Shown here piece after piece: positions 1 to 64,000 of a stretch of 64,000 nucleotides of DNA. This stretch comes from a virus (taxonomy: Duplodnaviria > Heunggongvirae > Uroviricota > Caudoviricetes). Positions within the stretch are counted from its first letter, which is position 1. Each line of letters begins with the position of its first letter. Location of the stretch: the IMG/VR virus record IMGVR_UViG_3300012286_000299, positions 45,277 through 109,276 of that record. One strand, given 5' to 3'. Position numbers and translations under genes: made by a program. The notes beneath the pieces were generated by a model. It did not search any database. It saw nothing but the letters and a program-made list of their open reading frames with translations, and was not told the origin of the DNA.

Positions 1-2
1 AC

Positions 3-941
3 TTAGTAGCAGGTAATATCACTTATTTCTTTACTGCTTCTACTGCTGAGGTAACAACAGCACAATCTGGTTTAACTGTTGTATTATATAGCAAACAAAC
101 TGCTGATAACTCAAGAGGTGATTTTGAGGATGCTTCAAATGCAGGATATCCAAATAATGATTCAAATACAGCAATCGTTATTCCTGAAATTAACGTTCAA
201 ATGAGATCAGAAGCTATTGTTGCTAAAACACGTAAGTTAAAAGCTCAATGGACACCAGAGTTCTCTCAAGATCTTAACGCATTCCACTCACTTGATGCTG
301 AAGCTGAATTAACTTCTATCTTATCAGAGTATATCTCATTAGAGATTGATCTTGAAATTTTAGATATGTTAATCCAAAACGTTCCATCTAACCAAGTTGA
401 AGTATGGTCTGCAAAAGTAGGTAACCAACTTAATGCTGCTAGAACAGGATTTGATTCTAACACATCAGGTGTTTATTACACTCAAATGTCTTGGTTCCAA
501 ACTCTTGGAATTAAATTACAAAAAATCTCTAACATCATTCACCAAAGAACTTTAAGAGGTGGTGCTAACTTTATGGTAGTATCTCCAACAGTTGCTACAG
601 TATTAGAATCAATCCCAGGGTTTGCTGCTGATACAGATGGTGATGTAACTAAAGCTTCATACGCGTTTGGTGTTCAGAAAATTGGTGCTTTAAACTCTAG
701 ATATAAAGTTTACAAAAATCCTTATATGTTAGAAAACACTATCTTGTTAGGATTTAGAGGTAACCAATTCTTAGAATCAGGTGCTGTTTATGCTCCATAT
801 GTTCCACTTATCATGACTCCATTAGTTTACGATCCTAATACTTTCACTCCAAGAAAAGGTATCATGACTCGTTACGCTAAGAAAATGGTAAGACCAGAAT
901 TCTATGGTAAAGTATTAGTAGCTGATACTAATTTAATCTAA
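3..941 (+). CDS. Major capsid protein, T4 gp23-like (5' truncated by window edge)
   Basis: Frame is open from base 3 through the Met at 201; motifs AKTRKLKAQWTPEFSQDLNAFHSLDAEAEL, RGGANF and YAPYVPL...FTPRKGIMTRYAK are typical of gp23-like capsids. Confidence 0.93.
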   Translation, partial: LVAGNITYFFTASTAEVTTAQSGLTVVLYSKQTADNSRGDFEDASNAGYPNNDSNTAIVIPEINVQMRSEAIVAKTRKLKAQWTPEFSQDLNAFHSLDAEAELTSILSEYISLEIDLEILDMLIQNVPSNQVEVWSAKVGNQLNAARTGFDSNTSGVYYTQMSWFQTLGIKLQKISNIIHQRTLRGGANFMVVSPTVATVLESIPGFAADTDGDVTKASYAFGVQKIGALNSRYKVYKNPYMLENTILLGFRGNQFLESGAVYAPYVPLIMTPLVYDPNTFTPRKGIMTRYAKKMVRPEFYGKVLVADTNLI

Positions 942-965
942 GAATAACCAATTCTTAATATAAGG

Positions 966-992
966 AAGCCTAGCGAAAGCTAGGCTTTTTTT
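966..992 (+). terminator. Intrinsic terminator after capsid gene
   Basis: AAGCCTAGC-GAAA-GCTAGGCTT followed by T run. Confidence 0.9.
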
Positions 993-995
993 ATC

Positions 996-1003
996 ATATT
1001 TAT
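996..1003 (+). promoter_or_regulatory. Candidate late promoter motif ATATTTAT
   Basis: Same octamer lies in intergenic DNA at 996, 1713, 8323, 15486, 17625, 18195, 19233, 21582, 23848, 35336, 38116, 43912 and 51159, mostly just upstream of structural/lysis genes. Confidence 0.6.
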
Positions 1004-1024
1004 ATTAAATTAAACGTTTCTAAT

Positions 1025-1711
1025 ATGGCATCAAATCATCACACTGATGAGGTTTTTACTCAAAAGAGAAAACCTAAAAACCCAATTAAGTTCAATCTCC
1101 AACTTAATGAAGAACAAAAACAAGCAAAAGCCCTTATTATTGAAAATCCAGTAGTCGTTTTGAAAGGAATGGCAGGTTCAGGAAAAACTTTAGTAGCAGT
1201 ACAGGCAGCATTAGATATGTTGTTTAGTAGAGAAGTAGAAAAAATTATTATTACAAGACCTACTGTAGCTAAAGAAGAATTAGGATTTTTACCTGGTGAT
1301 CTTAAAGAAAAAATGGATCCTTGGTTAGCACCTATTTATCACAATTTATACATGTTATATGGTAAAGAAAAAGTTGATAAAGAATTAGAATATGGTAATA
1401 TTGAAATTGTACCATTCGCATTTATGAGAGGAAGAACATTTGTTAATTCATTTGTAATTGTAGATGAAGCACAAAACGTTACTCATGATCAAATGGAAAC
1501 AGTTTTAGGTCGTTTGGGTAAAGGATCTAAAATGGTGGTTTGTGGTGATTTAGCACAAATCGATTTAAAAGTAAAAAAAGAAACTGGTTTTTCATTTTTG
1601 ACTAGAATTGAAGAGCAAGTAAAAGGTTTTAAAGTATTTGCATTACAAGCTAATCATAGACATGATATTGTTGCACCTATTTTAAAAGTGTACCAAGACT
1701 TTAGAGATTAA
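1025..1711 (+). CDS. phoH: PhoH-family ATPase
   Basis: GMAGSGKT Walker A, ITRP, LGFLPGDLKEKMDPW, MRGRTF, IVDEAQN, GDLAQID. Confidence 0.95.
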   Translation: MASNHHTDEVFTQKRKPKNPIKFNLQLNEEQKQAKALIIENPVVVLKGMAGSGKTLVAVQAALDMLFSREVEKIIITRPTVAKEELGFLPGDLKEKMDPWLAPIYHNLYMLYGKEKVDKELEYGNIEIVPFAFMRGRTFVNSFVIVDEAQNVTHDQMETVLGRLGKGSKMVVCGDLAQIDLKVKKETGFSFLTRIEEQVKGFKVFALQANHRHDIVAPILKVYQDFRD

Positions 1712-1735
1712 AATATTTATACTAAATAATAAATT

Positions 1736-2902
1736 ATGGCTAATTCACAAGTTTGGACAGGAACTGCTACCTTTATTCAGGGTGCAGCTACTCCATTTGG
1801 ATTTTATGATAATGACTACCAATTTCAAATAGATGCTGTAAAAGTAGCGAAATTTTGTGCACAACGTTTAGGATATCCTTCAATGGATATTGAAATGGAT
1901 AGTGGTTCGTTTTTTGCTTGCTTTGAAGAAGCAGTAACTACTTATGGTAATGAGGTTTACTTATATCAAATTAGAAATAATTTTATATCATTAGAGGCTA
2001 ATCCAAATGATGTCACACTCAATAATTCAGTAATCAATCCTTCATTAGGTAATATAATTAGAATGGCTTCTGATTATGGTAGTGAAGCAGGAGTAGGTGG
2101 TCATATAAATTATTATACAGGCTCAATAGATATGACAGCTGGGCAACAAAATTATGATTTAGCAGCATGGGCTTCATCTTCAGGAGTAATATCAGGGAAT
2201 GATTCAATTGAAATAAAAAATATTTTTTATGAAAATGCACCTGCTATTGTAAGATATTTTGATCCTTATGCTGGTACAGGATATGGCTCACAACAATTAT
2301 TAGATGCATTTGGATTTGGTAACAAATCTCCTGCTATTAATTTTATGTTAATGCCTCTTAATTATGATATTGCAACAATTCAAGCAATTGAATTAAATGA
2401 CCAAATAAGAAGATCAGCATTTTCATTTAACATTGTAAATAATAAGTTAAAAATATTTCCTATCCCAACTTCTAATAAAAAGTTATTTTTTGAATATATC
2501 AAAGTATCAGAAAGGGATAGTGTTGTAGCTACTTCAGGACCAGGTTCAGGAGATAATTTAATTACTGATATTTCTAATGTACCATATGAAAATCCTACTT
2601 ACATGAATATAAATGCTCCTGGTAGATATTGGATATTTGAGTACACTTTAGCATTAGCAGCTGAAACTTTAGCATTTATTAGAGGTAAATATACTCAAGT
2701 ACCAATCCCTGGTGCAGAAGTAACGTTAAATCAGGCAGATTTATTAGGAAAAGCTAAGGATTTACAGATGGCGTTAATTGAAAAATTACGCGCTGATTTA
2801 GACGAAGCTTCACGTAAAATGCAATTAGAAAGAAAGAAAGCTGAAAATGATGCTATGCAATCTACATTGTTAAATATACCAATGAATATTTTTATAGGAT
2901 AA
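1736..2902 (+). CDS. Putative neck/head-completion protein (gp13-like)
   Basis: 388 aa; position after capsid; C-terminal IPGAEVTLNQADLLGKAK resembles neck proteins of T4-like phages. Confidence 0.55.
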   Translation: MANSQVWTGTATFIQGAATPFGFYDNDYQFQIDAVKVAKFCAQRLGYPSMDIEMDSGSFFACFEEAVTTYGNEVYLYQIRNNFISLEANPNDVTLNNSVINPSLGNIIRMASDYGSEAGVGGHINYYTGSIDMTAGQQNYDLAAWASSSGVISGNDSIEIKNIFYENAPAIVRYFDPYAGTGYGSQQLLDAFGFGNKSPAINFMLMPLNYDIATIQAIELNDQIRRSAFSFNIVNNKLKIFPIPTSNKKLFFEYIKVSERDSVVATSGPGSGDNLITDISNVPYENPTYMNINAPGRYWIFEYTLALAAETLAFIRGKYTQVPIPGAEVTLNQADLLGKAKDLQMALIEKLRADLDEASRKMQLERKKAENDAMQSTLLNIPMNIFIG

Positions 2903-2903
2903 T

Positions 2904-3428
2904 ATGGCATATTTTGGACGAAGTCGTGATATAGGAATGTTTTCAAACATTAACAATGAATTGTTAGGTCAAGTAATCGAACAAAAGGTTGGTTATTACC
3001 AAGTTATTTTAGAAGAAACTACACCTAACATATATGGTGAAAGTACAAATAAAAAATATAATGGTCCTGTATTATTAAATTGTTTATTAGAAAGAGGTGA
3101 TACAACTCCAATAACAGATGATTTTGGAATGGATTTTGAAAGAAAATTAGTTGTAAGATTTTTTAAACCTCATCTAATAACAGCAAATGTAGAACCTTCA
3201 GTAGGTGATATAATTTTATGGAATGAAGATTATTACGAGGTAAATAATGTAAATGAAAATCAATTAATAGTTGGTAAAGATCCTGAATATGCTTATACAA
3301 ATCAAGATTATATTCCTGATACAGGAACAAGTTTATCAATAATATTAGAATGCTTCTATACTAGACCTGAAAAAGTTAATATCAGAGAAAATAGATATCC
3401 AGGTGATCCTGGTTCTTTAACAGTTTAA
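2904..3428 (+). CDS. Putative neck/head-tail adaptor (gp14-like)
   Basis: Synteny; PSVGDIILWNEDYYEV beta-rich motif. Confidence 0.45.
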   Translation: MAYFGRSRDIGMFSNINNELLGQVIEQKVGYYQVILEETTPNIYGESTNKKYNGPVLLNCLLERGDTTPITDDFGMDFERKLVVRFFKPHLITANVEPSVGDIILWNEDYYEVNNVNENQLIVGKDPEYAYTNQDYIPDTGTSLSIILECFYTRPEKVNIRENRYPGDPGSLTV

Positions 3429-3437
3429 TAATTAATA

Positions 3438-4313
3438 ATGGAAAGTAAACCACGTCCAATAAATAAAAGAGAATTTTTAACATCTCTTTCGGAACCATAT
3501 CAAGAACCGGAAGTGGCGATACAACCTTATACTAACCCTAACTCTAAGGAATCTTTAAATTCACAACCTGGACAACCTGAATTTAATAGAGCTTCTCAAA
3601 TTTCATTAAAAAGTGAAGAAAATGCTACTATTAATATAGGATTAGAAGATCATGATAATGCTATTTTATATTATTTAAATAATGTTATAAGACCTACGGT
3701 AATTCAAAACGAAAGACAAATAGAAGTTCCAATTATATATGGTTCGCCGGAAAGATGGAAATCGATTCAATACGACGGGTTTTATCGTGATAAAAATGGA
3801 AAAACTATGGTTCCTTTAATTATGTTTAAAAGAGAATCATTTGAAAAAAATAGAACTTTAGGTAATAAGTTAGATGGTAATGTAGTTCATAATGTTCAAT
3901 ATTTTGAAAAACAATACTCACAACGAAATGTGTATGATAATTTTGATATTTTAAATAATCAAAAACCACAAAAGGAATACATTTTAGGAGTAATACCTGA
4001 TTATATTACTTTAACATATAAATTAAGTATTTTTACAGATTACATAGAACAAATGAATCCTATAATAGAAGCACTTGAATTTGCATCAGATTCATATTGG
4101 GGTGATCCACAAAAATATCAATTTAGAGCTATTATAAGTTCATTTCCTACTCCTGTATTATTAGAAAATAGTACTGATAGAGCTAGTAAAAGTGAAATTA
4201 CTTTAACATTACAAGGTTATATTATACCTAATACAATAAACGTTGCAATGGCAGGACCAAATCCTAAATCATACAACATAACTAAAACAATATTTACAGA
4301 AAAAATAATATAA
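3438..4313 (+). CDS. Putative tail terminator/sheath stabiliser (gp15-like)
   Basis: IEVPIIYGSPERW, VPLIMF and ITLTYKLSIFT...QMNPIIE motifs resemble gp15 family. Confidence 0.6.
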   Translation: MESKPRPINKREFLTSLSEPYQEPEVAIQPYTNPNSKESLNSQPGQPEFNRASQISLKSEENATINIGLEDHDNAILYYLNNVIRPTVIQNERQIEVPIIYGSPERWKSIQYDGFYRDKNGKTMVPLIMFKRESFEKNRTLGNKLDGNVVHNVQYFEKQYSQRNVYDNFDILNNQKPQKEYILGVIPDYITLTYKLSIFTDYIEQMNPIIEALEFASDSYWGDPQKYQFRAIISSFPTPVLLENSTDRASKSEITLTLQGYIIPNTINVAMAGPNPKSYNITKTIFTEKII

Positions 4314-4314
4314 A

Positions 4315-4701
4315 ATGGCTGCAGGAATATACAATATTTTATTAGAACAAGGTACCACAGTAGATTTTAAAATTCAATATAAAGATGTAAGTGGTAGTGC
4401 TATAGACTTAACAGGATATGGAGCTGCTATGCAAATTAGAAGTAATTATGCTGATAATAATCCCACAACTTACATTACTTTATCAAGTTCATTAGCAACT
4501 GATGGTACTGGTTTGAATATGTCTTCTGCAAGTTCGGGATATATTGGAATTTATATATCAGCTTGTTCATCTTCAGCTTTAAATTTCCCAAATGCTAGGT
4601 ATGATTTAGAAATATTCTCGGGTAGTGTAGGAACATGTCCTATAACTACACGTATATTAGAAGGGCAAGTTAATTTAAGTAAAGAAACAACAAGACCATA
4701 A
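4315..4701 (+). CDS. Small virion structural protein (Ig-like/BppU-like)
   Basis: YNILLEQGTT, AIDLTGYGAAMQIR, RYDLEI, RILEGQV pattern common upstream of fibre genes. Confidence 0.5.
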   Translation: MAAGIYNILLEQGTTVDFKIQYKDVSGSAIDLTGYGAAMQIRSNYADNNPTTYITLSSSLATDGTGLNMSSASSGYIGIYISACSSSALNFPNARYDLEIFSGSVGTCPITTRILEGQVNLSKETTRP

Positions 4702-4703
4702 TA

Positions 4704-5456
4704 ATGTCTCAAGTAAACATAACATTAAATACTAACACAGTAGATATTAATACAACTAATAATCAAATAGTTGTAACGGATCCTACTAATCCTACTACAG
4801 TCAATGTAGTACAGCCAGTTACTACTGTAGTAGAAGTAATTACAGCAGGGCCACAAGGGCAACAAGGCCTCCCTGGTTCAAGTTCTTTTGTGGATACCGG
4901 TTCTTTTGTAACTACTGCATCATTTAATGCTTTTACAAGTAGTTATAATACAGGAAGTTTTTATGGTTCATTTACAGGTTCATTATTAGGTACTAGTTCA
5001 TGGGCTAATAATGCTATAAGTTCATCTTATTCTGCTACTGCTTCATATGCAATGAATGCAGGTACAACTATTAATACAGGTTCTTTTGTAACTACTGCAT
5101 CATTTAATGCTTTTACTTCTTCATATAGAACAGGAAGTTTTACAGGATCTTTTACAGGATCTTTATTTGGAACTTCATCTTGGGCAGTTTCTTCATCAAG
5201 AGCAGTAACAAGTTCATTTGCTATTAGTGCTTCACAAGCACAAAATGCATTAAGTGCATCTTATTCTACTTTTGCACAAAATTCCGATACAGCAACTAAT
5301 GCTAGTAATTTAACAGGGTTTCAAGCTGCAACTATAGAACAAATTAATGTAGGAGAAACTAATAATGGAACTTATGCTTACATAATAAGAGCACAAGAAT
5401 TAGAACAAAGTAAACATACAACTATAAACATATATAATAATTTAAACTTTACATAA
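4704..5456 (+). CDS. Fibre-associated S/T/G-rich repeat protein
   Basis: Short GPQGQQGLPG collagen-like stretch and two TGSFVTTASFNAFTSSY...GSFTGSL repeats. Confidence 0.55.
   Translation: MSQVNITLNTNTVDINTTNNQIVVTDPTNPTTVNVVQPVTTVVEVITAGPQGQQGLPGSSSFVDTGSFVTTASFNAFTSSYNTGSFYGSFTGSLLGTSSWANNAISSSYSATASYAMNAGTTINTGSFVTTASFNAFTSSYRTGSFTGSFTGSLFGTSSWAVSSSRAVTSSFAISASQAQNALSASYSTFAQNSDTATNASNLTGFQAATIEQINVGETNNGTYAYIIRAQELEQSKHTTINIYNNLNFT
4899..5116 (+). repeat. 38-bp identical direct repeat, 180 bp apart
   Basis: GGTTCTTTTGTAACTACTGCATCATTTAATGCTTTTAC at 4899-4936 and 5079-5116. Confidence 0.9.
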
Positions 5457-5896
5457 TGGCAGGAGCAGTCTTAAATAAACAACCTATATTCACAGCAACA
5501 CCTGTATTAATATCGCAAAAAGTAACTTTAGCAACACCATCTAGTCTACTTAATGTAGATAATGCATTAGTTATATACACCGATGCAACTACTTACGGAA
5601 CCCTAATAAATAAAATAACTGTATCAACAGACGGAATATTAACAGCAAATATACCTAATACAACAATATATTTATATGTATACGATGTTACAAATAATTC
5701 GTTTAATCTATATAAATCCGCAGTAATTAATGCTGTAGCAAGTGTTGGATATCAAGTAGTACCTTATGTTGAATTTACATTTGATGGAGGATTAGTGCTA
5801 GGTCCTAATAATAAATTAGCATTGGGAACAACTAATGGTGGTATTAATTATGCGGTAATAGTAGAAGGAGGAACATACGAATATATACCAGCCTAA
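5456..5896 (+). CDS. Hypothetical virion protein
   Basis: 146 aa beta-rich ORF within fibre block. Confidence 0.6.
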   Translation: MAGAVLNKQPIFTATPVLISQKVTLATPSSLLNVDNALVIYTDATTYGTLINKITVSTDGILTANIPNTTIYLYVYDVTNNSFNLYKSAVINAVASVGYQVVPYVEFTFDGGLVLGPNNKLALGTTNGGINYAVIVEGGTYEYIPA

Positions 5897-5905
5897 TAAC
5901 AAAGT

Positions 5906-7909
5906 ATGAATAACGGATTTTACGAATTTTCTCGAGGTAGACAAGAAACAACTTCTTCAGTATTTCCATATACTGGATCAGCTATTATTACTGGTAGTTT
6001 AGAGGTAATAGGAATCCTTGAAAATGGGTTAAGTGTTACAGCATCAGGAATTTATTCACATGCTGAAGGAGATAGTACTCAAGCATTAGGTGATTTTTCT
6101 CATGCAGAGGGGCAAGGAACTATAGCATTAGCAAGAAGACAACACGTACAAGGTAGTTTTAATCTTCCATCATTAATAGGCTCAGCTTTTATTGTAGGAA
6201 ATGGCTCAGGAGACAGTAATAGATCAAACTTAATCTTTGCAGCAATTAATGCTGTTCAAATAACAGGATCACTTATAGTATCATCTTCAAATGATCCCCA
6301 ATTCCTAGTAGGAAGTCAATCCCTTATAGTAAGTTCCTCAGGAAATGTAGGAATTGGAACACCAACACCAACTGTAAAATTAGATGTAAGTGGAAGTGCT
6401 TTATTCAAAACAAATGGTGTAACTACAGTAACTATTGGAGGTAGTCAAAGTGCTGCATCTAGTCAAGATGGAGTCTTAACACTAGCATCATCTTTAGGGC
6501 AAAATTTAACACTTGACACAAGAAGAGGTAGAGGACCGAGAATTTATTCAACTAATGCAACACACGATTTTGACATATCAGCAGCTGCTGGAAGTAACCT
6601 AATACTAAACTCAACCACAGCAAGTGTAGGTGGGGTATCAATTGGTATTTCGTCAACAACAGGAGTAGCTTCTTTAGCAGGTAAGTTAGATATCTTAGAT
6701 ACAACATTTGCATCAGGATCAGCTAATTCTGGTTCCCTTTTAAATTTAAGACAAACTTGGAATACAACAGGTGCTCCAACTGCACTAAAGCTAAATGTAA
6801 CTGATACAGCTAGTGGTGCTTCCTCATTATTGATGGATATACAAAAAGGAGGAGTAAGTCAAATTGTAGTAGATAAAAGTGGAAATTTAGGAGTAAATGC
6901 AGCAACTTTAAATGCAAAACTACAAGTAAAAGGAACAGGGGTAACTTCTACAACAAATACCTTATTATTGCAAAATAGTGCACTAACAAATATACTTACA
7001 GTAAAAGACGATGGTTCTACTATAATATCGGGTTCTTTAACTACAACTCAAGGAATAACAGGTTCGTTATTTGGAACTTCATCTTGGGCACAAAATGCAG
7101 TAAGTTCATCTAAACTTGAAATAACAAATGATATTGCAACTAATGCAACTCACTATATATTATTTTCACCCTCAACTACAGGAAGTGCTAAGGCAACAAT
7201 TGATAGCAATACATTTACATTTAATCCATCTACAGATACACTAACATCAGGAGATTTAACATTAGCACAATTAGGTTCTAGAACCTTAACAATACAAGCT
7301 TATACCTTTGGGGGTACTGAAATAAAATTAATTCCAAATGTCACAGCGGGGTTTGCTAGAATTAATGTAGGAAATACAAATGCTCCATTAGACTTCCAAA
7401 TGAATAGTGTTGATGTAATGAGAATTGCACAAGACGGTAAGGTAGGAATAGGAACAACCGGAGCAACAGCAAAATTAGAAGTAAAAGGAACAGGATCAAC
7501 TTCATCAACAACTACCTTACTAGTTCAAAATAGTTCATTAGCTCCAATTCTTACAGTAAAAGATGACAGTACTATTTTACTTGGTAACTCCCAAGCACCT
7601 GCTTTTATTACAACTGTTAAGAACACATTAACATCTTCTGGAGCTTTTACAGTATATGCACTACCAACTTCATCGTATGATGGAGTATTTTGTGATTACA
7701 CAGCTCGTTCAGGATCAAATGCAAGAGCAGGACAAATTATGGCAATTTGGTCAGGTTCGTCAGTAAATTATACAGAAACTACAACAACAGATTTTGGAAA
7801 TACTACAGGATTAAACTTAGGAGTATTTATTTCAAGTTCAAATATGGTAATAACAGGATCAGCAGCAACATCAACATGGACTGTTAAAACAATAATAAGA
7901 TCAATATAA
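5906..7909 (+). CDS. Tail fibre/adhesin-like protein
   Basis: Two SHAEG YadA-head-like units, GNVGIGTPTP/GKVGIGTTG fibre motifs, internal repeat LQVKGTG..S.T.TLL.QNS.L..ILTVKDD. Confidence 0.7.
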   Translation: MNNGFYEFSRGRQETTSSVFPYTGSAIITGSLEVIGILENGLSVTASGIYSHAEGDSTQALGDFSHAEGQGTIALARRQHVQGSFNLPSLIGSAFIVGNGSGDSNRSNLIFAAINAVQITGSLIVSSSNDPQFLVGSQSLIVSSSGNVGIGTPTPTVKLDVSGSALFKTNGVTTVTIGGSQSAASSQDGVLTLASSLGQNLTLDTRRGRGPRIYSTNATHDFDISAAAGSNLILNSTTASVGGVSIGISSTTGVASLAGKLDILDTTFASGSANSGSLLNLRQTWNTTGAPTALKLNVTDTASGASSLLMDIQKGGVSQIVVDKSGNLGVNAATLNAKLQVKGTGVTSTTNTLLLQNSALTNILTVKDDGSTIISGSLTTTQGITGSLFGTSSWAQNAVSSSKLEITNDIATNATHYILFSPSTTGSAKATIDSNTFTFNPSTDTLTSGDLTLAQLGSRTLTIQAYTFGGTEIKLIPNVTAGFARINVGNTNAPLDFQMNSVDVMRIAQDGKVGIGTTGATAKLEVKGTGSTSSTTTLLVQNSSLAPILTVKDDSTILLGNSQAPAFITTVKNTLTSSGAFTVYALPTSSYDGVFCDYTARSGSNARAGQIMAIWSGSSVNYTETTTTDFGNTTGLNLGVFISSSNMVITGSAATSTWTVKTIIRSI

Positions 7910-7915
7910 ACAAAT

Positions 7916-8311
7916 ATGATAGCAGTAATTACAAAAACACCAAAGTATTATACACAAAATAATACACACTGTAAATTAAGAACAGTAATAGAGAGTTTTA
8001 GATACGACATAAATTCAGGAATAAACAACATTATAGTTGATCAAGCCGTTGATGATTCAGGAAATGTATTAGAAATTTTAACAGTAAGAAATAGTTCATA
8101 TACTTTTGAGGAAATAAATAACTTGTTCATTTATATGAATACACCTATTACTTTAGAACTTCCTTTTATGGATCAACTTTCAACTTTAATTGCAACAGCA
8201 TTATTAATTGAAACTCAAACTAACCCACGTAGAGGAACACAAGCAGCAGATTGGGAAATGTATGTAGATGTGGCTCCTATTGTTGATACCCCAGTTCCAC
8301 CTGTAGAGTAA
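7916..8311 (+). CDS. Hypothetical protein
   Basis: 131 aa ORF, in-operon spacing. Confidence 0.6.
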   Translation: MIAVITKTPKYYTQNNTHCKLRTVIESFRYDINSGINNIIVDQAVDDSGNVLEILTVRNSSYTFEEINNLFIYMNTPITLELPFMDQLSTLIATALLIETQTNPRRGTQAADWEMYVDVAPIVDTPVPPVE

Positions 8312-8361
8312 TTAATTATACAATATTTATAGTAATATAACCTGGAAGTGAAAGGATAATT

Positions 8362-11300
8362 ATGAATGAATTTAAAATAAAAAATGGTCTTATAGTAGAC
8401 CAAGGAGGAGCTGTAATAACAGGTTCTTTAAATGTTACACAAGGTATTACAGGTTCTTTATTAGGAACTTCGTCTTATGCAACAGTAGCTCAAACTTTAT
8501 TAGGATCAGTTGTTTCAGCATCTTATGCAGCAACAGCTTCTATGTTACTAGGATCTGTAGTATCTGCCTCTTATGCATTAGTAGCACAGAATGTACTAGG
8601 ATCTATTACTTCTGCATCATATTCCGCAACAGCATCTTATGTTACTCCGTTAACACAGACATTGACCCTTACAGGATCTTTTAATGTAAGTGGTTCAACA
8701 ACACAGATAGGAACAAATAATCTTTTAGGACAAACTAACCTATCAGGATCAATCATTGTATCAGGTACAATGCAAGCAAATGCAAATGTTACTATAGGAG
8801 GTACTTTAAGATTAGACCCAGCACAAGATCCCGGGAGTATAAATGCAACAGCATCTTTCTTATTTACATCAGCATCAAATACAGCTCAAGGATATGACCT
8901 ATATTATAGACAAGATGGAAATTTAGTTAAGTTTAAGTGGTTAGAAGGAGGTATTTCAACAGGCCTCTTATATGGAGGAGTAGTATCAGGTTCAGGATCG
9001 ACAATATACGTTGGATCAGGATCGGGAATTATTATGACTTCAAATGCGAATATAAATAGTGAAATCAGCCCTCAATACACATACGTAACTTGGCCAGCTT
9101 ATTCATCATCAGCCACATATCTGACATCTTCTCAAAATACATACATCTATGTAGATAGTTTAGGGGTAGTACATCAACAGCCAAACTACTTTACTGAAAC
9201 ACAATACCAAGAGGCAATTTGTTTAGGAAGAGCAACTCATGCTAACTACACCACAATTACAGGTGTTGGTTCAAATGTACAAACAACATATGATTCTGAT
9301 GCACAGCAAAGTGAGTTTATTAGAGCATTTGGACCATTGAAAATAAATGGACTTACAATAACTGGACAGACTGGTACTTTACGTTTAAATATAGGAGCAG
9401 GACAATCATACAATTTAGGTGGATTTTATCCACAAAATCCTGAACATCCTAGTGGATATTCTTCTGCAGCTTTTCTAACAGCTTCAATAGCTAGAGCAAG
9501 GTTAAGTGGTTCAAATATCATATTAGATAATAATGCAGGAGCATTCTACACAGTAGTAGATCCAACAAAATATGACGATGGATCAGGTGTACTACAAAAT
9601 GTAGGAACTGGAAATTGGACAATTCAAAGAGTATTTGTTAACCCTGTAAGTGGTAGAGTAGTAATATACTATGGACAAACTAGATATACAACTCAACTAA
9701 ATGCATTACAGTACTTAAATACAGATCCATTCACTGAAGGAGAATTTACAGCAAAATCATTAGTATTTGCAGGATATTTAGTACTAAAAGGAAATACAAC
9801 TGATTTAACTGATTCTGAAAATACGATAATCCAATCAGGTATTTTTAGAAATACAGCTGGAGGTTCAAGCACATCAGGTACCGTAACTTTAGCATTAGAT
9901 AACCTTTCTGATGTTACTATAACAACTCCAACAAATGGGCAGGCACTTATTTACAACTCAGGAGTATGGGAGAATGGAACGCCTATAAGTTCATCTTATG
10001 CCGTTACTGCTTCTTATGCTAATAACGGAGTAAAAAATGGAGTTCAATATTCAATCCCTGTTTACACTAATGGTAATACAATTATTACAAGTTCTATATT
10101 TCAATCAGGGTCTTTTACATCTATACGAAATGCAACAGCACCTGAAGATCCAACAAATCCTGATATTTTATATGTAAATGGAGATGGAATTACAACTAAA
10201 AATCTAATCTCAGCACATGGTAGTATTAATGACTATGTTCAAATAAATGTAGAGAATTACGATGCAGGAACATTAGCATCTGCTGACGTAGTAGCAACTA
10301 ATGATTTAGGTAGCTATATCGATATGGGTATTAACTCTTCAGGGTTTAATAATCCAACATTTGTAGGAGCAGCAGGAGACGCTTACATGTATTCAACTGG
10401 TGAAAACTTATACATAGGTAATGCAACAGCTGATAAAGAATTAATACTCTTTAACGGTGGAACTAATGCACAGGATAATGCTAGAATGTGGGTACATAAT
10501 CAAGGAACTGTTGTAATTGGAGGTACAGGGTCTTATGCTTCAGGTAACCCACCAGCATTACAGATTAATCCACTTCCTGGTACTACTACCTATAACATTA
10601 TTCAAGCTCAAGGAAATATAAATGATTATGCCCAAATAGGTGTTATTAACTTAAATACAGGATCAAACTCATCAACAGATATTGTAGCATACAATGGATC
10701 CGACCCTGTATTACAACTATCAGGATTTATTGATATGGGGATTAATTCTCCCAACTATGAATCAAATATAGACTATCCAAACTGGACATCAAGTGATGCT
10801 TATGTGTATACTGATTCTCCTAGAATGTTAATTGGGTCAACAGGAGGTGTCGGTGATACAACAATAAACTTTTTTATAGGAAGTGCAGATGTAGATGCTG
10901 ATAGTAGGTTTAAATTGAGAAGAAGTAATACTCATGAGTTAACTGGATCTTTAGATGCAACTAATGGATTTATTGGTAACTTAACAGGTACAGCTTCCTT
11001 TGCTAATTCAGCATCTTACGCTACAGTTGCACAAAATGTATTAGGATCTATCACTTCAGCATCATATGCAGCAACTGCTTCTATGTTGTTAGGTTCAATA
11101 GAATCAGCTTCATATGCAACTACGGCTTCATATGCAACAGTAGCTCAAACATTACTAGGTTCAGTAGTATCAGCTTCTTACGCAGCTACAGCTTCATATG
11201 TACCAACTGCTTCTTATGCATTAACAGCTCAAACCTTATTAGGATCAGTAGTATCAGCTTCTTACGCTACTACATCTTCATATTCAAATACTTCTGTAAG

Positions 11301-12273
11301 TTCATCTTATGCTTTAACAGCATCATATGCTTTATCAAGCCCAGGAGGAGGAGGTTCACCAGGTGGTACAACAGGTCAATTACAATATAACAATGCAGGT
11401 GCTTTCGCAGGAACTCCAAACTTATTTATAACAGGAGGATTTTTAGCTACAACAGCCTCAACAGATCCTGGAGCACCACCAGCAGGAAGTATTGTAAATT
11501 ATGCTAAATCATTAGCAGGTAGAATTTTACCAAAGTTCAAAGGACCAAGTGGAATAGATTCAGCTTACCAGCCGGCTCTATTTGGTAATACAGTTATTAT
11601 GTGGTTGCCAGGTGGAGCAGCGACAGTCAGTATTGCATTTGGAATGACATACACTGCAAGAAATTTAGGTACTTCAGCTGCTCAATCACATCCAGCATTA
11701 ACTTCTACCAGCGATATAGCAGGGTTAACTAGAGCAAATTTTAGTACGGGTACAACAGCTACAGGAGCTTCTGGAGTACAAACATCAGGTACTGTAGCTT
11801 GGTTAGGTAATGCAACAGGTAGGGGAGGGTTTTTCTTTCAATCTAGATTTGGTGTAGAAACTGTGTCAGGAACTTATAGAGTAGCTGTTGGATTATCAGC
11901 AAATAACGCAGCGTTAGCAGCAGAACCTTCAACTATTAACAACTCAATTTGGCTAGGTAAGGATGAGTTAGATACAACTTGGCAAGTAATAACAAAAGGA
12001 GCAGGTACTGCAAATAAAATTAATACAGGTATAACAATAACAGCAGGACAAGTTCTCGATTTGTATATATTCTCGGCACCTAATAGTCAATCTGTAACAT
12101 TCTACATTAAAGATGCTATAGCAGGAACAGATTTATATGTAGGTACAGCAATTACAACTAATTTACCAGCTAATACAACATTTATGTATATGTCCACACT
12201 CATACAATCTGTAACGGGAACAACTGCAAAATTATTGGCATTAAATAAAATGTATTTAGAAAAAGACTTTTAA
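8362..12273 (+). CDS. Long tail fibre/spike-like protein
   Basis: 1303 aa, S/G/T/A-rich; two blocks of SASYA repeats; GGTTGQLQYNNAGAFAG motif; own ATATTTAT motif upstream. Confidence 0.7.
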   Translation: MNEFKIKNGLIVDQGGAVITGSLNVTQGITGSLLGTSSYATVAQTLLGSVVSASYAATASMLLGSVVSASYALVAQNVLGSITSASYSATASYVTPLTQTLTLTGSFNVSGSTTQIGTNNLLGQTNLSGSIIVSGTMQANANVTIGGTLRLDPAQDPGSINATASFLFTSASNTAQGYDLYYRQDGNLVKFKWLEGGISTGLLYGGVVSGSGSTIYVGSGSGIIMTSNANINSEISPQYTYVTWPAYSSSATYLTSSQNTYIYVDSLGVVHQQPNYFTETQYQEAICLGRATHANYTTITGVGSNVQTTYDSDAQQSEFIRAFGPLKINGLTITGQTGTLRLNIGAGQSYNLGGFYPQNPEHPSGYSSAAFLTASIARARLSGSNIILDNNAGAFYTVVDPTKYDDGSGVLQNVGTGNWTIQRVFVNPVSGRVVIYYGQTRYTTQLNALQYLNTDPFTEGEFTAKSLVFAGYLVLKGNTTDLTDSENTIIQSGIFRNTAGGSSTSGTVTLALDNLSDVTITTPTNGQALIYNSGVWENGTPISSSYAVTASYANNGVKNGVQYSIPVYTNGNTIITSSIFQSGSFTSIRNATAPEDPTNPDILYVNGDGITTKNLISAHGSINDYVQINVENYDAGTLASADVVATNDLGSYIDMGINSSGFNNPTFVGAAGDAYMYSTGENLYIGNATADKELILFNGGTNAQDNARMWVHNQGTVVIGGTGSYASGNPPALQINPLPGTTTYNIIQAQGNINDYAQIGVINLNTGSNSSTDIVAYNGSDPVLQLSGFIDMGINSPNYESNIDYPNWTSSDAYVYTDSPRMLIGSTGGVGDTTINFFIGSADVDADSRFKLRRSNTHELTGSLDATNGFIGNLTGTASFANSASYATVAQNVLGSITSASYAATASMLLGSIESASYATTASYATVAQTLLGSVVSASYAATASYVPTASYALTAQTLLGSVVSASYATTSSYSNTSVSSSYALTASYALSSPGGGGSPGGTTGQLQYNNAGAFAGTPNLFITGGFLATTASTDPGAPPAGSIVNYAKSLAGRILPKFKGPSGIDSAYQPALFGNTVIMWLPGGAATVSIAFGMTYTARNLGTSAAQSHPALTSTSDIAGLTRANFSTGTTATGASGVQTSGTVAWLGNATGRGGFFFQSRFGVETVSGTYRVAVGLSANNAALAAEPSTINNSIWLGKDELDTTWQVITKGAGTANKINTGITITAGQVLDLYIFSAPNSQSVTFYIKDAIAGTDLYVGTAITTNLPANTTFMYMSTLIQSVTGTTAKLLALNKMYLEKDF

Positions 12274-12275
12274 TC

Positions 12276-12482
12276 ATGATAACAAAATATTACTTAATTA
12301 GAAACACCGATAATAACCACTATTATACCGAAGACCACGGAGAACTCACTTCAGATAGGTGGTCATTATCAGTACAAGATGCATATAAGTTTTCAACATA
12401 TGCTGATGCTGAAGCTGAAATAGAAGTAGATGGAAGTCCCTATACAGAATTTATAATCCAAGAAATTTTAATAAAAACGTAA
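12276..12482 (+). CDS. Hypothetical protein
   Basis: 68 aa ORF tightly coupled to neighbours. Confidence 0.55.
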   Translation: MITKYYLIRNTDNNHYYTEDHGELTSDRWSLSVQDAYKFSTYADAEAEIEVDGSPYTEFIIQEILIKT

Positions 12483-12483
12483 A

Positions 12484-12819
12484 ATGGAATTTTTAGGATT
12501 TCTACTATTTATAGCAGCATTCATATTAATACTTCCTTTAACATTACTAAATTTTATTGTAGTAAAAAGTAAAAAAGGATATTTTCTAAGTACAGCTATA
12601 AATTTAGATATTTTTGCAAATAGAGAATTTAGAGCAACTTGGAATAAGTTTTTAAAAACTCCTGAAGGGTATGAATTTGGAAAACAAGGTGAAACAATTT
12701 CATCAGCATTAGGGAAAAACCAAAGAGATAATACATTAACCAAAACAGGTAAAGCATTATGTGCTTTTTTAGATTTTTTGGATAAAAATCACTGTAAAAA
12801 CTCAATTAGAGAATTATGA
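12484..12819 (+). CDS. Membrane-anchored hypothetical protein
   Basis: N-terminal hydrophobic helix; GETISSALGKNQRDNTLTKTGK motif. Confidence 0.6.
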   Translation: MEFLGFLLFIAAFILILPLTLLNFIVVKSKKGYFLSTAINLDIFANREFRATWNKFLKTPEGYEFGKQGETISSALGKNQRDNTLTKTGKALCAFLDFLDKNHCKNSIREL

Positions 12820-13187
12820 AAAATTTTTACATTGAATGTCCAATTTGTCCAATATTAAGAGACAACGTTGTTAGGTATGTAACAAATACCAAAAAAATAT
12901 TTACACCAGATTTTATAAAAGAAAATTACTACAAGCATTTAATATTCTCAGCAGTACTTACTTTCTTTGCAATTTGGTTTTTATTTGTTAATGCCTATTT
13001 AGGAGATACAGGAATCTTATTTCCAATTTTTATAGGAGGGTTTGGAGCTTATGCTGCTAATTTTGCTAGAGAATGGTATTATAGTAAATTCCACGGAGCA
13101 CCTTGGGATGGAGTAGATTTAGATATGGGAAGTTATGGAGGTATAATAGGAGCTAGTTTATTCCTGATCTCTCAATATTTATTATAA
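12816..13187 (+). CDS. Multi-pass membrane hypothetical protein
   Basis: About three hydrophobic segments; ATGA overlap with previous ORF. Confidence 0.55.
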   Translation: MKNFYIECPICPILRDNVVRYVTNTKKIFTPDFIKENYYKHLIFSAVLTFFAIWFLFVNAYLGDTGILFPIFIGGFGAYAANFAREWYYSKFHGAPWDGVDLDMGSYGGIIGASLFLISQYLL

Positions 13188-13201
13188 ATATAATACTATA
13201 A

Positions 13202-15193
13202 ATGGCTACAATAAGTACTTCAGGAATTTCCGCAGGGCAAATAATTCGTTCAGAACATTTACTAAGAGTAATAAACGCTTTAAATGGGGTTACTCCAATT
13301 GATATTATCATAACAGGATCATTATCAGTAACTGGATCTACTTCATTATCAGGTTCAACTTACTTAAAAGGAATACCTAATACTTCGAGAGCCAATGTAA
13401 TAACATATGATCCTACTACAGGACAATTATCATATTTAGATTCAGCTTCTTTAGGAGTTACAATGAGTATATCTCAACCAGGAGGCTCAAATACACAAAT
13501 ACAATATAATAGTGGAAGTGTATTAGCAGGTACTGGTTCTTTTACATTTAATTATAATCTTCAAAGTTTACAAAATGGATTAAATGTTTCTGCTTCTAAT
13601 ACTTATGCTCATGCTCAAGGTAATGCTACTACAGCTTCAGGACAATATTCACACGCTGAAGGAGCAACTACTAATGCTAAAGGTCTAGGTTCACACGCTG
13701 AAGGTACAGGTACTATAGCATCAGGGTCTTATTCACATGCTGAAGGTGCAGGTACTCTGGCATTAGCAGATCATTCTCATGCCGAAGGAAATAATACAAG
13801 AGCTACTCAATTAGGAGCTCATGCTGAAGGAGAAAGAACATTAGCTTCAAATTATTATGCACATGCTGAAGGGTATTATACTACAGCTTCAGGAATTTAT
13901 ACTCATACAGAAGGATACAATACAATAGCATCAGGTTCTTATTCACACGCTGAAGGAGAAAGTACATTAGCGTTAGGAGGTGGCTCACATGCTGAAGGAT
14001 ATAATACAACATCATCTGGAGCTTACTCACATGCCGAAGGTAGAGATACTATAGCTGCAGGAGGTAACTCACATGCTGAAGGAAGTAATACAATTACATA
14101 TGGAAATTTTTCACATGCTGAAGGAGTAGGGACAATAACATCAGGTTCATATCAACATGTTCAAGGGGCTTTCAATATATCATCATCAGCACAAAAAGCA
14201 TTTATTATAGGAAATGGGTATTCGGATGCTTTTAGAAGTAACTTAGTATTTGCATCCGGAAGTACATTTCAAGTAACAGGATCTTTACAAGTATTAGGTT
14301 CAATAACAGGTTCATTATTTGGAACATCATCATGGGCTTTAAATGAATTAGTATCTTCTTCACTTATTGATTCTTATATAGGAACTAGAATATTTCCTTC
14401 AAATACTTCATCTAATGGATTTGCAATTAATAGAAATGTAAATGGAGCTGTAGGATTAACTATTAAAAATTCAGATACAAGTGGTAATGGAGCTTATAGC
14501 GCAGTATCATTAACTCCTTCAGGAAGTTGGTATGATACGGGTTCTGCTTTTATATATTTTAATGGAGGGTATTACGTAAGTTCATTACGAAATACTGGTG
14601 GTATATTTTCATCTGTAAACACTAACATATTATTAACTAGTAATAAAGACTTTTCAGTACAAACTGGAAATGATATATCAACACTTTCAACTAAATTTAG
14701 AGTTAGTGGAATTGGTAATGTTTATATACCTGCAGGAAATTTAGAAATAACTGGTTCTTCAATTATAACAGGTTCTTTAATTATAACTGGTTCCCAATTT
14801 ACAACGGGGAATAGTAGTATAGGTACTACTATGGTTATAGGTTCTACAACTCAAGGACAAATATTAGGAAATTCTGCATTATTACTTTATAGAGGTCAAT
14901 CCAATACTGCATTTACTTTAGGTAACCCTGGAATAGGTCAAACTAATGATATTATTATAGATAACACCTTAGGCTCTTTTATTTCTTCTTCAGGGTTTTT
15001 ATCTTTAAATACTCCAACAGGGAGTTTAACTTTAAATGGGTCAGGTTCAGTTACAATTAATGATATATTAGTACTAACACCTAGAACCACAACTCCTACT
15101 TTACCAACAGCAGGTATGACAATAGTATCGGGTTCAGGAGTAGATCAACATATTTATTGCTATCTAAATAGCACATGGAAACAATTAGATTAA
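13202..15193 (+). CDS. Fibre/adhesin with YadA-head-like beta-roll repeats
   Basis: 14 tandem 14-aa units with S-H-A-E-G core; PGGSNTQIQYNSG motif. Confidence 0.75.
   Translation: MATISTSGISAGQIIRSEHLLRVINALNGVTPIDIIITGSLSVTGSTSLSGSTYLKGIPNTSRANVITYDPTTGQLSYLDSASLGVTMSISQPGGSNTQIQYNSGSVLAGTGSFTFNYNLQSLQNGLNVSASNTYAHAQGNATTASGQYSHAEGATTNAKGLGSHAEGTGTIASGSYSHAEGAGTLALADHSHAEGNNTRATQLGAHAEGERTLASNYYAHAEGYYTTASGIYTHTEGYNTIASGSYSHAEGESTLALGGGSHAEGYNTTSSGAYSHAEGRDTIAAGGNSHAEGSNTITYGNFSHAEGVGTITSGSYQHVQGAFNISSSAQKAFIIGNGYSDAFRSNLVFASGSTFQVTGSLQVLGSITGSLFGTSSWALNELVSSSLIDSYIGTRIFPSNTSSNGFAINRNVNGAVGLTIKNSDTSGNGAYSAVSLTPSGSWYDTGSAFIYFNGGYYVSSLRNTGGIFSSVNTNILLTSNKDFSVQTGNDISTLSTKFRVSGIGNVYIPAGNLEITGSSIITGSLIITGSQFTTGNSSIGTTMVIGSTTQGQILGNSALLLYRGQSNTAFTLGNPGIGQTNDIIIDNTLGSFISSSGFLSLNTPTGSLTLNGSGSVTINDILVLTPRTTTPTLPTAGMTIVSGSGVDQHIYCYLNSTWKQLD
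13594..14168 (+). repeat. Tandem 42-bp coding repeat (14 x HAEG unit)
   Basis: Recurrent TCACATGCTGAAGG/TCACACGCTGAAGG every 42 bp. Confidence 0.85.
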
Positions 15194-15208
15194 AATTAAA
15201 ATAACGTT

Positions 15209-15460
15209 ATGATAAAAGCAACAAAATTAAAAGAAACAGAGTTACAAGAATTACAAGATTTTCAAACACAATCTGAAAATTTAATTGCTCAATTAGGTCA
15301 ATTGGGATTTAAAAAACTTCAAATTGAAAGAGAAGAACAATTTTTAAAACAACAATATACTCAAATAATATCATCTGAAACAGAGTTAAGCAAAAAACTT
15401 AAAGAAACATATGGTGATATTTCAGTAGATTTAAAAACAGGCGAGATAACGTATTCCTAA
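15209..15460 (+). CDS. Small coiled-coil protein (possible fibre chaperone)
   Basis: Heptad-rich 83 aa, ends GDISVDLKTGEI; follows last fibre gene. Confidence 0.5.
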   Translation: MIKATKLKETELQELQDFQTQSENLIAQLGQLGFKKLQIEREEQFLKQQYTQIISSETELSKKLKETYGDISVDLKTGEITYS

Positions 15461-15530
15461 AATACAGGTTTTGAGCCTTTTTTTAATATTTATTATCAAA
15501 TGATTAACAATAAAACAAAAATAACAAAAA

Positions 15531-17609
15531 ATGGCTGAAACTTTATTATCTCCAGGTGTTCTAACTAGAGAAAATGACCAATCACAGATTACTCAAGGCC
15601 CTATCACTGCCGGTGCGGCTATAGTAGGACCTACAGTATCAGGTCCTGTTAGAATTCCAACTTTAGTCACTTCTTATAGTGACTATTTAAATAAGTTCGG
15701 TGGGTCTTTCATCAGTGGTGGGACATCTTACGAATACTTAACATCAATCTCCGCTTATAATTATTTCCAACAAGGTGGGACTACTTTATTAGTACAAAGA
15801 GCAGTAAGTGGTACATTCTTACCTGCAACTTCTAGTGCTACTAATAACATATCTTTAGTAACAGGTTCTGTTGCTTCTGCTTCATTTACTGTATTAAATT
15901 CTAGTACGGCTTCATGGAATCAAATTCAAATTAATGCTACAACAGCTGTAGGTAGTGTTAATTATACAATTTATAATTATCCTTATGCTGCTACTGGATC
16001 TTATTTTGAAGGAACTAATTTTATTTATTTAGGTGTAGGGAACGGAACAAATGATGGTGCTAATGTTGTAACATCAACAGGTAGCTGGGCAGGGTATGTA
16101 GTAAATGCAGTTAATAATGGAACAAGTGGAATATCAAATTATTTCTCAGCTTCATTCTTAGGTGGGAATTTAACTTTTTATACAGATGCTACAGGTACTT
16201 CACAAAATAGTTTTACACTTACTAGTAGTTTTGGTGTAGGAACTCCATTAACACAATCATTTACAGGAGGTACAAATGGTACTCCAAATACAGTATTTGT
16301 ATTAGAAACTTTATCACAAGGTGCTATTAATAATAGTTATAGTACTGAAGGAACCAACAATACTTTATTATCAGGTTCAACTAATAATGTTAGATATGAA
16401 TTATTAAATGTTAGCTCAGGTAGTGGTACATTTGATTTATTAATTAGAAGAGGAGATGATAATATCAATTCTAAAGTAATATTAGAACAATGGACAGGTT
16501 TATCATTAGATCCAAATCAACCAAACTATATTGAAGCAGTAATTGGTAATCAATATACTACTACAGATAACGGATATACTCAAACAACAGGTGATTATAC
16601 TAACAAATCAAGATATGTAAGAGTAAAATCAGTAGCTTACACTACTCCAAACTATTTTGATAATAATGGCACACCAGTATCTTCTTATACATCATCTTTA
16701 CCAACTGCTCAAAGTGGTTCATTTGGTGGAGCTTTAGGAACTAATTGTGCTGTTTATGGTTTATCAAATTCAGATTATACTTCATCAATTACTTTATTAA
16801 GCAATACTGATGAATTTAAATTTAATTTAATTACTACTCCAGGTATTACAGCTACCACAGGAAATGCGATTATTACTTCATTAACTAATATGGCTTCTGA
16901 TAGAGGTGATTGTATAGCAATTGTAGATATGTCAGCTTTTGGAAATAATATTGCTACAGTAATTAACAATGCAACATCAGTTGATAGTTCATATGCTGCA
17001 ACATATTATCCATGGGTACAAATTAGTGCTCCTAATACAGGAAAATTAACATGGGTTCCACCATCAACAATTATCCCAAGTGTTTATGCTTATAATGATA
17101 GAGTAGGTGCTCCATGGTTTGCTCCTGCAGGATTTACAAGAGGTGGATTAAGTGTAATTCAAGCTGAAAGAAAATTAGCTCCATCTGATAGAGATTTATT
17201 ATACGCTGGTAAAGTTAATTCATTAGCTACATTCCCAGGACAAGGTGTAGTAGCATATGGTCAGAAAACATTACAGAAAAAAGCATCAGCTTTAGATAGA
17301 GTAAATGTAAGAAGATTATTAATTGAATTAAAATCATACATTGGTCAAATAGCTAACGGATTAGTATTTGAACAAAATACAGCTGCTACTAGAAATAGAT
17401 TCTTAAGACAAGTAAATCCATATCTTGAATCAATTCAACAAAGACAAGGTGTGTACGCTTATAAAGTAGTGATGGATGAATCAAATAATACTCCTGATGT
17501 AATTGATAGAAATCAATTATTAGGTCAAATTTTCATTCAACCTACTAGAACTGCTGAGTTTATTATACTAGACTTTAATGTTACACCAACAGGTGCAACT
17601 TTTGCATAA
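15531..17609 (+). CDS. Contractile tail sheath protein
   Basis: N-terminal SPGVLTREND; YAATYYPWVQ, WFAPAGFTRG, YGQKTLQ, LDRVNVRRLLI, IQPTRTAEFIILDF. Confidence 0.95.
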   Translation: MAETLLSPGVLTRENDQSQITQGPITAGAAIVGPTVSGPVRIPTLVTSYSDYLNKFGGSFISGGTSYEYLTSISAYNYFQQGGTTLLVQRAVSGTFLPATSSATNNISLVTGSVASASFTVLNSSTASWNQIQINATTAVGSVNYTIYNYPYAATGSYFEGTNFIYLGVGNGTNDGANVVTSTGSWAGYVVNAVNNGTSGISNYFSASFLGGNLTFYTDATGTSQNSFTLTSSFGVGTPLTQSFTGGTNGTPNTVFVLETLSQGAINNSYSTEGTNNTLLSGSTNNVRYELLNVSSGSGTFDLLIRRGDDNINSKVILEQWTGLSLDPNQPNYIEAVIGNQYTTTDNGYTQTTGDYTNKSRYVRVKSVAYTTPNYFDNNGTPVSSYTSSLPTAQSGSFGGALGTNCAVYGLSNSDYTSSITLLSNTDEFKFNLITTPGITATTGNAIITSLTNMASDRGDCIAIVDMSAFGNNIATVINNATSVDSSYAATYYPWVQISAPNTGKLTWVPPSTIIPSVYAYNDRVGAPWFAPAGFTRGGLSVIQAERKLAPSDRDLLYAGKVNSLATFPGQGVVAYGQKTLQKKASALDRVNVRRLLIELKSYIGQIANGLVFEQNTAATRNRFLRQVNPYLESIQQRQGVYAYKVVMDESNNTPDVIDRNQLLGQIFIQPTRTAEFIILDFNVTPTGATFA

Positions 17610-17648
17610 GGATAGATTCGTTTAATATTTATAATAAAATAAAACAAC

Positions 17649-18137
17649 ATGGCAGTATTAAACCCTAACGAAATAATGTTCACTGCATTTGAACCTAAAG
17701 TATCAAATAGATTCATAATGTATATTGATGGGATTCCGGCTTATATGATTAAAAAAGCTTCAGCTCCGGGATTCGATGCAGGTGAAATCACACTAGATCA
17801 CATAAATGTTTACCGTAAAATAAAAGGTAAAGTTAGATGGAACGATGTTCAAATCTCATTATATGACCCAATTGCTCCAGCAGGATCACAAGCAGTAATG
17901 GAATGGATGCGTTTATCTCACGAATCTGTAACAGGTAGAGATGGATATTCAGATTTCTATAAAAAAGACTTAACATTCAATGTTTTAGGTCCTGTAGGTG
18001 ATGTAGTTGGTGAATGGATCATAAAAGGTGCATTTGTTAAAACAGCAACATTCGGAGACTATGATTGGTCACAAGGAGAAGCTGCTATTGAAATCAACTG
18101 TACACTAGCAATGGATTATTGTATCTTAAATTTCTAA
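17649..18137 (+). CDS. Tail tube protein (gp19-like)
   Basis: FEPKVSNRF, LYDPIAP, LGPVGDVVGEW; follows sheath. Confidence 0.9.
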   Translation: MAVLNPNEIMFTAFEPKVSNRFIMYIDGIPAYMIKKASAPGFDAGEITLDHINVYRKIKGKVRWNDVQISLYDPIAPAGSQAVMEWMRLSHESVTGRDGYSDFYKKDLTFNVLGPVGDVVGEWIIKGAFVKTATFGDYDWSQGEAAIEINCTLAMDYCILNF

Positions 18138-18157
18138 TTAAGAAAAATAAAAGTAAA

Positions 18158-18186
18158 AGAGCTCACATTAATTGTGAGCTTTTTTT
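18158..18186 (+). terminator. Intrinsic terminator
   Basis: AGAGCTCAC-ATTAATT-GTGAGCT plus T run. Confidence 0.85.
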
Positions 18187-18223
18187 ATTTCACTATATTT
18201 ATATATAAACACTAAAATAATTT

Positions 18224-18970
18224 ATGGACAATCAAGTTACAAAACCAAAATTTCCTACCGAAATGGTAGAATTACCTTCAAAGGGTCTTTTATATCCTAA
18301 AGATAATCCTCTTTCAAATGGTCAAATCGAAATGAAATATATGACTGCTAGAGAAGAAGATATCTTAACTAACTCAAATTACATCCAACAAGGTACTGTT
18401 TTAGATAAACTATTAGAATCACTTATTATTTCTAAAGTAGATTTAAAAGATATCATTATTGGAGATAAAAATGCGATTTTAATTGCTTCTCGTATTTTAG
18501 GTTACGGGAAAGATTATGAATTTGAATCAGGTGGAAAACATTACAATGTAGACTTAACTACATTAAAAGACAAAGAATTACCTGAAGACGTAGACTATAC
18601 TAAAGGAAATAACTTCTTTTACACATTACCAGCATCAGGTGTAGAAGTTGGATTTAAACTATTAACACATGGTGACGAATCTGCGATAGAGTCTGAGTTA
18701 AAAGGGCTGAAAAAGATATATCCAAATGGTGGTGTACCTGAATTATCTACTCGTTTAAAATACATGATTACTTCAGTTGGTGGTAACACAGATAGAAAAG
18801 TAGTTAGAGAATTTATTGATAATGAATTGTTAGCTAGAGATTCAAGATCATTACGTCAAGAAATTAAACGAATTTCTCCTGATGTAGATTTAACAATTCA
18901 AGGTGATGGTGGGGAGGACATCACACTTCCTATTTCTTTAAACTTTTTTTGGCCTGACATCAACTTATAG
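18224..18970 (+). CDS. Baseplate hub/tail assembly chaperone (gp26-like)
   Basis: VELPSKGLLYP, IEMKYMTAREEDIL, GDKNAILIASRILGYG; between tube and tape measure. Confidence 0.7.
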   Translation: MDNQVTKPKFPTEMVELPSKGLLYPKDNPLSNGQIEMKYMTAREEDILTNSNYIQQGTVLDKLLESLIISKVDLKDIIIGDKNAILIASRILGYGKDYEFESGGKHYNVDLTTLKDKELPEDVDYTKGNNFFYTLPASGVEVGFKLLTHGDESAIESELKGLKKIYPNGGVPELSTRLKYMITSVGGNTDRKVVREFIDNELLARDSRSLRQEIKRISPDVDLTIQGDGGEDITLPISLNFFWPDINL

Positions 18971-18989
18971 AATAAATTTATTCTCCCAA

Positions 18990-19223
18990 ATGAATGAAAT
19001 AGTATTTCATGGTAAGGGAGGATATACTTGGGATACTGTTTATGAAATGCCTATTTGGCTTAGGAATTTTACCTTTAAGAAATTAAAAGAATGGTATGAT
19101 AAAGAGCAAGAACAAATAGAAACACAAAATAACCAGTTAACAAACAAAAATGCAGCCCAAGTAGCTAGACCTAATATCCCACCAACAAGTACATATAATG
19201 CAACAGTGCCTACTAAAAAGTAG
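18990..19223 (+). CDS. Tail chaperone C-terminal extension (probably expressed by +1 frameshift from upstream gene)
   Basis: Frame is open from 18942, overlapping the end of the upstream ORF at a T7 run. Confidence 0.6.
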   Translation: MNEIVFHGKGGYTWDTVYEMPIWLRNFTFKKLKEWYDKEQEQIETQNNQLTNKNAAQVARPNIPPTSTYNATVPTKK

Positions 19224-19232
19224 GCACTTTTT
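19205..19232 (+). terminator. Intrinsic terminator
   Basis: AGTGCCTACT-AAAA-AGTAGGCACT plus T run. Confidence 0.85.
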
Positions 19233-19258
19233 ATATTTATACTATATACTAAGTTATT

Positions 19259-21574
19259 ATGGCTACAACACCTAATCAAAATTCACTAGAACAAGACTTA
19301 ATCGAGTTATTAAATCGTCGTAGAGGAATTGAAGAAGCAAGTCTTGATGATGCTAGGGATTTAGCTAATTTTTTGCAAATCCAAACTAAAGAACTTAAAT
19401 CCCAATTAGTTGAAAAGAATTCTATTCGTTCAGTTTCTAGAGATATAGTTAAAATAGCTACTCAAACCTTTAATATACAAGATAAAGAATTAGGTACACT
19501 TAAAAGTTTAAAAGATCTATCTAAACAAAGATTAGCTTTAGATCAAAATATTTTAACTTTATCATCTTTAAAAAATAAAGTTTATGAAGGTGATGCTAGA
19601 TCACAATTTGAAATAAATCAGGCTATAGAAGAGCAAATTAAATCTGCTACTAAACTAAAACAAGAAATTCAACAAATTGAAGATCTATCAAATTCCGTAT
19701 CTAAAAATTTTGGGGTTAAAACATTTGGAGCTTTATCAGACATAACAAAATCTATTCCTGGATTAAAAAGATTCTCAGAACCCTTTAATAAAGCTGCAGA
19801 AGCTGCTAGAGAAGTTGGAACTCAGAATGTTATTAATAAAAAAGATTTACAAACTTCTTTAGATACTAATGGAAAAGGTCTTACTAAAGAAAAAATTAAA
19901 CAGTTAGGTTTAGAAAAAGAATTAGGTAATTTAACTGGATCTGCTGCTGCTAAAAAAATTAAATCTCTTGGTTTAGAAGCTAAATCTCAAAGTACTCTTT
20001 TAGCTGGTGCAAAATCTTTAGGACCTTCTTTAGCAAAATCTTTTGGCCCTGCTCTTATAATAACTGAATTAGTTCAAGCTTTTATTAAATTAGATAATTT
20101 AGCCGGAGATACTGCTAAATCAATGGGTATATCCTATGATGAAGCCACTCAATTAAATTCAGAATTTAATGCTATAGCTAATGCAAGTGGTAATATTTTT
20201 GTTACTACTCAAGGGATTAATGAGTCTTTTAATCAAATAAATGCTGCTTTAGGTACTAATGCTAATTTAAGTGAAGAATTATTAGTAACCCAAACACAAC
20301 TTACTAAACAAGCCTTTTATAGTGTTGAAGCTGCTACAGAAATTTCTAAGTTATCTTTAGCTACAGGAAAACCTTCTAAGGAAATTGTAACTACATTTTT
20401 AGGTCAAGCTAAAGCTTTAAATTTAGTTAATAAAACTGCTATTAATGAAAAACAATTAATAGAAGGTATATCAAAAACTTCTAAAGGAATTTTAGCAACT
20501 TTTGCAGCACAACCTGGTAAATTAATTGAAGCATCTTATGCAGCTAAAAAAGTAGGTTTAGAATTAAATGAAATAAAAGGAATACAAGATTCTTTACTTA
20601 ATATTGAATCCTCAATAGCAGCAGAATTTGAAGCTGAAGTATTAACTGGCCAACAGTTAAACTTAGAAAGAGCAAGATATTATGCTTTAACTAATAATAT
20701 AGCAGGTCTTTCACAAGAATTAACAAAACAAGGTATAGATCAAACTAAATTTGCAGGAATGAATGTCCTGCAACAAGAATCAGTAGCCCAAGCTATGGGA
20801 CTATCTCGTGACCAATTAGGAGGAATGTTATTAGATCAAGCTGCTTTATCTAAATTAACTAGAGGGGATACTGAAGAAAATAGAAAAAAACTAGCCTTAT
20901 TAAAAGAACAAGGATTTAGTGCTCAAGCTATTGCTGAATTAGGGCAAGAAGAATTTGATAGACAATTAGCTTCAGCTTCAATGCAAGATAGATTTAATGC
21001 TAGTATGGAAAAATTAAGAGAGGTATTTGTTACTGTAGTTCAATCTTTAATGCCTTTAATAGATATATTTGCATCTGTATTTGAATTATTAGGACCTATA
21101 ATGGCTATTTTAGATCCGATGATCCAAGCAACTCTTGTAGGAGTATCATTAATTATAGATTTAGTAAAGATTTTATCTGGTGATTTTAGTAATATAGGTT
21201 CTGCTACTATAAAACAGATAGGAAAAGCTGAAGTAAGTGCTCAAAAGAATTATGGATTTAATTTTGGAACTACTAAAGAAGGAAGAGAATCAAGAGTACA
21301 AGATGGTATTGCTCCTCCAGGAACTGGTCCATTTTCTATTATGGATAGAAATGGTAATACTACTATTACAGCAGCAAATGATGGATTAGCAGTATCTCCT
21401 AATATAAAAACCCAATCAGCTCCACAACAATCACCACCATTAATTGATTATGAAAAGTTAGGAGCTCATATAGCACAAGCTGTATCTAAAGTTACAGTTC
21501 AAACAAATTTAGATGGAGTAAGTGTATCAAGGGAAATGCAAACACCAATGGGAATAACTACACGCAAAATATAA
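19259..21574 (+). CDS. Tape measure protein
   Basis: 771 aa, helical A/L/Q/K-rich; EFEAEVLTGQQLNLERAR; position after chaperone. Confidence 0.8.
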   Translation: MATTPNQNSLEQDLIELLNRRRGIEEASLDDARDLANFLQIQTKELKSQLVEKNSIRSVSRDIVKIATQTFNIQDKELGTLKSLKDLSKQRLALDQNILTLSSLKNKVYEGDARSQFEINQAIEEQIKSATKLKQEIQQIEDLSNSVSKNFGVKTFGALSDITKSIPGLKRFSEPFNKAAEAAREVGTQNVINKKDLQTSLDTNGKGLTKEKIKQLGLEKELGNLTGSAAAKKIKSLGLEAKSQSTLLAGAKSLGPSLAKSFGPALIITELVQAFIKLDNLAGDTAKSMGISYDEATQLNSEFNAIANASGNIFVTTQGINESFNQINAALGTNANLSEELLVTQTQLTKQAFYSVEAATEISKLSLATGKPSKEIVTTFLGQAKALNLVNKTAINEKQLIEGISKTSKGILATFAAQPGKLIEASYAAKKVGLELNEIKGIQDSLLNIESSIAAEFEAEVLTGQQLNLERARYYALTNNIAGLSQELTKQGIDQTKFAGMNVLQQESVAQAMGLSRDQLGGMLLDQAALSKLTRGDTEENRKKLALLKEQGFSAQAIAELGQEEFDRQLASASMQDRFNASMEKLREVFVTVVQSLMPLIDIFASVFELLGPIMAILDPMIQATLVGVSLIIDLVKILSGDFSNIGSATIKQIGKAEVSAQKNYGFNFGTTKEGRESRVQDGIAPPGTGPFSIMDRNGNTTITAANDGLAVSPNIKTQSAPQQSPPLIDYEKLGAHIAQAVSKVTVQTNLDGVSVSREMQTPMGITTRKI

Positions 21575-21613
21575 TTTTACAATATTTATTATAAACAATA
21601 AAACACAAACACA

Positions 21614-21901
21614 ATGGGATTATTAACATTATTAAACTCAGGAGTAAGTAATTTAGGATATGATGGAGCAACTGTTCCTTCAACTGTGAATAATAATCCT
21701 CCAGGATTTACTCGCCACAATTTATTTTCTACTAATGGAACACCTAACGTAGCATCTAATATTATAGTTGGTGGAGTAACAGGATTACAAGCACCTGCAG
21801 TAACTTACATTCCTTCAAGTTTAGAAGAAAAAGATCCACTTAATACTGCTATTTACAGAAGTAATCCAGGACAAGGGTACTTAGATAACTTACCAGGATA
21901 A
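21614..21901 (+). CDS. Hypothetical virion protein
   Basis: 95 aa after ATATTTAT motif. Confidence 0.55.
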   Translation: MGLLTLLNSGVSNLGYDGATVPSTVNNNPPGFTRHNLFSTNGTPNVASNIIVGGVTGLQAPAVTYIPSSLEEKDPLNTAIYRSNPGQGYLDNLPG

Positions 21902-21905
21902 TTAA

Positions 21906-23819
21906 ATGGCTTTAAGAGATCTTCAAACCAACCTAAAGTCTCTCCAGTTCGGTAATGATACTCCTGGAGGTGGCTCTAGTGGTCTTCCATATATTAAAAC
22001 GGGTTTACCTGAAGACTCACCTGCGGGTGAGTACTTAGCAGGAATCGCGCGAGATAGCATGGATTGGCCGCTTAGAGGTGGGGCTTACTCAACTGTAGCA
22101 TCTACTACAGACTCGGTTAGAATATCGCGTTTTTTAACTGATCTTCCTAGGGGATATGTATTTACTTCTAAACAAGTTCAATTACAGAAATCCAATCCTA
22201 AAATTGAGACTGGTGGTTTTGCTTCTAGATTAAATACACAAACTTATAATTTAAATGCTAATTTATTAGCTCAAGTTTTTGAACAAGGAACTGGTGTTCA
22301 TATACCAAGACCTGGTGCTAATGCTAATGAATTAGGACCTGATAATCCACAAGCTAAATACGAATATATTGTATCTCATAAAAATGCTGATCAAAATAGA
22401 TTAGTTACTTTATATAATGTAAAGGTTAACCCTCCTGAAGGGGTTTCATTAGAATCTTTAATTACAAATGTTGATAAATTAGGAATAAATTCTGATAATG
22501 ATAGTATCCTATTTGATTATGAAATGGGGCCTGATTCATTATATGGAGATGGTAATACAACTATATTTAAAGCAACTGATTTTCAAGGAGTTCCTATAAG
22601 TACTGCAACATCTTTTGATACTTTTAAAAAAGGACCATTTGCAGATATCTATTACAAACCAGAATTCACATTTTTTTCAAAAACTGATTTTGAAAGTGTT
22701 AATAAAAGATATTCTAGTCTTACAAAATATATTTTAAATACAAATATTTCTAGTAGTTTATCCCAAAATTTTAATTCTATTTTAGTTACGGGAACTAGAA
22801 ATACTTTAGATCAACAAGGTAATAATAAATTAACATCAGGTGAATATATAAGACCTGAAAAAAATCCATCGGATTTTGATAAATATACTCAAGGGCAACC
22901 TAATTACTTTGGTAATACTATGGCTTATAGTAAATTATTATCTTCTAAAGCTAATTCGGGAATAGATTATAATTTACAAGATTTTAGATCTAAAACTATA
23001 GATGATAATCCTTTAGCTGAAGATTATACAGATTTTTATATTCCAATGATTACTAGAATTGGAATAGGAAGTCCTGGGGCTAGAAAAGATAGAAGTAATC
23101 CATATATTCCTTTTGTAGAGGGGCAAGATAAAGTTAATATGTCTCCTATCTATAGAAGAACTATTGATACACCCGTTGAAGATGATGATCCTGCTGTTAG
23201 AGATTTAATTAAATTTTGTATTGAGTCTATAGATAATGGGTATCCTGACCAAACAAATAGAATGCATTTTAGAGCATTCATCACTAATTTTTCAGATAAT
23301 ATAGGTGCTGAATGGGATTCTAAAAAATATATGGGTAGAGGTGAAAACTTTTATACTTATCAAGGATTTACAAGAGAAGTAGGATTTACTTTTATAGTAG
23401 CTGCTCAATCGGTTGAAGAAATGGAGAAAATTTACCAAAAAGTAAATTATCTTGCATCAACATTACACCCTGACTATCAAGATGGTACAGGTTTTATGAG
23501 AGGTACAATTCATAAATTAACAATAGGAGAGTATTTTTATAGAACATCAGGTATTATTACTACTATGAATATAAGTGTAGATGATAATTATCCTTGGGAA
23601 ATTAAAATGAAACAACCTGAAATGAGAAAACAAAATAACGATCAGGGAGTAAGTAAAGATCAACTTCAAATGGAAGTTCCACAAATATTAAAAATTCAGA
23701 TGAACTTTAAACCTATAATGGATAAATTACCACAAAAAGGTTTAAAAGAACCAATTATAGTATCAGAAAAAATAGCTTATAATTATTTATCAAGAGAAGA
23801 TTTTCAATTTGCAGAATAG
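21906..23819 (+). CDS. Putative baseplate/tail-tube initiator protein
   Basis: FRAFITNFSDN..AEW..KYMGRGENFYTYQGFTREVGFTF tube-like C-terminal domain. Confidence 0.55.
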   Translation: MALRDLQTNLKSLQFGNDTPGGGSSGLPYIKTGLPEDSPAGEYLAGIARDSMDWPLRGGAYSTVASTTDSVRISRFLTDLPRGYVFTSKQVQLQKSNPKIETGGFASRLNTQTYNLNANLLAQVFEQGTGVHIPRPGANANELGPDNPQAKYEYIVSHKNADQNRLVTLYNVKVNPPEGVSLESLITNVDKLGINSDNDSILFDYEMGPDSLYGDGNTTIFKATDFQGVPISTATSFDTFKKGPFADIYYKPEFTFFSKTDFESVNKRYSSLTKYILNTNISSSLSQNFNSILVTGTRNTLDQQGNNKLTSGEYIRPEKNPSDFDKYTQGQPNYFGNTMAYSKLLSSKANSGIDYNLQDFRSKTIDDNPLAEDYTDFYIPMITRIGIGSPGARKDRSNPYIPFVEGQDKVNMSPIYRRTIDTPVEDDDPAVRDLIKFCIESIDNGYPDQTNRMHFRAFITNFSDNIGAEWDSKKYMGRGENFYTYQGFTREVGFTFIVAAQSVEEMEKIYQKVNYLASTLHPDYQDGTGFMRGTIHKLTIGEYFYRTSGIITTMNISVDDNYPWEIKMKQPEMRKQNNDQGVSKDQLQMEVPQILKIQMNFKPIMDKLPQKGLKEPIIVSEKIAYNYLSREDFQFAE

Positions 23820-23840
23820 GTTCCATTAGGAACCTTTTTT
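23818..23840 (+). terminator. Intrinsic terminator
   Basis: AGGTTCC-ATTA-GGAACCT plus T run. Confidence 0.75.
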
Positions 23841-23870
23841 GTTTTACATATTTATATTAAAATATAAAAT

Positions 23871-24191
23871 ATGCCAAGCAGATATCAAACTATATCTACA
23901 ATGAAATCCGATACGGGTATTACTTCAACTTCAGGTAAAACCATGTATAAACCCACTTATTATCCCAATATTGAAGCACAATCCGACGATAATTATATTT
24001 TAACAGGAGTAGCTGATAGATTAGATAATATAGCTTTTGATTTTTATGGAGATGCCACTTTATGGTGGGTTATATCTATGGTTAATGATTTAGAAGGTGA
24101 TTCAATTTACCCTCCATTAGGAATATATTTAAGAATACCTAAAGATTTAGCTAATATTTTAGCCAAATACAATCAATCAAATAATATATAA
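23871..24191 (+). CDS. Baseplate LysM/gp53-like protein
   Basis: DRLDNIAFDFYGDATLWWVISMVN, GIYLRIP. Confidence 0.75.
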   Translation: MPSRYQTISTMKSDTGITSTSGKTMYKPTYYPNIEAQSDDNYILTGVADRLDNIAFDFYGDATLWWVISMVNDLEGDSIYPPLGIYLRIPKDLANILAKYNQSNNI

Positions 24192-24197
24192 TAAGTT

Positions 24198-26339
24198 ATG
24201 GCTAGTTTAGATTATACTAATATAGCAGGTTCACCCTTTCAACCTTATGTTGCTACTCAAATAGAAAAACGTAAAAAATTAGTTAACAGTGATTATAGAT
24301 CATCATCTGAATTAAATTGGTTATCTAATAAGAATGTTTGGATTAGAGTAAGTTCTGGAGCTAATGTTAAAGAGGGTAATATGAATTACCAAAGATTACA
24401 AGGAGATGAACTTTCTAAAAAATACATTTTACAAGGAGGGTTATTAAATCATCTTCCAGGAGCTGATACTTACTTATTACGTTCAGGAATAGGTCCTGAT
24501 GGAGCTTATGGTATAGGTGGAACTGATTTTGGGTTAACACCAATGCCTGGTATTACTAATATTTCTATTAAAACTGGTGGTAAATTAGGTACTTTAAAAG
24601 AAACAACTATTGATTTTGTTTGTCATAATATTGAGCAACTTAATATAATGGAAGCTCTTTATATGAAGTTAGGTTTTGGTTTATTAGTAGAATGGGGGCA
24701 TACTTATTATATTGATAACGATACAGAGAAAATAGAAAATGTTCCTCAACCTCTTCCTTTTTATGGTATTCATACTAAAGAAGAATTAATGGGAGCCATT
24801 ACTACTCATAGGAAAAATCATAGTGGTAATTATGATGCTTCTTGGGGTATTATTAAAAATTTTACTTATACTCTTGAAGGAAATGGATTATTTAAATGCC
24901 AAGTTCAATTAGTAGGAGCAGGAGATATATTAGAATCATTAAAAATTAATGTATCAGGAGATTATACAGGAAGTGTAGAAGTTGGTTTAGATATTTCAGG
25001 TTCAATTTATCCTGTAGTATCTGATGTTAATAAATCTATGTTAAATAAGGCCTTATATTATATATATTCTAAAGATGTAATTAGTGGAGATAATGTTTCT
25101 TTTAAAATTGAAACAACACCTGAATATTTATCTTCTATTGAACCTTTTTTAGGAAATTTAAATTATTGGTTAGGAGATAATTGGATAAATAATACCGAAT
25201 TAGAACGTAAAGGTTATCATTATCGTTTAATAAATGAACCTGGTGTTCCTAACAATACTGGTGGGGATATAGATACTAATGTACCTCCTATTTTATATCC
25301 TTCTTCTTTTTTTGGAAGATTAATTTTAGGATATGAAATTAATGGAGAAGAGGCAAATGAAAATGATCTTACTAAACCCGGATTAGAACAAGTTTATATT
25401 ACTTTAGGTCATTTATTATTATTAATAATGTCTAATGGAATGTTATTTCAAAGAAATGAGGGTGAAGGGCAAGATAAACAACGTCCTTACATTTATATAG
25501 ATGTAAATCCTGAAACTAATAGATGTTATACATTTCAAGGACATTGTTCTCTTGATCCTTCAGTATGTTTAATAGGTTCAGCTCAATTACCTTTTGGAAT
25601 AACTTCTCAAACTTTTGAAGATATTAAAGCTAATTTTAATTGGTTTGATAATGATGGAACTGGAGGTAGATTTATGTATACCATGGTAAATGTAGATTGG
25701 GTAGCTAGTTTATTAAAAAAATGGAGAGCTAATGATACTAAAGGAAATATTTATTTTGTAGATTTAGTTAAAGATATTTTAGATGGAATTTCTAAAGCTA
25801 CTGGTGGGTATAATGAATTTAGAATTGTTCCTGATGATGATTCAAGATGTGTAAGAATATTAGATGATAGAAGAATGACAGGTCCAGGATTATCTATTCC
25901 TGATTATACTGAAATACCTGTAATAGGTAAAAAAAGTATAGCATATAATTTTAATTATACCTCTAAAATATCTCCTAATACAGCAGCTATGATTGTAGTA
26001 GCAGCACAAGCACAACCTTATGGAGTTCAAGGAGCTGAAAATGCTTTAGCTTTTTCTCATTTAAATAAAGGATTATATAATAGATTAGATACAGTAGTAG
26101 TAGATTCGGGAAATGAAAATAATAAAACAACTGGTGCTAATAATGATGCTGAACAAAGATATATTGAATTAAGAACATATATAGAAAATATATATGATGG
26201 TACTGGTGGGGTTAAAACTAAAAAAGAAATAGAAGCTGCTATTTCTGGAGCCCAAACTACTAATTCACAAAATGCAGGAGTTAATGATGAAATTCGTAAT
26301 TCTGATGGAACCGTAACTTTTATAGGATCTAAAATTTAA
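24198..26339 (+). CDS. Putative baseplate hub protein
   Basis: PMPGITNISIK..G.LGTLKETTIDFVCHNIEQL...LYMKLGFGLLVEWG. Confidence 0.5.
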   Translation: MASLDYTNIAGSPFQPYVATQIEKRKKLVNSDYRSSSELNWLSNKNVWIRVSSGANVKEGNMNYQRLQGDELSKKYILQGGLLNHLPGADTYLLRSGIGPDGAYGIGGTDFGLTPMPGITNISIKTGGKLGTLKETTIDFVCHNIEQLNIMEALYMKLGFGLLVEWGHTYYIDNDTEKIENVPQPLPFYGIHTKEELMGAITTHRKNHSGNYDASWGIIKNFTYTLEGNGLFKCQVQLVGAGDILESLKINVSGDYTGSVEVGLDISGSIYPVVSDVNKSMLNKALYYIYSKDVISGDNVSFKIETTPEYLSSIEPFLGNLNYWLGDNWINNTELERKGYHYRLINEPGVPNNTGGDIDTNVPPILYPSSFFGRLILGYEINGEEANENDLTKPGLEQVYITLGHLLLLIMSNGMLFQRNEGEGQDKQRPYIYIDVNPETNRCYTFQGHCSLDPSVCLIGSAQLPFGITSQTFEDIKANFNWFDNDGTGGRFMYTMVNVDWVASLLKKWRANDTKGNIYFVDLVKDILDGISKATGGYNEFRIVPDDDSRCVRILDDRRMTGPGLSIPDYTEIPVIGKKSIAYNFNYTSKISPNTAAMIVVAAQAQPYGVQGAENALAFSHLNKGLYNRLDTVVVDSGNENNKTTGANNDAEQRYIELRTYIENIYDGTGGVKTKKEIEAAISGAQTTNSQNAGVNDEIRNSDGTVTFIGSKI

Positions 26340-26343
26340 TAAT

Positions 26344-27321
26344 ATGGCCTTAATTCTTAATATAGATCAAATTGATTCCTGTTTAAATACATATAGAGAA
26401 GTATTTTCTGACCCTTTAAAATCTGGAGATGATAATGCTTTTAATGCTGGAGTAATTTTACCGTTAGATTTTAGTCTAGAAATGGATGGTTTAAGTGGAA
26501 TAATACCTCATTCAGCTTTTGTAATTCCTTCGGATTCATTACCACAATCATATTTAATTCAATCTGGTTCAGAAGCAGGTAAACAAAAAGTTGCTTTTAT
26601 TCTTCATACAATAGATCAAAATTTCGATAATAATAAATGGACCACTAAAATTACAGGACAAACCCTTAATATTAGATTTGAACCATTAACTGATGCTGAG
26701 AAAAAGGCTATACAAGATGCTAAAGATAAACAACAATCTTTATCACAATATCAAAATTATGGAAGTAGTGGTACACAAACCTCTAGTAAAAATAAAAAAG
26801 CAGCTTATGATAAAATGGAAGCTACATTTCCTGGATTTAAAACTAAATTAAAACAAGTAGCAGCAAATATTGGTGTAACAGAAGATGTTTTAACTACAGT
26901 AATGTATAAAGAATCAGGTATAAGAACCGATATTAGAAATAGTATAGGATGTGTAGGGTTAATTCAATTTTGTCCTGATAAAGGTGGTGGTGGTACTAAA
27001 ACTATAAATGGAAGAAGCTATAGTTTATCTTCAATTCAAAGTATGAATGGTTTAGATCAATTAGATGTAGTTGAAAGATACTTTAAAGCTTTAGGATTTA
27101 ATAGTGGAAAACCTTCTAATGCTGGTGATTTATATGGTGCTACTTTTTATCCTATTTCTAAAGGAAAACCTTCAAATTGGGTTATGGGTAGTGAAAAAAG
27201 TGCTGAATATGCTATTAAAGTTGCTGCACAAAATCCTGGTATTGCTAAATTTAGTACTGCTAAATTAAATGGTCAAACGGTAATTGATAAAGCAGCATTT
27301 GAAAAATATGTTTATTCTTAA
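26344..27321 (+). CDS. Baseplate protein with C-terminal lytic-transglycosylase-like domain
   Basis: VMYKESG...GCVGLIQFCP lysozyme-fold catalytic motif. Confidence 0.7.
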   Translation: MALILNIDQIDSCLNTYREVFSDPLKSGDDNAFNAGVILPLDFSLEMDGLSGIIPHSAFVIPSDSLPQSYLIQSGSEAGKQKVAFILHTIDQNFDNNKWTTKITGQTLNIRFEPLTDAEKKAIQDAKDKQQSLSQYQNYGSSGTQTSSKNKKAAYDKMEATFPGFKTKLKQVAANIGVTEDVLTTVMYKESGIRTDIRNSIGCVGLIQFCPDKGGGGTKTINGRSYSLSSIQSMNGLDQLDVVERYFKALGFNSGKPSNAGDLYGATFYPISKGKPSNWVMGSEKSAEYAIKVAAQNPGIAKFSTAKLNGQTVIDKAAFEKYVYS

Positions 27322-27327
27322 TAAATT

Positions 27328-27924
27328 ATGAAGTATTTCCCAAAATCACGAATAATAACTAACCAAAAATCATCACCAGGACAATTTAAAATGGCTGATG
27401 GAAAAGAATATAGTGGACCATATTATACTACATTTAAAGGAGAATCATTTACTGGAGAAAGTCCTACTAAGGGATTTTCAGCTCCTTTAACTAATACACC
27501 TCCTGTAGCTAGTTTTGATTTTAGTAATCCTACAATTGAAAATTATAAACAATTAAAATCTATTAATGTTAATTTAGTTGATCCTACTCCTTTTACTCCA
27601 CGTCCTACTGAAGAAGATTATAAAATTGGTAAAATAACAAGATATTTTGCTAGACAAAGAAATGGTACTACATTTAGATTAATGGAAATTGATAAAGCAA
27701 CTTACACAGCTTTTACAAGTGGTGTAGGTAATGCTAATACTTCATTATGGAAAGTAGTTTCAATATTTTGGCAAATATCAGGTCCTCTTTATAATGAAAA
27801 GATTAATAATATCACAACTAAAGCTGGTATAGTAGATACTAATAAAAGAATATTAGATAAAACTGAGCCTAATTTTATAGGTTTAAAACAATACTTAACT
27901 GATTTAAAACAATTTTCAAAATAA
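27328..27924 (+). CDS. Hypothetical baseplate-region protein
   Basis: 198 aa; PRPTEEDYKIGKITRYF. Confidence 0.55.
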   Translation: MKYFPKSRIITNQKSSPGQFKMADGKEYSGPYYTTFKGESFTGESPTKGFSAPLTNTPPVASFDFSNPTIENYKQLKSINVNLVDPTPFTPRPTEEDYKIGKITRYFARQRNGTTFRLMEIDKATYTAFTSGVGNANTSLWKVVSIFWQISGPLYNEKINNITTKAGIVDTNKRILDKTEPNFIGLKQYLTDLKQFSK

Positions 27925-28021
27925 TAAAAAATGGCCGAGGGTCTTATGATTGGAATTGCAATATTTGGTTGCATCCTTTTTATAATAGAATTTAACAAAA
28001 AATAATCTTCTTTACTAAAAA

Positions 28022-28053
28022 TTTGGTTTTATAAATAAATCTTCTTATATTTG
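28022..28053 (+). promoter_or_regulatory. Bacteroidota-type sigma70 promoter
   Basis: TTTG-N20-TATATTTG matches the established -33 TTTG / -7 TAnnTTTG consensus. Confidence 0.75.
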
Positions 28054-28079
28054 AAGGAGAAGGGGATAAAAATAAGGTT

Positions 28080-29417
28080 ATGTTTTATATAGTAGAGACG
28101 CAGGAACAGTTAGGACAGTTAAGGGTACAAGAAGGGTGTTATATTAATGTAATCCCACTTTCACCTAATTATCACCCAGTATTAACTGGTATATCATTAA
28201 TTTATTATAAACCAAAAGATGGTAAGGGATTAATATTTACTATAAATCATAATGAAGGGTTTCATTTAAATTTAGAAAAAATAAAAGAATTTATTCTCAG
28301 CCATGAAGTTATTTATGTTTTAGATAAAAAATATACTTCTCATTTAATGGGAGAGGAATTTTTACAAAGTAAAGTACAAGATATAAATTTATTATCACTT
28401 CACACCACGCCCTTCACTCCGTATATACAAAATTGTGAAACAAATATACACACTCATTTCCAAAGACTTTATAAGGATAAATCATATTTAAACTCTATTA
28501 TCCCAATTTGTAAGCATTATGATACACAAGAAAAGATTTATAATATAATACAGCCTTGGGTTGAAAAACAGCACGAAATCAGTTATTATAACGAGGAATA
28601 TATTGAGGTATTCTACCGTATCGAAAAACAAGGTATCGCGTTAAATACTCAAGTTTTTAATGAAAGTTTTACTTTAGAAAACCCTAATTTTAATGTAAAA
28701 GATGGTAAAATTTATACACAATTTAATCTAAATAATTTTACTTCTCGTCCTTCAAATTCATTTAATGGAATTAATTTTGCAGCATTAAATAAACATAACG
28801 GACAACGAGCATCTTTTATACCTCAAAACGATTATTTATTTGAATTTGATTATGATTCTTATCACCCTCGTATTTTAGCTAAATTAATTGGATATGAATT
28901 TAAGGAAGCCTCGGTTCACACCCATTTAGGGCAAATGTATTTCAAGACAGATAATTTAACAGAAGAACAGTATCAACAATCTAAAGAATTAACTTTTAAA
29001 CAATTGTATGGAGGAGTATTTGAACAATACAAAGATATCCCATATTTTAAACTAGTAAAAGAATTAACTGATTTATTATGGGGAAAATTTAATAATGAAG
29101 GATATATAGATTTAATAGGAGGGAGGAAATTATTTGCTAAGGATATTGAAAATGCAACTCCTCAAAAGTTATTAAATTATATAATACAATCAGGAGAAAC
29201 CTATTATAACGTGGCTTCTATTAAGAAAGTATTAAAATATTTGGAGAATAAAAAAAGTAATATTATATTATATACTTACGATTCAATATTAATAGATTAT
29301 AATAGAGAAGACGGAAAAGATACACTTAAAGATATAAAAAACTTATTAGAAGAAAGTTTTGGTTTTAAAGTAAATGCTAGTTATGGAATAAACTACAACA
29401 ATTTAACAAAAATATAA
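28080..29417 (+). CDS. Short, divergent family A DNA polymerase
   Basis: Motif A DYDSYHPRILA, motif B SKELTFKQLYGG, motif C LYTYDSIL; FTSRPSN. Confidence 0.8.
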   Translation: MFYIVETQEQLGQLRVQEGCYINVIPLSPNYHPVLTGISLIYYKPKDGKGLIFTINHNEGFHLNLEKIKEFILSHEVIYVLDKKYTSHLMGEEFLQSKVQDINLLSLHTTPFTPYIQNCETNIHTHFQRLYKDKSYLNSIIPICKHYDTQEKIYNIIQPWVEKQHEISYYNEEYIEVFYRIEKQGIALNTQVFNESFTLENPNFNVKDGKIYTQFNLNNFTSRPSNSFNGINFAALNKHNGQRASFIPQNDYLFEFDYDSYHPRILAKLIGYEFKEASVHTHLGQMYFKTDNLTEEQYQQSKELTFKQLYGGVFEQYKDIPYFKLVKELTDLLWGKFNNEGYIDLIGGRKLFAKDIENATPQKLLNYIIQSGETYYNVASIKKVLKYLENKKSNIILYTYDSILIDYNREDGKDTLKDIKNLLEESFGFKVNASYGINYNNLTKI

Positions 29418-29426
29418 ATAAAAGTT

Positions 29427-29894
29427 ATGATTAATGCACAGGTTATAGATCCTTCATATATTTATTTCAAATACGACATTGATGTCACCTGCCCCGATTT
29501 AAAAGATATGAATAAATTATTTTGCACATTTTCTAGCAAAAATGAATTAGAGGAAACTCTAACAAAAATCCAATCCAATTACAAAATTTTATTTAATAAA
29601 ATATTTGTACTTTATATAGAATCTACAGAAGAATATGTTTGTACTTATAACATAGATCATAATAATATGAGTACAGGTTTATTACACAATACCATTTTAT
29701 TACATAGGAAAAAAGAAAGTAATACTCTTTATACTATTAATGCTTTGAATGATTTAATTAAATCGTTAAATAATGGTGTATTAGATAATAAATTTATGAT
29801 TAATTGGAAGGATTATCAAAATAGTATATTACTTACTCATGCTGGTGATTTGAAGAAATTAGATACTAAAATTTACAAGATAATTGCTTTATGA
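29427..29894 (+). CDS. Conserved hypothetical protein
   Basis: KLFCTF, LLHRKKESNTLYTINALN. Confidence 0.6.
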   Translation: MINAQVIDPSYIYFKYDIDVTCPDLKDMNKLFCTFSSKNELEETLTKIQSNYKILFNKIFVLYIESTEEYVCTYNIDHNNMSTGLLHNTILLHRKKESNTLYTINALNDLIKSLNNGVLDNKFMINWKDYQNSILLTHAGDLKKLDTKIYKIIAL

Positions 29895-30565
29895 TTAAAT
29901 TAAGTAACATATTAAAAGAAATTGAAATTGGTTTACCGCCAGAAGGTAAAATCAGATCAAAAGATATTTTTATTCAAAAAAATGGAGGTAATTTAAAAGC
30001 ATATAAATTTAATAGTGTAAATGGTATTGATATTGAATTAGAAAGAATTTATGATGATTATAATTTTAATTATGATAATTATATTTCTAATTCAGATTAT
30101 GTAAAAACTATTAATCAATATGGAAATCCAGAAGATGTATTTGAAGATATTTATGGGATAAATCCATTATTATTAAAAGATTTTTTTAAAACAAATACTT
30201 TAAAAGAAATTGAAGTAGGAATGGGAGGTGGTCCTAGAGTTTATGCAAATGAATCTAGAAAAGATCTTTTCAAAATAGAAAACTTTCCTGTTTTACAAGA
30301 TAAAGAAAGAATTAAAGTACCAGGATTTACAAATGTAAAAAGAAAAGTAGACCCTCAATTTTGGAAAATAATAGATAAAATACAAGATTATTCACCCAAA
30401 AATAAAAGACCAAACCCTGATATATCATTTTCAGGAGATTTTTCAACACCTGGAACATCATATGTTATGATAGAGGATCCTGGTGTATTTACTGTAATAG
30501 AGACTTTAGAACATTTAGGTAAAGATGAAGATTGGGATTTAAGCCAAGATTGGAAAGAAATTTAA
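29891..30565 (+). CDS. Hypothetical protein, MIKL..IL.E family
   Basis: N-terminus MIKLSNILKEIE; internal echo TLKEIEVGMGG. Confidence 0.6.
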   Translation: MIKLSNILKEIEIGLPPEGKIRSKDIFIQKNGGNLKAYKFNSVNGIDIELERIYDDYNFNYDNYISNSDYVKTINQYGNPEDVFEDIYGINPLLLKDFFKTNTLKEIEVGMGGGPRVYANESRKDLFKIENFPVLQDKERIKVPGFTNVKRKVDPQFWKIIDKIQDYSPKNKRPNPDISFSGDFSTPGTSYVMIEDPGVFTVIETLEHLGKDEDWDLSQDWKEI

Positions 30566-30569
30566 TATT

Positions 30570-30908
30570 ATGATTAAATTATCAAATTTATTAAGTGAAA
30601 TCGAAGTAAGAATGGGAGGGAAATCCTTATTATGGGGGTACAATGATTATGATGAATTTATGGAATTAGTTAAGTTAAATGGGTTTAAAAATTCCCAAGA
30701 AGCTTTAGATGAAATAAATAAACTTTACCCACATGATGATCCATATTATATTGATGGAGATATATTTTCTTCAGATTATCCTTTATATGCTTATTTAATA
30801 GATGATGGGCGAGTAAAATTTGTAGATGATTTATCTGAATTTGGTGATAATTATAATACAGAAGAAAGTTGGGGGATTACTAAATGGTCAGAAGATCCTC
30901 CTTTATAA
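30570..30908 (+). CDS. Hypothetical acidic protein, MIKL..LL.E family
   Basis: N-terminus MIKLSNLLSEIEVRMGG. Confidence 0.6.
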   Translation: MIKLSNLLSEIEVRMGGKSLLWGYNDYDEFMELVKLNGFKNSQEALDEINKLYPHDDPYYIDGDIFSSDYPLYAYLIDDGRVKFVDDLSEFGDNYNTEESWGITKWSEDPPL

Positions 30909-30914
30909 AAAAAT

Positions 30915-30945
30915 TTTGCTTCTTTAAGAAGCTTTATTATATTTA
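30915..30945 (+). promoter_or_regulatory. Promoter with internal inverted repeat
   Basis: TTTG-N19-TATATTTA; spacer holds GCTTC/GAAGC inverted repeat. Confidence 0.7.
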
Positions 30946-30987
30946 CGAATACAAATTAGTTTTAACATTTTAAAAAAACAAAAAGTT

Positions 30988-31830
30988 ATGAATTTAGACT
31001 TGATTCAAAGCAAGCTTTCTGAAATGTCTGCTCCTAAAGGAGGAGGACAAAAAACAAACGATAAAGCACTTAGCTTTTGGAAACCACCTGTTGGAAAAGC
31101 CTTAGTAAGGTTTGTACCTTCAAAATTTAATCCCGAAAACCCTTTTAGAGAGTTATACTTTCACTATGGTATAGGAAAAAGAACAATTATTTCACCTTCA
31201 AACTTTGGTGAAAAAGACCCAATTATCGAATTTTCAAAAGAACTTCGTAAAACTAAAGAACCTGAAAACTGGAAACTAGCTAAAAAACTTGAACCAAAAA
31301 TGAGAGTTTTCGCGCCTGTTATTGTTAGAGGTGAAGAAGAAAAAGGAGTTCGTTTATGGGAATTTGGTAAAGAAATTTATCAATCATTATTATCATTGGC
31401 TGCTGATGAGGATATCGGAGACTTTACAGACGTAATGGAAGGTAGAGATATGAAAGTTGAAACAGTAGGTCCTGAAACTACAGGAACTGAGTACAACAAA
31501 TCACGTATCATGCCTGCTCTTAAAACTTCACAGTTATGTACTGATAACGATGATTTAACTAAGTGGTTAGAAACTCAACCTGACCCAACTTCATTCTCTA
31601 AAAAGTATACTTTTGATGAGATTAAACAATTCCTAGCTGAATGGTTAAATCCTGAAGAAGAAGCTAAAGAAGAAGGAAGTATCATGGATGGTCCTGCAAC
31701 TGAATTTGATTCACCAGGTCCAGTAGAATCTAAATTTGAATTAGATACTAAACCAAAAACCAACAAAGCATTTGCTCCTAAAAAGGAAATTCCAACTGCA
31801 GATGAGTTTGATGACTTATTTAAAGAATAA
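30988..31830 (+). CDS. Single-stranded DNA-binding protein, gp32-like
   Basis: FWKP..GKALVRFVP, KDPIIEF, VRLWEFGKEIY, DFTDVMEGRD; acidic tail DEFDDLF. Confidence 0.8.
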   Translation: MNLDLIQSKLSEMSAPKGGGQKTNDKALSFWKPPVGKALVRFVPSKFNPENPFRELYFHYGIGKRTIISPSNFGEKDPIIEFSKELRKTKEPENWKLAKKLEPKMRVFAPVIVRGEEEKGVRLWEFGKEIYQSLLSLAADEDIGDFTDVMEGRDMKVETVGPETTGTEYNKSRIMPALKTSQLCTDNDDLTKWLETQPDPTSFSKKYTFDEIKQFLAEWLNPEEEAKEEGSIMDGPATEFDSPGPVESKFELDTKPKTNKAFAPKKEIPTADEFDDLFKE

Positions 31831-31837
31831 CTAATTT

Positions 31838-32908
31838 ATGGCCAGTAAAAAAGAAGAAAGCCTTTCCGGCAAAGTCGGAAAGGCAGTTACTGGGACTTTC
31901 TCACTTGATAAGTTCAAAAAAGGTAAAAATTTAGGACAAGGCGCATCAAATTTTAAACCACAAGCGTGGATTAAATTTACTGAACCTGTTGCTGAAACAC
32001 TAGAAATGCCTGGTATTCCTAAAGGGCATATTTCATTAGTTAGAGGTCATAGTAATACAGGTAAAACAACCTTATTAATTGAAGCTGCTATTGAAGCTCA
32101 AAAAACTAATGTACTCCCAGTTATTATTATTACTGAGATGAAACATAGTTGGGAACACTGGTCTGCAATGGGGTTTGATTTAGGTGAAACTACTGATGAA
32201 GATGGTAATAAAGAATATGCTGGATTTTTCCTTTATGCTGATAGAGAACAACTTCAATCAATTGAAGATGTAGCTGCATTTATTGCGGATCTATTAGATG
32301 AACAAAAGAAAGGTAATTTACCTTATGATTTGTTATTCTTATGGGATTCAATTGGTTCTATTCCTTGTCAAATGTCATTAGAGAAAAATTCTAACTCTCC
32401 AATGTGGAATGCTGGAGCAATGTCTCAACAATTTAGTAACTTTATTAACCAAAGAATTGTAATGTCACGTAAGGAATCACAACCTTATACTAATACAATG
32501 TTATGTGTAAATAAAGTATGGGTTGAACCAGCATTAATGCCAATGGCTCAGCCAAAATTACGTAATAAAAACGGTGATAGTATGTTTTTTGATGCCTCAT
32601 TCATTATTACATTTGGTAACGTAACTAGTCCTGGTACTCAAAAGGTTAAAGCTACTAAAAATGGTAAAGAAATTGAGTTTGCATTAAAAACTAAAATATC
32701 TTGTGATAAGAATCACGTAACAGGTGTAACAGCTAAAGGTACTATTGTAAGTACTGCTCACGGGTTTATTAAAAATTCACCTAACGAAATAAATAAGTAT
32801 AAAAAAGAACATTCTAAAAATTGGGCTAGTATTTTAGGTAGTGATGATTTTGATATTGTTGAAGAAGAAAATACAGATTTCGTTGGAATTGATACATCAG
32901 AAATTTAA
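31838..32908 (+). CDS. RecA/UvsX-like recombinase
   Basis: RGHSNTGKTT Walker A; FLWDSIGS Walker B. Confidence 0.85.
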   Translation: MASKKEESLSGKVGKAVTGTFSLDKFKKGKNLGQGASNFKPQAWIKFTEPVAETLEMPGIPKGHISLVRGHSNTGKTTLLIEAAIEAQKTNVLPVIIITEMKHSWEHWSAMGFDLGETTDEDGNKEYAGFFLYADREQLQSIEDVAAFIADLLDEQKKGNLPYDLLFLWDSIGSIPCQMSLEKNSNSPMWNAGAMSQQFSNFINQRIVMSRKESQPYTNTMLCVNKVWVEPALMPMAQPKLRNKNGDSMFFDASFIITFGNVTSPGTQKVKATKNGKEIEFALKTKISCDKNHVTGVTAKGTIVSTAHGFIKNSPNEINKYKKEHSKNWASILGSDDFDIVEEENTDFVGIDTSEI

Positions 32909-32910
32909 AT

Positions 32911-33939
32911 ATGAATTATAAAGATCTTTTAAATAATATAAAAGAAGATTCAACTAGTGAGGCCCTACATTTAAACAGTAGGGTCTTATTGGTCGATAGC
33001 ATGAATACCTTCTTAAGATCGTTTGCTGTTATAAACAGTACAAATACTCAAGGAACTCAAATTGGTGGTATGACAGGATTTTTACGATCCTTGGCTTATG
33101 TAGTAAATTTAGTACAACCAACAAGAGTAATTTGTATTTTTGATGGTGAAGGAAATACTACAAATAGAAAACACTTATACGCTGATTATAAAGCTAATCG
33201 TAAGTTAAAAAGAGTAACAAATTGGTCTTCATTTGATAATTTAGAAGAAGAATCTGCTTCATTATCACAACAAATGTTAAGATTAATTGATTACTTAAAA
33301 ACTTTACCAATTAATATTATAACAAGAGATAAATTAGAGGCAGATGACATAATTGGTTATCTAGCTCCTAAATTTGATACATCTATTATAATGTCAGCCG
33401 ATCAAGATTTTTTACAATTGTGTAGTGATACTGTACAAGTATATTCTCCAATTAAAAAGAAATTTTATGGTCCAAAGGAAGTATTTGATGAATATGGGTT
33501 ATGGCCTCAAAACTTTGTAAATTATAAAGTATTAATGGGTGACTCATCTGATAATGTTCCGGGTGTTAAAGGTTTAGGTCCTAAAAAGTTATATAAGTTA
33601 TTTCCTGAACTTGCAGATGATCGACAAGTACCTTTAAAGGAAATTATTCAAAAAGGGTATGATAATAGTGAAGTAAATGGGATTTATGGTAACGTTTATT
33701 TATTTAGAAAACAGCTAGAAATCAACGAAAAACTAATGTCATTAGAAAATCCTAATATCCCCTATTATGATGTCGAGGTATTAGATAATTTAATTGAAGA
33801 AGAACCTTATGCTTTAAATCAAACAAGATTCTTACAATTACATCAATCAGATTTGTTAGAAATCCAAATTTCTCCTAATATAGAATTTTGGATCTCAAAT
33901 AATTTTTCGTATCTTACAAAGTACAAACACAAAAAATAA
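32911..33939 (+). CDS. 5'-3' exonuclease/flap nuclease (T4 RNase H-like)
   Basis: LLVDSMN, FDGEG, YKANR, LEADDIIG, SADQDFLQL, GDSSDNVPGVKGLGPK. Confidence 0.92.
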   Translation: MNYKDLLNNIKEDSTSEALHLNSRVLLVDSMNTFLRSFAVINSTNTQGTQIGGMTGFLRSLAYVVNLVQPTRVICIFDGEGNTTNRKHLYADYKANRKLKRVTNWSSFDNLEEESASLSQQMLRLIDYLKTLPINIITRDKLEADDIIGYLAPKFDTSIIMSADQDFLQLCSDTVQVYSPIKKKFYGPKEVFDEYGLWPQNFVNYKVLMGDSSDNVPGVKGLGPKKLYKLFPELADDRQVPLKEIIQKGYDNSEVNGIYGNVYLFRKQLEINEKLMSLENPNIPYYDVEVLDNLIEEEPYALNQTRFLQLHQSDLLEIQISPNIEFWISNNFSYLTKYKHKK

Positions 33940-33950
33940 AAGTTATATAA

Positions 33951-35336
33951 ATGGTTGCATTTTCAAGTTTAAAGGACTACGGTCCTACATTTCAAATAAA
34001 AGTTATAAGTTCTTTATTAAAAAATAAAGGATTTTTACTTAATGTTAGAGACATTATTGATGATAACCATTTCGAACATCCTGGTCATAAATGGATTTTA
34101 ACTGAAGCATTAAAATACTTTGATAAATTTCATACCACTCCTACTCTTGATTCATTAAAGATCGAAGTTAAGAAAATTGATAATGATATTTTACAAACAG
34201 CTGTAAAAGAACAATTAAAGTTAATTTATACTACTCAATATGATGATCAAGAATATGTTGAAGAAGAATTTGCAAATTTCTGTAAAAATCAATTATTAAA
34301 AAATGCTTTACTTGATTCAGTAGATCTATTAAAAAATGGTCATTATGATGATATTCGATTATTAATTGATAATGCTTTAAAAGCAGGTGCTGATAAGAAT
34401 TTAGGTCACGAATATAAAAAAGATGTTGAATCTCGTTATAGAGAATCAAGTAGAAAAGTAGTACCTACACCTTGGACTATATTAAATACCTTATTACAAG
34501 GTGGTTTAGGTGGAGGTGATTATGGTTTAATTTATGGTGGTCCTGGTGGTGGTAAATCGTGGGATTTAGTAGCATTAGGTGCATTTGCTGGTTCATTAGG
34601 TTATAAAGTTATTCATTATACTTTAGAATTAGGTGAAGATTATGTTGGTAAAAGATATGATGCATACTATACAGGAATTTCTGTAAGTGATGTTCATAAT
34701 TACCAAGATAAAATTAAAGAAATGTTAGAAGAATATGATGACAACATTATTATTAAAGAATACCCTTCTAAAGGAGCATCTTTAACTACAATTAAATCAC
34801 ATATCCAAAAAACAATGGATTTAGGTTTTACTCCTGATTTAATTTTAATCGATTACGTGGATTTATTAAAACCACCTGCAAGACGTAAAGAGAAAAAAGA
34901 AGAAATTGACGATTTACATTATGGAACTAAAGGTTTAGCCAAAGAATTAAATTTACCTATTTGGTCAGTATCACAAGTAAATAGAGCAGGTGCTAAAGAT
35001 GAAATTGTTGAAGGTGATAAATCAGCAGGTTCATATGAAAAACAAGCTATTGTAGATTTTGGTATGTCTCAATCTAGATTGAAAAAAGATAAAACAGAAG
35101 GTACAGGAAGATGGCACATTCAAAAGAATCGTTATGGTCCTGATGGTATGACTTATAATGTCAATATTGATACATCTTGTGGTCATATTGAGGTACTAGG
35201 TGAATATGATGATACTGAAGATTATAAAAATCAACCACAAGCTCCTGCATCTAAATTTGGAGGAATCACACCTAATGAGAAAAATGCAATAAATGCTTTA
35301 TTTAAAAATTTTACTTTAATCAATGATACTGAATAA
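33951..35336 (+). CDS. Replicative DnaB/gp41-like helicase
   Basis: GGPGGGKS, YTLEL, LIDYVDLL, WSVSQVNR, KNRYGPDG. Confidence 0.9.
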   Translation: MVAFSSLKDYGPTFQIKVISSLLKNKGFLLNVRDIIDDNHFEHPGHKWILTEALKYFDKFHTTPTLDSLKIEVKKIDNDILQTAVKEQLKLIYTTQYDDQEYVEEEFANFCKNQLLKNALLDSVDLLKNGHYDDIRLLIDNALKAGADKNLGHEYKKDVESRYRESSRKVVPTPWTILNTLLQGGLGGGDYGLIYGGPGGGKSWDLVALGAFAGSLGYKVIHYTLELGEDYVGKRYDAYYTGISVSDVHNYQDKIKEMLEEYDDNIIIKEYPSKGASLTTIKSHIQKTMDLGFTPDLILIDYVDLLKPPARRKEKKEEIDDLHYGTKGLAKELNLPIWSVSQVNRAGAKDEIVEGDKSAGSYEKQAIVDFGMSQSRLKKDKTEGTGRWHIQKNRYGPDGMTYNVNIDTSCGHIEVLGEYDDTEDYKNQPQAPASKFGGITPNEKNAINALFKNFTLINDTE

Positions 35337-35372
35337 TATTTATAACCACGTCTTTTAAAATTTAAAAAATTT

Positions 35373-36323
35373 ATGTTAACACAACCTCGCCATTTTTATA
35401 AACCATTTGAATATCAAGAAGCTTTTGATTTTTACTTAAATCAACAAAGAGCACATTGGTTAGCAGATGAAGTTCCATTAGCTTCTGATTTAAATGATTG
35501 GAAATTAAAACTAACGGAAGAAGAAAAAAATCTAATAGGTAATATCTTAAAATCATTTGCTCAAACTGAAGTACACGTAAATGATTATTGGTCATCAAAT
35601 GTATCTAAATGGTTTCCAAAACCCGAAATAGTGGCAATGACTTCTACATTTGGTTCATTTGAAGCTATACATGCTCAAGCATATGCTCGTTTAAATGAAG
35701 AGTTAGGATTAGAGGATTTTGCAGCCTTTTTAGAAGATGAAGCTTCTGCAGCTAAAATTGAAAGATTGTTAAATACTCCTAATGAAACATTGGAAGAAAA
35801 AGCGCAATCTTTAGCTATATTTTCTGCATTCACTGAGGGTGTTAACTTATTTTCTTCATTCGCAATATTAATGTCTTTTCAATTAAGAAATTTAATGAAA
35901 GGTACAGGACAAATTGTAGAATGGAGTGTAAGAGATGAATCATTACATTCAAAAGCAGGTTGTTGGTTATTTAGAACTTTATTAAGTGAAAATCTTGAAT
36001 TAAACACAGATGATTTAAGAAATAAAATAACTGAAGCATGTCACTTATCTGTAAAATTAGAATTTGATTTTATTGATAAGGCTTTTGAAATGGGTGATAT
36101 TGATGGTTTAAATAAAGATCAGTTAAAAAACTTTATTAAAGCTAGAGCAAACGAAAAAATAATTGAATTAGGTTATCACGCTGTTTATAATGATATTGAT
36201 CCCAATCTATTAAAACAAATGGAATGGTTTGGTCATTTAACATCAGGAAAAACACATCAAGATTTCTTCGCAGGTAGAGTAACAAGTTATGCAAAGTCAA
36301 CAGCCGATTGGGACGATTTATAA
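35373..36323 (+). CDS. nrdB: Ribonucleotide reductase class I beta subunit
   Basis: HWLADEVPL, FAQTE, FEAIH, EGVNLFSSF, RDESLH iron ligands. Confidence 0.95.
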   Translation: MLTQPRHFYKPFEYQEAFDFYLNQQRAHWLADEVPLASDLNDWKLKLTEEEKNLIGNILKSFAQTEVHVNDYWSSNVSKWFPKPEIVAMTSTFGSFEAIHAQAYARLNEELGLEDFAAFLEDEASAAKIERLLNTPNETLEEKAQSLAIFSAFTEGVNLFSSFAILMSFQLRNLMKGTGQIVEWSVRDESLHSKAGCWLFRTLLSENLELNTDDLRNKITEACHLSVKLEFDFIDKAFEMGDIDGLNKDQLKNFIKARANEKIIELGYHAVYNDIDPNLLKQMEWFGHLTSGKTHQDFFAGRVTSYAKSTADWDDL

Positions 36324-36337
36324 AATAAATAATTAAA

Positions 36338-38065
36338 ATGAGTATACAAGTAGATACAAGTACATGGGTTAAAGGAAAACAATACCCAGCATGGGCTGAT
36401 GAAATTTCATTGAGCATTATTTCTAAAGGGTATTTACTACCTGAAGAAGATATGTTTAAAGCCTTTACTAGAGTTAGTAGAGCATCAGCAAGAAGGTTAA
36501 AAAGAAAAGACCTACAACCCTTTTTCTATGAAGCAATGGTTAAAAACTGGTTATGTTTAGCATCACCTGTATTTTCAAATATGGGAACTGAAAGAGGTAT
36601 GCCTATTTCATGTTTTGGGATTGATGTAGATGATTCAATTGAAGGAATTGCACATTCTAATTCTGAATTAATGAGATTATCTTCACAAGGTGGTGGAGTA
36701 GGAGTTGGTTTATCTCGTATTAGAGGTAGAGGTAAAGCTATTAAAGATAATGGTGTAAGTGAAGGAGTAGTGCCTTGGGCTAAAATATTTGATTCAACAA
36801 TACTAGCTACAAATCAAGGATCAGTACGTAGAGGAGCAGCATCTGTTAATTTAAGTATTAATCACCCTGATATTGAAGAGTTTATGAGTATTCGTAGACC
36901 AAAAGGTGATGTTAATAGACAATGTTTAAATCTTCATCAATGTGTTGTAATTGATGATGAATTTATGAATAAACTTGAAGAAAGAGATCCTAAAGCTTTA
37001 AAATTGTGGGGTGAAATTCTTAAAACACGTTTAGAAACAGGTGAACCATATATAATGTTTGAAGATAATATTAATAATGCTAATCCTCAACCATACAAAC
37101 AAAATAATCTTAAAGTAACAATGACGAACATTTGTTCTGAAATTGCCCTTTATACAGATGAATTACATTCATTTATTTGTTGTTTATCTTCATTGAATTT
37201 AGCAAGATGGGATGAATGGAAAGATTATAAGTTTGAAAATGGTATGACATTACCTGAATTATCTGTTTGGTTTTTAGAAGGAGCATTACAAGAATTTATT
37301 GATAGAGCAAAACATATTAAATTCTTTGAAAATACAGTACGTTCAGCATCTAAAGGAAGAGCAATTGGTTTAGGAGTATTAGGGTGGCATACATTCTTAC
37401 AATCTAAAAATTTACCATTTATTGGAATACAAGCAGATACTTACACTAGAATGATGTTTGATTATATTGAACAAGAATCTATTAAAGCATCTAAAGCACA
37501 AGCCTTAGAATATGGAGAGCCTGAATGGTGCAAAGGAACAGGATTACGTCATACACATTTAATGGCTATTGCTCCAACAGTATCAAATGCTCATATTTCA
37601 GGTGGTGTTTCACCTTCAATTGAACCTATTCCTGCTAATGTTTTTAATTTAAAAACAGCTAAAGGAGTATTTATTAAGAAAAATCCTATATTAGAAAAAT
37701 TATTAGAAAGTAAAGGATTTAACATTGATAGTGTTTGGGATCAAATTTTAAAAGACCAAGGTTCTGTATTAGGATTACCTGATTATATTCTATCAGATGA
37801 AGAAAAAGAAGTATTCTTAACTTTCAAAGAAATTAATCAGTTAGAAATTGTAAGACAAAATTCTATTAGACAAAAATATGTAGATCAAGCAATTTCATTA
37901 AATTTATCATTTGATCCTAATGATACTCCTAAATGGATAAGTACAGTACATAAGGAAGCACATGCATTAGGAATTAAAACTTTATATTACTTAAGAACTG
38001 AATCAGTACTACGTGGTGATAATTTACAACGAACTGCTGAAAGTTGTGTGAGTTGCGAAGGATAA
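36338..38065 (+). CDS. nrdA: Ribonucleotide reductase class I alpha subunit (short N-terminus, no obvious ATP cone)
   Basis: PISCF, GGGVG, TNICSEI, CCLSSLN, IAPTVS, KTLYYLR, C-terminal CVSCEG. Confidence 0.95.
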   Translation: MSIQVDTSTWVKGKQYPAWADEISLSIISKGYLLPEEDMFKAFTRVSRASARRLKRKDLQPFFYEAMVKNWLCLASPVFSNMGTERGMPISCFGIDVDDSIEGIAHSNSELMRLSSQGGGVGVGLSRIRGRGKAIKDNGVSEGVVPWAKIFDSTILATNQGSVRRGAASVNLSINHPDIEEFMSIRRPKGDVNRQCLNLHQCVVIDDEFMNKLEERDPKALKLWGEILKTRLETGEPYIMFEDNINNANPQPYKQNNLKVTMTNICSEIALYTDELHSFICCLSSLNLARWDEWKDYKFENGMTLPELSVWFLEGALQEFIDRAKHIKFFENTVRSASKGRAIGLGVLGWHTFLQSKNLPFIGIQADTYTRMMFDYIEQESIKASKAQALEYGEPEWCKGTGLRHTHLMAIAPTVSNAHISGGVSPSIEPIPANVFNLKTAKGVFIKKNPILEKLLESKGFNIDSVWDQILKDQGSVLGLPDYILSDEEKEVFLTFKEINQLEIVRQNSIRQKYVDQAISLNLSFDPNDTPKWISTVHKEAHALGIKTLYYLRTESVLRGDNLQRTAESCVSCEG

Positions 38066-38088
38066 TAAAATATGTAAATCTTTGAAAA

Positions 38089-38114
38089 GAAGCCCTGGAT
38101 ACCCCAGGGCTTTC
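38089..38114 (+). terminator. Intrinsic terminator
   Basis: AAGCCCTGG...CCAGGGCTT hairpin, short T run. Confidence 0.75.
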
Positions 38115-38148
38115 TATATTTATTACTATAATATAAAAATAGGTAGGT

Positions 38149-38349
38149 ATGTCGTTATTTCAAAGATTCAAAGCTCCTACTCCAAAAATATGGAGACAAT
38201 TAGGAAATAGTTTATTAGCTGTATCTGCAGCTATTTCGGGTTATACAATTTATGCAGATCAACCCATAATTGCTACTATTACAATGGTAAGTGGGGTGTT
38301 AGGTAAGTTTTTAACTAGCTTCTTTGTAGAAGATAATACACCACAATAA
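38149..38349 (+). CDS. Putative holin (2 TM)
   Basis: 66 aa, two hydrophobic segments, directly upstream of endolysin. Confidence 0.6.
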   Translation: MSLFQRFKAPTPKIWRQLGNSLLAVSAAISGYTIYADQPIIATITMVSGVLGKFLTSFFVEDNTPQ

Positions 38350-38960
38350 TGAGTATTATAGCACTACAAACTAAAATAGGAGTTAAACCTGATGGGGATT
38401 TTGGGCCTACATCATTTAAAACTGCTTGTAAATTTTTTGGGTTTACACCGGAAAGAGGTGCTCACTTCTTTGGACAAACCGAACATGAAACGGGAGGTTA
38501 TAAACTATTTGTGGAAAATCTAAATTATGGTGCTCAAGGGTTAAATACTACATTTAAAAAATATTTTCCTACTTTAGAAAGTGCTAAACTTTATGAAAGA
38601 AATCCTGAAAAGATAGCTAATAAGGTATATGCTTCAAGAATGGGTAATGGAGATGAGAAATCAGGAGATGGTTTCAAATTCAGAGGTAGAGGGGCTTTAC
38701 AAACCACAGGTAAAGATAATTACACATTATTTGCTCAACACATCCAAAAACCAGAAATTATTACCACTCCAGATTTAGTTGCTACTTTATATGCATTTGA
38801 ATCTGCAATATTCTTTTTTGATAAAAATAAACTTTGGAGCATTTGCGATAAAGGAGTTAATGATGATACAATTTTAGCTCTTACATTAAAGATAAATGGA
38901 GGGAAAAACGGATTAGATGATAGAATCTTAAAAACTAAAAAATATTACGGGTACAAATAA
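38349..38960 (+). CDS. Endolysin, glycoside hydrolase family 19
   Basis: AHFFGQTEHETGG, ENLNY, NKVYASRMGNGDEKSGDGFKFRGRGALQTTGKDNY, INGGKNGLDDR. Confidence 0.9.
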   Translation: MSIIALQTKIGVKPDGDFGPTSFKTACKFFGFTPERGAHFFGQTEHETGGYKLFVENLNYGAQGLNTTFKKYFPTLESAKLYERNPEKIANKVYASRMGNGDEKSGDGFKFRGRGALQTTGKDNYTLFAQHIQKPEIITTPDLVATLYAFESAIFFFDKNKLWSICDKGVNDDTILALTLKINGGKNGLDDRILKTKKYYGYK

Positions 38961-38964
38961 AGGT

Positions 38965-39555
38965 ATGGATAATTTTGATATAAAAAAATATTTAATTGAG
39001 AATAAATTGACAACTAATTCACAACAATTAGATGAAATTGATTGGAAAGGATTAACTGCAGGTGTAATATTATCATTAACAGGTTTAACAGGAGCCCAAG
39101 CTCAAACCTCCCAACCTACTTCTACTCAAACTACTCAAACTGTTTCAAAACCTATGTTTGGTACTCCCGAACAAAGAGCAGCTGCAGCTGAAAAAAGAAA
39201 GCAAAATCGTATAACAATTTTTAATAATTTTATAAAAGGAGCTTATAACACTAGAGAATGTGTTGAAGAAATAGACGATGAAGAATATGCTAAGGGTTGT
39301 TCTAATACAGATAATGATGGATCACCTTATATAAATGGGACATCAACCGAGTTACCTGAATTTCTTTATAGAGAATTAGAAAATGGTACAAAAGTAAAAA
39401 TTGATTTAAAAAAATACCAAAGAATTATCAAAAAACGTGGTAAAGCTGAAGATGTAGGTTTAGAGGGAATGCAAGACCCTTCATTTAAACCAACACAATG
39501 TGGTATATCTAGAGCTCATGCCAAACAGGATAAAGAAGAGTTTAAAAAGAAATAA
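38965..39555 (+). CDS. Hypothetical protein
   Basis: Starts MDNFDIKKYLIENKL..LDEID followed by a hydrophobic segment. Confidence 0.55.
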   Translation: MDNFDIKKYLIENKLTTNSQQLDEIDWKGLTAGVILSLTGLTGAQAQTSQPTSTQTTQTVSKPMFGTPEQRAAAAEKRKQNRITIFNNFIKGAYNTRECVEEIDDEEYAKGCSNTDNDGSPYINGTSTELPEFLYRELENGTKVKIDLKKYQRIIKKRGKAEDVGLEGMQDPSFKPTQCGISRAHAKQDKEEFKKK

Positions 39556-39566
39556 TCTAAGTTATC

Positions 39567-39983
39567 ATGAAAACAGGATTAATTATTACCTTATCAATGT
39601 CAACAGTATTGGCCTTTGTAGGCACCTATTTTTTTAACCTAACTGCAGATAACGTCGAGCAATTCCTTGCTGTTGCTGTAGTAGTATTTGCTGATGGGTT
39701 TTTTGGTATTTGGGCAGGAACTAAACAAGAAGGTTTTCAAACGTGTAAAGCTTTAAAAGTACCTAAAACCTTTATATTTTGGGAAATAATGTTAGCTTGT
39801 ATTTTATCAATTGAAAAGGGATTTGCAGGAACAGGATGGTTAAGTGAAACAATAATGGCACCTTTCTTAGTATTCCAACTAGTATCAGTTTTAAAGAATG
39901 CTTCAAGAGCAGGTATAATAAAAAATGAATTACTTACTCAAATTTTGAGTAAATTAGATAAACATAAAGATGTTACAGATTAA
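39567..39983 (+). CDS. Putative holin-like membrane protein
   Basis: 3-4 TM segments; VFADGFFGIWAG; SVLKNA. Confidence 0.55.
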   Translation: MKTGLIITLSMSTVLAFVGTYFFNLTADNVEQFLAVAVVVFADGFFGIWAGTKQEGFQTCKALKVPKTFIFWEIMLACILSIEKGFAGTGWLSETIMAPFLVFQLVSVLKNASRAGIIKNELLTQILSKLDKHKDVTD

Positions 39984-40620
39984 TAAAGCAATACAATACA
40001 TTAAAAAACTAGACCTTAAGACATTATTGATTATAGGTCTTATTGTTGTAATTCTCCTAATGAGAGCATGTAGTGGGGATGGAGATACTACAAAACCAGA
40101 AACCATTAATGTAAATGGACGTAAATACGAAGTTTTAGATAGAAAAGTAGATACAGTATATGTGCCTAAAGATACAATTGTATATCGTCCAGGAAAAACA
40201 ATTTATAAGGATAAACCAATTTATATAGAAATACCTAGTAATATAGATTCTTCTGCAATATTTAGAGATTATTTTTCAACAATTGTTTACAAAGATACCT
40301 TAAAACTTAATGAAGATATGGGATATGTAACAGTTACTGATACTGTTTCAACAAATAAAATTATAGGACGTCTTTGGAGTGCTCAATTAAAACAAAAAAC
40401 TATTCACGAAACAACAATTGTAAAAGAACCAGCTAGAACACAATTATATATTGGTGGTACAGTTGGGTTTGATACTAAAAGTCCAATTAACTTTGTAGGT
40501 CCTACTCTAATGTTAAAGACCAAATCAGATAGAGTTTATACCTTATCGGCAGGATATGGAATAGATCATACTGTAATAGTCCAGGGAGGTCTTCTTTGGA
40601 AAATAAAATTAAGAAAATAA
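39970..40620 (+). CDS. Membrane-anchored/lipoprotein, spanin-like candidate
   Basis: Hydrophobic helix ending LLMRAC; several D-T-hydrophobic sequons; last gene of lysis block. Confidence 0.4.
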   Translation: MLQINKAIQYIKKLDLKTLLIIGLIVVILLMRACSGDGDTTKPETINVNGRKYEVLDRKVDTVYVPKDTIVYRPGKTIYKDKPIYIEIPSNIDSSAIFRDYFSTIVYKDTLKLNEDMGYVTVTDTVSTNKIIGRLWSAQLKQKTIHETTIVKEPARTQLYIGGTVGFDTKSPINFVGPTLMLKTKSDRVYTLSAGYGIDHTVIVQGGLLWKIKLRK

Positions 40621-40627
40621 AAACAAA

Positions 40628-40659
40628 TTTGGCTCTCTTAGAGAGCCTTATTATATTTA
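40628..40659 (+). promoter_or_regulatory. Promoter with internal hairpin
   Basis: TTTG-N20-TATATTTA; GGCTCTC-TTA-GAGAGCC in spacer. Confidence 0.75.
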
Positions 40660-40680
40660 GACATATAAATTATTTAAGTT

Positions 40681-41466
40681 ATGAAAATATCACACGAATT
40701 ACCATTAAATTTATTAGAACACAGTATAGATTGGAACGATTATGAATATTGTTTACCACATCTTTTAGATAAACATTCGGATTATAGACAATATTTTTTA
40801 GATTCAAGAGAAAGAGATAGATTCATTATCATGGATAATGGATTATTTGAGGGAGTAACTCATACTACTCAAGATTTACTTGAAAAAATTGATTTAATTA
40901 AGCCTGATATTTTTATTGTTCCTGATGAATGGAATAATTCAACAATTACGGCTAAAAATGCTAAACATTGGTTACAATACAAGATGCCAATGCGTACTAA
41001 ATTAATGGTAGTATTACAAGGAAAAACCGTGAGTGATATTCATTTATTATATAAACAATGTATAGATTTAGGTTATACACATTTTGCATTTAACCATTCA
41101 TCTATTGTGTATCAAGAATTAGGTGGATCTGAAAATTCATTAGCTAATCAATCTGTAGGAAGAGTATTATTAATACAATATTTACTATCCCAAAATGTAA
41201 TTAAAGAACATCATTATATTCATTTATTAGGAGCATCAACTCCTCAAGAATTTACATTCTATAGAGATGCTTTACCAACATTAATTAATTCAGTTGATAC
41301 TTCAAATCCTATAATTTGTGGAGCTTTAGGTATTAAGTATACTGAATTTGGTTTATTAGAAAAACCTAAAGAAAAAATTGAAGAGTTTATGGAAGAAAAT
41401 TTGGATTCTCAATTAGAAGATATTATATTTAACGTAAAGAAATTTAAAGAGTTTTGTAATAAATGA
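40681..41466 (+). CDS. TGT-fold (tRNA-guanine transglycosylase/DpdA-like) protein
   Basis: IIMDNGLFEG, IVPDEW, VVLQGK, IHLLG, SVDTSNP; adjacent to queC. Confidence 0.55.
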   Translation: MKISHELPLNLLEHSIDWNDYEYCLPHLLDKHSDYRQYFLDSRERDRFIIMDNGLFEGVTHTTQDLLEKIDLIKPDIFIVPDEWNNSTITAKNAKHWLQYKMPMRTKLMVVLQGKTVSDIHLLYKQCIDLGYTHFAFNHSSIVYQELGGSENSLANQSVGRVLLIQYLLSQNVIKEHHYIHLLGASTPQEFTFYRDALPTLINSVDTSNPIICGALGIKYTEFGLLEKPKEKIEEFMEENLDSQLEDIIFNVKKFKEFCNK

Positions 41467-41606
41467 TAAAGTTTTATTTAATACAATTTATAAATTATCC
41501 ACTTAGGTGGTTTGGGTATAGTTATCAAAGAATGGCTGAAATAAATTATGAAACATTTGAAATAACTTATTATCCTTGGAAATTAGAAAAATTAAAACAC
41601 AAATAA
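41463..41606 (+). CDS. Small hypothetical protein (47 aa)
   Basis: ATGA overlap with upstream stop; fills gap before next gene. Confidence 0.4.
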   Translation: MIKFYLIQFINYPLRWFGYSYQRMAEINYETFEITYYPWKLEKLKHK

Positions 41607-41610
41607 AGTT

Positions 41611-41838
41611 ATGGAAGCACAAAAACCTTACATGATGTCTCTTTATGAGTATCTAGGTAGAGCCGCAGGGCCGGAATTAGGAAAAGAAGTAGCAGAAACT
41701 GCTGTTAAATTGAGAGAAACTATTAAAGAGCAGAATGTTTCAAATCCCAAATATACTGGTAAAGTTTTACTTTATCGTAGAGAATTCCTAGATGAATATT
41801 TTGGGAAAAAGATTTACGAAGGAGAAAAAAAAAAGTAA
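41611..41838 (+). CDS. Hypothetical protein
   Basis: MMSLYEYLGRAAGPELGKEVA; AAAGTT-ATG start context. Confidence 0.6.
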   Translation: MEAQKPYMMSLYEYLGRAAGPELGKEVAETAVKLRETIKEQNVSNPKYTGKVLLYRREFLDEYFGKKIYEGEKKK

Positions 41839-41845
41839 TTATAAA

Positions 41846-41877
41846 AGGGTTTGCCTATACCCTACTAATACCTGGCA
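41846..41877 (+). promoter_or_regulatory. Predicted H-type pseudoknot in queC leader
   Basis: AGGGT/ACCCT stem; loop TGCC can pair with downstream GGCA; 17 nt before ATG. Confidence 0.4.
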
Positions 41878-41894
41878 CAAATTAAATTATAATT

Positions 41895-42848
41895 ATGTCT
41901 AAAAAACACGTTGTAGTATCCTTAAGTGGAGGAATGGACTCAAGTACTTTATTACTTAGATGTCTAAAAGAGTATGATAGTGTAACAGCTATCTCATTTG
42001 ACTATGGACAAAAACATAGAGTAGAGCTAGAAAGAGCTCAATCATTGGTAAATTACTTAAATTCTACTTTAACTAAAGTAGAAGGGCTAACTCAAGGACA
42101 TCAAGATTTTTTTAAAGAAAACGGTATAGATGTCGATTCTTTTTTAGAGAGTAAAAAACAAGAACACGGACCTATCAATTATCGTCAAATCCAATTAAAT
42201 GGGTTAGTTGATCTATTAGATTCAGCTTTAGTAACAGGAGGTGAAGAAGTACCAGAAGGTCATTATGCAAAAGATAATATGAAAGCAACTGTTGTTCCTA
42301 ACAGAAACAAAATATTTGCTTCCATTACTCAAGCAGTAGCTTTATCAGTTGCTAATCGTACAGGAGAAACTTGTGACATAGCTTTAGGTATCCACTCAGG
42401 CGATCATTCTATTTATCCTGACTGTAGACAAGAGTTTATAGATGCAGATGATGCTGCTTTTAGAATGGGGAATTGGGATGCTGAAAGAGTAGGTTATTTT
42501 ACACCTTACTTGGAAGGAGATAAATTTACAATTTTACAAGATGGAGAAGTATTATGTAAAGAGTTAGGTTTAGATTTTAATGAAGTTTACAAAAGAACTA
42601 ACACTTCTTATAAGCCAATTTTTATCTTATTCCCTGAAGCTGAGAAGTTAAAAGCATTAAATGTAGATGATTCAAGACTAGGAAACTGGTACTCAGATTA
42701 TAAATCAGCTTCATCAGTTGAAAGAGTAGAAGCATTTATTAAGTTAGGAAGAAAAGATCCGGCTCCTTATGCAGACGAAACAGGGCCAGTAACATGGGAA
42801 CATGTAGTAGAAGAAGTAACAAAAGTGTTAGAAGCACATAAAATATAA
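41895..42848 (+). CDS. queC: 7-cyano-7-deazaguanine synthase
   Basis: SLSGGMDSST, FDYGQKH..E, VVPNRNKIF, YPDCRQEF. Confidence 0.9.
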   Translation: MSKKHVVVSLSGGMDSSTLLLRCLKEYDSVTAISFDYGQKHRVELERAQSLVNYLNSTLTKVEGLTQGHQDFFKENGIDVDSFLESKKQEHGPINYRQIQLNGLVDLLDSALVTGGEEVPEGHYAKDNMKATVVPNRNKIFASITQAVALSVANRTGETCDIALGIHSGDHSIYPDCRQEFIDADDAAFRMGNWDAERVGYFTPYLEGDKFTILQDGEVLCKELGLDFNEVYKRTNTSYKPIFILFPEAEKLKALNVDDSRLGNWYSDYKSASSVERVEAFIKLGRKDPAPYADETGPVTWEHVVEEVTKVLEAHKI

Positions 42849-42931
42849 ATTATGAAAAGAGACGATAAAGAGCAAGATATCACTGCAGATCAAAGTGCAG
42901 GTAATGCAAGTTTAACAAATTTACTAACATT

Positions 42932-43348
42932 ATGAACGATAAAACATCAAATTTTATAGGGTATAGTCAAACTCTAGGAGTACTAACAGGAAATCCATCA
43001 ACAACCCTTACAACAAACTGTAACGGAACAGTTAATATACATGCCGACGGTAATTGGGCAACTCCTCTTAATGGAGGAAGCGGCTTAAGCTATAGTAACG
43101 GAAGCGAATATAATTCATTATCAACATTAATAACAAATCAAAATAACATGGTAAAACAAGTAAAAGTAGCTGTATTTACAGTAGAAAGAAATGACAAGAA
43201 TCAAGTAACATCTACAAAATTCGTAAATGAACTATGGGTAGAAGTTAAAAACGGTACTTCATTAGATTTAGCTGTAGCTAAGCAATTGGATAAAGATTTT
43301 GACCCAAGTAATACAGTAGTAAGAGAAATTACTTCAATTACTTTCTAA
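42932..43348 (+). CDS. Hypothetical protein
   Basis: 138 aa; low-complexity N-half, KVAVFTVER C-half. Confidence 0.55.
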   Translation: MNDKTSNFIGYSQTLGVLTGNPSTTLTTNCNGTVNIHADGNWATPLNGGSGLSYSNGSEYNSLSTLITNQNNMVKQVKVAVFTVERNDKNQVTSTKFVNELWVEVKNGTSLDLAVAKQLDKDFDPSNTVVREITSITF

Positions 43349-43353
43349 AAAAG

Positions 43354-43385
43354 TTTGGAGAATAAAAATTAGTTTCGTATATTAA
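43354..43385 (+). promoter_or_regulatory. Promoter
   Basis: TTTG-N20-TATATTAA preceded by TTCG. Confidence 0.75.
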
Positions 43386-43405
43386 ATCAAATAAAAAAAT
43401 AAAAA

Positions 43406-43612
43406 ATGAAAAAAGTATTTTTAGCATTAGCCATTATTATGGCAATCACAGTAACAAGCTGTAAACAAGGAGAATCAACTGAAGTAACAACTGTAGATAC
43501 AGTTCAAGTAGACACTGCAAAAGTGGATACAACTGCAAAAGCAGACACTACTAAAGTAGATACAGTAAAAGCTAGTTTTACTCCAACTACAGAAGTACAC
43601 GCTGTAAAGTAA
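43406..43612 (+). CDS. Small lipoprotein with repeated DT(V/A/T) sequons
   Basis: MKK + hydrophobic core + VTSC lipobox; five D-T-X motifs. Confidence 0.75.
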   Translation: MKKVFLALAIIMAITVTSCKQGESTEVTTVDTVQVDTAKVDTTAKADTTKVDTVKASFTPTTEVHAVK

Positions 43613-43755
43613 TACTAAAATAACCTGTACCCTTGAGATACTCATTAAGATAGCAGGTTAGCTCGAAATAAAAGGGTAATAGAATAAGAGCAAATTAAAC
43701 TGTTAAGGTAGGATGTCAGTTATAGAGAGGTGAGCCATACCTATTCCTCTCAAAA

Positions 43756-43870
43756 TAGTCAGGTGGCGGAAAGGTAAACGCTCACAGGTTGGTATTGTAA
43801 AAGAGGAATTGACCTCCATCTCCATGTTTTAATGGTTATACCTTACAGGTTCAAATCCTGTCCTGACTAC
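43756..43870 (+). ncRNA. tRNA-like RNA with expanded, anticodon-less central domain
   Basis: AGTCAGG/CCTGACT acceptor, GCG..GGTA..CGC D arm, ACAGG-TTCAAAT-CCTGT T arm, ~60 nt insert. Confidence 0.6.
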
Positions 43871-43935
43871 AAAAGTTTTTGAAAACAAATTGCGGTTTTC
43901 ATCCTTATTATATATTTATAGTCACAAATAATAAA

Positions 43936-44076
43936 ATGATACAAGTTCAAAACATACATCAATTAAATAGCATAGCGCAGAGAGCCATTACAATGTGGTC
44001 GGATTCGTTATGTGGAGATGTTGTTCTTGGCTTTACGTATAATAACGAACCGAAACAAACCAAAACCGGGATATGA
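43936..44076 (+). CDS. Putative leader peptide (46 aa)
   Basis: ATG 17 nt after ATATTTAT motif, AAATAATAAA context; followed by terminator and tRNA cluster. Confidence 0.55.
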   Translation: MIQVQNIHQLNSIAQRAITMWSDSLCGDVVLGFTYNNEPKQTKTGI

Positions 44077-44108
44077 TATAAGTAATTATAACATATAAAT
44101 TCTAATAA

Positions 44109-44144
44109 GAAACCCGGATCAAAAAAAAGATTCGGGTTTTTTTT
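44109..44144 (+). terminator. Intrinsic terminator/attenuator before tRNA cluster
   Basis: AAACCCGGATC-A8-GATTCGGGTTT plus T run. Confidence 0.85.
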
Positions 44145-44152
44145 AAGAAAAA

Positions 44153-44184
44153 TTTGGAAATACAAAAAAAACTTCGTATATTAC
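44153..44184 (+). promoter_or_regulatory. Promoter of tRNA cluster
   Basis: TTTG-N20-TATATTAC. Confidence 0.75.
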
Positions 44185-44231
44185 GAATGTTAAAAAGATA
44201 AAGAGTTCATTGACATATTGGATAAAATTAA

Positions 44232-44319
44232 GGAGAGGTAAGCCAAGTCGGTCTACGGGTCGCGGTCTTGAAAACCGTTGGGTGTAACAGCCGTGTGAGT
44301 TCAAGTCTCACTCTCTCCG
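44232..44319 (+). tRNA. tRNA-Ser(TGA)
   Basis: GCGGT-CTTGAAA-ACCGT, long variable arm, GTGAG-TTCAAGT-CTCAC. Confidence 0.9.
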
Positions 44320-44325
44320 CAATAT

Positions 44326-44397
44326 TGCTTCATAGTGTAATGGTTAGCACAAAACACTTTGACTGTTTTAGTTTGAGTTCGAGTCTCAATGAAGCAT
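44326..44397 (+). tRNA. tRNA-Gln(TTG)
   Basis: AAACA-CTTTGAC-TGTTT; TGCTTCA/TGAAGCA acceptor. Confidence 0.9.
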
Positions 44398-44407
44398 CAA
44401 TTAATTT

Positions 44408-44483
44408 CTGGTAGTAGAGGAGTCCGGTTTATCTCGCTGGCCTTGGACGCTAGAGCACGCAGGTTCGAATCCTGCCTACCAGA
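44408..44483 (+). tRNA. tRNA-Pro(TGG)
   Basis: CTGGC-CTTGGAC-GCTAG; GCAGG-TTCGAAT-CCTGC. Confidence 0.9.
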
Positions 44484-44489
44484 CAACAT

Positions 44490-44562
44490 TCCTTCGAAGC
44501 TCATGTGGACGGGCACCGGGCTTTTAACTCGGGGGTAGTTGGTTCGAGGCCAACCGGGGGAA
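44490..44562 (+). tRNA. tRNA-Lys(TTT)
   Basis: CCGGG-CTTTTAA-CTCGG; GTTGG-TTCGAGG-CCAAC. Confidence 0.85.
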
Positions 44563-44650
44563 CAAAATCAACTAGTCACTGTAAAACCAGTGGGCGTCAG
44601 TAAGTATTCTGAGCGACGTTTAAATCCTGAAAGCAATTGTTGATTTATTT

Positions 44651-44721
44651 GCCTCTGTCGTCTAAAGGTAGGGCCGTTGTTTTACATGCAACAGGTGGTG
44701 GTTCGATTCCATCCAGAGGTA
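44651..44721 (+). tRNA. tRNA-Val(TAC), atypical
   Basis: GCCTCTG/CAGAGGT acceptor; anticodon loop only 6 nt (TTACAT); extra G before T loop. Confidence 0.55.
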
Positions 44722-44729
44722 CAAAAATT

Positions 44730-44810
44730 GGGTAGCAAAAGTCGTTCGGATACGGCAGCCGGTCTGTAAAATCGGTCCTCACGGGGGTGGTTCGAGTCCA
44801 CTGTTGCCCA
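44730..44810 (+). tRNA. tRNA-Tyr(GTA)
   Basis: CCGGT-CTGTAAA-ATCGG; variable arm; GGTGG-TTCGAGT-CCACT. Confidence 0.85.
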
Positions 44811-44874
44811 CAGAATAGTAGAGAAAGGGTAGTCCGTTCCCCTACAACCAGTATACAGGTAAGCGGACGCATAA

Positions 44875-44947
44875 GGAGCTTTGGCAGATCAGGTGATTGC
44901 GCTAGACTGAAAATCTAGAGGAACGGGCTCGATACCCGTAGGCTCCA
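44875..44947 (+). tRNA. tRNA-Phe(GAA)
   Basis: CTAGA-CTGAAAA-TCTAG; T loop CTCGATA atypical. Confidence 0.85.
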
Positions 44948-44956
44948 CAAAAAATT

Positions 44957-45028
44957 GGATTGTTAGCTCAGAGGCAGAGCGGTTGTTTGTTAGGCAACGG
45001 GTCGGGATTTCGAAATTCCCACAATCCT
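44957..45028 (+). tRNA. tRNA-Asn(GTT)
   Basis: GTTGT-TTGTTAG-GCAAC; GGATTGT/ACAATCC. Confidence 0.8.
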
Positions 45029-45034
45029 CAAAAT

Positions 45035-45106
45035 TGCTCTATCGTATAAAGGTTATTACGGTTGACTGTTAATCAATTTATCTAGGTTCGAGTCCTAGTG
45101 GAGCAG
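45035..45106 (+). tRNA. tRNA-Asn(GTT), second copy
   Basis: GTTGA-CTGTTAA-TCAAT; CTAGG-TTCGAGT-CCTAG. Confidence 0.9.
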
Positions 45107-45116
45107 CAAATAAAAA

Positions 45117-45240
45117 TGGGGAAGAAATTCAAAACACTCTCGCGAATTTCTTCAGGAATGATAGTTAAGTAAAGAGTTACATCGGTAAAAACAAGCACTT
45201 GAAATTGTAAGTTAGTTGGTTCGAATCCAACCTTCCCCAC
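45117..45240 (+). ncRNA. tRNA-like RNA with acceptor stem and T arm but non-canonical interior
   Basis: GGGGAAG/CTTCCCC stem stacked on GTTGG-TTCGAAT-CCAAC; ~90 nt interior with GAAGAAATTC/GAATTTCTTC hairpin. Confidence 0.5.
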
Positions 45241-45369
45241 AAAGACTTTTTGTTTGATTAGGAATAATAGGTAGGTCGATAATTATTCCATGGCCCAGAA
45301 ACAATTAGTTAATATCACCAAGGAGGGGTCCATTAGAGGTGATTAATAAATATCTATAAACTCCTGCCA

Positions 45370-45442
45370 CGGTGCGTAGCTCAATCGGTAGAGCGCTGAT
45401 CTGATACGTCAGAGGTAGTGGGATCGTAACCCGCCGTACCGA
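45370..45442 (+). tRNA. tRNA-Ile(GAT)
   Basis: CTGAT-CTGATAC-GTCAG; T loop ATCGTAA atypical. Confidence 0.85.
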
Positions 45443-45510
45443 CAGAAAACCTAGAGTGCTCATTGAATGATGTGGATACAATTCCCGTTCCTTAAGTTCT
45501 AGGTTAAATT

Positions 45511-45597
45511 GGAGAATAGTCTAATATTGGTTTGTAGTGGCATCCTGCTAAGATGTTCCAGGTAAAACTGGTGAGGGTTCGATTCCCTTGTTCTCCG
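45511..45597 (+). tRNA. tRNA-Ser(GCT)
   Basis: GCATC-CTGCTAA-GATGT; CCAG-GTAAAA-CTGG variable arm. Confidence 0.9.
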
Positions 45598-45726
45598 CAA
45601 AAACCTACTCACCGTCCTCATTACGTGTTTAAGGAACACAGGAGTAGAATAGTACGCTCGGTGACTCAGTGGTAAGACACTTTAAAATCTAAAGTACAAC
45701 GATAAGTTAATGGGTTCTTATCAAAT

Positions 45727-45796
45727 ACCGAATGATCTTGGTGATCGAGAATGGCTCATATCCGCTCTCAGATTGGTTCGAAACCAATATTCGGTA
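45727..45796 (+). tRNA. tRNA(CAT), atypical compact
   Basis: ACCGAAT/ATTCGGT acceptor, CTCATAT loop, ATTGG-TTCGAAA-CCAAT; minimal D arm. Confidence 0.55.
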
Positions 45797-45919
45797 CAAG
45801 TAGCCCCGCTCGCGAGGGGATCGTAAAACACAGTAAGCCTCTGACACAAGCTCAAGTAACTGTTCTCATCGTATAGGAGATAGAGTTAACCTTCTCGACG
45901 TCGTGTAAAAAGGTAATAT

Positions 45920-45992
45920 GGTGTTTGTAGCTGAATGGTAAAGCGCTTGATTGTGGTTCAAGAGATTGCGGGTTCGAGTCCCGTCTTACACC
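45920..45992 (+). tRNA. tRNA-His(GTG)
   Basis: CTTGA-TTGTGGT-TCAAG; encoded G-1 opposite C73. Confidence 0.88.
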
Positions 45993-45999
45993 CAAATAT

Positions 46000-46072
46000 G
46001 CCCCTGTGGTGGAATGGAAGACACAACGAGTTTAAGCCTCGTAAACTGCAGGTTCGACTCCTGTCAGGGGTA
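46000..46072 (+). tRNA. tRNA-Leu(TAA), short variable loop
   Basis: ACGAG-TTTAAGC-CTCGT; variable region AAACT only. Confidence 0.85.
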
Positions 46073-46077
46073 CAATT

Positions 46078-46149
46078 GGTCTTATAGTTTAATTGGAAAA
46101 ACTTATCGCTACGAACGATAGAACAAAGGTTCGATCCCTTTTAAGACCT
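46078..46149 (+). tRNA. tRNA-Arg(ACG)
   Basis: TATCG-CTACGAA-CGATA; GGTCTTA/TAAGACC. Confidence 0.88.
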
Positions 46150-46151
46150 CA

Positions 46152-46304
46152 AAACATAATTACAAAGCGTAGATAAGAAGACGTGGAGAGACGTGTCGCA
46201 AGGGTACACAGTTGGGATAAACAGAAATGTTCGGCTCTCGATGGCTGTGTGAAGCACTGAGAAATCAGAAACCAGATTCCTGATAAATCTTATCAATTAT
46301 GTTT
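46152..46304 (+). ncRNA. Unassigned structured RNA between tRNA genes
   Basis: AAACATAATT/AATTATGTTT closing stem, GATAAGA/TCTTATC, ACACAG/CTGTGT, CTGA-GAAA-TCAG. Confidence 0.45.
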
Positions 46305-46308
46305 ATTT

Positions 46309-46381
46309 GCCCTTATAGCATAAATGGAAATGCCACATCCTTCTAAGATGTTCAATACCTGTTCGAATCGGGTTAGGGGTA
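46309..46381 (+). tRNA. tRNA-Arg(TCT)
   Basis: ACATC-CTTCTAA-GATGT. Confidence 0.85.
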
Positions 46382-46387
46382 CAAAAT

Positions 46388-46458
46388 GCGTTCCGCAGAC
46401 AAGGTGTCGGTCAGGTCTCCAAAACCTCGACGGCTGGGTTCGATTCCTAGGGTTCGCG
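46388..46458 (+). tRNA. tRNA-Trp(CCA)
   Basis: AGGT-CTCCAAA-ACCT; two T-T mismatches in acceptor. Confidence 0.75.
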
Positions 46459-46495
46459 CAAATTTAAATAATTGTTTCACTAAAAACCAGAAATC

Positions 46496-47002
46496 ATGAG
46501 TAAGTATCAAAAAACACTCGTAGTGGATTCAAGCTTTATTGCAAGATCAATTATCAGTACTGAAAGAGCATTCGTGATTTCGTACAAGGGTAATGCTGAA
46601 GTAGTAGCTGAACATCCAGAAACTTTCGGATTAGTAAATCCGGAATTAGAAATTTTTAAACCTTCAATTATTAGGGTTTATAAGTATGTAAAGCAAAACA
46701 TTCAAAAAGTTCCTCCAACAAGAGAAAACATCTATAGAAGAGATAACTTTGAATGTGTATATTGTGGAGACAGCAACCAAAGAACATTAACGTTAGATCA
46801 CGTTATTCCTCAATCAAAAGGGGGAAGAAATACATGGGATAACTTAGTAACAGCTTGTAAAAGATGTAATAGTGAAAAAGCCGATTTAACATTAGAAGAA
46901 TTTGGAAAGGAAATACCAGAACCAAAACGTCCTCATTACTTAATGTTGTTAAGACAAATTCACGATATTCCAAAAGAATGGGAACATTTTTTACTTTTTT
47001 AG
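46496..47002 (+). CDS. HNH endonuclease (McrA-like)
   Basis: RRDNFECVYCG, LTLDHVIPQSKGG..TWDNLVTACKRCNSEK. Confidence 0.92.
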   Translation: MSKYQKTLVVDSSFIARSIISTERAFVISYKGNAEVVAEHPETFGLVNPELEIFKPSIIRVYKYVKQNIQKVPPTRENIYRRDNFECVYCGDSNQRTLTLDHVIPQSKGGRNTWDNLVTACKRCNSEKADLTLEEFGKEIPEPKRPHYLMLLRQIHDIPKEWEHFLLF

Positions 47003-47046
47003 TAGGATATTCAAAATAAATTTTGTATATTTAATTATAATAAAAT

Positions 47047-47126
47047 AAATAAACACCTGCTACGTAATCACTGCAGGATAACACGTACAGACAAGGAAGA
47101 AAAGGTCAGTCCAGGTGTTTTTATTT
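47047..47126 (+). ncRNA. Unassigned hairpin-closed element abutting tRNA-Cys
   Basis: AAACACCTG/CAGGTGTTT closing stem. Confidence 0.3.
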
Positions 47127-47198
47127 GGTCCTAAGGCTGATGGTTAAGCTCCACGTCTGCAAAACGTAGGATTTAAAGTTCGAATCTTTATAGGACCT
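47127..47198 (+). tRNA. tRNA-Cys(GCA)
   Basis: ACGT-CTGCAAA-ACGT; GGTCCTA/TAGGACC; T discriminator. Confidence 0.88.
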
Positions 47199-47201
47199 CA
47201 A

Positions 47202-47253
47202 AAAAACTTTTAAAAAAAGTTTGGTTACGCAAAAAATATTTCGTATATTTAAG
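47202..47253 (+). repeat. ~52-bp promoter cassette duplicated at 48854-48906
   Basis: AAAAACTTTT(T)AAAAAAAGTTTGGTTAYGCAAAAAATATTTCGTATATTYAAG; contains TTTG-N20-TATATT. Confidence 0.85.
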
Positions 47254-47273
47254 ATGTAATAAAATAAATAATT

Positions 47274-47347
47274 GCCCGAGTAGCCGAATTGGTATAGGCG
47301 CTAGACTTAGGATCTAGATTTTGCGAGTTCGAGTCTCGCCTTGGGTA
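47274..47347 (+). tRNA. tRNA-Leu(TAG), short variable loop
   Basis: CTAGA-CTTAGGA-TCTAG; variable region ATTTT. Confidence 0.88.
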
Positions 47348-47352
47348 CAAAA

Positions 47353-47421
47353 TTAGAGTTAGCTTATAGTAAAGCAGTAGGATTCGGTTCCTACAGAACG
47401 GATACGAAAACCGACTCTAAT
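47353..47421 (+). pseudogene. Degenerate tRNA-Pro(CGG)-like
   Basis: TTAGAGT/ACTCTAA acceptor, 8-nt anticodon loop ATTCGGTT, degenerate T loop. Confidence 0.45.
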
Positions 47422-47426
47422 TAAAT

Positions 47427-47500
47427 GCTTCTGACGCATAAACGGTGGTGCACTTGATTTGTAACCAAGACTAGAGTCGGTTCGATCCCGATCAGAAGCT
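47427..47500 (+). tRNA. tRNA-Thr(TGT)
   Basis: CTTGA-TTTGTAA-CCAAG; GCTTCTG/CAGAAGC. Confidence 0.85.
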
Positions 47501-47581
47501 CAGGTGTGTCTCGGTACGCTCTGACGAAAGTCAACGACGAGGTCTCGGTAGACAGAACGCGTCTGATTCTACCCATAATTT

Positions 47582-47654
47582 GCGGGTGTCGTATAAAGGC
47601 TAATTATCTTTGACTTCCAATCAAATGATGAGGGTTCGATTCCCTCCATCCGCT
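47582..47654 (+). tRNA. tRNA-Gly(TCC)
   Basis: TTTGA-CTTCCAA-TCAAA; GCGGGTG/CATCCGC; T73. Confidence 0.92.
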
Positions 47655-47661
47655 CAAAACT

Positions 47662-47733
47662 GTTGCGTTAGTGAAGAGGTTAACACGTATCACTTTCTAT
47701 GATAAGGCACGGGTTCGATCCCCGTACGCAATA
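47662..47733 (+). tRNA. tRNA-Glu(TTC)
   Basis: TATCA-CTTTCTA-TGATA; unusual T at position 37. Confidence 0.75.
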
Positions 47734-47738
47734 CAAAA

Positions 47739-47811
47739 GGGTCGGTAGCATAAATGGCAAATGCGCTTGATTTGCAATCAGGAAGATTGGGTTCGAATCC
47801 CACCGTATCCA
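47739..47811 (+). tRNA. tRNA-Ala(TGC)
   Basis: CTTGA-TTTGCAA-TCAGG; G3:T70 pair; two acceptor mismatches. Confidence 0.75.
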
Positions 47812-47879
47812 CTACCCCGACAGGTGAATAGCTTAATCGACTTTACAGATTTGACAACTTGGAATAGACAGGTAATTTT

Positions 47880-47951
47880 GGTCTATTGGTGTAATGGTAA
47901 CAGTACTATCCTGTCACGGTAGTGTAGAGGGTTCGATTCCCTCATAGACCG
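47880..47951 (+). tRNA. tRNA-Asp(GTC)
   Basis: CTATC-CTGTCAC-GGTAG; GGTCTAT/ATAGACC. Confidence 0.9.
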
Positions 47952-47953
47952 CA

Positions 47954-48042
47954 AAATAAGTAGTAAGTAATTGAGATACTTCGAAATCTATTAGCAAAAT
48001 TGAAACTTCAAAAATCTTCTCAATTCAATCATTCTCTTATTT
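47954..48042 (+). ncRNA. TACTTCG-family structured RNA, copy E (no tRNA module)
   Basis: AAATAAG/CTTATTT and AATTGAGA/TCTCAATT stems; arms nearly identical to copy C. Confidence 0.7.
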
Positions 48043-48046
48043 AATT

Positions 48047-48120
48047 CGAGGCATAGTAGAGTTGGTTACAATGTCGCCCTGTCACGGCGAAGGTCACGGG
48101 TTCGAGTCCCGTTGTCTCGG
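48047..48120 (+). tRNA. tRNA-Asp(GTC), second copy
   Basis: TCGCC-CTGTCAC-GGCGA; ACGGG-TTCGAGT-CCCGT. Confidence 0.9.
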
Positions 48121-48132
48121 CAAATATTAAAT

Positions 48133-48207
48133 GGCGGGTGGATCCGGTTGGTATCGGGGATAGTCTCATAAGCTATATTAAACGTGGTTCGATTCCACGA
48201 CGTCGCA
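48133..48207 (+). tRNA. tRNA(CAT), Met or Ile2, imperfect acceptor stem
   Basis: ATAGT-CTCATAA-GCTAT; CGTGG-TTCGATT-CCACG. Confidence 0.6.
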
Positions 48208-48218
48208 ACAAATTAAAC

Positions 48219-48320
48219 GGCAATGCTCTTAGGAGAGGCGGTGTTTCATGAGCACCAAATGAAGGAGTGGAATGTTAATGAGCTCTTAAACATTCTTCGG
48301 TTCGAATCCCCTCATTGCTA
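48219..48320 (+). ncRNA. tRNA-like RNA, CAT loop with very long variable arm
   Basis: GGCAATG/CATTGCT acceptor; GGTGT-TTCATGA-GCACC; GAATGTT/AACATTC extra hairpin; weak T stem. Confidence 0.45.
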
Positions 48321-48334
48321 CAAATAAAATACAT

Positions 48335-48406
48335 AGCGGGATAGAGCAGAGGCAGCTCGTTGGGCTCATAACCCAAAGGTCGGAGGTTCGAATCCTCCTC
48401 CCGCAA
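48335..48406 (+). tRNA. Initiator tRNA-Met(CAT)
   Basis: GGG/CCC at base of anticodon stem; 1:72 mismatch. Confidence 0.88.
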
Positions 48407-48412
48407 CTAATT

Positions 48413-48486
48413 GTCCTTTTAGCTCAGTTGGTTAGAGCAGCTCGCTCATAACGAGAAGGTCACAGGTTCGAGTCCTGTATAGGACA
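48413..48486 (+). tRNA. tRNA(CAT), elongator Met or Ile2
   Basis: CTCG-CTCATAA-CGAG; canonical D and T arms. Confidence 0.88.
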
Positions 48487-48552
48487 CTAAAATTTTATCC
48501 ATTATGAGGTCAATTCCTTCGTCTCCAATGTAAGTTAGCTACTGGCTAATTT

Positions 48553-48786
48553 ATGACTCAAAATTTGAGAATTTGGAGAGTAGTTCCTACCAGTAAGACT
48601 GGTGTTCAGGCTCCCACGTTTTTTGTTGAAACAACAGAGAACGGACGAGAAGAAGCAGTAGCATCTGCAAACCGCCAAGCAAGACAGAGATCAGGTTTGG
48701 GTAAGTTTAACAATTGGAATTTCGAATTAACTAAAATGAATGTCAGAGTTGACAAACATGGAAGATATATTCGTCACCACCAATAA
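48553..48786 (+). CDS. Small basic hypothetical protein
   Basis: 77 aa ORF; phage-like start context. Confidence 0.55.
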   Translation: MTQNLRIWRVVPTSKTGVQAPTFFVETTENGREEAVASANRQARQRSGLGKFNNWNFELTKMNVRVDKHGRYIRHHQ

Positions 48787-48805
48787 GAAAGTATTTGAAG
48801 AAAGG

Positions 48806-48837
48806 TTTGGAAACCTGAGCCTTTCTTCTTATATTGA
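48806..48837 (+). promoter_or_regulatory. Promoter overlapping terminator-like hairpin
   Basis: TTTG-N20-TATATTGA within AAGAAAGG/CCTTTCTT inverted repeat. Confidence 0.6.
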
Positions 48838-48872
48838 ATAAAGAAAAATAAATAAAAACTTTTTAAAAAAAG

Positions 48873-48904
48873 TTTGGTTATGCAAAAAATATTTCGTATA
48901 TTCA
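48873..48904 (+). promoter_or_regulatory. Promoter of structured-RNA/TROVE unit
   Basis: TTTG-N20-TATATTCA. Confidence 0.8.
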
Positions 48905-48943
48905 AGCATAATAAAAAGATTAAAACGTTCATTGAAAAAAATA

Positions 48944-49076
48944 TTGTAAGTGGTAAGTAAGTAAGAGTTACTTCGTTTTTTAGCTCATCTGGTAGAGCAT
49001 AAATTTTTGGTATTTAAGGCAGCAGGTTCAACTCCTGCAAAAACTCACAGACACTCTCTTCACCATTCCCTTACAA
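48944..49076 (+). ncRNA. Y-RNA-like copy A enclosing a normal-order tRNA-Gln(TTG)-like cloverleaf (48975-49044)
   Basis: TTGTAAG/CTTACAA outer stem, GAGTTACTTCG motif, D arm GCTC..GAGC, TAAAT-TTTTGGT-ATTTA, GCAGG-TTCAACT-CCTGC. Confidence 0.7.
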
Positions 49077-49082
49077 CACATA

Positions 49083-49227
49083 TTATAAGTGGTAATAACA
49101 CGTGTTACTTCGCTCTGTTAAAGCCGTGGTCGTGGGTTCGAGCCCCACTCTGAGAAACGTAAATGTCGTCTTAGATAGCTCAGTTGGTAGAGCACGTAAA
49201 TCGACACAGTTAGTCATTCCCTTATAA
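49083..49227 (+). ncRNA. Y-RNA-like copy B with circularly permuted tRNA-Asn(GTT)-like module
   Basis: Order: anticodon hairpin, T arm, acceptor 3' TCTGAGA, loop, acceptor 5' TCTTAGA, D arm; TTATAAG/CTTATAA outer stem. Confidence 0.75.
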
Positions 49228-49235
49228 AAACATAA

Positions 49236-49315
49236 TCAAGTGGTAAGTATTTGAGATACTTCGCAAATTTTTAGGTATAATTTTCACAATCTTCTCAAAT
49301 CAATCATTCCCTTGA
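49236..49315 (+). ncRNA. Y-RNA-like copy C (no tRNA module)
   Basis: TCAAG/CTTGA and TTTGAGA/TCTCAAA stems; GAGATACTTCG motif. Confidence 0.7.
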
Positions 49316-49319
49316 CACA

Positions 49320-49466
49320 TAAAGTAGTAGTAATAGAAAGAGTTACTTCGTATATTGGTTCGATTCCAATATTTTCCGCCAAAACAGGAAAATTAGACAA
49401 ATGGTTAAGTCATCTAACTGCAAATTAGACAAAAATTGTTCACTCTTCTAAATGTTCTCTACTTAT
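49320..49466 (+). ncRNA. Y-RNA-like copy D with circularly permuted tRNA-Cys(GCA)-like module
   Basis: Order: T arm, acceptor 3' ATTTTCC-G-CCA, linker, acceptor 5' GGAAAAT, D arm, TCTAA-CTGCAAA-TTAGA. Confidence 0.78.
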
Positions 49467-49471
49467 TTATC

Positions 49472-49508
49472 AAGGGGATTAGGACGCAAAGCGACTCAAT
49501 CCCCTTTT
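49472..49508 (+). terminator. Hairpin/terminator-like element between RNA array and TROVE gene
   Basis: AAGGGGATT/AATCCCCTT stem plus short T run. Confidence 0.55.
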
Positions 49509-49551
49509 ATTTTGAATTAATACTTATTGTTTAATATAAATTTTTAAAGTT

Positions 49552-51129
49552 ATGGCAAGATACAACACAAAAGCAGTATCAAAAGTACAGACAGTAACTA
49601 ATCACCAAGGTGGTACAGGTTACGCTATCGATCCAAAATTGGAATTAATCGGTATTTTAGCAACAGGGTTAGATAACTCTTATTACGAAAAACTAACAGA
49701 TAAAGAAACTCGTTTCAAAACTCTGATTGTTGATTTAGCTAAGAAAGATCCTGAGTTCGTAGCCAAAGCATTGGTATACGCTAGAACAGTAATGGGACAA
49801 AGAACAGTTACTCACTTCGGTGCAGTAGCACTTACTCCAGCACTTTCTGGTAGAGCAGTTGCTAAAAAATTCTTCTCAAAGAGAGAGAAAAAAGTTAATA
49901 AAGGAGGTATCGTATTCAGATTGGATGATATTCTTGAAATTGTAGCATGTTACCAACACTTCAATCCAGGTAAAGCATTACCAAACTCGATGAAGAAAGG
50001 TTTCAAAACTGCATTAGAATCAGCAGATGCTTACGAATTGGCTAAATATCAAGGTAAAAATAGATCTGTGTCTCTTGTGGATGTTGTGAACTTAGTTCAC
50101 CCTACTCCAAAAGAAACAATGCAAGAAACTTTCAAACAGTTAATGAATGGAAATCTAAAACAATTCAATACTGTTGAGGATAAAAACACAAAAGCTGGAC
50201 AAGAAGTAGCTGCAAAAGTTAAGTCAGGTGAAATTACTAAAGCTCAAGCTGAAGTTGTTTTACAAGAAGCTAAAGAATCTAACTACGCTGAGTTAATCAA
50301 AACTAGAAAGATTGGATACCTAGCATTACTACGTAATTTAAGAAACATCTTAAATACTACAGGAAATGCTGAGTTAATCAAAGCAGCTTGTGAATTGTTA
50401 ACTGATGAGAAATTAATCAGACAGTCATTAGTATTTCCTCACCAAATTGATATCGCATTAGAGGTATTAGTTCTAGAGGTAGGAGCTTCTCAAGCTAGAC
50501 CATTCGTAGCAGCTTTAGATAAAGCATACGAATTAGCTATTCCAAACTTAACTGATTTATTTGCTCACGGTAGAACTGCAGTTGTATTCGATACATCAGG
50601 TTCTATGCACGGAATGGGTCAAGGAGTTAAGATCAATGGGAAAGCAATTAATAAACAATGTATGGAGAAAGCAGCCTTAATTGGTGCAACTCTTGCAAAA
50701 GGTATTGGAGCTGACTTATACCAATTCGGTACAACTTGTGAGGAAGTAAGATACAATCCAAATGATAGCATCAACACTATCAAGAGAATTGGATTATCTC
50801 AAGAAGGTAGAGTAGGTCACGGAACTAGTTTCAACTCAATCTTCGAAACATTAAGTAGATCAGGTAAGTATGATAGAATCTTTATCATCTCCGATTTACA
50901 AGGTGGAGATAGTATTGTAGGTAACAGTAGCTTTAAAAACTACAAATCTAAGTTCGGAGAACCAACAATCTACTCAATTGATATCCAAGGTTACGGGACT
51001 ACAATGTTCAAACCAGGAAACAAATTAGTACAATTGTTCGGATACTCAGCAGATATCTACGAGATGGTTAGACGTGCAGAAATGGACCCTAAAGCAATCT
51101 TAACAGCTATCAACGCTATTGAAATTTAA
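49552..51129 (+). CDS. Ro60/TROVE-domain RNA-binding protein with C-terminal vWA
   Basis: VTNHQGGTGY, DPEFVAKALVYAR, YELAKYQGK, YLALLRNLRNI, LVFPHQ, VFDTSGSM, IFIISDLQ, IDIQGYG. Confidence 0.92.
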   Translation: MARYNTKAVSKVQTVTNHQGGTGYAIDPKLELIGILATGLDNSYYEKLTDKETRFKTLIVDLAKKDPEFVAKALVYARTVMGQRTVTHFGAVALTPALSGRAVAKKFFSKREKKVNKGGIVFRLDDILEIVACYQHFNPGKALPNSMKKGFKTALESADAYELAKYQGKNRSVSLVDVVNLVHPTPKETMQETFKQLMNGNLKQFNTVEDKNTKAGQEVAAKVKSGEITKAQAEVVLQEAKESNYAELIKTRKIGYLALLRNLRNILNTTGNAELIKAACELLTDEKLIRQSLVFPHQIDIALEVLVLEVGASQARPFVAALDKAYELAIPNLTDLFAHGRTAVVFDTSGSMHGMGQGVKINGKAINKQCMEKAALIGATLAKGIGADLYQFGTTCEEVRYNPNDSINTIKRIGLSQEGRVGHGTSFNSIFETLSRSGKYDRIFIISDLQGGDSIVGNSSFKNYKSKFGEPTIYSIDIQGYGTTMFKPGNKLVQLFGYSADIYEMVRRAEMDPKAILTAINAIEI

Positions 51130-51131
51130 AA

Positions 51132-51158
51132 ATAAGGGCGATCTTCGGATCCCCTTAT
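51132..51158 (+). terminator. Hairpin after TROVE gene
   Basis: ATAAGGG-C-GATC-TTCG-GATC-CCCTTAT, UUCG tetraloop. Confidence 0.65.
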
Positions 51159-51194
51159 ATATTTATATGCACACATAAGTTCTTATATATTTTA

Positions 51195-51280
51195 TCGTAG
51201 TAAAAGCTTGGGGTACTTCGCAAATCAAAAACTTCGTGACTTCGCGTCACATACTTTATGACAAGCAATTAACCACCTCG
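51195..51280 (+). ncRNA. Possible degenerate TACTTCG-family copy F
   Basis: GTAGTAAAAGCTTGGGGTACTTCGCAAAT; GCTTG/CAAGC pairing; follows ATATTTAT motif. Confidence 0.35.
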
Positions 51281-51412
51281 TTTTTGTTACCTTGAGGACC
51301 ATTACTGGTGACAGTTTTAGGAGCATAAAAAAGGTAACCCCGCTAGGAGTTAAAGAGCAAAACCCATCTTGGGATTCTCGATTAAAATATATAAGAAATT
51401 TTTTAGAAAAAG

Positions 51413-51444
51413 CTTGCTTCGGCAGGCTTTTTTTCGTATATTTA
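51413..51444 (+). promoter_or_regulatory. Fused terminator-promoter cassette
   Basis: AAGCTTGC-TTCG-GCAGGCTT-T run-CG-TATATTTA; CTTG-N20-TATATTTA. Confidence 0.75.
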
Positions 51445-51468
51445 AGTATAAATAAAAAGATAAAGGTT

Positions 51469-51741
51469 ATGAAAGTAAAGTTATTAAAAAAGATTAGAAA
51501 AAGATATTCTATAATCCATTACCCAAACGGAATTTATTTGGGAGATCAGTTTTGGGAAGGTCCTCTTACATGTTTAGTAGATAATACTAATAAATGGAGA
51601 TTGCAAACTATGTTTGGTCAAAAAGAGGAAGGCTATAAAGCTCTATACAAACATATGATGTATTGGATTGAAAAAGATTATGGTCCACTTAAAAGTAAAA
51701 GTAGAAAAGTAACATCAGAACAACTCTGGTATAAAAAATAA
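51469..51741 (+). CDS. Hypothetical basic protein (90 aa)
   Basis: AAAGGTT-ATG just downstream of promoter; upstream extension to 51292 unlikely. Confidence 0.6.
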   Translation: MKVKLLKKIRKRYSIIHYPNGIYLGDQFWEGPLTCLVDNTNKWRLQTMFGQKEEGYKALYKHMMYWIEKDYGPLKSKSRKVTSEQLWYKK

Positions 51742-51746
51742 AAGTT

Positions 51747-52166
51747 ATGGATTTAGCAAGAGCAATATCAATAGCAGCAGTAGGATTTGAAAAAGTAATG
51801 GATAAAGGTGGACAACCTTATATCTTACATTGTCTTAGAGTAATGAATCAAATGGATACTGAAGAAGAAAAAATAGTAGCGATTTTACATGATACTGTTG
51901 AAGATGGAGTTATCACAATTGAGGAACTAATCAAAGAAAGATTCTCACAAAATGTAATTTATGCTTTGATTTTACTTACTCACGAGAAAGGAAAACCATA
52001 TGACGAATACATTAAAGGAATATCAATAGATACCTTAGCAACTAAAGTAAAATTAGCAGATTTAAAAGATAATTCTGACATTACACGATTAAAAGGTTTA
52101 ACTAAGAAAGACTTTGATAGAATGGAGAAATACCATAGATCATATGTCTATCTTTCAAAAATATAA
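51747..52166 (+). CDS. HD-domain hydrolase (RelA/SpoT-HD-like)
   Basis: DKGGQPYILHCLRV, AILHDTVED, VKLADLKDN. Confidence 0.85.
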   Translation: MDLARAISIAAVGFEKVMDKGGQPYILHCLRVMNQMDTEEEKIVAILHDTVEDGVITIEELIKERFSQNVIYALILLTHEKGKPYDEYIKGISIDTLATKVKLADLKDNSDITRLKGLTKKDFDRMEKYHRSYVYLSKI

Positions 52167-52168
52167 AA

Positions 52169-52822
52169 ATGAAAATAGTACTAGAAAATAACCAAAAACT
52201 ATTCTTTACATCAGATACACATTTTGGTCACTCAAACATTTGTAGTGCAACTACAACATGGACTGATGCCCAAGATATGACTAGAGATTTTCCTTCATTA
52301 GAAGCAATGAATGATGCTTTAGTAAATGGAATTAATAGTAAAGTAGGACAAAATGATATTTTAATTCATTTAGGTGATTGGTCATTTGGTGGGTTTGAAA
52401 ATATCCAAAAATTTAGAGATAGAATAGTTTGTAAAAACATTCACTTGATTTTAGGTAATCATGATCATCATATTATGAATGACAAAGATAATATTGCTGA
52501 CTTATTTTTATCAGTAAATCATTACGGATACATAACAGTAGTACGTCCTAATAAGAAACAAGAAAGACACGATAGATTCCGTTTTATTCTATGTCATTTT
52601 CCAATAGCGTCATGGCATGATATGAACCAAGGTGTAATTCACTTGCATGGTCACGTTCATTTACCACCACATTTAAGATTAGCTGAAGGTAAAGCAATGG
52701 ATGTTGGAGTAGATGGAAACGGTTTAGAGCCTTTATCATTAAACGAGATATTATCTATAATGAAAGATCAACCAATTAAAAAATTAGCATTACCAAAGGA
52801 TCATCATGAAAAAAGAATCTAA
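52169..52822 (+). CDS. Calcineurin-like metallophosphoesterase
   Basis: TSDTHFGH, HLGDW, LGNHD, HLHGHVH, DVGVD. Confidence 0.9.
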   Translation: MKIVLENNQKLFFTSDTHFGHSNICSATTTWTDAQDMTRDFPSLEAMNDALVNGINSKVGQNDILIHLGDWSFGGFENIQKFRDRIVCKNIHLILGNHDHHIMNDKDNIADLFLSVNHYGYITVVRPNKKQERHDRFRFILCHFPIASWHDMNQGVIHLHGHVHLPPHLRLAEGKAMDVGVDGNGLEPLSLNEILSIMKDQPIKKLALPKDHHEKRI

Positions 52823-53657
52823 AAAAATATTACACAAAGGAAGAATCTATCTGAAAGATGGAGTATGGGTAGTGAGATATGAAACTAAAGAGAAAGTTAA
52901 AGGAGGTTCTCCTAAACAACTTGGAAGTTATAATATCAGAACAAAAGCTAATTTTGTACCTATCATAGTAGAAGACACTAAAAATTTAATAGATCCTTAT
53001 AGTCAGGGTAAAGAAACTTGTTTTGAATATATCATAAAAACTGAAATAGAAAACGGTTATAAGAATCAACCACCAGGAACAATAGGGTTTGTAGCGCAAA
53101 CTAAACAAGTATGGTATGCTAAATTATGGCCTGTTTCTGAAATGGCTCAGGAATTGCAGCATTATTTTGAAACAACACCTCAAGAAAAAATTGATGAGGA
53201 TTGGGAGAAAGTAAAGGAATTTGATAACGTAGGACCAACAGTAGAAGAATTTTTAGGAATAAATCAAAATAATATGAAAGAGTTATTTTTATTAAGAGGA
53301 TTGCCTGGAGCAGGTAAATCAACATTAGCAAAGTCAATAGGTGGAATGCATGTCGAAGCTGATATGTACCATATGTACGAAGGAAAATATAACTTTGATG
53401 TTACTAAAATAAAAGAAGCTCATGCTTGGTGTCAAAATGCTGCAAAGGTTTGGATGAATAGTGGACTTCCTAAAGTAATAGTATCAAATACATTCACCCA
53501 AGAATGGGAAATGCAACCATACTTAGATTTAGCTAAAGAACATGGGTATAGAGTTTATTCTTTGATTGTAGAAAATAGACATGGAGGAGTAAATGAGCAT
53601 AATGTCCCACAAGAGGTATTAGAAAAAATGAAAAACCGATTCGAAATTTCATTATGA
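52806..53657 (+). CDS. P-loop kinase (AAA_33/polynucleotide-kinase-like) with unrelated N-terminal extension
   Basis: LRGLPGAGKST, EAD, AHAWCQ, VIVSNTFT, HNVPQEVLEKM; alternative start at 53274. Confidence 0.8.
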   Translation: MKKESKKILHKGRIYLKDGVWVVRYETKEKVKGGSPKQLGSYNIRTKANFVPIIVEDTKNLIDPYSQGKETCFEYIIKTEIENGYKNQPPGTIGFVAQTKQVWYAKLWPVSEMAQELQHYFETTPQEKIDEDWEKVKEFDNVGPTVEEFLGINQNNMKELFLLRGLPGAGKSTLAKSIGGMHVEADMYHMYEGKYNFDVTKIKEAHAWCQNAAKVWMNSGLPKVIVSNTFTQEWEMQPYLDLAKEHGYRVYSLIVENRHGGVNEHNVPQEVLEKMKNRFEISL

Positions 53658-53941
53658 AAGAAACATTTGAACAATACTTACAAAGACTAAAAGACAGACG
53701 TACAGAAGATGATTACAAGTACACTGATGAGGATTTTATCAAATATGAAGAATACATCAGAGATTGTTGTAAAAATGGAATGAGTGTTTACAAATGTTTA
53801 GAGTTTATGTATTTTGCAGAAAAAGATATGGACGATCAATTATTCAATAGAGAACCTAGAGAAGAAATCCAACCAGAACAAATTTGGAATGATGAGAAAA
53901 AAGAAGGAATAAAAAAATTAATACAAGAACATAAAAAATGA
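53654..53941 (+). CDS. Hypothetical protein
   Basis: 95 aa, ATGA overlaps. Confidence 0.55.
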   Translation: MKETFEQYLQRLKDRRTEDDYKYTDEDFIKYEEYIRDCCKNGMSVYKCLEFMYFAEKDMDDQLFNREPREEIQPEQIWNDEKKEGIKKLIQEHKK

Positions 53942-54237
53942 AATCAATCAGATTAGATAATAGTACTTATGTTCATGTATATGTTCATAGAATACCGGTA
54001 TCATTAGAAGAAGCAGTTATTTCAAGTGAAACAGGATCTTTCCCTGACTATGAAGAACTAGCTAATCAATACATTGATGCTTTAGATGATCATTGGTGTG
54101 TAGCATTTTTAGAAGAACTACACAAAGTATGTGCTCAAAGAATTGTAGAGCATTGGGAAGAATGTGCTCCTAATCAATTAGAAGAAGAACATTATAAACA
54201 ATATTTAAAATTTAAAAAGAATAAAGATGGAAAATAA
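53938..54237 (+). CDS. Hypothetical protein
   Basis: 99 aa, overlapping neighbours. Confidence 0.55.
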   Translation: MKSIRLDNSTYVHVYVHRIPVSLEEAVISSETGSFPDYEELANQYIDALDDHWCVAFLEELHKVCAQRIVEHWEECAPNQLEEEHYKQYLKFKKNKDGK

Positions 54238-55351
54238 CAATTCAGTTTGTTTTGTAGCAAAAATAAACGAAGTAAAAGCAATCGAAGGAGCTGATAACAT
54301 CGAACAAGCAGTTATCGGAGGATGGAATACTATTGTAAAAAAAGGAACACATTATGCTGGACAACTAGTAATAGTTGCAACTACTGATGCAGTTATTCCT
54401 GTAGAACTTTCTGACAAATATGGTGTAACCAACTACCTAAGAAAAGGACAAAGAGTAAGAACTGTAAAACTAAGAGGAGTTTACTCTGAATGTTTAGTAA
54501 TACCAATTACTCCAGGACATGAGATTAATTACTCAGAGGGTCAAGATATGATGTCAAAACTTGGCATTGTAAAATACGAACCACCAGTTAAACAAATTCA
54601 ACTTGCTTCAGGTAGAAAAATCAAATGGAGAGACAACCAAAACTTCCATATCTACTACAAATTCCCAAATCTTAAAAACGTAGCAGGAATGTTTACACAA
54701 GAAGATGAGGTTCAAATCACTAGAAAAATTCACGGTACAAATGCTAGATATGGTATTGTAAGAAAATCTAAATTATCATTCTGGGATAAAGTAAAAAAAT
54801 TCTTTAGAATAGCTGATAAGTGGATTGATTATGAGTATGTATACGGATCTCATAACTGTGAGAAAGGAAGTGACTCTCAAGGATTTTATTCAACTGATGT
54901 TTGGAGAACAGTTGCTGAGGGGTATGGTATTAAAGATAGACTTTGGGAAATGGTTAAACAATATAGTGTTGAGGATTTAGGATCTGGAGTAGTTCTTTAC
55001 GGAGAAATCTATGGGGCTGGAATTCAAAAGAATTATGATTATGGATTAACAGATATTAAATTTGTAGCATTTGACATCACAATAAATGGAGAATATTTAG
55101 CACCAGAAATAACTCATATAGTTACTTCTTGTGGGTTGCAACTTTCTCACGTAGAGGTTCTTTATGAAGGAAAATGGGATCAAGAAATTCAAGATGAATA
55201 TACATTCAACAACTTCATTGAAGGAACAAAAATACCACATGAAGGAATTGTAATCAAACATGCATCAGGTGATAGAAAGAAAGTAGCCAAAGTAATTAAT
55301 CCTGACTACTTAATCTACGGAGAGAAAAATGATGTAGGAGATTCTCATTAA
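54227..55351 (+). CDS. ATP-dependent RNA ligase with N-terminal OB-like domain (DRB0094/Rnl2-like)
   Basis: IEGADNIE, LRGVYSECL, motif I TRKIHGTN, YGEIYG..IQK, FDI, EGIVIK, KVINPDYL. Confidence 0.85.
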   Translation: MENNNSVCFVAKINEVKAIEGADNIEQAVIGGWNTIVKKGTHYAGQLVIVATTDAVIPVELSDKYGVTNYLRKGQRVRTVKLRGVYSECLVIPITPGHEINYSEGQDMMSKLGIVKYEPPVKQIQLASGRKIKWRDNQNFHIYYKFPNLKNVAGMFTQEDEVQITRKIHGTNARYGIVRKSKLSFWDKVKKFFRIADKWIDYEYVYGSHNCEKGSDSQGFYSTDVWRTVAEGYGIKDRLWEMVKQYSVEDLGSGVVLYGEIYGAGIQKNYDYGLTDIKFVAFDITINGEYLAPEITHIVTSCGLQLSHVEVLYEGKWDQEIQDEYTFNNFIEGTKIPHEGIVIKHASGDRKKVAKVINPDYLIYGEKNDVGDSH

Positions 55352-55368
55352 AAATAATTAATAGAAAG

Positions 55369-55400
55369 CTTGCTTAGGCAAGCTTTTTTTCGTATATTTA
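55369..55400 (+). promoter_or_regulatory. Fused terminator-promoter cassette
   Basis: AAGCTTGC-TTAG-GCAAGCTT-T run-CG-TATATTTA. Confidence 0.75.
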
Positions 55401-55418
55401 AGTATTAAAATAAAAGTT

Positions 55419-55589
55419 ATGCGAGGTAAAAGAACATGGTGTGAAGATGTTTCACCAACATTAAAATCTATTCGTTCACATAAAAATCATGGTAAAATCA
55501 TGACTATAAACAATAAGCAATATGAGTGTATAGGTGGTGATATATTTTTAAATATTAAAACAAATCGTATAGAGAAAGTAAATGTTTAA
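55419..55589 (+). CDS. Small hypothetical protein (56 aa)
   Basis: AAAAGTT-ATG directly after promoter. Confidence 0.5.
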   Translation: MRGKRTWCEDVSPTLKSIRSHKNHGKIMTINNKQYECIGGDIFLNIKTNRIEKVNV

Positions 55590-55603
55590 TTAAAATAAAG
55601 GTT

Positions 55604-56167
55604 ATGATATTGTATAAATTTGATTCGGATAAGTTAGCTTACAGTAAAATTAATAAACCAATGTACTTGTTGAAATATATTGGAATTACGTTAGGAATTT
55701 GTTTAGCAGTTGGAATTTTTAGTTCAATGCAGTATATTGAAAAAACTAAAGTTCAATTAATTAAATCAGAAGCAGTAGTAAACTTAATTACTAATGAATC
55801 TTTTTCTAAAGAAAAATTCTTTGAAGAAGTAGATAGAAGTAATTTTAAATACCCTGATATTATTAAAGCACAAGCACTAATTGAAAGTCAACATTTTACC
55901 TCTCCAGTTTGGAAAGAAAACAATAATGCTTTAGGAATGAGATTACCAAATACAAGATTCACTGTAGCAACAGGTTCAAATTTAGGACATGCTACTTATA
56001 AGACTTGGAAGGATTGTATTAAGGATAGATTAATTTATGAAGCACTATATTTGAATGATCTTTCAAAGATACAATATTTCAAATACTTAGATAAAGTATA
56101 TGCTCGAGCAGGATCAACTGCTTATTCAGATTTGATTAAAACAATAATTAAACAAAAAAATCTATAG
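55604..56167 (+). CDS. Membrane-anchored glucosaminidase-like (GH73-like) protein
   Basis: N-terminal TM; IIKAQALIESQHF...NNALGMR, YKTWKDCIKD. Confidence 0.7.
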   Translation: MILYKFDSDKLAYSKINKPMYLLKYIGITLGICLAVGIFSSMQYIEKTKVQLIKSEAVVNLITNESFSKEKFFEEVDRSNFKYPDIIKAQALIESQHFTSPVWKENNNALGMRLPNTRFTVATGSNLGHATYKTWKDCIKDRLIYEALYLNDLSKIQYFKYLDKVYARAGSTAYSDLIKTIIKQKNL

Positions 56168-56169
56168 TT

Positions 56170-56787
56170 ATGGAAGATTTTTTCGAAGATTTAAAAAATA
56201 GACCAAGACCAAACCTATTCAGAAGAATACAACTTTGGTGGAACCATGATGGAAAGTATTACCACAAATATGCTAAACAAGGAATAAAAAACTTATGGTA
56301 CTGGTTCCCAATTATCTGGAAAGATAGAGATTGGGATGACCATTACATTTTTGAAGTACTTAAACATAAATTAAAAGCTCAAGCCAATTATATTGGAAGA
56401 AGAGATTTTCATACAAGAGCACAGCTTGATGCTAAGAGAATGAGACTTTGTGTTAAACTAATTCAGTTAGTTCAAGATGAAACCTATGCAATGGAGTATA
56501 TGGATTATGCAAAAGACAGACATTGGTTTACAGATTGTGAAGACAGACCAGGATCTTCTTTATGGAATACAGAAGAGGTATGGGAAAAATATGATGACTT
56601 CTTTAAAAAATATCCTCTTGTTTATAAAAATGTACTAAAAGGAGCAGGTCCATTTACTTTAGATGGTAGAGATGATAGTGAAATGAAAAAAATTATTGCA
56701 ATGAATATTGCACATGTAAATCAAGAAAGAGTACACAAGTTGTTATTTAAAATTTTAGAAGAAAATATTAGAGGATGGTGGGATTAG
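56170..56787 (+). CDS. Conserved hypothetical phage protein
   Basis: WFPIIWKDRDWDDHYIFEVL, C-terminal GWWD. Confidence 0.65.
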   Translation: MEDFFEDLKNRPRPNLFRRIQLWWNHDGKYYHKYAKQGIKNLWYWFPIIWKDRDWDDHYIFEVLKHKLKAQANYIGRRDFHTRAQLDAKRMRLCVKLIQLVQDETYAMEYMDYAKDRHWFTDCEDRPGSSLWNTEEVWEKYDDFFKKYPLVYKNVLKGAGPFTLDGRDDSEMKKIIAMNIAHVNQERVHKLLFKILEENIRGWWD

Positions 56788-56918
56788 CAATAGGAATAAT
56801 ATCAGCTGCAGTTATAATAACAGCAGCATTATGGGTACAAGGGATTACACATATGAAAAAAAATTATCCTGATTATAAAGGAGAGGATTTATTTAACGAA
56901 GAAGATGAACAAAATTAA
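56775..56918 (+). CDS. Small membrane protein (47 aa)
   Basis: Hydrophobic N-half, acidic tail; overlaps both neighbours. Confidence 0.45.
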   Translation: MVGLAIGIISAAVIITAALWVQGITHMKKNYPDYKGEDLFNEEDEQN

Positions 56919-57315
56919 AATATACTTAGACGACGTAAGAACACCAGTTGATCCAACTTGGAAAGTAGTTAGAAATTACGAACAATTTGTAGATCAAGTT
57001 ACTTACTATGGATTAGAAAACATTGAGATAATTTCTCTAGACCATGATTTAGGACCTTCAGCAATGGCTGAGTGGCATTCAAATGTATATCACAATTACG
57101 AATTAAACTATGATAACATTAATGAGAAAACAGGAATGGATTGTACAAAATGGTTGGTTAATCAATGGCTTGATGGACATCCTGTTGTTGATGTTGTAGT
57201 ACATTCTGCAAATGCAGTTGGTAGTGCAAATATGATGGGGTACATAAACAACTACAGACATATTCACAGACTACCTCAAAATTGTGTAAGAGTACAAATA
57301 GAACATACAGTATAG
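56905..57315 (+). CDS. Cyclic-phosphate-processing receiver-like domain protein
   Basis: IYLDDVRTP, ISLDHDLG, KTGMDCTKWL, VHSANAVG. Confidence 0.75.
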   Translation: MNKIKIYLDDVRTPVDPTWKVVRNYEQFVDQVTYYGLENIEIISLDHDLGPSAMAEWHSNVYHNYELNYDNINEKTGMDCTKWLVNQWLDGHPVVDVVVHSANAVGSANMMGYINNYRHIHRLPQNCVRVQIEHTV

Positions 57316-57382
57316 ATATGGAACATAAAGCACAAGAATACTCCCAGAAGATATATGGAATGAAGAAAAAAGTAATGCAATA

Positions 57383-57586
57383 ATGCAGTTTGTTTTAGAA
57401 AAGAGACAAAAAGAACTTGATGAATTTGCTATTGGGTTTGCAGAGTGGTTGTCTGAAAAAGAAAGAACAAAATTGCAATGTAAGTCTTATTGTAAAAAAC
57501 ACACTATGTGGTTTACTGATAAAAAAGGACTTGGTGCTACAACACAAGAACTATTAGAAATCTATAAAAAAGAAAAAGGTTTATGA
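57383..57586 (+). CDS. Hypothetical protein
   Basis: FAIGFAEWL...TTQELLEIYKKEKGL. Confidence 0.55.
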   Translation: MQFVLEKRQKELDEFAIGFAEWLSEKERTKLQCKSYCKKHTMWFTDKKGLGATTQELLEIYKKEKGL

Positions 57587-58170
57587 AAGTAATATTTCTA
57601 GATAATGACGGAGTAATTTGCCTAGCTAATAACTGGGGAGGTAGATTTAAAAAAATGGAGAAATATCATAAAGAAAATCCTGAATGGGATAGAATGATAA
57701 AAACTGTTCCAACCCCTATCCGTTTTGATGACTTTGATAAAAAAGCAGTTAAGATACTTAATTCAATTCTAGAAGAAACAGGAGCAGAAATTGTAGTATC
57801 TTCAGATTGGAAAAAACATGCTTGTTTAAATGAATTAGGAGACTATTACTTGGCACAAGGAATTATAAAAAAGCCAATTGCAATAACTCCTTCTTTTATT
57901 GGTTGCGATAAACCAGAAGGATTTGAATGGAGTAGAAGTCACCAATACGAACAAGAACGTGCTTTAGAAATAATGCAATACCTAAAAGATCATCCACAAG
58001 TTACTCATTGGGTAGCAGTAGATGATTTGAATATGGCTGTTGAAGCAATGGACTATTCAATAACTTATACAAGAGTTTGGGGATTAACCAATTTTGTACT
58101 TACTCCAAAATCAAGTGAAGGAATAAAACAATTAGGAATAAAAGAAAAAATATTAGGATTTTTAAAATAA
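57583..58170 (+). CDS. HAD phosphatase, RNA-repair (Swiss-army-knife) type
   Basis: IFLDNDGVI, IVVSSDWK, R..EI..YL, WVAVDDL. Confidence 0.8.
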   Translation: MKVIFLDNDGVICLANNWGGRFKKMEKYHKENPEWDRMIKTVPTPIRFDDFDKKAVKILNSILEETGAEIVVSSDWKKHACLNELGDYYLAQGIIKKPIAITPSFIGCDKPEGFEWSRSHQYEQERALEIMQYLKDHPQVTHWVAVDDLNMAVEAMDYSITYTRVWGLTNFVLTPKSSEGIKQLGIKEKILGFLK

Positions 58171-58195
58171 TTTTCGTATATTAAAATAAAAAGTT

Positions 58196-58438
58196 ATGAC
58201 AGAGTTACAAAAATGGCAAGCAGTTAATCAATGTGAAACACAATCTCAATTAGCAGATCTAATTTCTAAATTTGCTGATAGTGAAGGAATGATTCAAGGT
58301 AGAGAAAGAAAATTCGAAGCTAGTAAGATGATTATCGGATTAAGCTTCTTTATGACAGACGAGATGCCAGCCAATGTTCTTACAAGAGAATTTGGAATTA
58401 GACAACAAGCAATTTATTTAAGAACTTTTAACAAATAA
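58196..58438 (+). CDS. Hypothetical protein
   Basis: LTREFGIRQQAIY; preceded by TTCGTATATT box at 58173-58182. Confidence 0.6.
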   Translation: MTELQKWQAVNQCETQSQLADLISKFADSEGMIQGRERKFEASKMIIGLSFFMTDEMPANVLTREFGIRQQAIYLRTFNK

Positions 58439-58441
58439 GAT

Positions 58442-58672
58442 ATGATTTGGATTTTATTACTTTACGTATTACCATTAATACTTTCGTTAATAGTTTGTTA
58501 CTGTTTTACAAAACAAGATGGAGGAACTGTAAAAGATTTTACAAAAATACTACCATATCTATTTATACCTTTATTTAATATTATCATACTACTTATAGGT
58601 CTCCATGCAATTATCGAAGATTGGGTAGAAAATGATGAAACAATACAAAACTTTTTAAATAAAAAACTATAA
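58442..58672 (+). CDS. Small 2-TM membrane protein
   Basis: Two hydrophobic helices. Confidence 0.55.
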   Translation: MIWILLLYVLPLILSLIVCYCFTKQDGGTVKDFTKILPYLFIPLFNIIILLIGLHAIIEDWVENDETIQNFLNKKL

Positions 58673-59388
58673 TGAGAATAACAGTAATTTCAGATACACA
58701 TACAAGACATGGATTAATTCCAATGGAAGATCTACCAGGTGGAGATCTATTGTTACATGCAGGAGATATAATGAATTCAGGTTATAATAAAAATGACATT
58801 CATGATTTTTGTACTTGGTTTCATTCACTTGATCAATATCAAGATAAAGTATTTATAGCAGGTAATCATGATAGAATGTTTGAAGATCATCCTATAGAAG
58901 CCAATACTATTGTTAACAATTATGGTAGTGTAATTTATTTACAAGATGATGATTTTGTAATATATGGAGATGGACCTGAAGGGAATTCTCCTGAAGACAA
59001 TATTCGTATTTATGGATCACCTTGGCAACCTTGGTTCTATGATTGGGCCTTTAATTTACCAAGAAACCAATTTGGGTTAGCAAGTAAATGGGAAGCAATC
59101 CCTGACAACACAGACATTCTTATTACTCATGGTCCTGCATTTGGAACTTTAGATACAGTACAAGGAAGAAGACATGATAATTTAGGATGTGAATTATTAG
59201 CAGAAAGAATTGAAGTAATTAAACCAAAAATTCACATTTGTGGTCATATTCATTCAGGATATGGTTATGAATTTAAAAATGGAACTCATTTCTTTAATGC
59301 AGCAGTACTGGATGAGCAATACCAATACACACAAAAACCCATGACGTTTGATTGGGATAAAAAAACAAATACAATAAAATTTTTGTAA
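58672..59388 (+). CDS. Metallophosphoesterase (calcineurin-like)
   Basis: ISDTH, HAGD, AGNHD, YGSPWQP, ITHGP, CGHIH. Confidence 0.9.
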   Translation: MRITVISDTHTRHGLIPMEDLPGGDLLLHAGDIMNSGYNKNDIHDFCTWFHSLDQYQDKVFIAGNHDRMFEDHPIEANTIVNNYGSVIYLQDDDFVIYGDGPEGNSPEDNIRIYGSPWQPWFYDWAFNLPRNQFGLASKWEAIPDNTDILITHGPAFGTLDTVQGRRHDNLGCELLAERIEVIKPKIHICGHIHSGYGYEFKNGTHFFNAAVLDEQYQYTQKPMTFDWDKKTNTIKFL

Positions 59389-59404
59389 AATAATTAATAG
59401 AAAG

Positions 59405-59436
59405 CTTGCATACGCAAGCTTTTCTTCGTATATTTA
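59405..59436 (+). promoter_or_regulatory. Fused terminator-promoter cassette
   Basis: AAGCTTGC-ATAC-GCAAGCTT-TTCTTCG-TATATTTA. Confidence 0.75.
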
Positions 59437-59460
59437 AGTATAATAATTTAAAAAAATAAT

Positions 59461-60357
59461 ATGGCAATATTAGACCTAAGAAAAGGCATTACTAAAAATG
59501 AAGAATATGATGCATTCGTATTTCCGGGAGGTGAAGTTCACTTTAAAATCCATAAACCTACAGTTTTGTATCCATCAAATGGAATTAGAATTATTAGCAG
59601 AATTAATAGTGCAAATGATCTAATGTTATTAATTTTAGCAGTAGAAACTATTAAAAAAGATGGTTACACAGGAATGTTAGAAGTAGTTCTTCCTTACATG
59701 CCTTACCAACAAGCTGATAGAGATTTCTCATTTGGAGAATGTTTCTCACTACAAACTGTTTGTAAAATGTTAAATACCCTAGATGTTGATAGATATTACA
59801 TCTTTGATCCACATTCAGATGTATCACCTGCCTTATTAAAGAAAACAACTACAATTGATAATAGTAAATATATTGAACAAGTACTATTAAATATTCGTCA
59901 AGAACAAAATGAGTCATTAGAAGATACATTATGTATTATTTCTCCTGATGCAGGTGCTTATAAGAAAATAGGAAAATTATGTTCCAAATTAGATTGGCGA
60001 GGCGAATTAGTAGCAGCTAATAAATATAGATCGATTTCTACAGGTAATATCGAATCATTAGAATTATCAAAACAGGATTTTGAAGGAAAGGATGTATTGA
60101 TAATCGATGATATTTGTATTGGTGGTAGAACATTTATTAAATTAGCTGAAAAACTCAAAGAATTAAATGCAGGTAGATTATTTCTAGCTATATCACATGG
60201 AGTATTTTCAAATGGGTTTAGAGAGTTGAACGAATGTTTTGAAACAATATTCTGTACAGATAGTTTTTTCAATATTGAAGATCCAAACTTCTTATTAATT
60301 CATGAGAAATCTTGTCATAAAGTAAAACAAATAAACATCAATTATGATAAATTATAA
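59461..60357 (+). CDS. Ribose-phosphate pyrophosphokinase-like (Prs/Adps-like)
   Basis: FPGGEVH, PYMPYQQADR, DPHSDV, ISPDAGA, IIDDICIGGRTF, SHGVFS. Confidence 0.9.
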   Translation: MAILDLRKGITKNEEYDAFVFPGGEVHFKIHKPTVLYPSNGIRIISRINSANDLMLLILAVETIKKDGYTGMLEVVLPYMPYQQADRDFSFGECFSLQTVCKMLNTLDVDRYYIFDPHSDVSPALLKKTTTIDNSKYIEQVLLNIRQEQNESLEDTLCIISPDAGAYKKIGKLCSKLDWRGELVAANKYRSISTGNIESLELSKQDFEGKDVLIIDDICIGGRTFIKLAEKLKELNAGRLFLAISHGVFSNGFRELNECFETIFCTDSFFNIEDPNFLLIHEKSCHKVKQININYDKL

Positions 60358-60886
60358 CGAAGTAGAAGGAGATTTAATCAAATTAGCTAAAGAAGCAAAA
60401 TTTGATGTAATAGCTCACGGATGTAATTGTCATTCAGCTATGGGTGCTGGAATTGCTCCCCAAATGGCTAGAGCTTTTGGTGCAGATAAATTTTGGATGG
60501 AAAGTTGGGGTTCAACAATTGATAAATTAGGTTGTATTGATTATCAAACCTTTGTTTTAGGTGAAAATGCAATGTGGTCTTTAGATGATGCTGATAATAA
60601 GAAAAATGAACCTGAATTAACAGTTGTAAATGCCTATACACAGTTTAATTATGGTAGAAATCATATTGATGGAACTTTTAAACCTTTAGATTATGAAGCT
60701 CTTACTTTATGTATGAGAAAAATGAACAGAGTATTTAAAGGACAGCACATTGGATTACCTCAAATTGGAGCTGGGTTAGCTGGTGGTAATTGGGAAGTAA
60801 TTAAAAAAATAATTCAAACTGAACTTTTAGATTGTAAAGTTACAGTTGTAATATATAAACCAGAAATTAAAAATGAAAACAACTAA
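60344..60886 (+). CDS. Macrodomain protein
   Basis: GDL, IAHGCNC..AMGAGIA, VVNAYTQ, IGLPQIGAGLAGGNW. Confidence 0.9.
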   Translation: MINYNEVEGDLIKLAKEAKFDVIAHGCNCHSAMGAGIAPQMARAFGADKFWMESWGSTIDKLGCIDYQTFVLGENAMWSLDDADNKKNEPELTVVNAYTQFNYGRNHIDGTFKPLDYEALTLCMRKMNRVFKGQHIGLPQIGAGLAGGNWEVIKKIIQTELLDCKVTVVIYKPEIKNENN

Positions 60887-61346
60887 CAAACACGTTTTCT
60901 TTTGGAGTGGAATTTATTCACAGTGGTTTTTAGCTGATATGGTCATAGACGGAATCACATTTAATAGTTGTGAGCAATATATGATGTATAGAAAAGCTTT
61001 ATTGTTTAACGACAAAGACACAGCAGAAGAAATCTTACTTGAAGAAAATCCAAAAGAACAAAAGAAGTGGGGTAGAAAGATTAAAAACTTTGATAGAGCT
61101 ATTTGGGAACAAAATTGTTTATCAATTGTTTATAAAGGTAATTTGGCTAAATTTACACAAAATCTTAGACTACAAGAAGAGTTACTAAATACTGAAGATA
61201 GGTTTTTAGTAGAAGCATCACCTTTAGATACTATCTGGGGGATTGGAATGGCTGAAAATGATGAAGGAGTAGATAATCCTTTAAATTGGAAAGGTCTTAA
61301 TTTATTAGGACAAGCTATAACATTAGTAAAAAATCAATTAAAATAA
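60873..61346 (+). CDS. NADAR (YbiA-like) protein
   Basis: SQWF, CEQYMMYRKA, GRKIKNFD..W, KFTQN, VEASPLDTIWGIG, GLNLLG. Confidence 0.92.
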   Translation: MKTTNKHVFFWSGIYSQWFLADMVIDGITFNSCEQYMMYRKALLFNDKDTAEEILLEENPKEQKKWGRKIKNFDRAIWEQNCLSIVYKGNLAKFTQNLRLQEELLNTEDRFLVEASPLDTIWGIGMAENDEGVDNPLNWKGLNLLGQAITLVKNQLK

Positions 61347-61347
61347 T

Positions 61348-61743
61348 ATGTGTTTAGAAAGACCATCAACAAAGAAAGTAGCAGAAGAGAATATTTTTTG
61401 CTGGAAACAGTTACAAGGATTTAACGGTAAATCTCTTCTTCAGGAGTACAAATACAAACCCGGAGTAGTTCAACCTCAAGTACAGATTGAAATTTGGGGT
61501 GAAGCTGGTGGAATAATTGAAGCTGGGTACCATTCATGGGTAGATCAAGAACCTAAAAATCGATATGGAAACCCATATAGAGATAAGGTACAATATTTGT
61601 TTGTAATCCCAAAAGGAACAGTATATTACGAAGGTTTAGAAAACGGAGGTGCTACGGGATATGCGTCAGAGACTATTGTGTATTTAGGTCATGTTTGGAA
61701 TCCATTAACATGGTTAAGAAAGTCAAAATACGAGAATAAATAA
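61348..61743 (+). CDS. Hypothetical protein
   Basis: IEAGYHSW, FVIPKGTVYYEG. Confidence 0.6.
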   Translation: MCLERPSTKKVAEENIFCWKQLQGFNGKSLLQEYKYKPGVVQPQVQIEIWGEAGGIIEAGYHSWVDQEPKNRYGNPYRDKVQYLFVIPKGTVYYEGLENGGATGYASETIVYLGHVWNPLTWLRKSKYENK

Positions 61744-61744
61744 T

Positions 61745-62209
61745 ATGATATTTACACCACCACAAAATATTGCAAAAAGAGATTTCGATAGTCCTTCAAT
61801 ATTTTTAGCAGGTTCTATCGAAATGGGTAAAGCAGAAGATTGGCAAACAGAAATGTCATTATTCTTCTCTGGATTAGGGATTAATGTATTTAATCCAAGA
61901 AGAAAGGATTGGGATAGTTCATGGAAACAGGAATATGAAAATCCACAATTCTTTCAACAAGTAACTTGGGAATTAAATGCATTAGAGTTATCTAACATGA
62001 TCTTAATGTATTTTATACCTGAAACACAATCACCAATTAGCCTTTTAGAATTAGGGTTATTTGCACATACTCATAATATTCATGTAGTTTGTCCACAAGG
62101 GTTTTGGAGAAAAGGGAATGTAGAGATTGTTTGTGATAGATACAATATTCCATTTTACGACAATTTAGAAGATTTTAAAACAAGTTTTATTAATAATAAT
62201 TTAGAATAG
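61745..62209 (+). CDS. Nucleoside 2-deoxyribosyltransferase-like protein
   Basis: IFLAGSIEMG, FNPRR, WELNAL, SPISLLELG. Confidence 0.85.
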   Translation: MIFTPPQNIAKRDFDSPSIFLAGSIEMGKAEDWQTEMSLFFSGLGINVFNPRRKDWDSSWKQEYENPQFFQQVTWELNALELSNMILMYFIPETQSPISLLELGLFAHTHNIHVVCPQGFWRKGNVEIVCDRYNIPFYDNLEDFKTSFINNNLE

Positions 62210-62211
62210 TT

Positions 62212-63849
62212 ATGTTTAAACCGAATGCACTTTATTATGTAGATGCTTACAAAGTAGGACACAAAGCAATGTTAGCACCTGGAACAACCAAATTATATGG
62301 AAATTGGATTCCACGTTCTGTAAAATATGCTCCAAAAGGAGTAAGTAAAATTGTTTCCTTTGGACAACAATTAACATGGAAATGGCTTCATGATACTTTC
62401 CAAGAAAATTTCTTCAACTTACCAAAAGAAGAAGCAATGCAGTTTGGAAAAGATATGTCAATGATGTTGATGATTCCTTATGATGATACTCACTTTGGAG
62501 CCTTATATGATTTAGGTTACTTACCAATGAGAGTAAAATCACTACCAGAAGGTATTGAAACTAATCCGAACATTGTTCATATGTCGTTTATCAACACAGT
62601 TGACGGGTTTGCTTGGTTAGTTCTTTACTTAGAAACTATTGTAAGTAGTTTAGCTTGGAAACCAGCAACAGCTGCTACAATTGCTCTTCAGTACAGAAGA
62701 AACTTAACAGAATGGGTAATGAAAACTGACCCTGCAAATGCTTGGTTAATTCCTTACTTAGCACATGACTTTAGTGCTAGAGGATTAAATCCTCACGATA
62801 TGGTAGCTGTTGGATTAGGTCATGCAACTTCATTTAGAGGTTCAGATACAATTATTACAATTCCAGCTGCTAGATATTACTACGGAGAACCAATGAACGA
62901 AGTGGTAATCAATTCAGTAAATGCTTCTGAGCATAGTGTTACTTGTACAGGTATCTTCTACTATGAAGGTAAATTAAGAGCAGGATTAGCAAAAGATGCA
63001 ATTGAAGAATACTATTCATTCGATGCACCTTGTGAAGGTTCAGTAGAAGATCCAGACTACAAAGCTATTGCTGAATGGATGAACTTAAGAGATTGGTTGA
63101 AAAGATTCCCAGTAGGAATTTTATCAGTTGTTTCTGATACATTTGACTTATGGAAATTGATAACTTATATCTTACCAAGATTGAAAGAGCAGATTATGGC
63201 TCGTGAAGGTAAGTTAGTTGTTAGACCTGACTCAGGAGATCCAGTTGACATTATCTGTGGTTTGAATACTAAACCGGGAGCTGTATTTACTCAAGAATTA
63301 AAAACTCCTGAAAACAACCCAGAATACTTTGGAGTTACTGAATTACTTGCTGGTATTTTTGGATACACAACAAATGAACAGGGGTACATGGTATTAGATC
63401 CACATATAGGTTCTATCTACGGTGATTCAATTACCTTAGAACGTCAAATTCAAATCTACGAAAGATTGGCAGTAAAAGGATTTGCTTCAACAAATATCGT
63501 ACTAGGTGTAGGATCATTTACATACCAATTCAATACTCGTGATACAATGGGTTATGCAGCAAAAGGAGCTTGGTTTGAAATCGAAGAAAAGATCACAGGT
63601 CGTGACTTTGAAGATACCTACAGAGAAGGTTTTGATATCTACAAAGATCCAATTACAGATGACGGAACTAAAAAGTCATTAAAAGGTAGATGTGCCGTTC
63701 ATCAAGATGAAAACGGAGAGTATTACGTTAAAGTACAATGTACTGAACAAGAAGAAAACGAAGGGTTACTTCAAGTAATCTACGAAGATGGTAAGTTTTA
63801 CAATCAAATTACTTTAACTGAAGTTAGAGCAAATTTAGAAAAACTTTAA
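62212..63849 (+). CDS. nadV: Nicotinamide phosphoribosyltransferase-like (Nampt/Namat-like)
   Basis: DAYKVGH, HDFSARG, NASEHSV, SVVSDTFD, VRPDSGDP, IYGDSIT, GVGSFTYQ..TRDT, KKSLKG. Confidence 0.9.
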   Translation: MFKPNALYYVDAYKVGHKAMLAPGTTKLYGNWIPRSVKYAPKGVSKIVSFGQQLTWKWLHDTFQENFFNLPKEEAMQFGKDMSMMLMIPYDDTHFGALYDLGYLPMRVKSLPEGIETNPNIVHMSFINTVDGFAWLVLYLETIVSSLAWKPATAATIALQYRRNLTEWVMKTDPANAWLIPYLAHDFSARGLNPHDMVAVGLGHATSFRGSDTIITIPAARYYYGEPMNEVVINSVNASEHSVTCTGIFYYEGKLRAGLAKDAIEEYYSFDAPCEGSVEDPDYKAIAEWMNLRDWLKRFPVGILSVVSDTFDLWKLITYILPRLKEQIMAREGKLVVRPDSGDPVDIICGLNTKPGAVFTQELKTPENNPEYFGVTELLAGIFGYTTNEQGYMVLDPHIGSIYGDSITLERQIQIYERLAVKGFASTNIVLGVGSFTYQFNTRDTMGYAAKGAWFEIEEKITGRDFEDTYREGFDIYKDPITDDGTKKSLKGRCAVHQDENGEYYVKVQCTEQEENEGLLQVIYEDGKFYNQITLTEVRANLEKL

Positions 63850-63865
63850 AAAATTTGAAAGAGAG

Positions 63866-63897
63866 CTTGGGTAACTAAGCTCTTTTTCGTATATTTA
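63866..63897 (+). promoter_or_regulatory. Fused terminator-promoter cassette
   Basis: AGAGCTT..AAGCTCT-T run-CG-TATATTTA. Confidence 0.72.
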
Positions 63898-63911
63898 ATA
63901 AAAATAAAGTT

Positions 63912-64000
63912 ATGGGTCAATATTGTAAATTAGTGATGGTCACTGAGGCCAACAACAACAAGTTTTATATTATGGAGGAGAAAAATGGTCTTATTCATAT
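63912..64000 (+). CDS. N-terminus of a possible WGR-domain (PARP-like) protein, 3' truncated
   Basis: MGQYCKLVMVTEANNNKFYIME resembles the NNNKFY start of WGR domains; only 29 codons visible. Confidence 0.45.
   Translation, partial: MGQYCKLVMVTEANNNKFYIMEEKNGLIH

What the first reader, a model, noticed from the sequence alone, without database searches (positions are those of the whole stretch)
49351..49430. Circularly permuted tRNA-Cys(GCA) with encoded CCA and only a 5-nt linker
Seen in order: T arm ATTGG-TTCGATT-CCAAT (49354-70), acceptor 3' strand ATTTTCC-G-CCA (49371-81), linker AAACA, acceptor 5' strand GGAAAAT (49387-93), D arm GAC...GTC, anticodon arm TCTAA-CTGCAAA-TTAGA (49413-29). 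Every element of a tRNA is present and the acceptor stem is a perfect 7 bp. Established: permuted tRNA genes maturing through a circular intermediate are known from some algae and archaea. Inference: excision and ligation at the variable loop (an RNA ligase is encoded at 54227) plus linker trimming could give a real tRNA. Caveat: the discriminator is G rather than the U typical of tRNA-Cys, so a decoy role is equally plausible.
Basis: partly seen in the sequence, partly recalled or inferred. Interest (0 to 1): 0.85.

Follow-up and report, generated by a model that had tools for sequence, protein, structure and literature searches.

The report
Ro60-partner RNA carrying a whole tRNA look-alike
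The "permuted tRNA-Cys" is real as a sequence pattern, but it is most likely not a tRNA gene: it is a 145-nt phage Y RNA, the partner RNA of the Ro60 protein encoded 87 bases downstream, and it carries a complete tRNA look-alike whose "anticodon" changes from phage to phage.

Summary
Observation confirmed. Every element sits at the stated coordinates, and ARAGORN calls the de-permuted module tRNA-Cys(GCA).

The preferred reading, a permuted gene that matures into a real tRNA-Cys, is not supported. The element (49321-49465) is closed by a conserved, covarying stem-bulge "handle". Five sibling RNAs share that handle, and all six lie within 3.3 kb around a full-length Ro60/TROVE gene (49552-51129). 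One sibling gives a sub-threshold Rfam YrlA match.

I found 24 further distinct homologues in viral and metagenomic contigs. All helices covary, and the tertiary 15:48 pair covaries. The anticodon triplet is the most variable site: there are 11 different triplets, and RNAs more than 90% identical elsewhere differ at about 2 of its 3 bases. U33 and A37 stay fixed. NCCA after the acceptor stem is kept in only 10 of 25. The phage has an ordinary tRNA-Cys with U73 and no splicing endonuclease.

This is a new variant of the YrlA-type Y RNA. Published YrlA lacks an anticodon loop and joins its Ro60 stem through the anticodon stem. This RNA keeps all four arms and joins through the variable-loop position. 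RNase P opening of the 7-bp acceptor stem is plausible but untested.

The scan has noted phage Ro60-plus-handle RNAs on other DNA before.

The parts
49321..49465 (+). Whole RNA ('D-type' Y RNA, 145 nt): handle plus complete tRNA-like module
   Evidence: Covariance model R1 gives a full-length match at 149.6 bits.
49322..49330 (+). Handle, outer stem 5' strand: AAGUAG, bulged U, then AG, followed by the invariant UAA
   Evidence: It pairs with 49457-49464. Helix 1 is 100% paired, and 4 of 7 pairs show double changes. GUAGUAA is invariant in the 8-sequence alignments.
49338..49350 (+). Handle inner stem 5' strand (AAGAGU) and the near-invariant motif GUUACUUCG
   Evidence: The stem pairs with 49442-49447 (helix 2, 68% paired, register uncertain). 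The 5' handle motif occurs 6 times in the 173-kb genome, all on the + strand and all beside Ro60.
49353..49370 (+). Position-48 equivalent (U49353) and T arm ATTGG-TTCGATT-CCAAT
   Evidence: Helix 3 is 100% paired with 3 covarying pairs. Position 15:48 is G:C in 16, A:U in 6 and other in 3.
49371..49393 (+). Closed acceptor stem: ATTTTCC, a 9-nt loop G-CCA-AAACA, then GGAAAAT
   Evidence: Helix 4 is 96.7% paired. The loop begins with NCCA in 10 of 25 distinct homologues.
49394..49412 (+). U8, A9, D arm (GAC-AAATGGTTAA-GTC), A26
   Evidence: A14, G18 and G19 are present in all 25, U8 in 24 and A21 in 24. One D-stem pair covaries.
49413..49429 (+). Anticodon-arm look-alike: 5-bp stem and 7-nt loop CUGCAAA
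   Evidence: All 5 pairs covary and are 100% paired. Loop positions are C32 in 20/25, U33 in 23/25, A37 in 25/25 and A38 in 22/25. Positions 34 and 35 have the highest entropy of any unpaired columns and 36 is also highly variable.
49430..49464 (+). 3' linker with the conserved CAC, then the handle 3' strands (ACUCUU; CU-CUACUU)
49472..49506 (+). Intrinsic terminator hairpin followed by UUUUAUUUU, ending the RNA array
   Evidence: Fold energy is -17.2 kcal/mol, z = -3.9.
49552..51129 (+). Ro60/TROVE protein gene (525 aa), the presumed partner
   Evidence: Pfam TROVE E = 9e-14. An end-to-end match to the Thermus phage phiLo Ro60 structures 9KOP and 9L5Y, E = 2e-19.
48944..49076 (+). Sibling A: the same handle around a normal-order tRNA-like unit, which ARAGORN calls tRNA-Gln
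   Evidence: (42 bits).
49083..49227 (+). Sibling B: the same handle with a canonical YrlA-order module
   Evidence: Rfam YrlA RF02553 at 33.8 bits, E = 1.6e-5, below the gathering score of 69.
49236..49320 (+). Sibling C: the handle with a plain stem-loop and no tRNA part
47954..48042 (+). Sibling E: a handle RNA between two tRNA-Asp genes
   Evidence: (34 bits).
51191..51265 (+). Sibling F: a handle-like RNA just downstream of the Ro60 gene
   Evidence: (15 bits, weak).
47127..47199 (+). The phage's ordinary tRNA-Cys(GCA) with U73, listed for contrast

Best explanation
The element is a phage Y RNA of the YrlA kind, that is, a tRNA-mimicking partner of Ro60. It is not a tRNA gene. Shown: it is the last of four RNAs in an array that ends at a terminator 46 nt upstream of a full-length Ro60 gene. 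Its 5' and 3' ends pair into a conserved stem-bulge handle shared by all siblings. Inside the handle sits a complete cloverleaf in permuted order, with all tRNA core nucleotides and a covarying 15:48 pair. Inferred: Ro60 binds the handle. The module folds into a tRNA L-shape, and the handle leaves from the variable-arm position, as the long arm of a class II tRNA does. This leaves the elbow, the acceptor end and the anticodon loop free. The RNP then presents a tRNA replica to a tRNA-reading factor, either tethering that factor to Ro60 or sequestering it. The anticodon triplet switches between near-identical RNAs while U33 and A37 stay fixed, and the same 7-nt loops recur in distant RNAs. I therefore infer that the partner reads the anticodon. 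A host tRNA-targeting enzyme such as an anticodon nuclease is the most likely partner, which would fit the adjacent kinase, phosphatase and RNA-ligase repair genes. For members with a 7-bp stem and NCCA, I rate RNase P opening of the acceptor loop at about 40%. That would give a two-piece RNA with a free CCA end, as published for M. smegmatis YrlA.
For: Ro60 lies next door on the same strand. The handle motif occurs exactly 6 times in 173 kb, all on the + strand within 3.3 kb around Ro60, against 0.1 expected. Sibling B and a relative in L024 match Rfam YrlA at 34-35 bits. There are 25 distinct homologues, and Ro60 was found in the held locus for 16 of 24 new loci and elsewhere in the same viral record for L030 (11 kb from the RNA); the remaining loci are short stretches or contig fragments. 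Every helix covaries. The Levitt pair is G15:C48 or A15:U48 in 22 of 25. All 25 re-ordered modules are called tRNA by ARAGORN. For the anticodon loop, 5 of 7 columns vary in a clade whose RNA body has 1 variable column outside the two loops (Fisher p = 9e-6). The flanking DNA of that clade is only 89-92% identical. Pairs more than 90% identical outside the loop differ at 1.87 of 3 anticodon bases. Identical loops recur in RNAs 55-70% identical elsewhere. Published precedent: YrlA RNAs are tRNA mimics encoded next to Ro60 in bacteria and 22 phages, and M. smegmatis YrlA, with a 7-bp acceptor stem, is cut by RNase P and receives CCA (PMC4201824; bioRxiv 10.1101/312249).
Against: The element itself gives no Rfam YrlA match even at E <= 10. 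The handle lacks the published GNCGAA(N)G Ro60-site motif, so Ro60 binding is inferred from linkage only. Folding energies are no better than shuffles (z between -1.0 and -1.7). The structure therefore rests on covariation in alignments partly fitted to the model. The anticodon-reading partner is pure inference. In one subclade the loop is simply conserved (CUUGAAA or CUUGUAA), and loop turnover could partly reflect relaxed constraint.
Confidence: 0.85

Rival explanations
1. True circularly permuted tRNA gene. The handle is excised, the ends are ligated at the variable loop by the phage RNA ligase, the acceptor loop is opened and trimmed, and a functional tRNA-Cys results.
For: All tRNA parts are present, and the re-ordered sequence is called tRNA-Cys. 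It has a perfect 7-bp stem with G-CCA, whereas none of the 24 ordinary tRNAs of the window has CCA at 74-76. RNA ligase, kinase and phosphatase genes lie nearby. [quoted passage not shown]
Against: Orthologues with the same body carry 11 different anticodons. The discriminator is G73, not the U73 seen in the phage's real tRNA-Cys. The handle is conserved, covaries and is shared with RNAs that carry no tRNA part. There is no BHB motif and no splicing endonuclease in the phage, and according to Wang et al. none has been reported in bacteria. CCA is absent in 15 of 25.
Confidence: 0.04
2. A Y RNA whose tRNA module is only a generic elbow and acceptor mimic, as proposed for YrlA. The anticodon hairpin would be a structural spacer, and its triplet would drift neutrally without being read by anything.
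For: Wang et al. predict that YrlA effectors recognise the elbow. Unpaired loop bases are expected to be free to vary. The window's loop equals that of its own tRNA-Cys only in 7 nt, and the stems differ.
Against: U33 and A37 are fixed and C32 and A38 nearly so. The triplet changes faster than the flanking DNA in one clade. The triplet is frozen across RNAs 55-70% identical elsewhere in another clade. The same loops (CUGCAAA, CUCAUAA) recur in distant RNAs. These patterns fit selection on the triplet better than drift.
Confidence: 0.25
3. A two-piece, chargeable tRNA-like RNA analogous to two-piece tmRNA. After RNase P cleavage the CCA end is aminoacylated, and the RNA acts on the ribosome or delivers an amino acid.
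For: The gene order is the same as in permuted ssrA genes (T arm, acceptor 3' strand with CCA, linker, acceptor 5' strand; my own knowledge, Keiler et al. 2000). NCCA is kept in 10 of 25 while the rest of the loop varies. The phage encodes a CCA-adding-type nucleotidyltransferase. Chen et al. note that cleaved M. smegmatis YrlA could potentially be aminoacylated.
Against: ARAGORN finds no tmRNA, and I saw no tag reading frame in the 145-nt sequence. NCCA is missing in 15 of 25, several of which have 2-6-nt closing loops that are unlikely to be cut. A bulky handle with Ro60 at the variable arm would probably hinder ribosome entry (inference).
Confidence: 0.05
4. A decaying remnant of a tandem tRNA pair, or a chance arrangement with no function.
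For: The acceptor loop G-CCAAAACA resembles the usual inter-tRNA spacer of this phage, where the trailer after N73 starts with CAA in 21 of the 24 ordinary tRNAs. This fits the published idea that YrlA arose from dimeric tRNAs.
Against: The RNA body is about 99% conserved where flanking DNA is 89-92% identical. Compensatory changes occur in every helix across 25 homologues.
Confidence: 0.01

Closest known systems
YrlA Y RNAs of bacteria and phages (Rfam RF02553; Chen et al. 2014, PMC4201824; Wang et al. 2018, bioRxiv 10.1101/312249)
   Same: It is encoded next to Ro60 on the same strand, and its ends pair into a stem. The order is T arm, loop-closed acceptor stem, D arm. The tRNA core nucleotides and the covarying 15:48 pair are kept. 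The authors themselves describe YrlA as resembling a circularly permuted tRNA. The 7-bp acceptor stem matches the M. smegmatis YrlA that RNase P cleaves.
   Different: Published YrlA 'lacks the anticodon loop', and its anticodon stem continues into the Ro60-binding stem, with a V hairpin before the T arm. This RNA has a separate, complete anticodon arm after the D arm, and the Ro60 handle leaves from the variable-loop position. The handle sequence (GUAGUAA...GUUACUUCG...CAC...UUCUC) does not show the GNCGAA(N)G motif. There is no Rfam hit.
Deinococcus radiodurans Yrn1
   Same: It is a Ro60-bound Y RNA with a T arm and a possible 5-bp 'anticodon arm'.
   Different: Yrn1 has normal D-AC-T order with the Ro60 stem in place of the acceptor stem, a 6-nt loop and no clear D arm. 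Siblings such as L013 4709-4835 resemble that layout. The finding element does not.
Circularly permuted tRNA genes of Cyanidioschyzon merolae and some archaea (Soma et al. 2007; Chan et al. 2011, as cited)
   Same: The 3' half precedes the 5' half, the acceptor stem is initially closed by a loop, and the RNA ends pair.
   Different: Those genes are processed at a BHB motif by the splicing endonuclease into a circle and become decoding tRNAs of fixed identity. Here there is no BHB and no endonuclease, the anticodon is unstable, the flanks form a conserved functional handle, and the break point lies at the variable loop.
Two-piece tmRNA from permuted ssrA genes (my own knowledge: Keiler, Shapiro and Williams 2000)
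   Same: It is a bacterial precedent for a permuted tRNA-like gene in which the acceptor 3' strand plus CCA, a linker and the acceptor 5' strand are cut into two base-paired pieces.
   Different: This RNA has no mRNA-like tag region and no SmpB-type anticodon substitute, ARAGORN does not call it, and it is linked to Ro60.
Thermus phage phiLo Ro60 with Yrl1 and Yrl2 (PMC12135203)
   Same: It is a phage Ro60 (the nearest solved structure to this protein) that binds Y-like RNAs encoded upstream of its gene.
   Different: The phiLo RNAs were identified from structural considerations and a conserved CGAA motif. The passages I read did not describe them as tRNA-shaped.

Membership tests
Circularly permuted tRNA genes (algal/archaeal type) | 3' half (T arm, acceptor 3' strand) encoded upstream of the 5' half | tested here: met
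Circularly permuted tRNA genes (algal/archaeal type) | Bulge-helix-bulge motif at the paired termini for the splicing endonuclease | tested here: not met
   The closing stem has one 1-nt bulge and asymmetric internal loops, with no 3-4-3 BHB.
Circularly permuted tRNA genes (algal/archaeal type) | tRNA splicing endonuclease available | tested here: not met
   PF01974 is absent from the complete 173-kb phage genome, while the controls hit 4 archaea. Not reported in bacteria. The host genome is unknown.
Circularly permuted tRNA genes (algal/archaeal type) | Stable amino-acid identity (anticodon and discriminator) among orthologues | tested here: not met
   There are 11 different triplets in 25 homologues. 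The discriminator is G73 here, against U73 in the phage's tRNA-Cys.
Circularly permuted tRNA genes (algal/archaeal type) | Circular intermediate or junction-spanning mature RNA | not testable with these tools
YrlA (Rfam RF02553) | Score at or above the Rfam gathering threshold (69 bits) | tested here: not met
   The element gives no YrlA hit at E <= 10. Sibling B scores 33.8 bits and L024 11179-11296 scores 34.8 bits.
YrlA (Rfam RF02553) | Encoded within about 4 kb of a Ro60 orthologue on the same strand | tested here: met
   It lies 87 nt upstream of the gene on the + strand. The same holds in relatives.
YrlA (Rfam RF02553) | T arm, loop-closed acceptor stem, D arm, with tRNA tertiary nucleotides and a covarying 15:48 pair | tested here: met
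YrlA (Rfam RF02553) | Anticodon-stem equivalent formed by the two RNA strands leading to the Ro60 site, with no anticodon loop | tested here: not met
   A separate 5-bp/7-nt anticodon hairpin follows the D arm, and the handle exits between that hairpin and the T arm. For the published description.
YrlA (Rfam RF02553) | GNCGAA(N0-1)G motif in the 5' strand of the Ro60-binding stem | tested here: not met
   The handle 5' strand reads GUAGUAA(G/U)...GUUACUUCG. The Rfam alignment places UCGUUACUU against CgaAUGCuu with poor identity.
Y RNA (functional class: RNA bound by Ro60) | Physical binding to Ro60 | not testable with these tools
   Binding is inferred from linkage only.
Canonical tRNA-Cys | Contiguous cloverleaf, U73 discriminator, GCA anticodon | tested here: not met
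   ARAGORN does not call it in place. It has G73. GCA is not kept in orthologues.
Two-piece (permuted) tmRNA | tRNA-like domain plus a tag-peptide reading frame, detectable by ARAGORN | tested here: not met
   ARAGORN reported no tmRNA in the window.

The most novel reading that the evidence does not exclude
These RNAs are Ro60-tethered, complete tRNA replicas whose anticodon is exchanged between phage lineages to engage anticodon-specific host factors, for example defence anticodon nucleases or other tRNA-targeting toxins. This would make them programmable baits or sensors wired to an RNA-surveillance ring and a repair cluster. In the NCCA-bearing members, RNase P opens the acceptor loop to give a two-piece RNA with a genuine CCA end that could even be charged.
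Probability: 0.22. Interest if true: 0.8.

Novelty: new variant of a known kind. Interest (0 to 1): 0.55.

Why it matters
What the tRNA-like module of bacterial and phage Y RNAs binds is an open question. Published YrlA has no anticodon loop, and its effector was predicted to read only the elbow. A natural family that keeps a full anticodon loop points to a partner that reads the anticodon. In that family U33 and A37 are fixed, while the triplet is frozen in some lineages and switched in others. This gives a direct experimental handle: swap the triplet and see what co-purifies or which hosts are affected. It also matters for annotation. Handle-wrapped tRNA look-alikes beside Ro60 genes are called as ordinary tRNAs by ARAGORN and Rfam here, and they are annotated as tRNA-Tyr and tRNA-Lys in a published crAss-like phage.

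Tried and rejected
- A blastn search of the RNA array against 50,697 GenBank phages found no match. There is no cultured close relative. The best Ro60 protein hits are 36% identical or less.
- Thermodynamic significance: single-sequence folds are no better than shuffles, so I relied on covariation.
- Three MAFFT re-alignments could not put the 3' handle strand of L009 and L010 in register. The covariance-model alignment fixed this. Helix 2 of the handle is still only 68% paired, so its register is uncertain.
- The Rfam YrlA model applied to the handle aligns poorly and does not reveal the published Ro60-site motif.
- The genome search 'relatives' is not available for a virus record.
- One review could not be read: PMC10870794 is not held.
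- I considered a DGR-type hypermutation of the loop and rejected it, because the changes are not restricted to A positions.
- I considered gene conversion from the phage's own tRNA-Cys and rejected it, because only the 7-nt loop is shared and the stems differ.
- The promoter scan gave nothing above shuffles.

Full report
**1. The observation**

- T arm ATTGG-TTCGATT-CCAAT (49354-70)
- acceptor 3' strand ATTTTCC (49371-77), then G49378, CCA and AAACA
- acceptor 5' strand GGAAAAT (49387-93), giving a perfect 7-bp stem
- U8 and A9, then a D arm GAC/GTC with A14, G18, G19 and A21
- an anticodon arm TCTAA-CTGCAAA-TTAGA (49413-29)

ARAGORN does not call it in place. Rfam's tRNA model hits 49387-49442 at 31.1 bits by skipping the T arm. 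When the two halves are re-ordered in silico, ARAGORN calls tRNA-Cys(GCA).

**2. The surroundings**

The ORF that starts 87 nt downstream (49552-51129, + strand) is a full-length Ro60/TROVE protein. Pfam TROVE gives E = 9e-14. It matches the Thermus phage phiLo Ro60 structures end to end at E = 2e-19. Further downstream lie an HD protein, a metallophosphatase, an AAA_33 kinase and an OB-fused RNA ligase, which together form an RNA end-healing and sealing cluster.

The finding element is not isolated. Its ends, AAGUAG-U-AG ... GUUACUUCG on the 5' side and CAC ... CU-CUACUU on the 3' side, pair into a long stem with a bulged U. The same handle wraps sibling RNAs:
- 48944-49076, around a normal-order unit that ARAGORN calls tRNA-Gln
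- 49083-49227, with T arm, closed acceptor and D arm, which matches Rfam YrlA at 33.8 bits, E = 1.6e-5, below the gathering score
- 49236-49320, a plain stem-loop
- 47954-48042
- 51191-51265

These are supported. In the whole 173-kb genome the handle's 5' motif occurs six times, all on the + strand and all within 3.3 kb around Ro60, against 0.1 expected from shuffles. A strong terminator (-17.2 kcal/mol, z = -3.9) follows the element.

**3. Relatives**

Ro60 homologues in IMG/VR gave 19 loci. Pattern scans of viral and metagenome contigs gave 24 more loci not already held. A covariance model of the element (R1) finds 34 full-length matches of 89-163 bits beyond the window's own, which makes 25 distinct sequences in all. 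Ro60 was found in the held locus for 16 of 24 new loci, and elsewhere in the same viral record for L030, 11 kb from the RNA. The remaining loci are short stretches or contig fragments. Each of the five whole viral records searched has one high-scoring copy.

On nine orthologues, 93.5% of cells are paired against 33-45% when the partners are slid. Twenty of 33 pairs carry double changes, and every helix covaries, including all five pairs of the anticodon stem. That alignment was fitted to the model, which favours it somewhat.

The tertiary core is kept. A14, G18, G19 and the T-loop bases T54-T55-C56-G57-A58 are present in all 25, and U8 and A21 in 24. The nucleotide just 5' of the T stem covaries with position 15 as a Levitt pair: G:C in 16, A:U in 6 and other in 3. 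This fixes the topology. The handle's 5' strand enters at position 48 and its 3' strand leaves after the anticodon stem, so the handle occupies the variable-arm position.

**4. The anticodon and the CCA**

Across the 25 distinct RNAs the loop reads C32 (20/25), U33 (23/25), NNN, A37 (25/25), A38 (22/25). Positions 34 and 35 have the highest entropy of all unpaired columns, and 36 is also highly variable. Eleven triplets occur: GCA, CAU, GUA, GAA, AAU, CUU, AAC, AUU, UGA, UGU and UCC.

In the clade L002/L004/L005/L012/L049, 9 of the 10 variable columns lie in the anticodon loop (5) or the acceptor loop (4). Fisher p = 9e-6 for the anticodon loop. The flanking DNA of these phages is only 89-92% identical. 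The body is therefore under strong purifying selection, while the triplet turns over faster than the surrounding DNA.

Pairs more than 90% identical outside the loop differ at 1.87 of 3 triplet positions. Conversely, identical loops (CUUGAAA in 6, CUUGUAA in 4, CUCAUAA in 3, CUGCAAA in 2) recur in RNAs only 55-70% identical elsewhere. One contig (L024) carries two copies, with CAU and GCA.

NCCA directly after the acceptor stem is present in 10 of 25. Two others have one-base variants (GCUA, GCCU). The rest have short closing loops or other sequences. None of the window's 24 ordinary tRNAs has CCA at 74-76. In 21 of them the trailer after N73 begins C-A-A. The element's G-CCA is therefore unusual in this genome, though it also resembles a normal inter-tRNA spacer. 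The phage encodes a CCA-adding-type nucleotidyltransferase and has no splicing endonuclease.

**5. What it is**

The anatomy matches published YrlA Y RNAs. These are tRNA mimics encoded next to Ro60 in 254 bacterial species and 22 phages, with T, closed acceptor and D arms and a covarying Levitt pair (PMC4201824). Their authors explicitly liken them to circularly permuted tRNAs (bioRxiv 10.1101/312249).

There are two differences. Published YrlA 'lacks the anticodon loop', and its anticodon stem runs on into the Ro60 stem. This RNA has all four arms, and the handle leaves from the variable position. The handle sequence also does not show the GNCGAA(N)G motif, and Rfam does not recognise the element. 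I therefore file it as a new variant of a known kind, not as a member of RF02553.

**6. How it most likely works**

Shown: the structure, its conservation and its linkage to Ro60.

Inferred: Ro60 binds the handle. The module folds as an L-shaped tRNA replica with the elbow, acceptor end and anticodon loop exposed. The RNP presents this replica to a tRNA-reading factor. The pattern at the triplet (fixed U33 and A37, switching in one clade, frozen in another, recurrent loops) argues that the factor reads the anticodon. A host tRNA-targeting enzyme is my favoured candidate, given the adjacent repair genes, but nothing here tests that.

M. smegmatis YrlA, which also has a 7-bp acceptor stem, is cleaved by RNase P and receives CCA in vivo. 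Opening of the loop between A49386 and G49387 is therefore plausible, at about 40%, and would yield a two-piece RNA with a free CCA end.

**7. Why not a real permuted tRNA-Cys**

- The anticodon is not kept among orthologues with identical bodies.
- The discriminator is G73, while the phage's own tRNA-Cys (47127-47199) has U73 and the same CUGCAAA loop.
- The flanks form a conserved functional handle that is shared with RNAs lacking any tRNA part.
- There is no BHB motif and no endonuclease.
- CCA is dispensable in most homologues.

I give this reading about 4%.

**8. Context within this scan**

Notes from the scan describe the four-RNA array and the handle on this same window (e1-5427335, e1-5427336). 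They also describe phage Ro60-like genes with handle RNAs in many other genomes (for example e1-272486, e1-1835814 and e1-5435257). The general pairing has therefore been seen before on other DNA. What this report adds for this element is the homologue set, the variable-arm topology fixed by the 15:48 covariation, the behaviour of the anticodon triplet, and the partial conservation of NCCA.

**9. Limits**

The host is unknown. Helix 2 of the handle is poorly registered. The selection argument rests on few lineages without a tree-based test.

Noticed in passing
window 48974-49046 (within 48944-49076): ARAGORN and Rfam call this unit tRNA-Gln(UUG). It is wrapped in the same Ro60-type handle, has a weak A/U acceptor stem with a C1.U72 mismatch, and duplicates a better tRNA-Gln at 44326-44398. 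It is probably a Y RNA cargo rather than a decoding tRNA.
   Followed up: partly
L053 (phage csAssE-Sib, OR575929) 4496-4915: In this published crAss-like phage, the annotated tRNA-Tyr and tRNA-Lys just upstream of the 'Ro sixty-related protein' gene are each flanked by the handle (GUGGUGA...UUACUUCG ... CCCU). A third, YrlA-order RNA at 4496-4629 is unannotated.
   Followed up: partly
window, all 24 ordinary tRNAs (44232-48487): In 21 of the 24 ordinary tRNA genes the trailer after N73 begins C-A-A (often CAAAA), and none has CCA at positions 74-76. This looks like a uniform trailer or processing signal. A CCA-adding-type gene lies at G000:152731-153138.
   Followed up: partly
L009 1489-1905: A GOLLD RNA (Rfam RF02032, 277 bits) lies about 220 nt upstream of that phage's D-type Y RNA and its Ro60 gene.
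   Followed up: no
window 45160-45250: A degenerate handle 5' half (AUAGUUAAG...GAGUUACAUCG) is followed by a lone T arm (UUGG-UUCGAAU-CCAA), between tRNA-Asn and tRNA-Ile. It may be a seventh, partial handle RNA.
   Followed up: no
window 43757-43869 and 47427-47500: Rfam tRNA hits (38.5 and 43.4 bits) that ARAGORN did not report. The first is 113 nt long, so it may carry an insertion or intron.
   Followed up: no
L013 5304-5438: A handle-wrapped normal-order tRNA-like unit whose anticodon loop reads AUUUAGG (anticodon UUA, which would pair with the UAA stop codon).
   Followed up: no
L012 1262-1418 and L005 1266-1424: The canonical YrlA-order sibling in these phages also has a 7-bp acceptor stem followed by A-CCA (A-CUA in L005) and a long loop. 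NCCA after the stem is therefore not confined to the D-type RNA.
   Followed up: no
L024 7517-7665 and 11415-11564: One 17.7-kb viral contig carries two D-type RNAs with different anticodons (CAU and GCA), both with GCCAUUUUU loops. They flank its Ro60 gene inside a dense tRNA array.
   Followed up: partly
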